A DNA stretch of 42,137 nt from Chloroflexota bacterium (GCA_005880445.1 VBGJ01000148.1:1-42137), one strand, 5' to 3'; shown: positions 1-42,137, counted from the first letter of the stretch. Program-made: numbers and translations. Notes: generated by a model from the letters alone, not told the origin.

Positions 1-2
1 GC

Positions 3-170
3 CAGCGCGGGCTCCTGGCTCACTCCGGCGAGCGCCTCAACCTCAGCGCGCGCGGCTTCTTTCGCGTGCTTCGGGTGGCGCGCACCATTGCCGATCTCGC
101 GGGCGATCCCATGGTGGCTGAGGACGCCCTCGCCGAGGCGCTCCACTATCGCGCGGCCGCGGATGGCTGA
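3..170 (+). CDS. comM: ComM/YifB family Mg-chelatase-like AAA+ ATPase, 3' end (partial)
   Basis: Hand translation of frame 3: ...[23 protein letters not shown]...[14 protein letters not shown], the typical YifB/ComM C-terminus; directly upstream of dprA. Not in the ORF track. Confidence 0.85.
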
Positions 171-1053
171 CGCGCCCGCGCCTCGATTCATGGACTCCCG
201 GGCGCCCGATTGGCCGGACCGGCTCTCCCATCTGGCGCGGCCCCCGGCAGGGCTGTGGATCTGGGGTGTCGCCAGGCCCCGCCCACCGGTGGTGGCCGTC
301 GTCGGCTCGCGGCTGGCCACCCCTGCCGGGATGGACATCGCCCGCTGCCTCGGCCACGAGCTCGCCTCCCTCGGCGTCCAGGTGATCAGCGGCATGGCAC
401 GCGGCATCGATGCGGCCGCCCACCGTGGGGCGCTCGAGGCCGGGGGCGAGACACTGGCCGTGCTCGGGTGCGGCATCGACGTGTGCTACCCGCGGCAGCA
501 CCGCCAGCTCCGCTCGCAGATCGTCGCCTCCGGCTGCGTGATCAGCGAGGAGGACCGTGACGCGGAGCCGTTCAAATCGCAGTTCCCGAAGCGGAATCGC
601 CTCATCGCGGCCCTGGCGGTCGCCGTCGTGGTGGTCGAGGCGACGGCGCGCAGTGGGGCGCTGAGCACCGCGCGATGGGCTGCCGATCTGGGCCGCGAGG
701 TGCTGGCGGTGCCCGGCTCGATTCGCACGCCGCAGAGCCAGGGCACGAATCTGCTGATCCGCGACGGCGTCCGGCCCTACCTGAGCATCACCGACCTGCT
801 CGAGGCAACCCCGGAGCTGGCGGGCGCCCTGCCCGCGGCGGGCGGCGCCCACCCGCTCGGGATGGTGCCGGCTGGTTTGGCGCCGCCGCTCGAGGAGATA
901 CTTGGGCGCATGGGATCGGCACCCGTGCATCCGGACGACCTCGGCACCGCGCTGGGCTTGCCGGCGTCGGTGCTCGCCGCCCGCCTCGGCGCCCTCGAGC
1001 TGGCGGGCGCGGTTATGTCCCTGCCGGGCGGGCAGGTGGCGCGTACCTTTTAG
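163..1053 (+). CDS. dprA: DNA-protecting protein DprA/Smf
   Basis: [37 protein letters not shown] motifs and C-terminal winged helix; ATG at 163 overlaps the comM end. Confidence 0.95.
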
Positions 1054-1089
1054 AGCCACCGGCCCAAAGCCAAGCTACCTTAAGAAGAG

Positions 1090-3423
1090 ATGGCCAACCG
1101 CCTGATCATCGTCGAGTCGCCCAGCAAGGCGAGGACGCTCGCCCGGTTCCTCGGCTCCGAGTACACGGTCCTCGCCTCGATGGGCCATGTTCGCGACCTG
1201 CCCAAGTCGAAGATCGGCGTCGACGTCGATGCCGGCTTCGCGCCCCAGTACGAGGTGATCAAGGGCAAGGAGAAGCAGATCCGCGAGCTCAGGGCGGCTG
1301 CCCGGAAGGCGCAGGCCACGCTGCTCGCGGCCGACCCCGATCGTGAAGGCGAGGCGATCGCGTGGCACCTGGCGCAGGCGCTCGGGCTGCACGACCCCGA
1401 CCGCATCGTCTTCCATGAGATCACCAAGTCCGCCGTGGATGCGGCGCTGGCGCACCCACGCAAGATCGACCGCTCGCTCGTGTCCGCGCAGGAAGCGCGC
1501 CGCGTCATCGACCGGCTCGTGGGATACCGGCTCTCGCCGCTTCTGTGGCGCAAGGTGCGAGCCGGGCTGAGTGCGGGTCGGGTGCAGTCGGTTGCCGTTC
1601 GGCTCGTGGTGGACCGAGAGGCTGAGATCGAAGGCTTCGTTCCTGTCGAGTCGTGGACCGTCGACGCGGTTCTTGTCAAGGATGGCTCGAATCCGTTCAA
1701 GGCGCGTCTCGTGGGACGCCGCGACGGCGACGCGGGAGCGGACGACGAGAAGCTCGAGCTCTCCAGTCAGGTCGAGGCAGAGACCGTGCTTCGTGCTCTC
1801 GGCCTCGACGGCGACGGTGCGGTCACCGAACGCACGCCGGTGTTCGCCGTGCGAGGCGTCGAGACGAAGGAGACCTCACGCAACGCACCGCTGCCATATA
1901 CGACGAGCGCCATGCAGCAGGATGCGAGCACCAGGCTGCGGTTGTCGCCGAAGCGCACGATGAGCATCGCCCAGGAGCTGTACGAGGGGATCGATCTGGG
2001 CAGCTCGGGCGCGACCGGGCTGATCACCTACATGCGCACGGACTCGACGCGGATCAGCGACCTGGCGCGCGCCGAAGCCGGGAAGTTCGTGACCGGGGCG
2101 TTCGGCAGGGAGTACGTGCGCAGCGGCGCGCCCAAGCCACGTGGCGGTCACAACGTGCAGGACGCACACGAAGCGATCCGTCCCACCGACGCGTCGCGCA
2201 CGCCGGAGTCGATCCGGCAGCACCTCTCACCGCCACAGGCGAAACTGTACGAGTTGATCTGGCGGCGGTTCGTGGCCAGCCAGATGAGCGCGGCGCGATT
2301 TCTCAACACACGGGCCACCATCGACGCAGCGGGTTACGTGTTCCGGGCAACGGGATCGGTGCTGCAATTCGACGGCTTCCAGCGAGTCTGGAAGCGCGAC
2401 GACGACAAGGACGGCGACGAGACGCTCCCCGAGCTGACCGATGGCGAGCGGCTGACGTGCACCGATGTCTTGTCGGAACAGCACTTCACGCAGCCGCCGC
2501 CGCGCTACACGGAGGCGTCGCTGATCAAGGAGCTCGAGGAGCGCGGCATCGGACGGCCGTCGACCTACGCGCCGACGCTGGAGACGATCCAGGAGCGCAA
2601 CTACGTTCGCCAGCAAGAGCGCCGCCTTCACCCGACGGAGCTCGGCAAGACGGTGGATACGGTCTTGCGCACCAACTTCCCCGACATCGTCGATGTCGCG
2701 TTCACCGCCGAGCTCGAGAAGCGCCTCGACTCGGTGGAGGAGGGCAAGCGCCAGTACGAGCCGACGGTACGTGCCTGGTATCTGCCGTTCGCGGCAACGG
2801 TGGAGAAGGCCGAGACGTCGATGCAACGGGTCAAGGTGCCGGCGCGCGAAACCGGTGAGGAGTGTCCCGAGTGCGAGGTGGGGCGTCTCGTCGTACGCGA
2901 GGGCCGCTACGGCGAGTTCGTCGGATGCTCGCGCTTCCCTGAATGCACATACGTCAAGGACCGCCGCGGAGCCAGCGCCGAACCCACGGGAGAGTCGTGC
3001 CCGCAATGCGGACGCCCGCTGGTGACGCGGCAGAGCCGTCGTGGCCCGTTCGTGGGCTGTTCCGGATATCCGGAGTGCAGATACATCAAAAACGCGCGTG
3101 CCGAGGCGAACGGTGAGGCGGCAGAGGGCGGGCTCGAGGTCGCCGCTGAGCAATTGGGGGTGTGCCCCGAGTGCGGGAAGCCGCTGTTGCGACGCAGCGG
3201 CCGCCGCGGCTCGTTCGTCGGGTGCTCGGGCTTTCCGGGGTGCCGGTATATCCAGCCGGGATCGGGCGGGCGCAGCGCGGCGCCGGCACCGGAGCCCACC
3301 GGGGATCCGTGCCCCGAATGCGGCAAGCCGTTGGTGAGGCGCCAGGGGCGTTACGGCCCCTTCGTCAGCTGTTCTGGCTATCCCGCGTGCAAGTACCGCC
3401 CGCCAAAGGGAGCCGCCGCATGA
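1090..3423 (+). CDS. topA: DNA topoisomerase I with four C-terminal C4 zinc ribbons
   Basis: [42 protein letters not shown] (catalytic Tyr), GIGRPSTY; four CPxC...CSx(F/Y)PxC repeats. Confidence 0.98.
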
Positions 3424-3998
3424 CGCAGGCCCACGCGACGACCATCGTCGCCGTGAAGCGCGACTCGCAGGTGGCGATAGCCGGCGACGGGCAGGTGACC
3501 GTCGGCGACGTGATCATGAAGCAACGCGCGTCGAAGGTTCGCCGCATGTTTCACGACCAGGTTGTGTGCGGCTTTGCCGGCGCGGTCGGCGACGCGCTGA
3601 CTCTGTTCGACAAGTTCGAGCAGCACCTCGAGAAGCACCAAGGCAATCTGCTGCGCGCCGCAGTCGGCCTGAGCAAGGAATGGCGCACCGACAAATATCT
3701 GCGGCGCCTGGAGGCAAATCTGATCGTCGCGAGCGCGGACCGTCTGCTGCTGCTCAGCGGCGACGGCGAGGTGATCGAGCCCGACGAGTCGGACGGTGTC
3801 GCCGCAATCGGAAGCGGTGGTCCATATGCGCACGCTGCTGCACGAGCCCTGCTCGACAACACAACCCTCTCCGCCGCGGAGATCGCCCAGCAGTCACTCG
3901 AGATCGCCGCGCGCCTCTGCATCTACACCAACGACAACATCACCGTGGAGACGCTCGACCGAGTGCCAGGAGCCATGCCTTCGCTGGTCTCGCGATGA
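3420..3998 (+). CDS. hslV: ATP-dependent protease peptidase subunit HslV (ClpQ)
   Basis: HATTIVAV N-terminus, [32 protein letters not shown]; ATG overlaps the topA stop (ATGA). Confidence 0.96.
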
Positions 3999-5512
3999 GC
4001 GCACTGCCGCACGAGCGACTCGAGCAGACGACGTCCGCTCCGGACGCGCCGGAGATCGCGACGTCGCAGAACGGCACCGGAGACCAGCCGCCGGCGCCGG
4101 ACCAGCAGCACCTCGACATCGTTGACGAGGTCGCCGGAGAGGAGCTGCGGCCCGTCGAGGTGGTGCGCCGCCTCGACGAGTACATCATCGGTCAGGGCGA
4201 CGCCAAGAAATCGGTGGCGATCGCGCTTCGCAACCGGATCCGGCGACAGCAGCTGTCCGACGAGCTGCGCCGCGAGGTGTTGCCCAAGAACATCCTCATG
4301 ATCGGACCGACGGGTGTCGGCAAGACGGAGATCGCGCGCCGCGTCGCGCGCCTCACCGCATCGCCGTTCATCAAAGTCGAGGCGACCAAGTTCACCGAGG
4401 TGGGCTACGTCGGGCGCGACGTCGAGTCGATCGTTCGCGACCTGCTCGAGCAGACCATCACCGAGGTGCACGACGACCGCATCGCGGAGGTCGAGGGCCA
4501 AGCCAAGGAGCTGGCCAACACGCGCATCCTCGAGACGCTGCTCGACGCCGACGACAAACCAGCCCCTCGCGTCGAGCAGCCCGAGGGCGGCCAGGTCGAC
4601 AAGACCGCTGAGGCGGCCGCGGCGCGAAGGCGGCGCGCGCGCCGGCGGCGTCTGGCGCGACGGCTGGCGAGCGGCGCGCTCGAGGAGCGCCCGGTCGACA
4701 TCGAAGTCGAGGAGCCGTTTCAACCGGCGTTCGAAGGCTTTGCCGGCACCGGTCTGGAAGAGGTGGGCTATTCGCTCAGTGACTTCTTTTCGCAGATGGC
4801 GCCGGTCCGTAAGCGCCAGAAGCGCATGCCCGTCTCCGAGGCGCGCACGACGCTCATGCAGGAGGAGACGGACCGGCTGATCGACATGGACCGCGTGTAC
4901 GACGACGCGATCCGTCTCGTCGAGGACGACGGCATCGTGTTCATCGACGAGGTCGACAAGATCTGTGGACGCACCTCGGACCACGGACCCGACGTCAGCG
5001 GTGAGGGCGTGCAGCGTGACCTGCTGCCCATTCTCGAAGGCTCGACTGTGCACACACGCTACGGCGCGGTGCGCACCGAGCACGTCCTGTTCATCGCCGC
5101 CGGGGCGTTCACCGCGGCGCGCCCGAGTGACCTCATCCCGGAGTTCCAGGGTCGCTTCCCCATTCGCGTCGAGCTGCAGGCGCTGAGCGAAGCCGACCTG
5201 GTGCGCATCCTGACCGAGCCCAGCAATGCGCTGACGCGCCAGTACGCCGCGCTTCTCGCCACCGAGAACGTCACCCTCGACTTCGCCCCGGACGGGATCG
5301 ACGAGCTCGCCAGGCAGGCGCACCTCGTCAATGAAGAAGACGAGAACATCGGCGCGCGCCGGCTGTTCACGCTCATGGAGCAGGTGCTGGAGGAGGTCTC
5401 CTTCCGGGCCGAGGACTTCAACGGGCAAACCGTGGTGATCGACCGATCGTATGTCGCCGCGCGGCTGGGGGACCTGGTGCGCAACCAGGATCTGCGCCAC
5501 TTCGTGCTCTGA
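3995..5512 (+). CDS. hslU: ATP-dependent protease ATPase subunit HslU (ClpY)
   Basis: [15 protein letters not shown] Walker A, EVGYVG pore loop, FIDEVDKI Walker [28 protein letters not shown]-terminal DLRHFVL; start taken at the ATGA overlap. Confidence 0.96.
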
Positions 5513-5543
5513 GGCGCCGGCTCCGGGCGCGCCGTCCGCGCCC

Positions 5544-5552
5544 TGCTAGACT
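5544..5552 (+). promoter_or_regulatory. Extended -10 promoter element (TGcTAGACT) for rpsB-tsf
   Basis: TGnTAnnnT match about 10 nt before the S2-leader-like sequence. Confidence 0.6.
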
Positions 5553-5561
5553 CGAGCCATC

Positions 5562-5660
5562 TCACACGTCCGGTACGACGCGCGTGGCGGGTGCCCTGCT
5601 TGTACGGGTCGCCTGCGCGGATGACATCGGGCGGAGGACAAACCACAACCACGAGGAGGC
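5562..5660 (+). ncRNA. rpsB (S2) leader, autogenous regulatory RNA
   Basis: CACAC...GGGTGCCC...GGGTCG...GGAGG-ACAAACC landmarks resemble the known rpsB leader; outer CGTCCGGT/ATCGGGCG and inner GCGCGTGGCG/CGCCTGCGCG stems can pair; followed by SD GAGGAGG. Confidence 0.75.
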
Positions 5661-5665
5661 GCGGC

Positions 5666-6520
5666 ATGCCCGCTGTAACCCTCCGCCAGCTGTTGGAGGC
5701 CGGGGTCCACTTCGGCCACCAAACCAGCCGGTGGAATCCCAAGATGCGCCCATACATCTTCACTGCGCGCAACGGCGTCCACATCATCGACCTGGAGAAG
5801 ACGCAGCAGCAGCTCGACGCAGCGTGTGACTACGTGCGTGAGCTCGTCGCGGGTGGCCAAAAGATCATGTTCGTCGGCACCAAGAAGCAGGCGCAGGACG
5901 TGATCGAGGAGGTGTGCGCCCGTACCGGTCAACCGTACGTCACGCATCGTTGGATGGGCGGGATGCTCACCAACTTCCCGGTGATCCAGCGACGCCTGCG
6001 GCGTCTTGCCGAGCTTCGCGTCATGCACGAGCGCGGCGACTTCGAGCGCATGAGCGCGAAAGAAGCCAACGACATGCGCGACGATCTCGACCGGCTGGAA
6101 CGCAACTTCGCAGGCATGGCGGAGATGAAGCGGCTGCCCGGCGCGCTCTTCGTCATCGACTGCAAGAAGGAGCGCATCGGAGTCAGCGAGGCGAACAAGC
6201 TGAGCATCCCGATAGTCGCCATCACCGACACGAACTGCGATCCCGACCTGATCCAGCTGGTGATCCCCGGCAACGATGACGCCATTCGCAGCTGCCGGTT
6301 GATCGTGAGCACCATCGGCGAGGCGATCGCCGAAGGGTTGCAGCTGCTCGGCGAGCGCGAGCTTGCCGAGCGCGCGGAGATGGAGCAGCGCGAGCGCGAA
6401 GAGGCGGCCGCGGCGCAGGCTCGGGCCGAGGAGGCAGCGGCCGCCGAACCCGCCTCGTCCGCCGAGCAGCTGACCCCCGCCGGGGCGGCGACGGGCGCGC
6501 CCGGCGGAGACACCGCCTGA
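5666..6520 (+). CDS. rpsB: 30S ribosomal protein S2
   Basis: LLEAGVHFGH, WNPKM, RWMGGMLTNF, DTNCDP, PGNDDAIRS; GAGGAGG SD before ATG 5666. Confidence 0.98.
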   Translation: MPAVTLRQLLEAGVHFGHQTSRWNPKMRPYIFTARNGVHIIDLEKTQQQLDAACDYVRELVAGGQKIMFVGTKKQAQDVIEEVCARTGQPYVTHRWMGGMLTNFPVIQRRLRRLAELRVMHERGDFERMSAKEANDMRDDLDRLERNFAGMAEMKRLPGALFVIDCKKERIGVSEANKLSIPIVAITDTNCDPDLIQLVIPGNDDAIRSCRLIVSTIGEAIAEGLQLLGERELAERAEMEQREREEAAAAQARAEEAAAAEPASSAEQLTPAGAATGAPGGDTA

Positions 6521-7164
6521 TGGCGGACGTCGCCGCAGCGGAGGTCAAGCGGCTGCGCGACGAGACGGGCGCCGGCATGATGGACTCGAAACGAGCCCTC
6601 ACGGAGTCCAAGGGCGACTTCGACAAGGCGAAGGACTGGCTTCGTGCCAAAGGACTCGCGCGCGCCGCGGGCAAGGCCGGCCGGGCCACGAACGAGGGCG
6701 CCGTGGAGGCGTACGTCCACAGCTCGGGCGGTATCGCCAAGCAGGGGGCCCTCGTGGAGCTGCTGTGCGAGTCGGACTTTGTCGCCAAGACGCACGACTT
6801 CAAGGCACTTGCCAAAGAGCTGGCGCTGCAGGTCGTGGGGGCGTCACCGGCATACGTCCGCCGGGAAGATGTACCGGGCGACGTCCTCGAGCGTGAGCGA
6901 GCCGTCTATCGCGAGTCGGTCAAGGACAAGCCGGACAACATCATCGAGAGGATCCTCGAGGGCAAGCTGAACGACTTCTACTCGAGGACGTGCCTCCTCG
7001 AGCAACCCTGGGTCAAGGACGACAAGCGGCGGGTGCGCGACCTCGTCACCGACGCCATCGCCAAACTTGGCGAAAACATAACGGTCGCTCACTTCGCGCG
7101 GTTTGCGGTTGGGGAAGACGCCACCACCGCCGGAGACGGGGCGCTGCCGCCGTCGCCGGCGTGA
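6520..7164 (+). CDS. tsf: Elongation factor Ts (short type)
   Basis: [34 protein letters not shown]; 214 aa; follows rpsB. Confidence 0.97.
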
Positions 7165-7955
7165 GCTCGGAGGTCGCCGCAGTGGGCGTGGCGCAGGCGC
7201 CGCGGCAGGGTGGGGACGGCCGAACGCCCGTCTTCCGGCGCGTGGTGCTCAAGCTCGGCGGCGAGGCGCTGCTCGGAGAGTCCGCGTACGGCATCGACCA
7301 GTCCGCGGCGGTGCGCATCGCCGAACAGCTGCAACGCGTGCACGGACGTGGTGTGCAGACCGCGATCGTCGTCGGTGGCGGGAACATCGTGCGCGGCCTG
7401 GAGGCCACCCATGCGGGAATCGACAGGGTCACCGGGGATTACATGGGCATGCTTGCCACGGTGATCAACGCCCTCGCGCTGCGCGACGCCATCGAGCACC
7501 TCGGCATGCAGTGCCGTCTGCAGAGCGCCATCGCGATGCAGCAAGTGGCCGAGCCGTTCATCCCACGCCGCGCCATCCGCCATCTCGAGAAGGGACGCAT
7601 CGTGATCCTGGCGGCGGGCACGGGCAATCCGTTCTTCACCACGGACACGACGGCCGCGCTGCGAGCCGCGGAGATCGGCGCCGACGTGCTGCTCAAGGCC
7701 ACCAAGGTCGACGGCATCTACACGGCGGATCCGATGAAGCACGCGGACGCGACGCGGCTGCCGCACCTGACGTACCTCGATGTGCTCAACCGCGGTCTCA
7801 CCATCATGGACAGCACCGCCGTCACGCTGTGCATGGACAACCGGATGCCCATCATCGTGTTCGATCTCTTCACCGAGGGGAACGTCGAGCGAGTCATCCT
7901 CGGTGAGCCCATCGGCACCCGCGTCGACGCGGAGGGACAGGTCAATGGCGCCTGA
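7161..7955 (+). CDS. pyrH: Uridylate kinase
   Basis: [46 protein letters not shown]; GTG start overlapping the tsf stop (start uncertain). Confidence 0.96.
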
Positions 7956-8541
7956 CCGCGACAAGGTCGAGGAGGCGCAGGCGGCGGTCAACGAGCGGGT
8001 TGCCGATGCTCGCCACCGCATGGAGAAGAGCCTCGAGGCCCTGGGCCGCGAGATGCAGGCCGTGCGCACGGGACGAGCGTCGCCCGCCCTGGTCGAGCGG
8101 CTGCAGGTCGACTACTACGGCACACCCACGCCGCTGCAGACGCTGGCCGGCATCTCGGTGCCGGAGCCGACCCAGCTGCTCATCTCGCCCTATGACCGGA
8201 ACGCGACCGTCGCCATCGAGAAGGCGATCCAGAAGAGCGAGCTCGGGCTGAATCCCACCAACGATGGCCAGGTGATCCGGATCTCCATACCGCAGCTCAA
8301 CGAGGAGCGGCGTCGGGACCTCGTGAAGGTGGTGCACCGTAAGGCGGAGGAGGCCAGGGTTTCCATCCGGAACATCCGGCGCGACGAGGTGGAGCATCTC
8401 CGCCGGGTGGAGAAAGAGGGGCACGTGAGCAAGGACGAGGTCGAGACCAAGCTGGCCGAGATCCAGAGGGTCACCGACCAGTTCGTCTCCCGGGTTGACG
8501 AGGCGGTCCAGAAGAAGGAGGCTGAGATCCTGGAGGTCTGA
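7945..8541 (+). CDS. frr: Ribosome recycling factor
   Basis: [41 protein letters not shown]. Confidence 0.97.
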
Positions 8542-8602
8542 GCGTTCGATGGTCTCGGCGCGAAACGCGCCCCGGCACACGATCGTTCACTCCTCAGAAC
8601 CG

Positions 8603-9391
8603 ATGATGCAGAGACCTCCAGCCCCCGCCGCCACGCCTGAGCCCTCGCGACCGGGCCTGCCGCGGCACGTCGGCATCATCATGGACGGCAACGGCCGCTG
8701 GGCCCGGCGCCGGCATCTGCCGCGCGTCGCCGGACACCGCGCCGGGGTCCGCGCGATCCGGCCGGTCATGGAGGCGTGCGACCGCGCCGGCGTCCACATC
8801 CTGACGCTCTACGCCTTCAGCACGGAGAACTGGTCCCGCCCTCGCCACGAGGTGGACGCACTGATGCGCCTGTTCGGCGAGACCATCGAAAGCGAGATCG
8901 GAGAGCTGCACGACAACGGCGTCCAGATCCGGGTGCTCGGCGACAGGCGCCGGTTGAGCGGCGCCCTGCAGCGCAAGGTCGCCGACGCCGAAGCGCTGAC
9001 CGCCGACAACACCACGGCGATCCTCAACGTGGCGATCAACTATGGGGGCCGTGGCGAGATCGTCGCCGCGGTGCGAGAGCTGGCCGCCCGCGGTGTCGAC
9101 CTGGCGGAGCTCGACGAGGAGACCATGAGTCGCGCCTTGTACACGGCGGGGTTGCCAGATCCGGACCTGATCATCCGGACCGCGGGCGAGATGCGAATCA
9201 GCAACTTCATGTTGTGGCAGGCGGCATATGCCGAGCTCTACGTCACGGACACGCTGTGGCCGGATTTCGGGGAGGCGGCTCTCGACGGCGCGCTCCAGGC
9301 GTTCGCTGGGCGCGAGCGCAAGTTCGGCACCGTGAACGACCGCGTCCCGGCGCCGATCATCGACGCCGTCCGCGCCTCGCCCGTGGGATGA
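8603..9391 (+). CDS. uppS: Undecaprenyl diphosphate synthase (cis-prenyltransferase)
   Basis: HVGIIMDGNGRWA, YAFSTENWSRP, NYGGRGEI, DPDLIIRTAGEMRISNFMLWQ; start could also be 8549 or 8606. Confidence 0.95.
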   Translation: MMQRPPAPAATPEPSRPGLPRHVGIIMDGNGRWARRRHLPRVAGHRAGVRAIRPVMEACDRAGVHILTLYAFSTENWSRPRHEVDALMRLFGETIESEIGELHDNGVQIRVLGDRRRLSGALQRKVADAEALTADNTTAILNVAINYGGRGEIVAAVRELAARGVDLAELDEETMSRALYTAGLPDPDLIIRTAGEMRISNFMLWQAAYAELYVTDTLWPDFGEAALDGALQAFAGRERKFGTVNDRVPAPIIDAVRASPVG

Positions 9392-10194
9392 ATCTGTTGC
9401 TCCGGATCATGTCCGGAGCGGTCTTGCTCGCAGTCCTGTTCGCGGCACTCTGGGTGGGCACACCGGCGGTGGCCGCCAGCGTCGCGCTCGCGGTTGCGAT
9501 CGCGATGTGGGAGTACTCCGCGCTGCTCGGCAGGATCGGTCCGCGGCCGCCAGCATGGCTCTTGTACCCGCTCGCGCTCTGGCTTGCGCTACGCCTCGTG
9601 TTCCCGCCCGCATTCCAGGATGCGCAGTGGCCGCTGATCGCCGCCGTCGCCGTCGGCCTGATCGTCGCGGCAGCGCTGCGCACCGGGTTCGACCGGTGGG
9701 CGTCTGCGGTGGCAGGCAGCCTGTACATCGGGCTCAGCCTCGGCTTCTACCTGGCGCTGTTCTTCTGGCGCCCCGCCGACACTGCCCACTTCGGCCTGCG
9801 GCTCGTGGTGCTCGTCCTCATCGCAGTGTTCGCCTGCGACACGGCGGCGTATTTCGCCGGCTCGGCCTTCGGGAGGCACGGCTTCTTCACCTCGATCTCA
9901 CCGCGAAAGACCGTCGAGGGAGCCGCAGCCGGAGCGGCCGCGGCCATCCTGGTAGGCGCTCTGGCCGGCCCCGCGCTCGTGGGCATCGGCGCCGGCACGG
10001 CCGCGGGCATGGGGGCGCTGATCGCAGTGGCGGCCCAGGGCGGGGATCTCGTCGAATCCGCCATCAAGCGACAGGCGGGCGTCAAGGAGTCGAGCGGGCT
10101 GATCCCAGGGCACGGCGGGCTGCTCGATCGATTGGACAGCCTGGTGCTCGTCGGGCCGGTCGTATATTGCTATCTGAGGCTTGTCGCCTTCTGA
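9388..10194 (+). CDS. cdsA: Phosphatidate cytidylyltransferase
   Basis: Multi-TM protein; DTAAYFAG, ISPRKTVEG, GDLVESAIKR, IPGHGGLLDRLDS. Confidence 0.95.
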   Translation: MNLLLRIMSGAVLLAVLFAALWVGTPAVAASVALAVAIAMWEYSALLGRIGPRPPAWLLYPLALWLALRLVFPPAFQDAQWPLIAAVAVGLIVAAALRTGFDRWASAVAGSLYIGLSLGFYLALFFWRPADTAHFGLRLVVLVLIAVFACDTAAYFAGSAFGRHGFFTSISPRKTVEGAAAGAAAAILVGALAGPALVGIGAGTAAGMGALIAVAAQGGDLVESAIKRQAGVKESSGLIPGHGGLLDRLDSLVLVGPVVYCYLRLVAF

Positions 10195-10227
10195 CTGCTG
10201 TGAGGGGTTGATCTGGACCATGAAGCA

Positions 10228-11379
10228 ATGAGGACGCGCCGCCGTATCGTGCTGCTCGGCGCGACCGGTTCGATCGGTCGCCAGGCGTGCGACGTCATCG
10301 CCCGCTTCCCCGACCGGTTCGAGCTGGTTGGCGCCGTCGCCGGGCGCGATGCAGCCGGCCTCGCCGTGGTGGCGGATCGGTTCGCCGGACCGCGCACGGC
10401 GGTTGTCGCGCCCGATGCGAACGCGACGCTGCCGCCGGGCTGCGCGTCCGGGATCGAGGCGGCGTGCGACATAGCGGCGATGGACGCCGACGTGGTCTGC
10501 GTGGCGATCACCGGTGCGGCGGCGCTGCGCCCGACGCTTGCGGCTCTGGATGCCGGTCGCCTGGTGGCCACCGCCACCAAAGAGGTGCTGGTGATGGCCG
10601 GGGAGCTGGTGCGTGCCCGGGCGGCCTCGGCCGGGACGCGAGTCATCCCCATCGACAGCGAGCACAGCGCCGTATGGCAGTGCCTCCGGGGTGAGGACGT
10701 CGCGTCCGTGCGGCGCATCGTCCTCACCGCAAGCGGAGGGCCGTTCCTGCACCGTCCCATCGGCACGTTCTCGTCGATCACCGCCGAAGAGGCGCTGGCG
10801 CATCCGACCTGGCGCATGGGCCCGAAGGTGACGCTCGACTCGGCGACGATGCTGAACAAGGGCTTGGAGATCATCGAAGCGCACTTTCTCTTCGACGTGC
10901 CGTACTCCCGCATTGAGGTTGCCATCCATCCCGCGAGTGTCGTGCACAGCTATGTCGAATTCCAGGATGGCGCTGTGATGGCCCAGCTGGGCGAACCGGA
11001 CATGCGCATTCCGATTGCGCTCGCCCTGGGCGACGGAGAACGGCTGCCGGAGGTCGGGCGGACGCTCGAGCTGCGGGGCGCAGCGCCACTCGAGTTCTTC
11101 GACGTCGACACGCAACGCTTCCCCGCGGTAGGCGTGGCGCGCGCCGCCGGCGAGGCCGGCGGGCTCTCGCCATGCGTGCTCAACGCCGCCAACGAGGTGG
11201 CGGTGGCCGCCTTCCTCGATGGGCGGTGCCGCTATGACGAGATCATCCCGATCGTGTCCGAATGCGTCGAGCACGCTCCCTCCGGCGACCAGGCGTCACT
11301 CGACGACGTCCTCGCCGCCGACGCGTGGGCGCGGGAGCGTGCCGGCGAGCGGCTCGCGCCCGGAGCGACCGTGGCGTGA
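10228..11379 (+). CDS. dxr: 1-deoxy-D-xylulose 5-phosphate reductoisomerase
   Basis: LGATGSIG, PIDSEHSA, TASGGPF, HPTWRMGPKVTLDSATMLNKGLEIIEA, NAANEVAV. Confidence 0.97.
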   Translation: MRTRRRIVLLGATGSIGRQACDVIARFPDRFELVGAVAGRDAAGLAVVADRFAGPRTAVVAPDANATLPPGCASGIEAACDIAAMDADVVCVAITGAAALRPTLAALDAGRLVATATKEVLVMAGELVRARAASAGTRVIPIDSEHSAVWQCLRGEDVASVRRIVLTASGGPFLHRPIGTFSSITAEEALAHPTWRMGPKVTLDSATMLNKGLEIIEAHFLFDVPYSRIEVAIHPASVVHSYVEFQDGAVMAQLGEPDMRIPIALALGDGERLPEVGRTLELRGAAPLEFFDVDTQRFPAVGVARAAGEAGGLSPCVLNAANEVAVAAFLDGRCRYDEIIPIVSECVEHAPSGDQASLDDVLAADAWARERAGERLAPGATVA

Positions 11380-12650
11380 GTGCGCGCCAGGTGCTCATCG
11401 ACGTTGGCGCGGTCGTCATCACGCTGCTCGCCGTCGTCCTCGTGCACGAGTTCGGCCACTTCAGCGTGGCCAAGCTGTCGGGCATCCAAGTCGACGAGTT
11501 TGCCGTGGGCTTCGGACCGAAGCTCTTCTCACGAAAGCGAGGCGACACGCTGTACTCGCTGCGCGCGGTACCAGCGGGCGGATTCGTGCGCATGCCAGGC
11601 ATGCTGGGCCTCGCCGGCGAAGCGGATGCGGGCGACCGCAACTTCTATCGCGCCACCAAGCCGCGTCGCTTCGCCACGCTCGCGGCCGGCATCGTTTTCA
11701 ATTTCGTGTTCGCCGGGTTGTGCTTCACCGCGGTGAACATGGCGCCGACGCCCTCCCACGTGCTGCCGGGAGGACCACTTGCCAGCGCAGGCGTCGGCGA
11801 CGGATCGACCATCCTTGCCGTCGACGGGGTGCCCATCCACCGCGACACGCCGCAGAACGTGACCCGGGATCTGCACGCTGCCACATCGCGCGCGCAGGGC
11901 AGACCGCTGCACATCACCTTTCAGGCGTCCGACGGGAGCGTGCGCACCACCGCGGTGCGTCCCGACCTCGTGCTCTTCTATGACACGCAGTCCGGCCCGC
12001 TGCAGCCGGGAGCGTATGTGGTCAGCGGGGTCAATGGACACACGGTCGGCTCAGGTGACCCTGCCGCCGTCCTGGGCGGCGGCGGGAAGGTGATGATCAG
12101 CGGATACCCGGAAGGTGCACCGAGCCAGCGCTTCCATGACGTTGTCATCGCCAACGCGGCGACCGGGTACGCCGTGGCCAACGGGATCACCGCCAACTGG
12201 CTGCTCGGATTGCAGGCCGGCTTCGACGGTCAGCCGTTTCCGACCGCGATCTCCAACGGATTCCAGACGATCCCCGCCTTCATACGCGGCGAAGCGGTCG
12301 GAATCTATCAGCTGATCACGGTACCGTCGCTCGGCGGCGTCACCGGACCGAACGGCTTCACCGGGCCGGTGGGCATCGCGCAGGAAACCGTGTCGGCCGC
12401 GCAGGGCGGGATCCTGGGTCAGCAGGGGCTCGTCTGGTGGATCGGCTTCGTCAGCATGAGCCTCGGGCTCATCAACGTGCTCCCCATCCCGTTTCTCGAT
12501 GGTGGCAAGCTCCTGTTCCTCGGCATCGAGACCGTGCGCCGCCGCCGCATGGACCCGCGCTTCGAGGCCGTCGCATCAGCGATCGGACTCGCGGTAATTG
12601 TGCTGTTCGCCGTCTATGTCACCATCGGTGACGTGGGCAGACTGATATGA
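11376..12650 (+). CDS. rseP: RseP-like M50 intramembrane metalloprotease with PDZ domain
   Basis: HEFGH zinc motif, FAVGFGP, GGFVRM, NVLPIPFLDGG; lies between dxr and ispG; GTG overlaps the dxr stop. Confidence 0.92.
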   Translation: MSARQVLIDVGAVVITLLAVVLVHEFGHFSVAKLSGIQVDEFAVGFGPKLFSRKRGDTLYSLRAVPAGGFVRMPGMLGLAGEADAGDRNFYRATKPRRFATLAAGIVFNFVFAGLCFTAVNMAPTPSHVLPGGPLASAGVGDGSTILAVDGVPIHRDTPQNVTRDLHAATSRAQGRPLHITFQASDGSVRTTAVRPDLVLFYDTQSGPLQPGAYVVSGVNGHTVGSGDPAAVLGGGGKVMISGYPEGAPSQRFHDVVIANAATGYAVANGITANWLLGLQAGFDGQPFPTAISNGFQTIPAFIRGEAVGIYQLITVPSLGGVTGPNGFTGPVGIAQETVSAAQGGILGQQGLVWWIGFVSMSLGLINVLPIPFLDGGKLLFLGIETVRRRRMDPRFEAVASAIGLAVIVLFAVYVTIGDVGRLI

Positions 12651-13831
12651 GCGTCGACATCACCACTCCGCGTCGCCGAAAGACCGTGCCCGTCAACGTC
12701 GGCGGTGTCGTGATCGGCGGAGCCGCGCCGATCTCCGTGCAGACGATGACGAAGACGCAGACCGAGGACGTGCACGCGACCCTGGCGCAGATCGAGCGCG
12801 CCGCGAAGGCGGGCGCCGACCTCATCCGCGTGACCTGCGACACACGTGAGGCGGCCGCGGCGATGAAGGACATCGTGCGCGGTTCCCCGATCCCCATCGT
12901 GGCCGACATCCACTACGACGCGCCGCTCGCGCTGCTCGCTCTGCAGGCGGGGGTGCACTGCCTGCGGCTCAACCCGGGCAACATCACCGACAAGGAGAAG
13001 GTGGCTGACATCGCGCGAGAGGCAAAGGCACGCGACGTGCCCATGCGCATCGGCGTCAACGCGGGCAGCATTCCACAGCGCAAGGAGCTGAGCCGCGGCC
13101 GCGGGGCGACCATCGAGGAGACGGCACGACGCATGGTGGACGCCGCCATGGGTCACATACGAGTGCTCGAAGAGCTCGACTTCCAGAACATCAAGGTGTC
13201 GCTCAAGGCGAGCGACGTGCTGACGAACATCGCCGCAAACCGCGCGTTCGTGGCCCTCGGCAATCGCTATCCGCTGCACCTCGGGCTCACCGAGGCAGGG
13301 CCCGTCGACTCGGGGAGCGTGAAATCCGCCATGGGCATCGGCATGCTGCTCGGCGATGGCATCGGGGACACGATTCGCGTGTCGTTGGTGGGTGAGCCCG
13401 AGGACGAGGTGCGCGTCGGACGCCAGATCCTCGCGAATCTCCAGGAGAAGGGCGACGGACCGAATCTCGTGGCGTGTCCCACGTGCGGACGTCTCGAGAT
13501 CGACATGTTTCCCATGGTCAAACGCGTCGAGGAAGCGTTGCTCGACGTGAAGCGGACCATCACGGTGTCGGTCATGGGCTGTGTCGTCAACGGCCCTGGT
13601 GAGGGCATGCACGCCGACATCGGCATCGCCGGCGGGCGGCAGAAGGGCATTCTCTATCGCGGGGGCAAGGTCATCGCCACGCTGCCGGAGGCCGAGCTGA
13701 TCGACATGCTCGTCACCGAGTTGCAGCGCATCGCCGCGGAGGATGCGCGCCTGCTGTCCGAGGGCAAGCCGCTCCCCGAGGGACTCGGTGACGGTGCGGG
13801 CGTGAGGCCTTTACCGGTCGCGGCCGGCTAG
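12647..13831 (+). CDS. ispG: HMBPP synthase (GcpE)
   Basis: VADIH, RLNPGN, RIGVNAGS, YPLHLGLTEAG, GIGDTIRVSL, CPTCGR, VMGCVVNGPGE. Confidence 0.97.
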   Translation: MSVDITTPRRRKTVPVNVGGVVIGGAAPISVQTMTKTQTEDVHATLAQIERAAKAGADLIRVTCDTREAAAAMKDIVRGSPIPIVADIHYDAPLALLALQAGVHCLRLNPGNITDKEKVADIAREAKARDVPMRIGVNAGSIPQRKELSRGRGATIEETARRMVDAAMGHIRVLEELDFQNIKVSLKASDVLTNIAANRAFVALGNRYPLHLGLTEAGPVDSGSVKSAMGIGMLLGDGIGDTIRVSLVGEPEDEVRVGRQILANLQEKGDGPNLVACPTCGRLEIDMFPMVKRVEEALLDVKRTITVSVMGCVVNGPGEGMHADIGIAGGRQKGILYRGGKVIATLPEAELIDMLVTELQRIAAEDARLLSEGKPLPEGLGDGAGVRPLPVAAG

Positions 13832-13876
13832 CACAGCGCAGCTCGCCAGTCCTCGCTTCCGTACACTTGGCCGCCG

Positions 13877-15337
13877 ATGGCTGAGGCGCGGCGCACCGAT
13901 CCGAAGGCGATAACGCGGCAGTCCGACGATTTCGACCGCTGGTACGTCGACGTCGTGCGCCGCGCAGAGCTCGCCGACTATGCGCCGGTGCGCGGCTGCA
14001 TGGTCATCCGTCCGTACGGCTTTGCACTCTGGGAGCACATCCAGCGTGCGCTCGACGACATGTTCAAGCGTACCGGGCACCAGAACATGTACTTCCCGCT
14101 GCTGATTCCCGAGTCGTATCTGCAGAAGGAGGCGGAGCACGTCGAGGGCTTTGCGCCCGAGGTGGCCTGGGTGACGCACGGCGGCGGCAAGGAGCTGGAC
14201 GAACGGCTCGCCATCCGGCCCACGAGCGAGACCATCATCTGCTCCATGTACGCGGACTGGATCCACTCGTGGCGTGACCTGCCGGTGAAGGTCAACCAGT
14301 GGTGCAACGTGTGTCGCTGGGAGATGCGCACCCGGCTGTTTCTGCGCACGACGGAGTTCCTGTGGCAGGAGGGGCACACCTTTCACGAGTCCGCCGAGGA
14401 AGCGCAAGCCGAAGTCGCCACGATGCTCGACTGTTATGCGGAGCTGGCCGAGGAGTGGCTCGCCATGCCCGTGATCCGGGGACGCAAGACGGAGTCGGAG
14501 AAGTTCGCCGGCGCGGTGTACACGAGCAGCATCGAGGCGATGATGGCGGACGGATGGGCGCTGCAATCCGGCACCTCGCACTACCTTGGACAGAACTTCA
14601 GCCGCCCGTACGACATCAAGTACAGTGATCGGTCGAACGCGCTGCAGTATCCGCACCAGACATCGTGGGGTCTGTCGTGGCGGATCATCGGCGGTGCCGT
14701 GATGGCCCATGGCGACGACGCGGGTTTGGTGCTGCCGCCGAAGGTGGCTCCCGTGCAGGTGGTGCTCGTTCCCATCACGCGCAGCAACGACGTGGAAGGG
14801 GTGCGCGTCGTGGAGGAGGCGGTGGCTGCGATCGAGCGGGCCACCCCTGAGGGGGTGCGCCTCACGGTCGACCGCCGCGAGGGTATACGGCCCGGCGAGA
14901 AGTACGCGCACTGGGAGCTGCGCGGCGTGCCGCTCAGGATCGTCGTCGGAGCCAAGGACCTGGCGGAGCAGCGTGTCACCGTGGTGCGGCGCGTCGACGG
15001 CGAGGCGCTCGTCGTGCCGGTGGACGCGATCGGCGCGCGGTTGCCGGAGATGCTGAAGAGCGCGCAGGCTGCGATCTTCGACGCCGCCCGCGGGCGCCTC
15101 GATTCCAGGAGCGTCGACGTGACGAGCCTCGACGAGCTCGCTGACGCGTTTCGTGAACGGCCCGTCTTCGCCAGCGCTCCCTTCTGCAACAGGGCGGAGT
15201 GCGAGGAGCGGGTGAAGGCCGCCGTCCACGCTGTGACCGTGCGCAACCTGCGGGCGGACCGCACTGCCAGTGGCGCTCCCTGCCTCGCGTGCGGTGGGGC
15301 CGCCGAGGACGTGGCACTGATCGCGCGCGCGTACTGA
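13877..15337 (+). CDS. proS: Proline--tRNA ligase, archaeal/eukaryotic-type (no editing insertion)
   Basis: GCMVIRPYG, KEAEHVEGFAPEVAWV, IRPTSET, FLRTTEFLWQEGHT, GTSHYLGQNF, C-terminal Cys cluster and terminal ARAY. Confidence 0.96.
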   Translation: MAEARRTDPKAITRQSDDFDRWYVDVVRRAELADYAPVRGCMVIRPYGFALWEHIQRALDDMFKRTGHQNMYFPLLIPESYLQKEAEHVEGFAPEVAWVTHGGGKELDERLAIRPTSETIICSMYADWIHSWRDLPVKVNQWCNVCRWEMRTRLFLRTTEFLWQEGHTFHESAEEAQAEVATMLDCYAELAEEWLAMPVIRGRKTESEKFAGAVYTSSIEAMMADGWALQSGTSHYLGQNFSRPYDIKYSDRSNALQYPHQTSWGLSWRIIGGAVMAHGDDAGLVLPPKVAPVQVVLVPITRSNDVEGVRVVEEAVAAIERATPEGVRLTVDRREGIRPGEKYAHWELRGVPLRIVVGAKDLAEQRVTVVRRVDGEALVVPVDAIGARLPEMLKSAQAAIFDAARGRLDSRSVDVTSLDELADAFRERPVFASAPFCNRAECEERVKAAVHAVTVRNLRADRTASGAPCLACGGAAEDVALIARAY

Positions 15338-15364
15338 CCAGACCCAGCGGGGTTGGTCTGGTTT
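15337..15364 (+). terminator. Possible hairpin/terminator after proS
   Basis: ACCAGACC (15337-15344) pairs with GGTCTGGT (15355-15362); only a short T run follows. Confidence 0.35.
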
Positions 15365-15399
15365 GGCTGCGAAACCCAGCACGTACACTGGATCCAGCG

Positions 15400-17526
15400 A
15401 TGCCACTCGAGGACCTCCTGGTCATAGCGGAATACCTCCCGGAGGCCGACCGGGAGACGCTGACGCGCGCCCATGCTGTCGCCGCCGACGCGCACGAAGG
15501 GCAGTTCCGGCTGACCGGCGACGCCTACGTCGAGCATCCTCTGGCGGTCGCCGGCATCCTTGCCGAGCTTCGTCTGGACACAGACACGCTCGTGGCGGCC
15601 CTGCTGCACGACACCGTCGAGGACACCCCGCTGACCCGGGACGACATCCGCGCCTCCTTCGGAGAGCCGGTGGCCAAGCTGGTCGACGGAGTCACGAAGC
15701 TCGGCAAGATCCACGTCCGCACCGCGGAGCAGCACCAGGCGGAGAACATCCGCAAGATGCTCGTCGCCATGGCGGAGGACGTGCGCGTCGTCCTCATCAA
15801 GCTGGGCGATCGTCTGCACAACATGCGCACCGTGGCCGCGCACACCGCCGAGCGGCGTCAGCGGATCAGCCGCGAGACGCTCGACATCTACGCACCACTC
15901 GCCCACCGGCTCGGCATCTGGCAGATCAAGGGCGAGCTCGAGGACCTCGCGTTCGCGCAGCTCGATCCTGACAACCATCACCTGATCCAGGCCAAGCTGG
16001 CCAGCCGGCACGAGCAGCGCGAAGCCTTCGTCCGCGATGTCACTGAGATTCTCGAGCGCGAGTTCGAACCGCTCGGCATGGCGGCGGAGATCGCCGGCCG
16101 CACCAAGCACCTGTACAGCATCCACGAAAAGATGCGGCGGGGCCAGAAGGACTTCGACGAGATCTACGACATCATCGCGATCCGCATCCTCGTCGACACG
16201 ATCAAGGATTGCTATGGCGCGCTCGGCGTCGTCCACTCGCTGTGGAAGCCGATTCCCGGTCGCTTCAAGGACTACATCGCGATGCCGAAGGGCAACGGCT
16301 ATCAGTCCTTGCACACGACCGTGGTATCGCACACGGGCGAGCCCATGGAGGTGCAGATCCGCACGCAGGAGATGCACCAGACATCGGAGTACGGGGTGGC
16401 CGCGCACTGGTGGTACAAGAGTCCCGACGGCACGCGTCTCGATGAGCGTTTCACATGGCTCCGCCTGCTCATGGACTGGCAGAAGGAGGTGCTCGACGCT
16501 GAGGCGTTCGTCGACACGGTGCGCGTCGACATCTTCCAAGACGAGGTGTTCGTCTTCACGCCGCGCGGGGATGTGCGCTCCCTCCCACAGGGATCGACGC
16601 CGGTGGACTTCGCCTACCGCATCCACACCGACGTCGGTCACCGCTGTATCGGTGCCAAGGTGAACGGTCGCATGGTGTCGCTGGATCATCGCCTCGAGAA
16701 CGGCGACATCGTGGAGGTGCTGACGACGAAGGGTCCGCGCGGTCCGTCGCGTGACTGGCTGGGCTTCGTCAAGACGTCGAGCGCCCGGGAAAAGATCCGG
16801 CAGTGGTTCAAGAAGGAGCGGCGAGAAGAGAACATCCAGAAGGGGCGCGAGGCGCTTGACAAAGAATTCCGCCGCTTGCGTCAGATGGCGCTGAGCACGG
16901 TCAAGGACAATGAGCTCGACAAGCTGGCTCAGGAATTCAAGTTCAATGCCCTCGACGACTTTCTGGCGGCTGTCGGATACGGCGACATCAGCGCGCGGAG
17001 CGCGGTGCTGCGCTTCAGCGACGGCGAACGCCCGGCGGAAGAGCACACACTCGGCATCCCGCTGACGAGCACGCCCACACCGACGGGATTCGTGCGAGTG
17101 CACGGCCACGCCGACATGCTCACAAGCCTCGCGAGCTGCTGCAAGCCCGTCGCCGGTGAGCCGATCCGCGGATACATCACGCGGGGGAAGGGTGTGACGG
17201 TGCACCGCAGCGACTGCGCGAACGTGCGCAACGTCATGGACGCCGGCCGGCTGGTGGAGGTGGAGTGGGAGACGGGCGCAAAACAGGTGTATCCGGTGTC
17301 CATCAAGATCGAGGCCTGGGATCGCACCGGGCTCTTGCGAGACATCGCGGCGGTCATCGCGGAGTCGAAGATCAATCTCAGTGGCGCCGACGTGCAGGTC
17401 TACGACGACCGTACTGCCGTGATCTCGACCATCGTCGAGATCCAGAACCTGACGCAGCTGAGCCGGCTTCTCGAGCGTCTCGAGGCCGTGCGTGACGTGC
17501 ACACGGTCGCGCGCGAGCCGGGCTAG
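15400..17526 (+). CDS. rel: Bifunctional (p)ppGpp synthetase/hydrolase (long RSH, Rel)
   Basis: Intact HD motif (AALLHDTVED), RFKDYIA synthetase, NGYQSLHT, TGS (TPVDFAY), CC and ACT domains; ATG 15400 preceded by TACACT. Confidence 0.96.
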   Translation: MPLEDLLVIAEYLPEADRETLTRAHAVAADAHEGQFRLTGDAYVEHPLAVAGILAELRLDTDTLVAALLHDTVEDTPLTRDDIRASFGEPVAKLVDGVTKLGKIHVRTAEQHQAENIRKMLVAMAEDVRVVLIKLGDRLHNMRTVAAHTAERRQRISRETLDIYAPLAHRLGIWQIKGELEDLAFAQLDPDNHHLIQAKLASRHEQREAFVRDVTEILEREFEPLGMAAEIAGRTKHLYSIHEKMRRGQKDFDEIYDIIAIRILVDTIKDCYGALGVVHSLWKPIPGRFKDYIAMPKGNGYQSLHTTVVSHTGEPMEVQIRTQEMHQTSEYGVAAHWWYKSPDGTRLDERFTWLRLLMDWQKEVLDAEAFVDTVRVDIFQDEVFVFTPRGDVRSLPQGSTPVDFAYRIHTDVGHRCIGAKVNGRMVSLDHRLENGDIVEVLTTKGPRGPSRDWLGFVKTSSAREKIRQWFKKERREENIQKGREALDKEFRRLRQMALSTVKDNELDKLAQEFKFNALDDFLAAVGYGDISARSAVLRFSDGERPAEEHTLGIPLTSTPTPTGFVRVHGHADMLTSLASCCKPVAGEPIRGYITRGKGVTVHRSDCANVRNVMDAGRLVEVEWETGAKQVYPVSIKIEAWDRTGLLRDIAAVIAESKINLSGADVQVYDDRTAVISTIVEIQNLTQLSRLLERLEAVRDVHTVAREPG

Positions 17527-17593
17527 CGTGTTTCCGCGACGCGGCGCGCGGTTGCGCTGCCCCGCTCCAGCAAACCCGTAGACTCCGGCGTTC

Positions 17594-18865
17594 ATGGCGG
17601 AGATTGCTGCCCCGCGCGGCACGCACGACATCCTGCCCGCGGAGTCGGCGTCGTGGCGATGGCTGCTCCAAGCCCATGACCGCATCGCCGAATCGTTCGG
17701 CTACCGGCCCATCGAGACCCCCATCTTCGAGTCGACCGAGCTCTTCGCGCGCGGCGTGGGCGCGGAGACCGACATCGTGGAGAAGCAGATGTTCACGTTC
17801 ACGGATCGCGGTGGGCGCGCGCTGTCGCTGCGCCCAGAGAGCACCGCGGGCGTCGTCCGCGCGGTGCTCGGAGCGCACCTGGACCAGGAGCGCCGCCCGG
17901 TCCGCGTGCACTATCGGGGACCGATGTTCCGCGCCGAACGCCCACAGGCGGGGCGGCAGCATCAGTTCACGCAGGTTGGCGTGGAGTGCATCGGGGAGCG
18001 ATCGCCAGACCTCGACGCGGAGGTGATCGAGATCGCATGGCGGTTCTTCGACGCCCTTCAGCTGACCGGTGTTCGTCTGCAGGTCAACACGCTCGGGGAT
18101 GCGGAGGATCGCCGTCGCTATCGGGACGCGCTGGTCGCGTACTACTCACCGTTTCGGGCACGGCTGTGCGATGACTGCAAGCGACGCCTCGACATCAACC
18201 CATTGCGGCTGCTCGACTGTAAGAAGGACTCCGACCTGGTCGCCGGTGCACCGGTGATGTGGGATCTTCTCGACGCCGGCAGCAAGGCGTTCTTCAACGA
18301 TGTGCTCTCGTCCCTCGAGAAGGCAGGCGTGCCCGCAACGGTGAACCATCGCATCGTTCGCGGCCTCGACTACTACGCGGACACCGTGTTCGAGTTCTGG
18401 CACGACAGTCTTCACGGAGCGCAGAACTCGCTGGGCGGCGGCGGACGCTATGACGGGCTGGCCGAGCTTCTCGACCTGCCGCCCGCGCCTGGAACCGGCT
18501 ATGCGCTTGGCGCAGAGCGCATCCTCATGGTGGCGCAGCGGCTCGGCATCGCCCCCGGTCCGGACCCCGATTGCGACGCCGTCGTGTGCTCGGTGGAGAC
18601 GCCGCAGGCGCAGGTCGCCGCCACATTTGCGCGAGAGCTCAGGACCGCCGGCGTGCGGGTCGTGCTCGATGTGTCGGAACGCCGGTTGGACCGCAAGCTT
18701 CGCGCTGCGGATCGCCTGGGTGCGCGCGCGGCCGTGATCGTGGGGGAGGAGGAGGTGCGCGATGGCACGGTGGTCGTGCGCGATCTGTTTGAGCACGCGC
18801 AGCAGCGGGTCGGGTCCCCAGAGCTGACCGACGCGGTGTCGCGCGTGATCAGGATGCGCGCGTGA
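17594..18865 (+). CDS. hisS: Histidine--tRNA ligase
   Basis: PRGTHD, TPIFESTELF, LRPESTA, FRAERPQ, VRGLDYY, GGGRYDGL. Confidence 0.97.
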   Translation: MAEIAAPRGTHDILPAESASWRWLLQAHDRIAESFGYRPIETPIFESTELFARGVGAETDIVEKQMFTFTDRGGRALSLRPESTAGVVRAVLGAHLDQERRPVRVHYRGPMFRAERPQAGRQHQFTQVGVECIGERSPDLDAEVIEIAWRFFDALQLTGVRLQVNTLGDAEDRRRYRDALVAYYSPFRARLCDDCKRRLDINPLRLLDCKKDSDLVAGAPVMWDLLDAGSKAFFNDVLSSLEKAGVPATVNHRIVRGLDYYADTVFEFWHDSLHGAQNSLGGGGRYDGLAELLDLPPAPGTGYALGAERILMVAQRLGIAPGPDPDCDAVVCSVETPQAQVAATFARELRTAGVRVVLDVSERRLDRKLRAADRLGARAAVIVGEEEVRDGTVVVRDLFEHAQQRVGSPELTDAVSRVIRMRA

Positions 18866-20679
18866 GCACAGCCCGCACCTTCTGCGGAACGCCACGCGCC
18901 GGCGACGCGGGAAGGACCATGACCGTCTTCGGTTGGGTCGACCGGCGCCGCGATCACGGCGGGCTCATCTTCATCGACCTGCGCGACCACACCGGCACCC
19001 TGCAGGTGGTCATCGATCCGCAGACGGCGCGCGGCCTGGGGAACGCGCACGAGGTTCGCTTGGAGTGGGTGCTGCGTGTGGACGGCGAGCTGCGCGCGCG
19101 AGCGCCGCAGAACGTCAACCCGAAACGCGAGACCGGCGAGGTGGAGCTGCACGCTGCCGCGTGCGCCGTGCTGTCGGCAGCGAAGACACCGCCGTTCCCG
19201 GTGAACGAAGACAGCGAGGTGGAAGAGCAGCTCCGCCTGCGCCATCGTTACCTGGATCTGCGCCGGCCGAGGCTGCAGCGCAACCTGCGCACGCGCGCGG
19301 CGTTTTGCATCGAGCTCCGCCGCGCCCTCACCGGGCTGGGTTTCGTCGAGATAGAGACGCCGCAGATGATTCGGGCGACGCCGGAAGGAGCACGGGACTA
19401 CCTGGTGCCGAGCCGGCTGTTCCCTGGCAGCTTCTACGCGCTGCCGCAGTCGCCACAGCTCTACAAGCAGTTGTGCATGGTGGCCGGCTTCGATCGTTAT
19501 TTCCAACTGGCGCACTGCATGCGTGACGAGGACCTGCGCGCAGACCGTCAACCGGAATTCACGCAGCTCGACATCGAGATGTCGTTCGTCGACGAGGAGG
19601 ACGTGTTTGCAGCGCTGGAGCAGGTCATCCCGGCCGCGTGGAACGCGTGTGACTTTCGAGGCAGCCCGCTGCCCGTTCCATTCCCACGCGTCACGTGGAA
19701 GGATGCGATGGGTCGCTACGGAACCGACAAACCGGACACGCGGTTCGCGCTCGAGCTCACCGACATCACCGCCACGGTGCGGCACTCCGGCTTCCGCGTC
19801 TTCGCCGACGCGGTGGCCAGGGGTGCCATCGTCAAGGCGATATGCGTCCCGGGTGGCGGCGACCTGTCTCGCGCCGACATCGAAGGGCGCCTGACCGACA
19901 TCGCCCGCGATGCCAAGGCGAAGGGACTTGCGCATCTCTGGAAGCGAGCCGGCGGATGGGAGGGTCCGATCGCGAAATTCTTCACCGCCGAGGAGCTCGA
20001 CGGGATCGGCGCCGCCACCGGAGCGAACACCGGCGACTGCGTGCTCATGGTCGCCGACACACCGGACACGGTGGCCGCCGCGCTCGGCGCGCTGCGCAAT
20101 CATCTGGGCGCGGCGCGCGGTCTCTACGATCGAGACCGCGTCGACATGATCTGGGTGACCGAGTTTCCCATGTTCACGCGCAGCGCGGAGACGGGTGAGG
20201 TCACGCCCGCGCACCATCCGTTCACGATGATCAACGCCGACGATGTCGGCAAGCTCGAATCCGATCCGCTCGCCGTACGTTCGCGGGCCTACGACATCGT
20301 GGTCAACGGTAGAGAGGTGGGCAGCGGCAGCATTCGGATCACGGATCCCGACATTCAGCGGCGCGTCTTTGCGGCGATCGGCATCGACGGAGAAGCCGCG
20401 CGTCGCAAGTTCGGATTCCTTCTCGAGGCGTTCGAATACGGTGTCCCTCCACACGGAGGGTGGGCCGGCGGCATCGACCGGATGCTGATGGAAGGGCTCG
20501 CGGAAGAGAACATCCGCGATGTCATCGCCTTTCCCAAGAACCAGCAGGCGCAGGAGCCGATGACCGATGCGCCGGCGCCGGTGGACGAGGCCCAGCTGCG
20601 CGAGCTGGGCCTCACCCTGCCGCCGTCGCGGCGGAACGAGTCAGCGCAGCCGAAGCCCCCATTTAGCGAGCGGAGGTGA
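18862..20679 (+). CDS. aspS: Aspartate--tRNA ligase (bacterial type with GAD insert; possibly non-discriminating)
   Basis: RRDHGGLIFIDLRD, YALPQSPQLYKQL, DEDLRADRQPEFTQLD, GSGSIRI, PPHGG, IRDVIAFPK. Confidence 0.97.
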   Translation: MSTARTFCGTPRAGDAGRTMTVFGWVDRRRDHGGLIFIDLRDHTGTLQVVIDPQTARGLGNAHEVRLEWVLRVDGELRARAPQNVNPKRETGEVELHAAACAVLSAAKTPPFPVNEDSEVEEQLRLRHRYLDLRRPRLQRNLRTRAAFCIELRRALTGLGFVEIETPQMIRATPEGARDYLVPSRLFPGSFYALPQSPQLYKQLCMVAGFDRYFQLAHCMRDEDLRADRQPEFTQLDIEMSFVDEEDVFAALEQVIPAAWNACDFRGSPLPVPFPRVTWKDAMGRYGTDKPDTRFALELTDITATVRHSGFRVFADAVARGAIVKAICVPGGGDLSRADIEGRLTDIARDAKAKGLAHLWKRAGGWEGPIAKFFTAEELDGIGAATGANTGDCVLMVADTPDTVAAALGALRNHLGAARGLYDRDRVDMIWVTEFPMFTRSAETGEVTPAHHPFTMINADDVGKLESDPLAVRSRAYDIVVNGREVGSGSIRITDPDIQRRVFAAIGIDGEAARRKFGFLLEAFEYGVPPHGGWAGGIDRMLMEGLAEENIRDVIAFPKNQQAQEPMTDAPAPVDEAQLRELGLTLPPSRRNESAQPKPPFSERR

Positions 20680-20744
20680 ATTCATTTCACCGGAGCTCGC
20701 ACGCCTTTGGGGGGTGCGCGAGGGGGGATCCTGATCCCCCCTCG
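20656..20744. repeat. Composite palindromic (REP-like) element or bidirectional terminator between convergent genes
   Basis: Perfect 12-bp inverted repeat CGAGGGGGGATC-ct-GATCCCCCCTCG (20719-20744) plus nested GCGAGC..GGTGAA-ttcat-TTCACC..GCTCGC stem (20666-20700) flanked by CCCCC/GGGGG. Confidence 0.65.
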
Positions 20745-20748
20745 ATAT

Positions 20749-21102
20749 CTAGTTGACCCCGACCGGCTGCCGCGCGCCGGGCGGCGCATACACACTGGCG
20801 ACGTCCTTCGCCTTGCCCAGGATGCTCTGCATGTCGCTTGCGGTGATCAGCTTGATCGTGCGGATGCCGCGCAGCGCGCCGCTGCTCGCGGTCGCCACCG
20901 CGAGCGCAGCTGCGGCATTGTCATCAGGCGCCTCTGCGATGAGCAGAAAGTCGTCTTCGCCGAACGTGAAATACAGTACGTCGACCTTGCCTCCGACTCG
21001 GTCCGCCGCCTTTTGGACCGCGGCAGCACGGTCACCAGGATTGGCGATGAATTGCGCCCACGTCTCTGCCTTGTATCCGCCAAGGAACGCGTATTTCGGC
21101 AT
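20749..21102 (-). CDS. GYD domain-containing protein
   Basis: MPKYAFLGGY...DRAAAVQKAADRVGGKVDVLYFTFGEDDFLLIAEAPD...SSG..RT..L pattern typical of the GYD family; AGGAGG SD upstream on the - strand. Confidence 0.85.
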   Translation of the reverse strand: MPKYAFLGGYKAETWAQFIANPGDRAAAVQKAADRVGGKVDVLYFTFGEDDFLLIAEAPDDNAAAALAVATASSGALRGIRTIKLITASDMQSILGKAKDVASVYAPPGARQPVGVN

Positions 21103-21153
21103 CGCAGCCACCTCCTCGTCTTCTATCTGCGTGCAGCCGGACCATGCTAGCTC

Positions 21154-21417
21154 ATGAGTCCGGCGCTCGCTCTTGCGGTGCTTTTCGTGCTGATCGGAGC
21201 CCAGGCGACGCGTGTCATCGCGCCGCGTCGTGGCTCGTATCCGCTGCTCCTGGCGCTGGCGGCGGTGGGCCTCGCAGCGGCGGAGCTGGTCGCCATCGGG
21301 GTACACCTCGGCGGCCCGCAGGTGGGCGTGCTCCATCCGGTGATCGACGTCATCGGCATCGGGATGGCCGAGATCCTCGGCCTGCGGCTCACGGGCCCAC
21401 GGCGCCGCGTCCGATAA
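21154..21417 (+). CDS. Small hypothetical membrane protein (about 3 TM)
   Basis: 87 aa, three hydrophobic segments, basic C-tail; fills the gap divergent from the GYD gene. Confidence 0.65.
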   Translation: MSPALALAVLFVLIGAQATRVIAPRRGSYPLLLALAAVGLAAAELVAIGVHLGGPQVGVLHPVIDVIGIGMAEILGLRLTGPRRRVR

Positions 21418-21457
21418 TCTCGACTGCGCCAGAAACCCGAGTCAGGAGTCATCAGTC

Positions 21458-21649
21458 ATGCGCTTCCCCCTAGGTCGTAAAGGCCTTGTCGCCGCCGGCG
21501 CCGCCGCAGGTGCGCTCGCCTTCTGGAAAGTCCGGTCTCGTCGCCGTGAGCAGGAGGATCGTGAGTGGGAGGCCGAGGTGGCCGGCGCCGTCGATGAGGG
21601 CCGCTCGGCCGCCGATGCAGCCACAACCGGGGAGAGTGGAAGCGGCTAG
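21458..21649 (+). CDS. Small single-TM hypothetical protein
   Basis: 63 aa; AGGAG SD upstream; hydrophobic GLVAAGAAAGALAFW followed by a basic then acidic helix. Confidence 0.65.
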   Translation: MRFPLGRKGLVAAGAAAGALAFWKVRSRRREQEDREWEAEVAGAVDEGRSAADAATTGESGSG

Positions 21650-21659
21650 CCGGGCGCAC

Positions 21660-21686
21660 GGTTTCGGCGTGGATTCGATGGGGTAT
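21660..21686 (+). promoter_or_regulatory. SigB/SigF-type promoter GGTTT-N16-GGGTAT
   Basis: GTTT at 21661-21664 and GGGTAT at 21681-21686 match the Bacillus SigB / mycobacterial SigF consensus, directly upstream of the anti-sigma/sigma pair. Confidence 0.75.
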
Positions 21687-21698
21687 TCCCCATCTGAG

Positions 21699-22148
21699 AT
21701 GGCCGAGATCTCCGAGCTCCGTCTGCCCGCGGATCGCGCGTACGTCGTGGTCGCCAAGCGGGCCGCGGGCGCGATCGGCTCGGTGGCGGGCTTTGATCTC
21801 GACGCCGTCGACGATCTGACGATCGCGGTGGCCCAGGCGTTCGAGAACGCGATCAGCTGCCTGGAACGGTCGGGCTTCCTGACCGGGCAGGTGCGCATCT
21901 CGTTCAAGCACGACCGGCGTGGCCTCGACGTCCGGGTCCGGTCGACGGTGAGCCACGACGCCGAGGTTGGAGCCCGCGAGCGGGTTCAGGCGGCCGCTGC
22001 CGTGGCCACCCAGGCGGACGCCGAGGTGGCGGCCGCCACCGATCTCGCGCTGCGCCTGATGGGGCTCTTCGTCGATGACAGCAGCTATCGCGTCGACGAG
22101 CGCACGGGAGGGCTGCGCGTTCGGCTGACCAAGTACCGCGTCTCGTGA
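21699..22148 (+). CDS. RsbW/SpoIIAB-like anti-sigma factor with degenerate ATP-binding boxes
   Basis: ELRLPA...FDLDAVDDLTIAVAQAFENAI...LMGLFVDD...VRLTKY follows the RsbW layout; overlaps the sigma factor start. ATG 21699 lies downstream of the predicted promoter. Confidence 0.8.
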   Translation: MAEISELRLPADRAYVVVAKRAAGAIGSVAGFDLDAVDDLTIAVAQAFENAISCLERSGFLTGQVRISFKHDRRGLDVRVRSTVSHDAEVGARERVQAAAAVATQADAEVAAATDLALRLMGLFVDDSSYRVDERTGGLRVRLTKYRVS

Positions 22149-22963
22149 CGCCGGCGCCGCGGCGCGGCGGCGCGGCGACGCGGGAGCGCACGCTGGCCAA
22201 GCCGGCGCCGAGCGCGGAACGTGACGAGACGCAGCGTCTGCTCCGCGAGTACCGGACCACCCGCGACCCTCGCGTCCGTGAGCGCCTGGTCGAGCTGAAC
22301 AGCGATCTCGTCCACTACATCGCCCGCCGCTTTGCCAACCGAGGGGAGCCGCTCGAGGACATCGAGCAGGTGGGCTTCGTCGGTCTGATCCAGGCGATCG
22401 AGCGATTCGATCCCTCGCTGGAGAACGAGTTCAGCACGTTCGCCACGCCGACCATCGCCGGGGAGATCCGCCGGTACTTCCGCGACCGCTCCTGGGCGGT
22501 GCGCGTGCCGCGACGGCTGCAGGAGAACCTGATCCGGGTCAACGGCGCCTCGCAGCAGCTGCAGCACGAGCTCGGCCGGGCACCGTCGATCCCGGAGATC
22601 GCGGCTCGCCTCGGCATCGAGCCGGACGAGGTGCTCGCCGCGTTGGAGGTGTCGCCGGCGCAGCACACGGTCTCCCTGGAGTCGACGGGCAGCTCGCTCG
22701 GAGAGGATACGGCGACGCTCGGAGAGCGGCTGGGTCGAGAAGACGAGAATCTGGAGCGCGTCGAAGCGCAGGAGATGCTCGAGCGGGTGATGTCGCATCT
22801 CACGCCGCGTGAGCGCAAGATCCTCGCCCTCCGTTTCGTCGAGCAGCTTCCCCAGACCGAGGTGGCCAAGCGGCTGGGCATCTCCCAGATGCACGTCTCC
22901 CGTCTGCAGCGGGCCGCGGTGGAACACCTGCGCAGGGAGTTCGGCGACCAGGCTCCGGCGTGA
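22145..22963 (+). CDS. SigB/SigF/SigG family RNA polymerase sigma factor
   Basis: RGEPLEDIEQVG..GLIQAIERFDP, FSTFATPTIAGEIRRYFRD.SWAVRVPRRLQE, Q.EVAKRLGISQMHVSRL. Confidence 0.95.
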   Translation: MTPAPRRGGAATRERTLAKPAPSAERDETQRLLREYRTTRDPRVRERLVELNSDLVHYIARRFANRGEPLEDIEQVGFVGLIQAIERFDPSLENEFSTFATPTIAGEIRRYFRDRSWAVRVPRRLQENLIRVNGASQQLQHELGRAPSIPEIAARLGIEPDEVLAALEVSPAQHTVSLESTGSSLGEDTATLGERLGREDENLERVEAQEMLERVMSHLTPRERKILALRFVEQLPQTEVAKRLGISQMHVSRLQRAAVEHLRREFGDQAPA

Positions 22964-23041
22964 TCCAAACCGCGCGATCGGGTTTCAGGTCACGATGGCC
23001 GCCGCTGGTTAGAATCGGCACGTAGCTTCCGAGCACATTCC

Positions 23042-25639
23042 ATGCGCAGCCAAGACATCCGGGAGCGTTTCCTGCGCTTCTTCGAGGAGCGTGGGCACCA
23101 TCGCCTTCCCAGCGAGTCGCTCATACCCCACGACGATCAGTCGCTTCTCTTCACCGTGGCCGGCATGGTCCCGCTCAAGCCGTACATCTCAGGGGCGCGG
23201 AGGCCGCCGTCGCCGCGGCTGGTGTCGTGCCAGAAATGCTTTCGAGGAGCCGGCCTGAAATACGACGACATCTCGTCCGTCGGCGACACCACCCGCAACT
23301 CGTTCTTCGAGATGCTCGGCAACTGGTCGATCGGCGACTATTTCAAAGAGGGAGCCATCGACTACGCGTGGGAGCTCGCCACCGGCGAGTTCGGCCTTGA
23401 TCCGTCACGGATCTGGGTCAGCGTGTACCCGGACGACACGACCGCGGAGCTGCTCTGGACCGACAAGATCGGCGTGCCGCGGGAACGCGTCGCCAGGCTC
23501 ACCGACAACTGGTGGGCGGCCGGCCCGACCGGACCCTGCGGCTACGACAGCGAGATGTACTGGGATTGGGGACCACCATGCTCGTGCGGCCGCGCCGCGT
23601 GCACCCTCCAGGACGAATGCAACGGCGACCGCTGGGTCGAGTTCTGGAATCTCGTGTTCATGGAATTCGACCAGCAGGAAGACGGGTCGCGACCCCTGCT
23701 CCCGAAGCCGACGGTGGACACCGGCATGGGGCTCGAACGCTTCGTCGCCGTCCTGCAGGGCAAGCGCAGCATCTATGACACGGATCTCTTCGTGCCGCTC
23801 GTCACCGGCTTTCGTGGCCGCGCCCCGGACGGTCCTGAGACGCCGGAGCGCATCCGGGCGTTCAACGTGCTCGCCGACCACCTGCGCGGCGCCGCATTCC
23901 TGATCGCGGCCGGCGTCCTGCCCTCCAACGAGGGGCGCGGCTACGTGCTCCGCCGCCTGGTGCGCAGGGCAGCCATCCGCGCCCGGAGCGTGCAGGCTCG
24001 CGGCGGGCTGGCCGCCGGCACGCGCGAGTTGGTGGCGGTCATGGGGCCGGTGTACCCGGAGCTGGTCGAGCACGACGACCTGATCGAGGAGACGCTGCGG
24101 GCCGAGGAGGAGACGTTTGCCCGGACCGTCGAGGCTGCGTCGAAACGGTTCGAGGAGATCATCGGCGCCGCGGCCGGGCGCATCGCAGGCGATGACGCGT
24201 TTCGCCTCTACGATACCTTCGGCTTGCCGATCGAGTTAACCATCGAGATGGCAGCCGAGCGCGGGGCGACGGTGGACACCGATGGCTTCCGCCTCGCCAT
24301 GGAAGGACAGCGGTCCCAGAGCCGAAAGGCGCACGAGCGTGTGGGCTTCGGTGGCCTGACCTTGCCCGCGACGCGTTTTGTCGGCTACGAGACGCTGGAG
24401 GCCGAGGCCCGCGTGCTTCGCATCGGGGTGCCCGACGAGCTCGCCGTGCTGCCGGCCGGGCAGACCGGCGCGGTACTTCTCGACGTGAGCCCCTTCTACG
24501 CCGAGGCGGGGGGGCAGATCGGCGACACCGGCCAGCTGCGGTGGGACGACGGGCGGGCCGCGGTGCTCGACACCACGTACGTGCCCGGCACCGATGCGCG
24601 CCTGCACGCGGTGCGCGTCGAGACCGGCGAGCTTCGCCAGGGGGCGACCGTGCACGCGAGCGTTGACGCGGCCCGCCGGGCGCAGATCGCGCGACACCAC
24701 TCGGCGACGCATCTGCTCAACCGCGCGCTCCGCGAAGTGCTCGGTGACAGGGTGGTGCAGCGCGGTTCGTTGGTGGGCCCCGAGCACACGACGTTCGATT
24801 TCTCCTTTGCTCGCGCGCTGTCGGCGGAGGAGGTCGCAGAGATCGAGCACCTCGTCAACGACGCGGTGCGTCGCGATCTGCCGCGCACGGTCAGCGAGAT
24901 GTCGCTTGCGGAGGCTCGCGCCAGCGGGGCTGTTGCGCTGATCGACGAGAAGTACGCAGAGGTGGTCCGCGTGGTGGATTTCGGTGGCTGGTCGCGCGAG
25001 CTGTGTGGCGGCACGCACGTCGCGCGAACCGGAGAGCTTGGCGCGGCCATCGTCGTCTCGGAGTCGAGCATCGGTCAGGGGATACGGCGCATAGAGCTGG
25101 TGGCAGGCGAGGCGGCCGAGCGTCGCTGGCGCGACACGGGTGCGGCGCTCCAGGCGACGGCGCGCGCGTTGCGCGCACGCCTGGAAGAGGTTCCCGAGCG
25201 GGTTGCGCTGCTCCAGGAGCAGAACCGGCGCCTCGCGCGCGACGTCGAAGCTGCCCGGCGCAGCGCCGGCTCTGGAGGGGGGGTGCAGAGCGTGGAGCTG
25301 GAAGACATCTCCGGCATCCAGCTGGCGCATGCAACACTCGACGCCGGCGGCGCCGACGGCGTGCGCGACATCGCGGACCGCCTGTTTGCGGAGCGGCTCA
25401 ACGGCGATGGCGTCGCCGTCGTGCTTGGCGGTTCGACGCTCGCCGTGAAGGTTGGCGGACGTGCGCTCGACGCCGGCATCGACGCCGGCCAGCTCGTGCG
25501 GGCCGCGTCCGAGATCACGGGGGCGCGCGGCGGAGGCCGCAAGGACTTCGCCAGCGGTGGGGTGGGGGACCCGGCGAAGCGCGATGCCGCGCTCGCGTCG
25601 ATCCGAGAGGCGGTGGCGCGCGCCGCAAAGGCGCCCTGA
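23042..25639 (+). CDS. alaS: Alanine--tRNA ligase
   Basis: LLFTVAGM, FFEMLGNWS.GDYFK, GPCG, VDTGMGLER, FRLYDTFG, HSATHLL and ELCGGTH editing motifs, GGG C-terminal domain. Confidence 0.98.
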   Translation: MRSQDIRERFLRFFEERGHHRLPSESLIPHDDQSLLFTVAGMVPLKPYISGARRPPSPRLVSCQKCFRGAGLKYDDISSVGDTTRNSFFEMLGNWSIGDYFKEGAIDYAWELATGEFGLDPSRIWVSVYPDDTTAELLWTDKIGVPRERVARLTDNWWAAGPTGPCGYDSEMYWDWGPPCSCGRAACTLQDECNGDRWVEFWNLVFMEFDQQEDGSRPLLPKPTVDTGMGLERFVAVLQGKRSIYDTDLFVPLVTGFRGRAPDGPETPERIRAFNVLADHLRGAAFLIAAGVLPSNEGRGYVLRRLVRRAAIRARSVQARGGLAAGTRELVAVMGPVYPELVEHDDLIEETLRAEEETFARTVEAASKRFEEIIGAAAGRIAGDDAFRLYDTFGLPIELTIEMAAERGATVDTDGFRLAMEGQRSQSRKAHERVGFGGLTLPATRFVGYETLEAEARVLRIGVPDELAVLPAGQTGAVLLDVSPFYAEAGGQIGDTGQLRWDDGRAAVLDTTYVPGTDARLHAVRVETGELRQGATVHASVDAARRAQIARHHSATHLLNRALREVLGDRVVQRGSLVGPEHTTFDFSFARALSAEEVAEIEHLVNDAVRRDLPRTVSEMSLAEARASGAVALIDEKYAEVVRVVDFGGWSRELCGGTHVARTGELGAAIVVSESSIGQGIRRIELVAGEAAERRWRDTGAALQATARALRARLEEVPERVALLQEQNRRLARDVEAARRSAGSGGGVQSVELEDISGIQLAHATLDAGGADGVRDIADRLFAERLNGDGVAVVLGGSTLAVKVGGRALDAGIDAGQLVRAASEITGARGGGRKDFASGGVGDPAKRDAALASIREAVARAAKAP

Positions 25640-26904
25640 TGTCGAAACGCAAGTTCCAATTGCTGCGGCGCCGCGAAGAGTTCAAGACGCACTACACCGT
25701 GCTCGACATCGGCACGGAGTTCGTCAAAGCGCTGGTGGTGAAGCGCGAGGACGACAAGGGCATCGTGCTCGGCGTGGGCAAGGTGCGTCAGGCGGTGATG
25801 CACATGCAGGCGGGAGCGGTCGCGGACATCCAATCGGTGATCGACAACTGCGACCGTGCGCTCACCGAGGCGGAGGACATGTGCGAGACCATCCCGGGCC
25901 AGGCGGTGATCGGCATCGCCGGTGAGCAGGTGCGCGGCTTCAGCACGACGATGACCATGCCGCGCCCGCAGCCGCAGGCACGCATCACGCAGGCGGACAT
26001 CGCCACCGCGCTGCAGGCGGTGCAGCGCCGCGCATTGCGCGAGGCGGTTCGGCAGATGTCTCAGGATCTCGGCGTGTCGGAGATCAATGTGAAGCTGGTG
26101 CACAGCACGATCACGCACGTGCGCATCGACGGCTACGGCGTGAGCAACCCCGTCGACTTTCAGGGCCACATCCTCGAGATCACCGTTTTCAACACCTTCG
26201 CACCGCTCACGCACATCGGCGCTCTGCAGACGATCGCACAGGAGCTCGATCTCGAGTTGGTGGCGACCGTGGCCGAACCGTATGCGCTCGCTCGCGGCTG
26301 CGCCAGCGAGGAGACGCAGGAGCTCGGCGGCATCTTCGTCGACATTGGCGGCGGCACCACCGACATCGCGCTGGTGCGCAACGGCGGGATCGAATCCACG
26401 CGGATGTTTGCGCTGGGAGGTCGTTCGTTCACCAAGCGTCTGGCCACCGATCTTTCGATGCCGCTCGAGGAGGCCGAGCGCTTCAAACTCGCGCACGCGG
26501 AGCACCGTCTCGCAACCGATCAGAGCGTGATGGCGCATCGCAGCGTGACGCCCACGGCCGAGGTGCTCGCCCAGGGCGTCGCGCTCAGCCTGGAGGAGCT
26601 GGCCGGTCAGGATCCGCTGCCGCCCGCCCTCTTCCTCGCGGGAGGCGGCGCCGCGCTGCCCGAGGTGGTCGACCAGCTCCGCGCGATCGACTGGACCGCG
26701 ACCGTGCCCTTCAACCACACACCGTCGGTCAAGCTGCTCGGCCCCGACGACGTGCGCGGCGTGTACGACACCACCGGGCTTCTGGTCGGATCGCAAGACG
26801 TGACGCCGATGGGCCTGGCACGCCACGCGATCACGCTGGAAGATGAGGCCGACGAGCCACTCGGCGGTCTCATGCGCCGGGTGCTCAAGACGATGAGGGT
26901 CTGA
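25639..26904 (+). CDS. FtsA-like actin-fold ATPase (orphan paralog, outside the dcw cluster)
   Basis: LDIGTEFVKA, AEPYALA, VDIGGGTTD, GGRSFT..LA, EAERFK, LAGGGAALP, TPMGLA; 1C-like IDG.V.NP..F.G..LE; C-terminal amphipathic LGGLMRRVLKTMRV; TGATG overlaps at both ends. Confidence 0.85.
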   Translation: MSKRKFQLLRRREEFKTHYTVLDIGTEFVKALVVKREDDKGIVLGVGKVRQAVMHMQAGAVADIQSVIDNCDRALTEAEDMCETIPGQAVIGIAGEQVRGFSTTMTMPRPQPQARITQADIATALQAVQRRALREAVRQMSQDLGVSEINVKLVHSTITHVRIDGYGVSNPVDFQGHILEITVFNTFAPLTHIGALQTIAQELDLELVATVAEPYALARGCASEETQELGGIFVDIGGGTTDIALVRNGGIESTRMFALGGRSFTKRLATDLSMPLEEAERFKLAHAEHRLATDQSVMAHRSVTPTAEVLAQGVALSLEELAGQDPLPPALFLAGGGAALPEVVDQLRAIDWTATVPFNHTPSVKLLGPDDVRGVYDTTGLLVGSQDVTPMGLARHAITLEDEADEPLGGLMRRVLKTMRV

Positions 26905-27608
26905 TGCCGGTTGTAGTACTCGCCCGCACCGACGATGAGATCGCCGACCTGATCGACCTGGTTCGATCTGCGAAGGATCCCGAGGTCGGCCTCGTACTTC
27001 CGGCCGGAAACAAGGCGTTCCAGACGCCGCTGAATGCCCGCCTGCTGGGGCAGTTCAGCCGGCAGAACGGCCGCCGCACTGCGATCGTCAGTGATGACGC
27101 CCGCATCCAAGCGCTGGCTCGGGCCAACGGTTTCGGCGTCTACACCTCGGTACCGGCATTCGAGCGTGGCATCGAGGCCGCGGTGCCCCGCGAACCGTCG
27201 TACGCCGGGTCGCGCGCTGTCGACGGCGCGCCCGCGGTCACCCGCGCGCCGCTCGGGGCTGGTGCATGGACGGCCGCGGCGACGCTGCAGCCCCCACCCA
27301 CGCGAGCCGTTGCGCCGCCGCCTCCACCACCGCCCGGCCCGGCGGCGCCCACGCGTCCCCACCCCGACACGCGGGGCCCGGCCTTTCCTCCTCACGATGC
27401 GCGGCAATCAGAGGCAAAGGGCCCCGACCGGCGCCGGCCGCTCTATTACGCGGCCGCGGCGGTCGCGGTGGTCGGCCTGCTGCTGTTCTTCGTGTTGGCG
27501 CCGAGCGCAAAGGTCACCTGGAGCAGGCGAACGCCACCCAGGGCTTCACCGCCACTCCTACAGGGCAGAAAACGATCGCGGCAGCAACGTCCGGTGGCTC
27601 TGAGATGA
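26904..27608 (+). CDS. N-terminal part of a bitopic membrane protein (cytoplasmic alpha/beta domain, Pro-rich linker, TM); likely frameshifted near 27517
   Basis: DDEIADLIDLVR...VLP..N..F.TPLNARLL...G.RTAIVSDD..IQALA...GF domain, poly-Pro linker, RRR then TM (YYAAAAVAVVGLLLFFVLAP), SAKVT, after which the sequence looks non-native. Confidence 0.7.
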   Translation: MPVVVLARTDDEIADLIDLVRSAKDPEVGLVLPAGNKAFQTPLNARLLGQFSRQNGRRTAIVSDDARIQALARANGFGVYTSVPAFERGIEAAVPREPSYAGSRAVDGAPAVTRAPLGAGAWTAAATLQPPPTRAVAPPPPPPPGPAAPTRPHPDTRGPAFPPHDARQSEAKGPDRRRPLYYAAAAVAVVGLLLFFVLAPSAKVTWSRRTPPRASPPLLQGRKRSRQQRPVALR

Positions 27609-28585
27609 TCTCGACCACCGCGCCCGGCGGAGCGCAGTTTCCGCTGCAGCCGGGCGACACATTCCAGACCGCGGATCACGTCCTAACGTTTGTGGTCACG
27701 CAGGCGACGTACATCTGCATCGGGCCCAACGGCGCACAGCCACCGCCGAGCTCATGCCAGAACATGGGCCAGCCGGCGCCGCCGAACGCGTCGGTCCCGA
27801 TCAAGGATGCAACCCCTGAGGCAAAGGGGAATCTCCCCGCCAACACGCTCACCTACTGGCCGCAGAATCCGTGTCAGCAGCAGCCCGGGCAACCGCCGCC
27901 GGCGTGCAGTCCCGATGAGTTCTCCGTCACCAATCCGCAGCCGACCACCGGCGGGGCGGATCAGAAGCAGGTGACTGTCGCCAGTGCATCGGACGTCAAC
28001 AGCTGGAATCAGCAGGTGACGCAGATCGAAAACACGCTGACGAATCAGGTGACCCAGCAGATGCAGAGCGAGGCGGCCGGCAAGACTTTTGCCGTCGATC
28101 CGTCGGGAGCGGGCAAGACCATCGCCTTTACGGTGAGCCCACAGCTGCCGAATATAGGTGCGCAGTTCTCCCCCGCGCAGGTCACGGTCGCCGTCGCGGC
28201 CAAGGTTGCGGTGTACAGCCCCGCCGACGTGCGAAGAGATCTGATGGCGGACCTGCAAGCGCAGGTGTCACAGGGTGATCAGCTCGCCCCGGGCAAGCTC
28301 AGCATGCAACCGTGTCAGGTGACGCAGGCCTCGGACGACGGCACCGTCATCCTCAGCTGCGCGGCGACCGACTTCAGCCAGCCGATCATCAACCTGACCG
28401 GGCTCAAGTCGCAGCTCGCCGGCAAGAATCCCGGCGATGCCAACAAGATCATCCAGAGCGGAGTGGACAAAGTCCAGGACGTGAAGGTGTCAGAGTTCCC
28501 GTTCTCGCTCTTCTACCTGCCCTTCTTCAGCTCTCGCATCGAGATCGACGAGAACTTCGTACCCCAACCGTCTTCGTCCTCGTGA
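27605..28585 (+). CDS. C-terminal part with baseplate J/gp47-like domain (coding probably begins near 27518 in this frame)
   Basis: KGNLPANTLT...SVTNPQPTTGGAD resembles the baseplate J motif; Q/T/N-rich with paired Cys; ends PFSLFYLPFFSSRIEI; ATG 27605 overlaps the upstream ORF stop (ATGA). Confidence 0.65.
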   Translation: MISTTAPGGAQFPLQPGDTFQTADHVLTFVVTQATYICIGPNGAQPPPSSCQNMGQPAPPNASVPIKDATPEAKGNLPANTLTYWPQNPCQQQPGQPPPACSPDEFSVTNPQPTTGGADQKQVTVASASDVNSWNQQVTQIENTLTNQVTQQMQSEAAGKTFAVDPSGAGKTIAFTVSPQLPNIGAQFSPAQVTVAVAAKVAVYSPADVRRDLMADLQAQVSQGDQLAPGKLSMQPCQVTQASDDGTVILSCAATDFSQPIINLTGLKSQLAGKNPGDANKIIQSGVDKVQDVKVSEFPFSLFYLPFFSSRIEIDENFVPQPSSSS

Positions 28586-29049
28586 CGCGTGCGCCGTTGC
28601 GCGCGACGCCGGGCTCGGTGATCGGGATCGACGCGGGCTCCGTGCGTGTCGGCGTTGCCGCGAGTGATCCCACGCGCACGATCGCCACGCCGGTCGCGAC
28701 CCTCGAACGAACGTCGAACGATTTCTGGGCGCGTCTGCAACGCGAGATCCATGCGCGCGCGGCCACGTCGATCGTGGTGGGGCTGCCGCGGCGCCTCGAC
28801 GGCAGCGAGGGCGAGGCCGCAGCCGGTGCGCGCGAGCTCGCCGCCGATGTCGGGCACCACACCGGCTTGGCAGTTGAGCTCTGGGACGAGCGATTCACCA
28901 CGGCCCAAGCGGAACGGCAGATGATCGCCTCCGGAACGCGCCGGCGCCGGCGCCGGCAGAGGATCGACGCGGTCGCGGCCACGCTGATGCTGCAGAGCTG
29001 GCTCGACGCAGCGGTGGAGGGCGCGAGAGGACGCTCAGAACCGTCGTGA
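28582..29049 (+). CDS. ruvX: YqgF/RuvX family nuclease (pre-16S rRNA nuclease / Holliday junction resolvase-like)
   Basis: IGIDAGSVRVGVAASDP, IVVGLP..LDG, WDERFTT, IDAVAA..MLQSWLD; GTG overlaps the upstream stop. Confidence 0.93.
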   Translation: MTRAPLRATPGSVIGIDAGSVRVGVAASDPTRTIATPVATLERTSNDFWARLQREIHARAATSIVVGLPRRLDGSEGEAAAGARELAADVGHHTGLAVELWDERFTTAQAERQMIASGTRRRRRRQRIDAVAATLMLQSWLDAAVEGARGRSEPS

Positions 29050-29873
29050 CGCGTCGGTTCTGCCTGATCGGAGAGCGTGCCGGCACATCACTCAGCCCGC
29101 TGATGCACAACGCGGCGTTCCAAGCGCGCGGCATCGACGCGGTGTACGAGGGGTTCGATGTCGCACCGGAGCAACTGCCCCATGTGCTCGCGCAGCTCCG
29201 GTCCGGCGTCTACTCGGGCTGCAACGTCACCATGCCGTACAAGGCGGCGGTGGTAGCGGCGTGCGACTGGGTGGAGGGCGACGCAGAGCTGCTTGGCGTG
29301 GTGAACGCGATCACGGTCGAACAGGGAAAGCTGATCGGACAGAACACGGATGCCGAGGGTTTCGAGCTGGCGCTGAGTGTCCAAGGGTTGTGGCCGGTCG
29401 CCGGCTCCACCGCTCTGATCCTGGGCGCCGGCGGTGCCGCCGCGGCGGTCGCTCTGGCGCTGTTGCGCGCGCCAGCCGCTCGCATGGTGATCGCGGCGCG
29501 CCGCACAGAACCGGCGGTCCATCTCGCGGAACGCGTTGCGGCCGGTGCGCGAGTCGATGTGCTCCCCTGGGAAAGGGTGGCAGTGCAGCCCGCTGCGGAG
29601 GGCGCCGACGTTGTCGTCAACGCGACCCCCGCGGGTGTCGCGGAGCTCCCGCTGAGCGTTCACCGTCTCCCACTCTCGTGTACGGTCGCCGACGTGCGCT
29701 ACCGTCCGCGACCCGTCGACCTGGTGGCCGCCGCCACCGACGCCGGGCTTCGTGCCTGCGACGGCCTGGAGATGCTGCTGCAGCAGGGCATGCTCTGCTT
29801 CGAGCGCTGGACGGGCGAGGCGCCCCCGTGGGAGGACGCCCGGGCGGCTCTGCACACGGCAGCCGGCGCGTGA
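29046..29873 (+). CDS. aroE: Shikimate dehydrogenase
   Basis: SLSPLMHNAAF, NVTMPYK, NTDAEGF, LGAGGAA, VNATP, DGLEMLLQQG. Confidence 0.95.
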   Translation: MTRRFCLIGERAGTSLSPLMHNAAFQARGIDAVYEGFDVAPEQLPHVLAQLRSGVYSGCNVTMPYKAAVVAACDWVEGDAELLGVVNAITVEQGKLIGQNTDAEGFELALSVQGLWPVAGSTALILGAGGAAAAVALALLRAPAARMVIAARRTEPAVHLAERVAAGARVDVLPWERVAVQPAAEGADVVVNATPAGVAELPLSVHRLPLSCTVADVRYRPRPVDLVAAATDAGLRACDGLEMLLQQGMLCFERWTGEAPPWEDARAALHTAAGA

Positions 29874-30622
29874 ACCCGCTGTTGGTGGTGGGCGCGGCCG
29901 CCGCAGGCGCGGTCGTCGGCCTGGGGTCGGGCCGGCTGGCGGTGCAGCTGGAGCGGATCGAGCGGCTCCGTGAGGAGGAGGACGAGGAACGGCTCGAGTA
30001 CGAGCGCGATGTCGCGGCCGCAGCGGCGACGACACGCGAAGCCGGCGATGATCCACCGGCGGCCGAGCCATGGATCGGGGAGCGCTACGGGTGGACGTGG
30101 CTGGAGCGTGTGCTGTCACCCGTGCTCACGGCGGCCGGATTCACCATCTTCGTCGCGCACGGCAGCGCAGGTGTGGGATTGCTCATCCAACTGGTGTGGC
30201 TCGCGGTGTTCGTCCACATCGTGGCCTTCGACCTGAAGCATCGCCTCATCCTCAATCGACTCACATATCCCGCGATCCTCATCGCGCTGGCGGTGTCGCC
30301 GGTGTCCGCGGGATTGAACCTCGAGCGCGCCGCGATCGGCTGTGCCGGCGTCGCGCTGTTCTTCTTTTTGCAGAACGTACTCTCACGCGGCAGCATCGGT
30401 CTTGGCGACGCGAAATTGGGAGCGCTCGTCGGCGCGGTGACCGGCGCGGGACCTGATCCGGCCCACATCGGCGCGGTCTACGCCGTGATCTACGCAATTC
30501 TTCTCGGTGGAGCGACCGCGCTCGTGCTGCTCGTCCTGCGCGTGCGCCGGCTGAAAGATCCGATTCCATATGGTCCGTTTCTTTGCGCAGGCGCGGCCAT
30601 CATTCTGTACCAAGGTCCATAG
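29870..30622 (+). CDS. A24 family prepilin peptidase-like membrane aspartyl protease
   Basis: Both catalytic Asp regions (FDLKHRLI, GLGDAKL) and IPYGPFL; multi-TM; no N-terminal CxxC zinc domain. Confidence 0.85.
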   Translation: MNPLLVVGAAAAGAVVGLGSGRLAVQLERIERLREEEDEERLEYERDVAAAAATTREAGDDPPAAEPWIGERYGWTWLERVLSPVLTAAGFTIFVAHGSAGVGLLIQLVWLAVFVHIVAFDLKHRLILNRLTYPAILIALAVSPVSAGLNLERAAIGCAGVALFFFLQNVLSRGSIGLGDAKLGALVGAVTGAGPDPAHIGAVYAVIYAILLGGATALVLLVLRVRRLKDPIPYGPFLCAGAAIILYQGP

Positions 30623-30647
30623 CAGGTTCGAGATTCGAGGAAGCACG

Positions 30648-31169
30648 ATGTCCGCACAGTTGATGCCGGGAGAGCGCCCCCTTCTCGTGGCGCGCCAGCA
30701 CTGGTCCGTGGTCGCGCCGCCGTTGGGGGCGGCGCTGGCCGCGCTCGTCATCGGCATCGTCATCCTGGTGCTGATCCCCGCCGCGATAGCAGGATTCGGC
30801 ACGGGTGGAGTCAAACTGACCGCCGGCATCCTGCTCGGGGTGTTCGCGTTCGGATGGGCGGGTCTCGTATACCTCCGCTGGCGCTTCCAGAAATACACTC
30901 TGACCGATCGGCGCATCGTGCTCGAACGTGGCGTGCTGTCGCGCTTGACGGAGTCGATATCGCTTGATCGCATCCAGAACACAGTGATCCGGAGGCCGCT
31001 TGGCGACCGGGTCATCGGCGCGGGTCACATCGACATCGAGTCAGCGGGCCGGGACGGGACCGAGACCCTGCACCGCATCCCCGACGCGGAGACGTTCTAC
31101 GCAACCCTGCTGCAGGCGATCGACTCGCTTCGCCTGGGGCCGGCGCACGCGATGAGCCAGGGGATCTGA
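30648..31169 (+). CDS. Membrane-anchored bacterial PH (bPH_2-like) domain protein
   Basis: LMPGE..L..ARQHW, two TMs, Y.LTDRRIV.ERGVLSR....ISLDRIQN......LGDRVIGAGHI.IESAG. Confidence 0.8.
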   Translation: MSAQLMPGERPLLVARQHWSVVAPPLGAALAALVIGIVILVLIPAAIAGFGTGGVKLTAGILLGVFAFGWAGLVYLRWRFQKYTLTDRRIVLERGVLSRLTESISLDRIQNTVIRRPLGDRVIGAGHIDIESAGRDGTETLHRIPDAETFYATLLQAIDSLRLGPAHAMSQGI

Positions 31170-31185
31170 GCACCGCCCCAGGGCG

Positions 31186-31377
31186 TCAAGCCGGTCGGTG
31201 CGGCGATGCCCGGCGCGCCAGCTCCTCGACGCGTCGCCTGGCCTCGGCGCTCGTGGTCTCCTCGCCCGCGAGGATCACCTCACGGTAGACGCAGATCGCG
31301 GTGACGGCGTCGCCGTTGAGCTCGAACATCCGGGCGACGCGCATCAGCTGTTGCGGCGCGGCGCGTGGGTCGTGCAC
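31186..31377 (-). CDS. Small hypothetical helical (TPR-like) protein
   Basis: 63 aa ORF filling the gap before aroC; ARMFELNGD..TAI.VYREVI...SAEARRRVEEL helix-turn-helix pattern; no clear SD. Confidence 0.4.
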   Translation of the reverse strand: MHDPRAAPQQLMRVARMFELNGDAVTAICVYREVILAGEETTSAEARRRVEELARRASPHRPA

Positions 31378-31446
31378 GACCGGGAGTGTCCCGCCGCTCG
31401 GCGGACGGAGGGCGGACGGTGGGTTCGCACATAGAATCGGGCCAGA

Positions 31447-32607
31447 GTGCTTCGATTTCTCACCGCCGGCGAATCACACGGCCCTCAGCTCACGGTCGTA
31501 ATCGATGGCGTGCCTGCGGGGCTGCGCCTCGACGCCCGCCGCGACATCGACATCGACCTGGAGCGGCGGCAGCGCGGCCACGGCCGGGGCAAGCGCCAGC
31601 AGATCGAGCGGGATTCCGCCCAGTTCACGAGCGGCGTTCGCGGCGGCCGCACGCTCGGGTCACCGATCACGCTGGTCGTCGCCAACCGTGACTGGGAGAA
31701 CTGGAAGGGGCCGATGCAGGTCGACGATCGCGACTTCAAGGCCAAGCGGGTCACCCGCGTGCGCCCAGGACACGCCGACCTGGCCGGTGCCCTCAAGTAC
31801 GGATTCGACGACGCCCGCAACGTGCTGGAGCGCGCCAGTGCTCGCGAGACGGCGGCGCGGGTCGCGGTGGGCGCGGTGGCCAGGGCGCTGCTGCGCACAA
31901 TCGGCGTCGACCTGCACTCGTACGTGCAGCGCATCGGCGAGGTGGCGTTGACCGAGCCGACCGGCGGCGACGTGGACTGGAGCGCGGTGGAGGCATCGCC
32001 GGTGCGCTGCCCGGAGGGCGACGCGAGCCGGCGAATGGTCGAGGCCATCGACGCCGCTCGCGATGCCGGCGACACGCTGGGCGGCACCGCGTATGTCGTC
32101 GCGCGCGGGGTTCCAGCCGGACTTGGCAGCTACGTGCAGTGGGACCGCCGCCTTGACGGGCTCGTCGCTCAGGCGCTGTGCAGCATTCCGTCGGTCAAGG
32201 GAGTGGAGATCGGCGCGGCGGTGTGTGCGGCCCGGTCACGTGGGTCGACGGTGCATGACGTGCCGCGGTTCGACGCGGGACGCGGATTCCACCATCTCAC
32301 CAACCGGCAGGGCGGTATGACCGGAGGCGTGAGCAACGGCGAGGACGTGTGGGCGCTGGTGCACTTCAAGCCCATCTCCACCCTCCTGCAGCCGCTGCGC
32401 AGCGTCGACATGGCGACCGGTGAGGAGATCAACGCGCACTACGAGCGGAGCGACGTGTGCGTCGTGCCTGCCGGCGCGGTGGTGGCCGAAGCGATGCTCG
32501 CGTGGGTCGTCGCGGTCGCCGCGACCGAGAAGTTCGGTGGCGACACCCTCTCGGAGTTCCGGTCGGCAGCGCGGGCGCATCGCCGCGCGGTGCAGCGACT
32601 GCGATGA
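31447..32607 (+). CDS. aroC: Chorismate synthase
   Basis: LRFLTAGESHG, RPGHADL, ERASARETAARVA, SIPSVKGVEIG, FKPIST, ERSD; TAGAAT 9 nt upstream of the GTG. Confidence 0.97.
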   Translation: MLRFLTAGESHGPQLTVVIDGVPAGLRLDARRDIDIDLERRQRGHGRGKRQQIERDSAQFTSGVRGGRTLGSPITLVVANRDWENWKGPMQVDDRDFKAKRVTRVRPGHADLAGALKYGFDDARNVLERASARETAARVAVGAVARALLRTIGVDLHSYVQRIGEVALTEPTGGDVDWSAVEASPVRCPEGDASRRMVEAIDAARDAGDTLGGTAYVVARGVPAGLGSYVQWDRRLDGLVAQALCSIPSVKGVEIGAAVCAARSRGSTVHDVPRFDAGRGFHHLTNRQGGMTGGVSNGEDVWALVHFKPISTLLQPLRSVDMATGEEINAHYERSDVCVVPAGAVVAEAMLAWVVAVAATEKFGGDTLSEFRSAARAHRRAVQRLR

Positions 32608-34181
32608 GCGAGATCCATGCGGTTGCGCTCACGGGGCTGCCCGGCAGCGGCAAGTCTTCCGTCGGCCGTGTCCTGGCGGAGCAGCTCCGGTGGTCGTGCG
32701 TGGACCTCGACGACGAGATCGCATCGCACGCAGGGCGTCCCATCGCGGCGATCTTCGACGAGCTCGGCGAGCCGGCGTTCCGCGATCTCGAGCTCGCCGC
32801 GATGCGGCGCGCCCTGATGTCGGAGCAGCCGGTGGTGATCGCGTGCGGCGGCGGGCTGATCGCCGAGGAACAGGCACGGCGCGAGCTGCTCGCGCGCGCG
32901 TACGTCGTCTGGCTCGACGCGTCCGACGCTGTGCTGAGCGATCGACTCGGCGACCGCAGCGGCAGGCCGCTGCTCCGAGAGGGCCCCGAGGCCGCACTGA
33001 CGGGACTCCGTGCGGACCGCCAGCGCTGGTACTCGCTCGCGCATCTTCGCGTCGACGCGAGTGCTCCGGTGCCGGTGACGGCACGGCGAATCGCCGTCGC
33101 CATCGGCGGCAGCGTGAGCGTGCCGGCCCCCGGCCGGACCTACCTCGTGGCCGTGCGACCCGGCGCGCTGCTCGATGTCAGCCTGCACGTGCCAGGCGGC
33201 GCCGGGCGCGTGGCAGTCGTCACCGACAGGCGCGTGCGCCCCGCCGCGCGAAGGCTGGCGACAGGGATACGCGCGACGGGTCGCCGGGTCACGGTCATGG
33301 GTGTCGCCGGTGGAGAGCGTCTCAAGACGTGGCCGGCGGCCGGCCGCCTCGTCCGGCAGCTGTCGGCCGCGGGCCTGCGGCGGCACGATTGCGTGATCGC
33401 CCTCGGCGGCGGCACGGTCGGGGACGTCACCGGCTTCGCTGCCGCCACCTACCTCCGCGGCATCGCGTGGATCAACGTCCCGACGACGCTCCTCGCGATG
33501 GTCGACAGCGCGGTCGGTGGGAAGACCGGTGTGAACCTGCCTCGTGGCAAGAATCTCGCGGGCGCCTTCTGGCAGCCGCGCGCCGTGGTCTGCGACCCAG
33601 AGCTGCTGATGTCGCTCAGCACCCGCGCGTACCGCGCAGCTCTTGCCGAGATTGTCAAATACGCGATGATCGCCGAGGATGGCCTCGTCGCCTTGCTCGA
33701 TGATCGACTCGAGCGTTTGCTCAGTCGCGATGCCGAGGTGATCGCGGAAGCCGTCCGCCGATCCTTGGCCATCAAGGCGCACGTGGTCGCCGCGGATGAG
33801 CGGGATACCGGGCTCCGCGCGATCCTCAACTACGGTCACACTGTGGGTCATGCATTGGAGGCAGCGACTGGTTTCGGCGAGGATCTCAATCACGGCGAGG
33901 CGATTGCCGCGGGCATGCGCGTGGCGGGAAAGCTCAGCGTGGGCGCGCTCGGTTGCCCTGCGCCGCACATCGCGTGGCAGGACGAGGTGCTCCGGCGTGC
34001 GGGGCTCGACCGCATCCCTCGCGTCGACCCATCGGCGGTGATGCGATCGATGGCCGCAGACAAGAAAGCACAGGACGACGGTGTGGGTTGGGTCCTGCTG
34101 GAACGCCGCGGGCGCCCGCGTTTTGGCCAGCTCGTGCCAGAAGAGGCGGTGTGCACAGCGCTCAGCCAGGTCCTGGCATGA
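32604..34181 (+). CDS. aroKB: Bifunctional shikimate kinase / 3-dehydroquinate synthase
   Basis: N-terminal GLPGSGKSSVG, DLD, GEPAFR, GGG, RPLL; C-terminal GGGTVGDVTGF, PTTLLAMVDSAVGGKTG, LNYGHT.GHALE, HGEAIA. Confidence 0.94.
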   Translation: MSEIHAVALTGLPGSGKSSVGRVLAEQLRWSCVDLDDEIASHAGRPIAAIFDELGEPAFRDLELAAMRRALMSEQPVVIACGGGLIAEEQARRELLARAYVVWLDASDAVLSDRLGDRSGRPLLREGPEAALTGLRADRQRWYSLAHLRVDASAPVPVTARRIAVAIGGSVSVPAPGRTYLVAVRPGALLDVSLHVPGGAGRVAVVTDRRVRPAARRLATGIRATGRRVTVMGVAGGERLKTWPAAGRLVRQLSAAGLRRHDCVIALGGGTVGDVTGFAAATYLRGIAWINVPTTLLAMVDSAVGGKTGVNLPRGKNLAGAFWQPRAVVCDPELLMSLSTRAYRAALAEIVKYAMIAEDGLVALLDDRLERLLSRDAEVIAEAVRRSLAIKAHVVAADERDTGLRAILNYGHTVGHALEAATGFGEDLNHGEAIAAGMRVAGKLSVGALGCPAPHIAWQDEVLRRAGLDRIPRVDPSAVMRSMAADKKAQDDGVGWVLLERRGRPRFGQLVPEEAVCTALSQVLA

Positions 34182-34639
34182 CCAGGATCTTGGTGCTCAA
34201 CGGGCCGAACCTCGGGACGCTCGGCACCCGCGAGCCCAAGCTGTACGGCACTGCCACGCTGGCCGACATCGAGTCCGCGGTGAGAGAGCGTGCCGCGGAG
34301 CTCGGCGTCATCCTCCGTTTCGCGCAGAGCAATCACGAGGGAGAGCTGATCGACATCCTCGAAGCCGAGCGATCGCGGGCTGACGGCTGTGTCATCAATC
34401 CCGGCGGCCTGAGCCACACGAGCCTCGCGCTTGCCGACGCTCTGCGCGCCTTCTCCCGCCCGGTGATCGAGGTGCACATCACGAACATCTACGCGCGAGA
34501 GCCGGACCGGCGCGTCTCGCGCACCGCGGAGGCCGCCACGGGCGTGGTCGCCGGCCTCGGGGCCGACGGCTACGTGCTCGCGCTGGAGGGCCTGACCCGG
34601 CTGCTGACCGGCGTGGCGGTGCGGGCCGAGAGCGGATGA
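34178..34639 (+). CDS. aroQ: Type II 3-dehydroquinate dehydratase
   Basis: LNGPNL..LG.REP.LYG, QSNHEGELID, INPGG.SHTS, EVHITN...RE. Confidence 0.96.
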   Translation: MTRILVLNGPNLGTLGTREPKLYGTATLADIESAVRERAAELGVILRFAQSNHEGELIDILEAERSRADGCVINPGGLSHTSLALADALRAFSRPVIEVHITNIYAREPDRRVSRTAEAATGVVAGLGADGYVLALEGLTRLLTGVAVRAESG

Positions 34640-35193
34640 TCACCGCCGGCGACCTGCGACCGGGGAACACCGTGGCCCGCGGCCGAGACCTGCTCCAGGT
34701 GCTCGATTTCGCGCACGTGAAGCAGGGTCGCGGCACCGCATTCGTGCGGACGAAGCTCAAGAACCTCGCCAGCGGAGCCGTCACCGAGGAGACATTCCGG
34801 CCGGAGGAGAAATTCGGCCGCGTGCGCATCGAACGCACGGAGGCTCAATATCTCTACCGAGACGGCGACAATTACGTGGTCATGGACACAACCACGTTCG
34901 ATCAATTCCCACTGCCACCGTCGCTGCTCGGCGAGGCGGTGAACTATCTGAAGGAGAGCGACTCGGTGTTCCTGCTCCAGTACGAGGGACGCATTCTCGG
35001 TGTGGAGCTGCCGACCGCCGTCGAGCTGGCGGTCACGGAGACCGAGCCGGGCTTCAAGGGCGACACGGCCAACGCCGCGTTCAAGCCGGCGACGCTCGAG
35101 ACCGGCCTGGTCGTCGACGTGCCGCTGTTCGTCAATCAGGGAGACCGCGTGCGCGTCGACACGCGCAGTGGTCGCTATCTGGAGCGCGCATGA
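34636..35193 (+). CDS. efp: Elongation factor P
   Basis: DLRPG, HVKQGRG.AFVRTKLKN, QYLY.DG, TEPGFKGDTA, KPATLETG..V.VPLF. Confidence 0.97.
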   Translation: MITAGDLRPGNTVARGRDLLQVLDFAHVKQGRGTAFVRTKLKNLASGAVTEETFRPEEKFGRVRIERTEAQYLYRDGDNYVVMDTTTFDQFPLPPSLLGEAVNYLKESDSVFLLQYEGRILGVELPTAVELAVTETEPGFKGDTANAAFKPATLETGLVVDVPLFVNQGDRVRVDTRSGRYLERA

Positions 35194-35582
35194 TGCCCGA
35201 CCCGTCCAGCGCCGGCGGTTCCCTGCAGCTCGGCGACGCGAATGGGCGCTCCCCTCTGGGGACGACCCGCGTCGCCAACGAGGTGGTGGCGTCCATAGCC
35301 GCACTCGCCGCGCTTCAGGTGGCCGGCGTGCACGCCATGTATCACCCGGGTTCGCAGCCGATCGAACGCATCGTGCGCCGGTCTCAGGCGCATCGAGGGG
35401 TGCGCGTCGAGCTCGTCGATGACGCGCTGCGACTCGACATGTTCATCGTGATGGAAGCCGGCGGCAGCGTGCCCGCCGTGGGCGCTGAGATACAGCGCCG
35501 CGTCGTGGATGCGGTGGATCGCATGCTCGACCTGCGCGTCGCCGAGGCCAACGTGTTCGTCAGCGAGGTCGTCTTCACGTGA
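35190..35582 (+). CDS. Asp23/Gls24 family protein (YqhY-like)
   Basis: G.TRVANEVVASIAALAALQV.GV, RGVRVE, IQRRV.DAV..M..L.V.E.NV.V; lies between efp and nusB. Confidence 0.88.
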   Translation: MMPDPSSAGGSLQLGDANGRSPLGTTRVANEVVASIAALAALQVAGVHAMYHPGSQPIERIVRRSQAHRGVRVELVDDALRLDMFIVMEAGGSVPAVGAEIQRRVVDAVDRMLDLRVAEANVFVSEVVFT

Positions 35583-36004
35583 CCACCGCGACTCACGGCG
35601 CGGGACGGAGGCGTCGGGGTCGCGAGCTGGCGCTTCGGGTCCTGTTCGAGCTGGAGGGTACGGTCAAGGACGCGAACTGGGCGCTCGACTATCAGTCCCG
35701 TGACCTCGGCGCCACACCAGACGTGGTGGCGTTCGGGCGCCGCATCGTCATCGGCTGTCTGGCGCACATCTCCGCCGTCGACTCGGCGATAGCCGACGCC
35801 AGCGAGAACTGGGCGCTGACCGATCTCGGAAAGGTGGAACGCGCGGTCCTGCGTCTCGGCACGTATGAGCTGCTGTTCGAAAAGGAGACGCCGGTGGCGG
35901 TGGTCATCGACGAGTCGGTGGAGCTTGCGAAAGCGTACGCGGGCGAGGAGGCCGTGCAGTTCGTGAACGGAGTGCTGGGCCACGTTGCCCGCCAGCGCGT
36001 GTGA
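35579..36004 (+). CDS. nusB: Transcription antitermination factor NusB
   Basis: RRRRGRELAL..LF, W.L..L.KVERAVLRLG.YEL, P.AVVIDESVELAK.Y, FVNGVLG. Confidence 0.96.
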   Translation: MTTATHGAGRRRRGRELALRVLFELEGTVKDANWALDYQSRDLGATPDVVAFGRRIVIGCLAHISAVDSAIADASENWALTDLGKVERAVLRLGTYELLFEKETPVAVVIDESVELAKAYAGEEAVQFVNGVLGHVARQRV

Positions 36005-36014
36005 GGAGCCCCAC

Positions 36015-37355
36015 ATGACGAGAGCGCCGTATTCGGTGAGCGACTTCACCACGCTGGTGCGCGACGCGCTCGCGGTGCGGCCCGAGCTCGAGGACGTTCT
36101 TGTCGAGGGCGAGGTGAGCAACCTGAAGCCGCACTCGTCCGGTCATCTGTACTTCACGCTTAAGGACTCGCGCGCTCAGCTTTCGTGCGTTTGCTTTCGC
36201 AGCAACGCGCTGCGCATCCCGTTCAAGCCTGAGAACGGCATGACCGTGGTGGCGCATGGCGCGGTGCAGGTGTACGAGGCGCAGGGGCGCTACCAGCTGT
36301 ATGTCGACCGAATGGATCCCAGCGGCGTCGGCGCTCTCGCGCTGGCCATCGAGCAACTGAAGCGCGCGCTCGGGGCGGCGGGTCTGTTCGACGAGCGCCA
36401 CAAGCGTCCGCTGCCGCTGCTGCCGCGCCGGGTGGTCGTTGTCACGTCACGCACCGGAGCCGCCCTCCGTGATGTCTACACGGTGATGACGCGGCGTGCG
36501 CCTGGCATCGACATCGTCCTCTCGCCGGCGACGGTGCAGGGGGAGGGCGCGGCCGAGACGATAGCGAGGGCGATCCAGCGGGCCGACCAGGTGGCCGGTG
36601 CCGGCGTGATCCTGTTGGTTCGTGGCGGCGGCGCGCTCGAAGACCTGATGCCCTTCAACACCGAGGCGGTGGCGCGTGCGATCCGAGCGGCCCGGCTGCC
36701 GGTGGTCACGGGGATCGGACACGAGACCGACACGACGATCGCCGATCTGGCGGCCGATCGGCGCGCAGCCACGCCGTCGGCGGCGGCCGAGCTCGTCGCC
36801 CCCAGCGCCGCAGCGCTGCACGGAGAGCTCGCAGGATGGACGCTCCGTCTGGGCCAGGGCGTCCGTGCCGGCGTGCTGCAGCATCGCCGGCGCCTCGACG
36901 CGACGGCGGCCAGGCTCGAGCGTCTCTCGCCCGGTCACCGTGTGGGTGGAATGAGGCAGGACCTGGATCGCCGCGCGGATCTGCTGCGCCACGCATTGCT
37001 GCTCGAGATCACCGCCAAACGGCGGCGTCTCGACGCCGCGCGGGGCGGCCTGCGGGAGCATCAGCCGGCCCATCGCCTCGCCGCCGCCCGGGCCTCCATC
37101 GGGCGATACGGCGAGCGGCTGGTCGCGGCGGGTCATCGCCAGGTCGAGACCCGGCGCGGCGCACTCGAGGCGCGCGGAGCCCGCCTCGACGCGCTCTCGC
37201 CCCGGCGGACGCTGGAGCGCGGCTATTCGATCACGCTCGACTCCGGCCGGCGGGTCGTCACCACGTCCGAAGCAGTGCGACCCGGCGAGCGCATCCGTAC
37301 AGTCCTCAGCAGCGGTGAGGTGGACAGTGACGTGGTCGAGCGGCATGACCGGTGA
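36015..37355 (+). CDS. xseA: Exodeoxyribonuclease VII large subunit
   Basis: VEGEVSN, SGHLYFTLKD, VTSRTGAA.RD, RGGG.LEDL..FN, GIGHETD.TIADL.AD.RAATPS, LSP..TLERGYS; GAGGAG SD. Confidence 0.96.
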   Translation: MTRAPYSVSDFTTLVRDALAVRPELEDVLVEGEVSNLKPHSSGHLYFTLKDSRAQLSCVCFRSNALRIPFKPENGMTVVAHGAVQVYEAQGRYQLYVDRMDPSGVGALALAIEQLKRALGAAGLFDERHKRPLPLLPRRVVVVTSRTGAALRDVYTVMTRRAPGIDIVLSPATVQGEGAAETIARAIQRADQVAGAGVILLVRGGGALEDLMPFNTEAVARAIRAARLPVVTGIGHETDTTIADLAADRRAATPSAAAELVAPSAAALHGELAGWTLRLGQGVRAGVLQHRRRLDATAARLERLSPGHRVGGMRQDLDRRADLLRHALLLEITAKRRRLDAARGGLREHQPAHRLAAARASIGRYGERLVAAGHRQVETRRGALEARGARLDALSPRRTLERGYSITLDSGRRVVTTSEAVRPGERIRTVLSSGEVDSDVVERHDR

Positions 37356-37380
37356 CGGCCGGATCGAACGGATGTACGAT
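37352..37380 (+). promoter_or_regulatory. Putative sigma-A promoter overlapped by a LexA-like box
   Basis: GTGACG (37352-37357)-N17-TACGAT (37375-37380); TCGAAC-GGAT-GTACGA (37364-37379) is one mismatch from TCGAAC-N4-GTTCGA. Confidence 0.55.
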
Positions 37381-37403
37381 ACGACGATGGTGCGAACACC
37401 GGC

Positions 37404-37630
37404 ATGAGCACGGTCGAGCCTGACGACGCGGCACGCGGCTGGCTCGCCACTGCGCGGAGCTGCTGGACCGCACCGAGCGTCGTGTCAATGCGCTGGTCGT
37501 CGGCGGCGATGGAAGGATGACCGAGCGACCCCTGGACATGGCCGACACCGACGCCGGGCCGGCGCCTCCGGGCGACCTCGCCGAGCGGCGTACGCCGGCG
37601 CCGGTGGATCCCAACGACATTCCCTTTTGA
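37404..37630 (+). pseudogene. xseB: Exodeoxyribonuclease VII small subunit, disrupted by an apparent internal deletion/frameshift
   Basis: Frame from 37430 reads GTRLARHCAELLDRTERRV...PVDPNDIPF* (XseB second helix) but has an in-frame TGA at 37421; MSTVEPDDA starts at 37404 in another frame; the first helix (FE..L..LE.IV..LE) is absent. Confidence 0.75.
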
Positions 37631-37667
37631 CTGCGCAGATACACGGATCTGTGTAAGAATGCCAGCG

Positions 37668-38444
37668 ATGAGCACCGCCGCCGTGCGTCAGAGACTTGAC
37701 CAGGCGCTGGTCGAGCGAGCGCTGGCCCCGAGCCGGGAGCGTGCGCAGGCTCTGATCGCGTCGGGCCTCGTTGAGGTGGACGGCGCCGCGGCGCGCAGCG
37801 CGGCGATGCAGGTGACCGCCGCGGCGGGCGTCCGGGTCCTCGGACGTGACCACCCGTGGGCGAGCCGCGGCGGGTTGAAGCTCGATGCCGCGCTCGACGC
37901 GCTCCACATCGAGTGCCGTGGGCGCATCTGCCTCGACGCCGGCGCGTCGACTGGCGGCTTCACCGACGTCCTCCTCGCGCGCGGCGCGGACCTCGTGTAC
38001 GCGGTCGACGTCGGCCACGGTCTCCTGGATGGGCGGTTGGCGTCGGACCGGAGGGTCCGGGTGCTGGATCGAACGAACCTGCGCACCCTGCAGACCGTCC
38101 CAGGGCCGTCGCCGGATCTCGTGACGCTCGACCTCTCGTTCATCTCACTGCGCCTCGTGATGCCGGCGGTGGTCAACCTCGCCGCGCGTCCGGCCGACGT
38201 CATCGCGCTGTTCAAGCCGCAGTTCGAGCTGGGCCGCGAAGCCGTAGGGCGCGGCGGCGTGGTGCGCAACGCGTCTCTCGCGCAAGCCGCCGCCGACCAG
38301 TTTTTGCAATGGATGTCAGCAACATTCGGCGCACGTGTCCTGCACGAGCCACTGCAGGCAGCCGTCCGCGGCGCCAAGGGCAATCAGGAGTGGATCACGC
38401 ACGTGCGTCTCGACGGCGAGGGCGTCGCGGAGCCCGGCATATGA
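37668..38444 (+). CDS. tlyA: TlyA family rRNA 2'-O-methyltransferase
   Basis: S4 domain RLDQALVER.LA.SRERAQ, SRGGLKL, LDAGASTGGFTD, VDVG, DLSFISL, KPQFE, G.KGNQE. Confidence 0.95.
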   Translation: MSTAAVRQRLDQALVERALAPSRERAQALIASGLVEVDGAAARSAAMQVTAAAGVRVLGRDHPWASRGGLKLDAALDALHIECRGRICLDAGASTGGFTDVLLARGADLVYAVDVGHGLLDGRLASDRRVRVLDRTNLRTLQTVPGPSPDLVTLDLSFISLRLVMPAVVNLAARPADVIALFKPQFELGREAVGRGGVVRNASLAQAAADQFLQWMSATFGARVLHEPLQAAVRGAKGNQEWITHVRLDGEGVAEPGI

Positions 38445-39343
38445 CCGAGCACCGGAGCATCGGCTTCCTCCTGCATCCGGGTGAGCAGCCGGCCGTGCAG
38501 GGCGCGATTGCGCGAGCACAGGCGTGCGGGTTCGGGGTCTGGACCGCGCTGGATCGGCCGGAGGACGCGGTTGCGGAGCACGCGAGCGACGCCAAGCTGC
38601 TGGTGACGGTCGGCGGTGACGGCACGTTTCTCTACGGCGCGCGTCTCGCCGCCCCGCGTGCGATCCCCGTGATGGGTGCGAACCGTGGACGTCTCGGCTT
38701 CCTCAACGACGTGGAGATCGACCAGCTGCCCGATGCGATCACGCGGTTCTGCAGCGGCGAGTACAGCATCCAGCGGCGCTCGCTGATCGACGTCGAGCTG
38801 GGAGGTGAGGGAGAGGCCGCGCGCGCCCTGGCGCTCAACGAGGTCGTGGTCCGCGCCCGTGACGTCAACGTCGCCCGACTGCGAGTCGATGCCGATTCCG
38901 ACCTGCTCGGCGTCTTCGACTCGGACGGGATCGTGGTGGCCACCGCGACCGGCTCGACCGCGTACGCGCTCAGCGCCGGCGGCCCGCCAGTCGATCCGCG
39001 CCTGCGCGCGCTCGTGGTGGTGCCTCTCGCGCCGCATGCGGTGATCAGCCGCGCGGTCGTCATCCCTGACGCGGTGCGGGTGCGAGTCACCGTGGAACGC
39101 GGTCACGTCTTCGTTGCCGTCGACGGCGCGTCGATCGGCGATCTGACCGACGACGGCGACGTGCTCGTTCGTCCCGGCCCGGATCTCGCCGTGGTCCGGT
39201 TCGCGGATTCGCCGACGTTCCACGAGCGGCTGCGCCAGAAGTTCCGGTTCGGCGTGCCGCACAAGGAGCTCGAGACGCGGGACGCCGTCGACGCGGAGCC
39301 CGAGCAGATCGAGCCCGGGAAGGCGCTGCATGACGCTTCGTGA
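38441..39343 (+). CDS. nadK: NAD kinase
   Basis: GGDGT, N.GRLGFL, ALNEVV, DG..VATATGSTAYALSAGGP. Confidence 0.95.
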   Translation: MTEHRSIGFLLHPGEQPAVQGAIARAQACGFGVWTALDRPEDAVAEHASDAKLLVTVGGDGTFLYGARLAAPRAIPVMGANRGRLGFLNDVEIDQLPDAITRFCSGEYSIQRRSLIDVELGGEGEAARALALNEVVVRARDVNVARLRVDADSDLLGVFDSDGIVVATATGSTAYALSAGGPPVDPRLRALVVVPLAPHAVISRAVVIPDAVRVRVTVERGHVFVAVDGASIGDLTDDGDVLVRPGPDLAVVRFADSPTFHERLRQKFRFGVPHKELETRDAVDAEPEQIEPGKALHDAS

Positions 39344-41072
39344 GCTCCGCGTCAACGACGTCGCGGTCGTCTCGGATGCAACGCTCGGTCTCGACTCGGG
39401 ATTCGGTGTTCTCACCGGCGAGACGGGGGCGGGCAAGTCCGTGTGCATCACCGCGTTGCGAATCGCACTTGGCGGCCGCGCGGACACCGACGTCATCCGC
39501 CCTGCCGCGACCGCTGCTCGCGTGGCGGCAGCTTTCCAGGACGTCCCCGCCAGTGTCACCCAGCGCCTGGTGGAGCTCGGCATCCCTCCCGACGATCTGG
39601 CCACCCTGAGTCGCGAGGTGCCGCGCAGCGGCCGGAGCACCTGCCGCGTCAACGGAGCGCTGGTCTCGCAGGCTGTGCTCCGGGAGATCGGCGATGCGCT
39701 CGTGGAGGTGACGGCCCAGGGAGCGAGCCAGCGCCTGATGCGGCGCGCGTGGCAGCGAGACCTGCTCGACAGCGCCGGCGGCGACACGACGTCCGCGGCG
39801 CGACAACGTGTCGCGGACGCCGTGCTCGCCATGCGCGCCGCCGACTCCGCTCTCGAGTCGGCGCGTCGCGCCTCCCGCAGCGATGCGGCCGCGCTGGACC
39901 GCGCCAGGGCGCTGGTGGCGGATCTCGGAGCCTTGGAGTTGCGCGCGGGAGAGGACTCAGAGCTGGCCGGCGAATGCCTGATGCTCCGACACGCCGCGGC
40001 CATCGTGGGCGCGGCGTCCGCTCTGGCCGGCGCCGCCGCGGGAGACGAGACCGGGGCGGCGGATCTCGTCGCAGCTGGATCGGTCGACGCTGGTGCCCTC
40101 GGGGGCCTCGATCCCGCTCTGGCGTCGCTCGCGGAGCGGGCGGTATCGCTGGTCGATGTGCTGCGTGAGCTCGCCCTCGATGCGCGCCGCCACGCGGCGG
40201 GCGTCAGCGTCGACGAGGGGCGACTGGCGGAGATCGAGCAGCGCCTCGATCTGCTCGCCAGGGTCGCGCGGCGGCACGGTTCGATCGAGGAGGCGATCGC
40301 TGACCTCGACGGTGCGAGCGAGCTGCTCGCGGCGGCCGAGGGCGGCGAGGACGCTGCGAGCCGGCTTGAAGCGGGTGCGACCGCAGCTCGTGAGGCGGTG
40401 GCCCAGGCCGCCTCGGCGCTGGGCGCGGCCCGGTCCGCCGCCGCGCGCCGGCTCGAGCAGGCGGTCACCGCCGAGCTTCGCGACCTCGAGTTGCCGCATG
40501 CCCGGTTTCGCATCATCCTGGGCCGCTCACCGGACCCGCTCGGCGTCGACCTCGGCGACGGCATCCCAGTGCGCTGCGGGCTGCACGGGGTCGACGACGT
40601 CGACTTTCGCTTCGCGGCGAACCGCGGCATGGTCCCGGTCCCTCTGGACGAGGGGCCGTCTGGCGGCGAGCTCTCGCGCATCTCACTGGCCCTGTCCGCC
40701 GTCGTCACTGAGGAGGCTGCGCCGGTTCTGGTGCTCGACGAGGTGGATGCCGGCATCGGCGGGGAGACCGCCGCGCGCGTCGGCGACGTGCTGGCCGCCA
40801 TCGGTGAGAACCGGCAGGTGCTGGCCGTGACTCACCGCGCCGAGATCGCCGCCCGGGCCGGCCATCACCTCGTCGTGAGCAAGCGAGATGACCCCGGTGG
40901 TGCCGTCGCCTCGGTTGCCCCGGTGGACGGCGAGCCACGGGTGCACGAGATCGCGCGTCTCATGTCGGGCCGGGCGACTCCGGCGGCACTAGACCGTGCG
41001 GGTGAGCTTCTCGACGAGGGGCGTGATGGCAGCGCGCGTCCGCGGGCCCGATCCGCGACCCGTACCATGTGA
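39330..41072 (+). CDS. recN: DNA repair protein RecN
   Basis: LTGETGAGKS Walker A, coiled coil, SGGELSR signature, LDEVDAGIGG Walker B, QVLAVTH, EIARLM.G; follows tlyA-nadK. Confidence 0.93.
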   Translation: MTLRELRVNDVAVVSDATLGLDSGFGVLTGETGAGKSVCITALRIALGGRADTDVIRPAATAARVAAAFQDVPASVTQRLVELGIPPDDLATLSREVPRSGRSTCRVNGALVSQAVLREIGDALVEVTAQGASQRLMRRAWQRDLLDSAGGDTTSAARQRVADAVLAMRAADSALESARRASRSDAAALDRARALVADLGALELRAGEDSELAGECLMLRHAAAIVGAASALAGAAAGDETGAADLVAAGSVDAGALGGLDPALASLAERAVSLVDVLRELALDARRHAAGVSVDEGRLAEIEQRLDLLARVARRHGSIEEAIADLDGASELLAAAEGGEDAASRLEAGATAAREAVAQAASALGAARSAAARRLEQAVTAELRDLELPHARFRIILGRSPDPLGVDLGDGIPVRCGLHGVDDVDFRFAANRGMVPVPLDEGPSGGELSRISLALSAVVTEEAAPVLVLDEVDAGIGGETAARVGDVLAAIGENRQVLAVTHRAEIAARAGHHLVVSKRDDPGGAVASVAPVDGEPRVHEIARLMSGRATPAALDRAGELLDEGRDGSARPRARSATRTM

Positions 41073-41079
41073 ATCCATC

Positions 41080-41862
41080 ATGGACGGTGGCGACGAACCC
41101 AGTCGCACTGCGACTCCGGTCGCGCTGACGCTGGATCTCGACGCTCACGAGCCAGATCGATTTCTCGTTGACGTGCCGGGATTTCGTGGGACTCTCGAGG
41201 ATTTGGTGCGTCACGCCCATCACGGCGATGTCGACGTGACGCAGATTCCAGTCGCGGCCATCACGGAGCAGTTCCGCGCGCTCGTGGAGGGCGACGAGCG
41301 CCGTCCGGACCTCGACGACGTGGCGGCGTTCCTGACCCTGGTTGCGCGCCTGGTCGCGCTCAAGGCCGCGGCCGTGATGCCGGACACCTCGGTCCTCGCC
41401 GACACCGAAGACGTGGACGGCGACGGTGCCACCGACGCCGGCAACCGGCTTGCTGAGTACCGTCTGTACAGGGCGGCCGCCGAAGCGCTGCTGGGTGATG
41501 CGGCGGAGGAGGGTGCTCGCAGCTTTCTCGGGATGGTGTCGCCGGATGTCATCCCAGTCGAGCGGATGCGCATACCCCCCGAGCGGCTGGCCGCCGCGTT
41601 CCGGCGCGTCTTGGAGCGGCTGGCGGACGAGGAGCCCCTGCCCGTCGGAGCCCTGACGTTCTCTGTGGCGGAGAAGGCCGACGAGCTGCGGGCTCGCTTG
41701 CGCGCCGGCGTGCTGCAGTTCGAGGAGATCTTCGCCGCCGTGCGCTCGCGCCTCGAGGCGGTGGCGTGCTTCCTGGCGCTGCTCGAGCTTCTGCGACTCG
41801 GGGAGGCGACCGTCGAGCAGCTCGAGGCCTTCGGCCCGATCACGGTGCGCGGCGGTGGATGA
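41080..41862 (+). CDS. scpA: Segregation and condensation protein A (kleisin)
   Basis: F.G.L..L....V....IP.A.ITEQF, FL.L.A.L..LK, RL.EY..Y..AA..L, FLALLELLRLG...EQ...FGPI; followed by scpB. Confidence 0.85.
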   Translation: MDGGDEPSRTATPVALTLDLDAHEPDRFLVDVPGFRGTLEDLVRHAHHGDVDVTQIPVAAITEQFRALVEGDERRPDLDDVAAFLTLVARLVALKAAAVMPDTSVLADTEDVDGDGATDAGNRLAEYRLYRAAAEALLGDAAEEGARSFLGMVSPDVIPVERMRIPPERLAAAFRRVLERLADEEPLPVGALTFSVAEKADELRARLRAGVLQFEEIFAAVRSRLEAVACFLALLELLRLGEATVEQLEAFGPITVRGGG

Positions 41863-42137
41863 CGTCGTCATCGACATCTTCGGGCGAGCTGTCGTTCCGA
41901 CCGCCTCTGTGGATGCCGAAGCGGAGGATCTCGCCCCCGCGCTCGAGGCGGTGTGCTTCGCGCTGAGCCGGGCCGTTTCGGTGGCCGAGGCGGCCGAGAT
42001 CCTCGGTCGCAGCCCACGGGCGGTCGAAGCCGCGGCAGAGGTGCTGGCCTCCCAGCTTCGCGAGCGGGGCCTGATGCTGCAGCGCCACGCGGGGGCAATC
42101 CAGCTCGTGACCCGAGCGGAGGTGGCGTGGGCGGTGC
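41855..42137 (+). CDS. scpB: Segregation and condensation protein B, 5' part (runs off the window)
   Basis: Hand translation from GTG 41855: ...ALEAVCFALSRAVSVAEAAEIL...RGLMLQRH...IQLVTRAE, ScpB N-terminal winged-helix pattern. Confidence 0.85.
   Translation, partial: MDDVVIDIFGRAVVPTASVDAEAEDLAPALEAVCFALSRAVSVAEAAEILGRSPRAVEAAAEVLASQLRERGLMLQRHAGAIQLVTRAEVAWAV

Follow-up and report, generated by a model that had tools for sequence, protein, structure and literature searches.

An FtsA Paralog and a Baseplate-J-Like Membrane Protein Encoded as a Conserved Gene Pair Between alaS and ruvX in Soil Dormibacteria

Introduction

Why should a gene for an FtsA-like ATPase, separated from any division gene, be joined to a gene for a membrane protein resembling a phage baseplate component, and why between two housekeeping genes? 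The question is raised by a DNA stretch of 42,137 nucleotides (hereafter the window; GCA_005880445.1, VBGJ01000148.1:1-42137) from a soil Dormibacteria genome, where a pair consisting of an FtsA paralog (gene 1) and a membrane-protein gene (gene 2) lies between alaS and ruvX. All coordinates are those of the window, and all features described are on the + strand. Literature searches found no paper on the pair or on either protein, and passages of PMC10608941, bioRxiv 2024.12.19.629468 and PMC10633639 are concerned with other matters than the pair.

Organization of the Locus

The upstream flank, alaS for alanyl-tRNA synthetase (23042..25639), is an 865-aa ORF identified from its sequence and from the upstream position of alaS in related loci. 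Its TGA overlaps the ATG of gene 1 (TGATG, 25637-25641), and the same type of overlap joins gene 1 to gene 2 (26902-26906), as described in the first-pass annotation, which had also named both flanks correctly. The end of gene 2 and ruvX (28582..29049; Pfam RuvX, 133.7 bits) share a GTGA overlap at 28582-28585, where the GTG of ruvX overlaps the stop of gene 2. Next come aroE for shikimate dehydrogenase (29046..29873; Pfam Shikimate_dh_N, 84.2 bits) and, three genes downstream of the pair, a Peptidase_A24 gene (29870-30622). The position downstream of ruvX is occupied by aroE here and by mltG in most relatives, and no match to YceG/MltG was found in this genome (G000). The neighbors examined, namely alaS, ruvX, aroE, the A24 peptidase, a bPH_2 protein and a sigma factor, are of housekeeping type and include no other phage or contractile-injection (CIS) gene, as had been noted from the sequence, and PADLOC gave zero matches.

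Gene 1 Is an FtsA Paralog

Gene 1 (25639..26904) encodes an FtsA-like actin-fold ATPase of 421 aa. It passes the Pfam FtsA model PF14450 (55.7 bits, cut-off 31.8) and stays below the cut-off of the FtsA equivalog TIGR01174 (114-115.4 bits, cut-off 175.85), while among PDB entries the closest to it in sequence is FtsA 7q6f (E 7.9e-14). The actin-fold motifs, the 1C-like segment and the C-terminal amphipathic helix that had been read in this gene were all located. The nucleotide motifs are DIGTE (aa 23-27), DIGGGTTD (235-242) and AGGGAALP (334-341). The 1C/SHS2-like insert at aa 95-183 (25921..26187) aligns with profile positions 1-75 of 79 of SHS2_FTSA PF02491, at E 8.5e-4 and with 20.1 bits, below the cut-off of 25.4. 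The helix, a putative membrane-targeting sequence (26857..26901; PLGGLMRRVLKTMRV), has L408, M412 and V421 invariant across 13 orthologues. By analogy with FtsA, this helix would bind the membrane and the protein may form polymers; since both the ATP-binding motifs and the helix are kept, it is probably located at the membrane, on the cytoplasmic side.

There is no sign of decay in gene 1, which is 96% identical to its nearest relative. It ranks among the best conserved proteins of the carrier genomes, with identities from 58 to 96% across the 120 best matches, named Dormibacteria and Chloroflexi. Among orthologues the mean column identity is 75% and every motif residue is invariant.

A canonical ftsA, with 402.4 bits to TIGR01174, adjoins ftsZ on C198, a different contig from that of gene 1, and the genome gives no further ftsZ match. 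Because the canonical ftsA-ftsZ sit on another contig, gene 1 is an FtsA paralog, and its earlier description as an orphan FtsA-like ATPase with no ftsZ nearby holds. The phylogeny that the first-pass annotation had proposed points the same way. In a quick IQ-TREE analysis of 13 gene 1 orthologues and 16 canonical FtsAs, the orthologues form one clade apart from the latter (SH-aLRT 97), with a very long stem of 4.79 and short branches of their own (at most 0.32), and the tree branches indicate that gene 1 is slower-evolving than canonical FtsA.

Placement of gene 1 relative to PilM comes from HMM scores only, and these bear on a reading in which the two proteins would act like PilM and PilN, as an alignment pair in a type IV pilus or competence machine. 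Gene 1 does score just above the cut-off of PilM_2 PF11104 (29.8 bits, cut-off 27), and the A24 family member downstream is a prepilin peptidase. However, with TIGR01175 for pilM it reaches 36.7 bits where 133 are required, much less than with the FtsA models, and no pilM passes the cut-off in the genome (85.7% complete). In terrabacteria, an A24 peptidase commonly lies between aroE and aroC, with no connection to pili. With a folded 90-aa domain instead of a short PilN-type peptide at the N-terminus of gene 2, and a baseplate-like ectodomain unlike PilN or PilO (see below), such a pilus pair is very improbable.

Gene 2 Encodes a Probable Bitopic Protein Interrupted in the Window

Once a gap at 27518/27519 is allowed for, intact gene 2 is most likely a single bitopic protein of about 592 aa, in the order of a 90-aa cytoplasmic alpha/beta domain, a Pro-rich linker, one transmembrane (TM) helix and an ectodomain; these elements, with the GNL...GG.D motif, had been recognized beforehand, and all are present in the gene 2 region. 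The N-domain (26904..27188) is modeled by AlphaFold2 as a small alpha/beta fold of four strands and four helices (pLDDT 92.9). A fold search with it returned nothing in the PDB at E<=0.001, and gave only weak likenesses (TM 0.5-0.56), namely to alpha/beta folds of the STAS, RsbS and receiver types. The linker (27189..27440) appears disordered from its sequence, and the equivalent segment in a homologue model has pLDDT <50. The TM helix (27441..27503; LYYAAAAVAVVGLLLFFVLAP) is helical in the homologue model and is preceded by RRR, so the positive-inside rule would put the N-terminus inside the cell. The Baseplate-J-like ectodomain (27519..28585, stop at 28583-28585) lies in a second frame and is 70% identical over 360 aa to the intact homologue P0028. 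It carries the family hallmark motif GNLPANTL ... VTNPQPTTGGAD (27827..27961), the columns of which do not vary across the family alignment (N320, V321, V351, N353, G359 and G360 in P0004 numbering).

Gene 2 is thus split between two frames within the window. The first frame, with the N-domain, linker and TM helix, covers 26904-27608 and stops after a 30-aa out-of-frame tail; the second, open from 27266, is homologous to the ectodomain from about 27519 to 28585. Relative to intact homologues, the first ~32 residues of the ectodomain are missing here. In relatives, gene 2 is one ORF of 540-820 aa, and a single ORF is found in 62 of 72 fully covered related loci. The first-pass annotation, which had treated gene 2 as one gene, missed the break that puts it in two frames here.

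The break point (27518..27519), with ~97 bases missing and the frame shifted, was recognized from Logan contigs of four runs together with the single-ORF homologues. In all four of these public soil runs, from four studies, there is extra sequence exactly at 27518/27519, and no contig bridges the window junction. Contigs over 27000-27518 continue with 89-115 unlike letters in each of the four runs; contigs starting at 27519, where seen, have 38 unlike letters ahead in X1 and X2 and 15 in X3. The extra length is thus 89 + 38 - 30 = ~97 nt, that is 3n+1, and its first codons (ITLAGTPLSV) and last (QGDHVVTS) match the homologue segment missing from the window. Elsewhere the break flanks are 99-100% identical to the run contigs, and the four runs include the best-covering one (0.91 of the words). 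The exact 28-nt window junction was also not found in metagenome contigs, in a search without positive control that says little.

Most likely, the split of gene 2 is an assembly defect, and this is the lesson for the window; the reading is drawn from contigs, which drop rare variants, and a minority deletion allele may occur in the source population. Or gene 2 could be a genuine pseudogene in a module that is decaying here, a ~97-nt deletion having cost the ectodomain its two leading strands and put the rest out of frame. The break is seen in the window sequence itself, translation of the C-terminal part might in principle start again at an ATGA overlap (27605-27608), and the frame is also broken in 10 of the 72 related loci. 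These ten, however, are mostly from MFD-labelled bins, perhaps long-read assemblies prone to indel errors, and the unbridged junction with extra sequence on both sides in four of four runs, the undecayed gene 1 and the near-identical flanks make a genuine pseudogene quite improbable. A programmed frameshift was also considered and rejected: relatives are one-framed, and the window is simply missing sequence.

The Ectodomain Resembles Baseplate J Proteins

The best structural matches to the ectodomain are baseplate J/gp47 wedge proteins. The fold was searched via the model of a 61%-identical homologue, in which the ectodomain blocks are mostly at pLDDT >90. In the PDB, Foldseek gave 14 matches at E<=0.001, and 12 of those listed are baseplate proteins; the top match is the Mu gp47 chain 9ki1_H (E 5.5e-7). 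Taken as a whole, the homologue model has low TM-scores against baseplate structures (global values of 0.13-0.17 by query), and good superposition is limited to a core of ~125 residues, at an rmsd of ~4 A. In BFVD there are 49 matches at E<=0.001, of which the named ones are baseplate or virion structural proteins except for one CenC-like carbohydrate-binding entry.

Sequence comparison gives a consistent picture through relatives. PF04865 is passed by 10 of 14 diverse family members (best E 2.9e-10), the family profile matches Mu gp47 and phi812 at 2.2e-4, and the hallmark motif aligns with the GNxG...GGAD region of Mu gp47. The window's own ectodomain (P0003) reaches no Pfam or PHROG baseplate model, P0004 is likewise unmatched by PF04865, and the gene 2 pieces of the window give nothing over threshold in Pfam, NCBIfam, PHROGs and PADLOC. 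Because the window ectodomain falls below Pfam and PHROG thresholds, the link to baseplate proteins runs through relatives and the homologue model; fold and, by that route, sequence agree with the baseplate J resemblance first proposed from the motif.

This likeness, together with that of gene 1 to FtsA, might suggest that the locus is a prophage or contractile-injection remnant, or that gene 1 is simply the division FtsA. Both are extremely improbable. PF04865 has no match anywhere in this assembly, the neighbors examined carry no second gene of such a system, and the position is fixed between housekeeping genes across the phylum; the genome also has a canonical ftsA, next to ftsZ, elsewhere.

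Predicted Contact of Gene 1 With the Gene 2 N-Domain

A complex model of gene 1 with the gene 2 N-domain, another analysis proposed at first pass, predicts a contact with an ipSAE of 0.81, against 0.25 for the best control. In calibration, scores this high occurred in 58 of 80 solved complexes and in two of 110 mismatched pairs; ipSAE is the model's own confidence, and these counts hold only roughly because own alignments were used for the complex model. At least 92% of contacts agree between runs, with a partner pLDDT of at least 89. In gene-1-linked copies of the N-domain, conservation at the interface is 0.75 versus 0.62 elsewhere. Furthermore, linked and stand-alone N-domains have a common consensus residue at 5 of 19 interface positions versus 28 of 68 positions elsewhere. 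The model thus supports binding of the gene 2 N-domain by gene 1, and the predicted interface is a directly testable handle.

Linkage and Distribution of the Two Genes

Among 151 genomes sampled in the phylum, gene 2 is directly downstream in all 42 with a gene 1 orthologue. It also follows gene 1 in 79 of 80 fetched loci, the sole miss ending 167 nt past gene 1; these 80 were gathered with the gene 1 alignment and are nearly all Dormibacteria, whereas the wider taxa come from the genome sampling. Thus the expected co-conservation of the pair is found. Coupling of the two genes, as the first-pass annotation had worded it, holds in one direction: gene 1 is always with gene 2, but members of the gene 2 family are also found in this slot without gene 1. 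The family has a match in 74 sampled genomes, in 32 of which a gene 1 orthologue is missing; stand-alone gene-2-like proteins occupy the alaS-ruvX slot in other Chloroflexota, and no gene-1-like ORF is present within 7 kb in the eight such loci examined. Therefore the ectodomain protein does not strictly need gene 1. The family is very large: its profile has 5,885 matches among cluster representatives at E<=1e-30, and 11,817 when the limit is relaxed to E<=1e-10, in a set of 1.84 billion. The first-pass annotation had named similar pairs in Patescibacteria and Chloroflexota; those of Chloroflexota are found here, and CPR is a lead only.

The same ectodomain is also found right after a TM helix in fusions to Ser/Thr kinases (P0200, P0201), and in an Atlas cluster where Pkinase is present in 100% and Baseplate_J in 50% of members. 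Such fusions, and the presence of the ectodomain protein without gene 1, would suit a module that is chiefly a sensor, in which the ectodomain recognizes a ligand of the wall or the surface and the N-domain passes the signal to the ATPase (to the kinase in the fused relatives), rather than a structural scaffold. No ligand-binding site has been identified, however, and baseplate J proteins are known as structural oligomers. The ATP-binding motifs of gene 1, its putative membrane-targeting helix and a polymerization presumed by analogy with FtsA fit a scaffold and argue against a sensor. A mainly sensory module is therefore unlikely, while sensor and scaffold are not exclusive.

A Possible Envelope Module

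We consider it probable that a conserved and previously undescribed envelope module of two genes occupies the alaS-ruvX slot, that the pair is its copy in Dormibacteria, and that it works in the following manner. The FtsA-like ATPase would bind the cytoplasmic domain of gene 2, as in the complex model, and would thereby position or cluster the baseplate-like ectodomain at the cell surface; the pair probably links the cell interior to the envelope. The module may serve envelope growth, division or surface organization and not injection, because of the fixed ruvX-mltG neighborhood, the Ser/Thr-kinase fusions and the lack of a phage gene nearby; any function named here is conjectural throughout. 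The 'domesticated' origin and the filaments anchoring an external oligomer, both put forward in the first-pass annotation, are likewise conjectural, model support extending to the contact of gene 1 with the N-domain only.

A bolder and tentative possibility is an ancient envelope machine common to Chloroflexota (including Dormibacteria) and CPR, in which the actin-like ATPase organizes a surface ring or lattice of membrane-anchored baseplate-wedge homologues. If true, this would be a cellular use, or even a cellular source, of the phage baseplate J fold, and the ring or lattice might contribute to wall growth, mark division sites or attach cells to one another. The carriers are mostly uncultured soil bacteria and, by leads, ultrasmall CPR too, and hardly anything is known of their cell biology. 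A second actin at the membrane, paired with a trans-membrane protein of its own, would add a new component to the bacterial cytoskeleton; a phage baseplate fold would moreover have a core role in the cell, which is rare.

Comparison With Known Systems

Gene 1 is most similar to FtsA (TIGR01174, PF14450; solved as 7q6f and 1e4f), its best sequence match among solved structures. Both are actin-fold proteins that carry the phosphate-1, phosphate-2 and adenosine motifs and have a C-terminal amphipathic helix; in gene 1 a putative 1C/SHS2-like insert, scoring below the PF02491 cut-off, takes the place of subdomain 1B. Unlike FtsA, gene 1 scores below the equivalog cut-off, is away from ftsZ and belongs to its own clade on a long stem, and its orthologues have a bitopic partner directly downstream (42/42 genomes, 79/80 loci).

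As a pair, the predicted arrangement resembles FtsA-FtsN, PilM-PilN and MreB-RodZ, all pairs of an actin-like protein and a bitopic partner: a membrane-associated actin-fold protein would hold a single-pass protein by its cytoplasmic end, with most of the partner lying outside. FtsN and PilN offer short peptides, whereas gene 2 offers a folded 90-aa alpha/beta domain; in being folded, this domain comes closest to RodZ, although an HTH is lacking. None of FtsN, PilN and RodZ has a baseplate J homologue outside.

With the wedge proteins of the baseplate J/Mu gp47/T4 gp6 type (PF04865), gene 2 shares the ectodomain core fold and the GN(V/L)xA...N(P)x..GG(A)D motif, and its family profile and Foldseek matches are wedge proteins of Mu (gp47), phi812, phiCD508 and diffocin. 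In contrast to these, gene 2 is TM-anchored with a cytoplasmic domain and chromosomal in a fixed housekeeping locus, and no sheath, tube, spike or other wedge genes are near it. Closer comparisons are found within Chloroflexota: the stand-alone members share the N-domain, TM helix, ectodomain and alaS-ruvX slot but lack gene 1 within 7 kb, and the kinase-fused members share the TM helix and ectodomain, with a Ser/Thr kinase in place of the gene 2 N-domain.

Organization of the locus

The window represents contig C161 of a 2.2-Mb MAG (251 contigs, 85.7% complete, ~69% G+C), which belongs to Candidatus Dormibacteria going by the names of its closest proteins and loci. alaS ends at 25639, where its TGA has one base in common with the ATG of gene 1 (25639–26904, 421 aa), and the same one-base overlap joins the TGA of gene 1 to the next ORF, which starts with ATG at 26904; therefore, the gene coordinates and the TGATG overlaps described in the first-pass annotation are correct. 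The stop codon of gene 2 (28583–28585) overlaps the GTG of ruvX, and ruvX and aroE follow at 28582–29873, with the stop of ruvX overlapping the start of aroE. The genes around the pair are housekeeping genes, and no defence model matched.

Several other features of the neighbourhood were recorded. Just 5′ of alaS, at 21642–22963, an HATPase_c_2 anti-sigma-type kinase gene (34.7 bits) extends into the 5′ end of a gene for a group-3-like sigma-70 factor, and the two look like a regulatory pair of the partner-switching type. Between aroE and aroC (29870–31169) are genes for a Peptidase_A24 protein (prepilin peptidase family) and a bPH_2 membrane protein; no pilM scoring above the cut-off was found in the assembly. 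Furthermore, aroE lies directly 3′ of ruvX, with no mltG (YceG) between them, in the window's own genome (G000) and in five close relatives (G022, G013, G002, G004, and G024; 79–92% complete, four genera). PF02618 (YceG/MltG) has no match in G000 or in any of these five, one of which (G002) is flagged unpublished. In the phylum sample, the 15 remaining genomes of the class all have a match, mostly immediately 3′ of ruvX. MltG may have been lost or replaced in this sub-lineage.

Gene 1 is an FtsA paralog

Gene 1 matches Pfam FtsA at 55.7 bits (cut-off 31.8), and only marginally PilM_2 and MreB_Mbl. Its SHS2_FTSA match, aligned over aa 95–183, stays under the cut-off (20.1 vs. 25.4 bits), as do its scores with the NCBIfam FtsA equivalog (115.4 bits, cut-off 175.85) and NCBIfam pilM (36.7 bits, cut-off 133). 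By sequence, the nearest solved structure is Vibrio maritimus FtsA (7q6f, E = 7.9e-14). A canonical ftsA (402 bits) adjoins ftsZ (442 bits) on contig C198 of the same genome, and gene 1 is therefore a paralog. A quick ML tree was built, without PilM, from 13 gene 1 orthologues and 16 canonical FtsAs of this phylum, with one MreB-like sequence as outgroup. The orthologues group together in a single clade (SH-aLRT 97), the stem of which measures 4.79 changes per column; branches inside the clade are at most 0.32, and terminal branches of the canonical FtsAs reach 1.14. Mean column identity among the 13 orthologues is 75%, and DIGTE, DIGGGTTD, the GGG of the adenosine motif and residues of the C-terminal helix are invariant.

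Gene 2 is interrupted by a probable assembly gap

The frame opening at 26904 holds the N-domain, the Pro-rich linker and the TM helix and stops at 27608, its last 30 residues resembling no homologue, while the ectodomain lies in another frame that is open to 28585. In the nearest intact relatives, gene 2 is a single ORF (569 aa in L006, 568 aa in L007, and 589 aa in P0028), and ~32 residues after "APSAK" in these proteins are missing from the window. Window positions 27000–28200 were compared with the Logan contigs of four soil runs, each taken from a different study. In all four, the contig over 27000–27518 (27340–27518 in run X3) runs on with 89–115 letters that differ from the window, and in three of them the contig from 27519 is preceded by differing letters (38 in X1, 38 in X2, and 15 in X3); the fourth, X8, covers the upstream side of the break and has no contig from 27519. 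The extra sequence opens with codons for ITLAGTPLSV in the upstream frame and, before 27519, closes in the downstream frame with QGDHVVTS and a single base that begins a V codon, and both readings agree with the homologue segment that the window lacks. Taking a k-1 overlap of 30, the missing length is ~97 nt (89 + 38 - 30). As this is 3n+1, the insert would bring both frames together in a single ORF, ~592 aa long by arithmetic estimate.

Probably, then, the split of gene 2 is an assembly gap or defect. This reading comes from contigs; less probably, a minority deletion allele at 27518/27519, real in the source population, is behind the split. Among the contigs of the four soil runs, none bridges the junction as it stands in the window. 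In 72 fully covered related loci, gene 2 is a single ORF in 62 (540–820 aa, median 580) and broken in 10 (L019, L020, L028, L030, L040, L047, L048, L049, L055, and L094), mostly in MFD-labelled bins. Indel errors of long reads, and not pseudogene formation, possibly account for these broken frames.

Baseplate J-like ectodomain and breadth of the gene 2 family

An AlphaFold2 model was made from a 27-row alignment for P0004, a 61%-identical homologue. Its mean pLDDT is 83.5, exceeding 90 in the N-domain and most of the ectodomain; the linker is disordered (pLDDT <50 at residues 94–159), and a helix is found at the TM position. In a Foldseek search of PDB, the model had 14 matches at E ≤ 0.001, and 12 of those listed are baseplate proteins, led by Mu gp47 (chain 9ki1_H, 5.5e-7) and including those of phi812, cyanophage A-1(L), diffocin, phiCD508, XM1, Pa193, and Milano. 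Global TM-scores by query are low (0.13–0.17), the local alignments to baseplate structures spanning ~125 columns at an rmsd of ~4 Å. Against viral models there were 49 matches at E ≤ 0.001. Of those with a name, three (Bacillus phage G Gp188, a virion structural and packaging protein, and a row for a CenC-like carbohydrate-binding protein) fall outside the baseplate J, gp47 and wedge proteins that make up the rest. Neither the window's ectodomain piece nor P0004 reaches PF04865 (Baseplate_J) itself; it is matched by 10 of 14 diverse family members (best E = 2.9e-10), and the family profile matches Mu gp47 and a phi812 baseplate component at 2.2e-4 across the GNV...GGAD region. The N-domain modelled alone has four strands and four helices (pLDDT 92.9), and no PDB fold matched it at E ≤ 0.001.

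The gene 2 family has many members: its profile matched 5,885 representatives at E ≤ 1e-30, a number that rises to 11,817 at E ≤ 1e-10 and to 16,883 at E ≤ 1e-3, and the best 150 of these matches are all full length. Atlas look-alike clusters, which serve as leads only, occur most often in Chloroflexota, Saccharimonadota, Minisyncoccota, and Absconditibacteriota. There are also relatives in which a Ser/Thr kinase replaces the N-domain. For example, P0200, P0201, and an Atlas cluster are Chloroflexota Ser/Thr protein kinases with this same baseplate J-like ectodomain directly after the TM helix, a place taken by PASTA-type sensor domains in other kinases. In one taxonomic family of the Chloroflexota, f23 (G139:C35, G148:C1, G114:C1, G130:C11, G069:C10, and G183:C19), the homologue is ~900 aa long (open frames of 904–973 aa), and a second or third gene 2-like copy is present elsewhere in the genome, which suggests an expansion of the family there.

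Linkage of the two genes is one-sided

With the ectodomain as query, matches were found in 39 of 41 related genomes, and the N-domain follows gene 1 in 79 of the 80 loci fetched with gene 1, the exception ending 167 nt past gene 1. In an even sample of the phylum (151 genomes), a full-length gene 1 orthologue, defined by at least 190 bits on a profile where canonical FtsAs score at most 76, occurs in 42 genomes: 15 of 16 in the window's class and 27 of 135 in others. All 42 have a gene 2 match directly downstream on the same strand. These counts include genomes flagged unpublished (G002, G027, G032, and G036 in the 41-genome search; G077 and G181 in the phylum sample).

The gene 2 family is present in 74 of the 151 genomes, 32 of which have no gene 1 orthologue, a contig end accounting for the absence in one (G164). 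Eight of the 32 loci were inspected, and each encodes a protein of 485–523 aa that shares the N-domain, TM helix, and ectodomain, with no gene 1-like ORF within 7 kb. The order is alaS, gene 2-like, ruvX in seven; L116 has an MFS-type gene in place of alaS upstream. In five, judged by eye from ORF ends, an MltG-like ORF follows ruvX. Therefore, the membrane protein appears to be the more widespread occupant of the alaS–ruvX slot, and gene 1 to have been added to it in some of the phylum. The coupling claimed in the first-pass annotation thus holds from the side of gene 1 and is one-sided, because gene 2 relatives are also found without it.

Predicted contact between gene 1 and the N-domain

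Gene 1 and residues 1–95 of gene 2 were modelled as a complex, which gave an ipSAE of 0.81, compared with 0.25 for the best of three controls. Of 80 solved complexes, 58 attained this level, as did 2 of 110 mismatched pairs; these counts are rough because the complex model used self-made alignments. Contacts agree by at least 92% among runs, and partner pLDDT is at least 89. The predicted interface involves 257–267 and 305–320 of gene 1, plus 57–58, 96, and 143–145, and residues 12–21, 37–51, and 67 of the N-domain. In gene 1, 257–267 is a loop and 305–320 a helix; E12, D15, Q40, R46, and L47 are among the predicted contact residues of the N-domain. These two gene 1 segments would belong to subdomain IIB, judging from motif order, since both lie between the phosphate-2 and adenosine motifs. 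In gene 1-linked copies, conservation of the N-domain is 0.75 at interface positions vs. 0.62 in the rest of the domain, and linked and stand-alone copies have a common consensus residue at 5 of 19 interface positions vs. 28 of 68 elsewhere. FtsA is not known from any solved complex with such a folded domain, so that it seems unlikely that the prediction reproduces a memorized structure. The model supports binding of gene 1 to the N-domain.

Nature of the module

Most likely, the pair is a trans-membrane module, in which an actin-fold ATPase at the inner membrane face engages a bitopic protein by its cytoplasmic end. The first-pass annotation had proposed an orphan FtsA-like ATPase coupled to a baseplate J-like bitopic protein; the finding is real and its reading largely right, apart from the split of gene 2 by a probable assembly gap and the one-sidedness of the coupling. 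Some defining features of a division FtsA, of PilM, and of a phage baseplate gene set proved lacking on testing, which places the module outside all three. A role in envelope, division or surface organization may be inferred from the fixed link to ruvX–mltG, the kinase fusions, and the surface location.

Full-text literature searches found no publication on the pair, and passages of PMC10608941, bioRxiv 2024.12.19.629468, and PMC10633639 deal with other subjects; the main text of PMC10633639, a Tn-seq study of Southlakia epibionticum, mentions neither FtsA nor baseplate. As far as these searches reach, the module is undescribed in print and represents a variant of the theme of actin plus bitopic partner. 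Like FtsA–FtsN, PilM–PilN, and MreB–RodZ, it combines an actin-fold ATPase with the cytoplasmic end of a bitopic partner; in this module, however, that cytoplasmic end is a folded domain and the ectodomain is a homologue of baseplate J.
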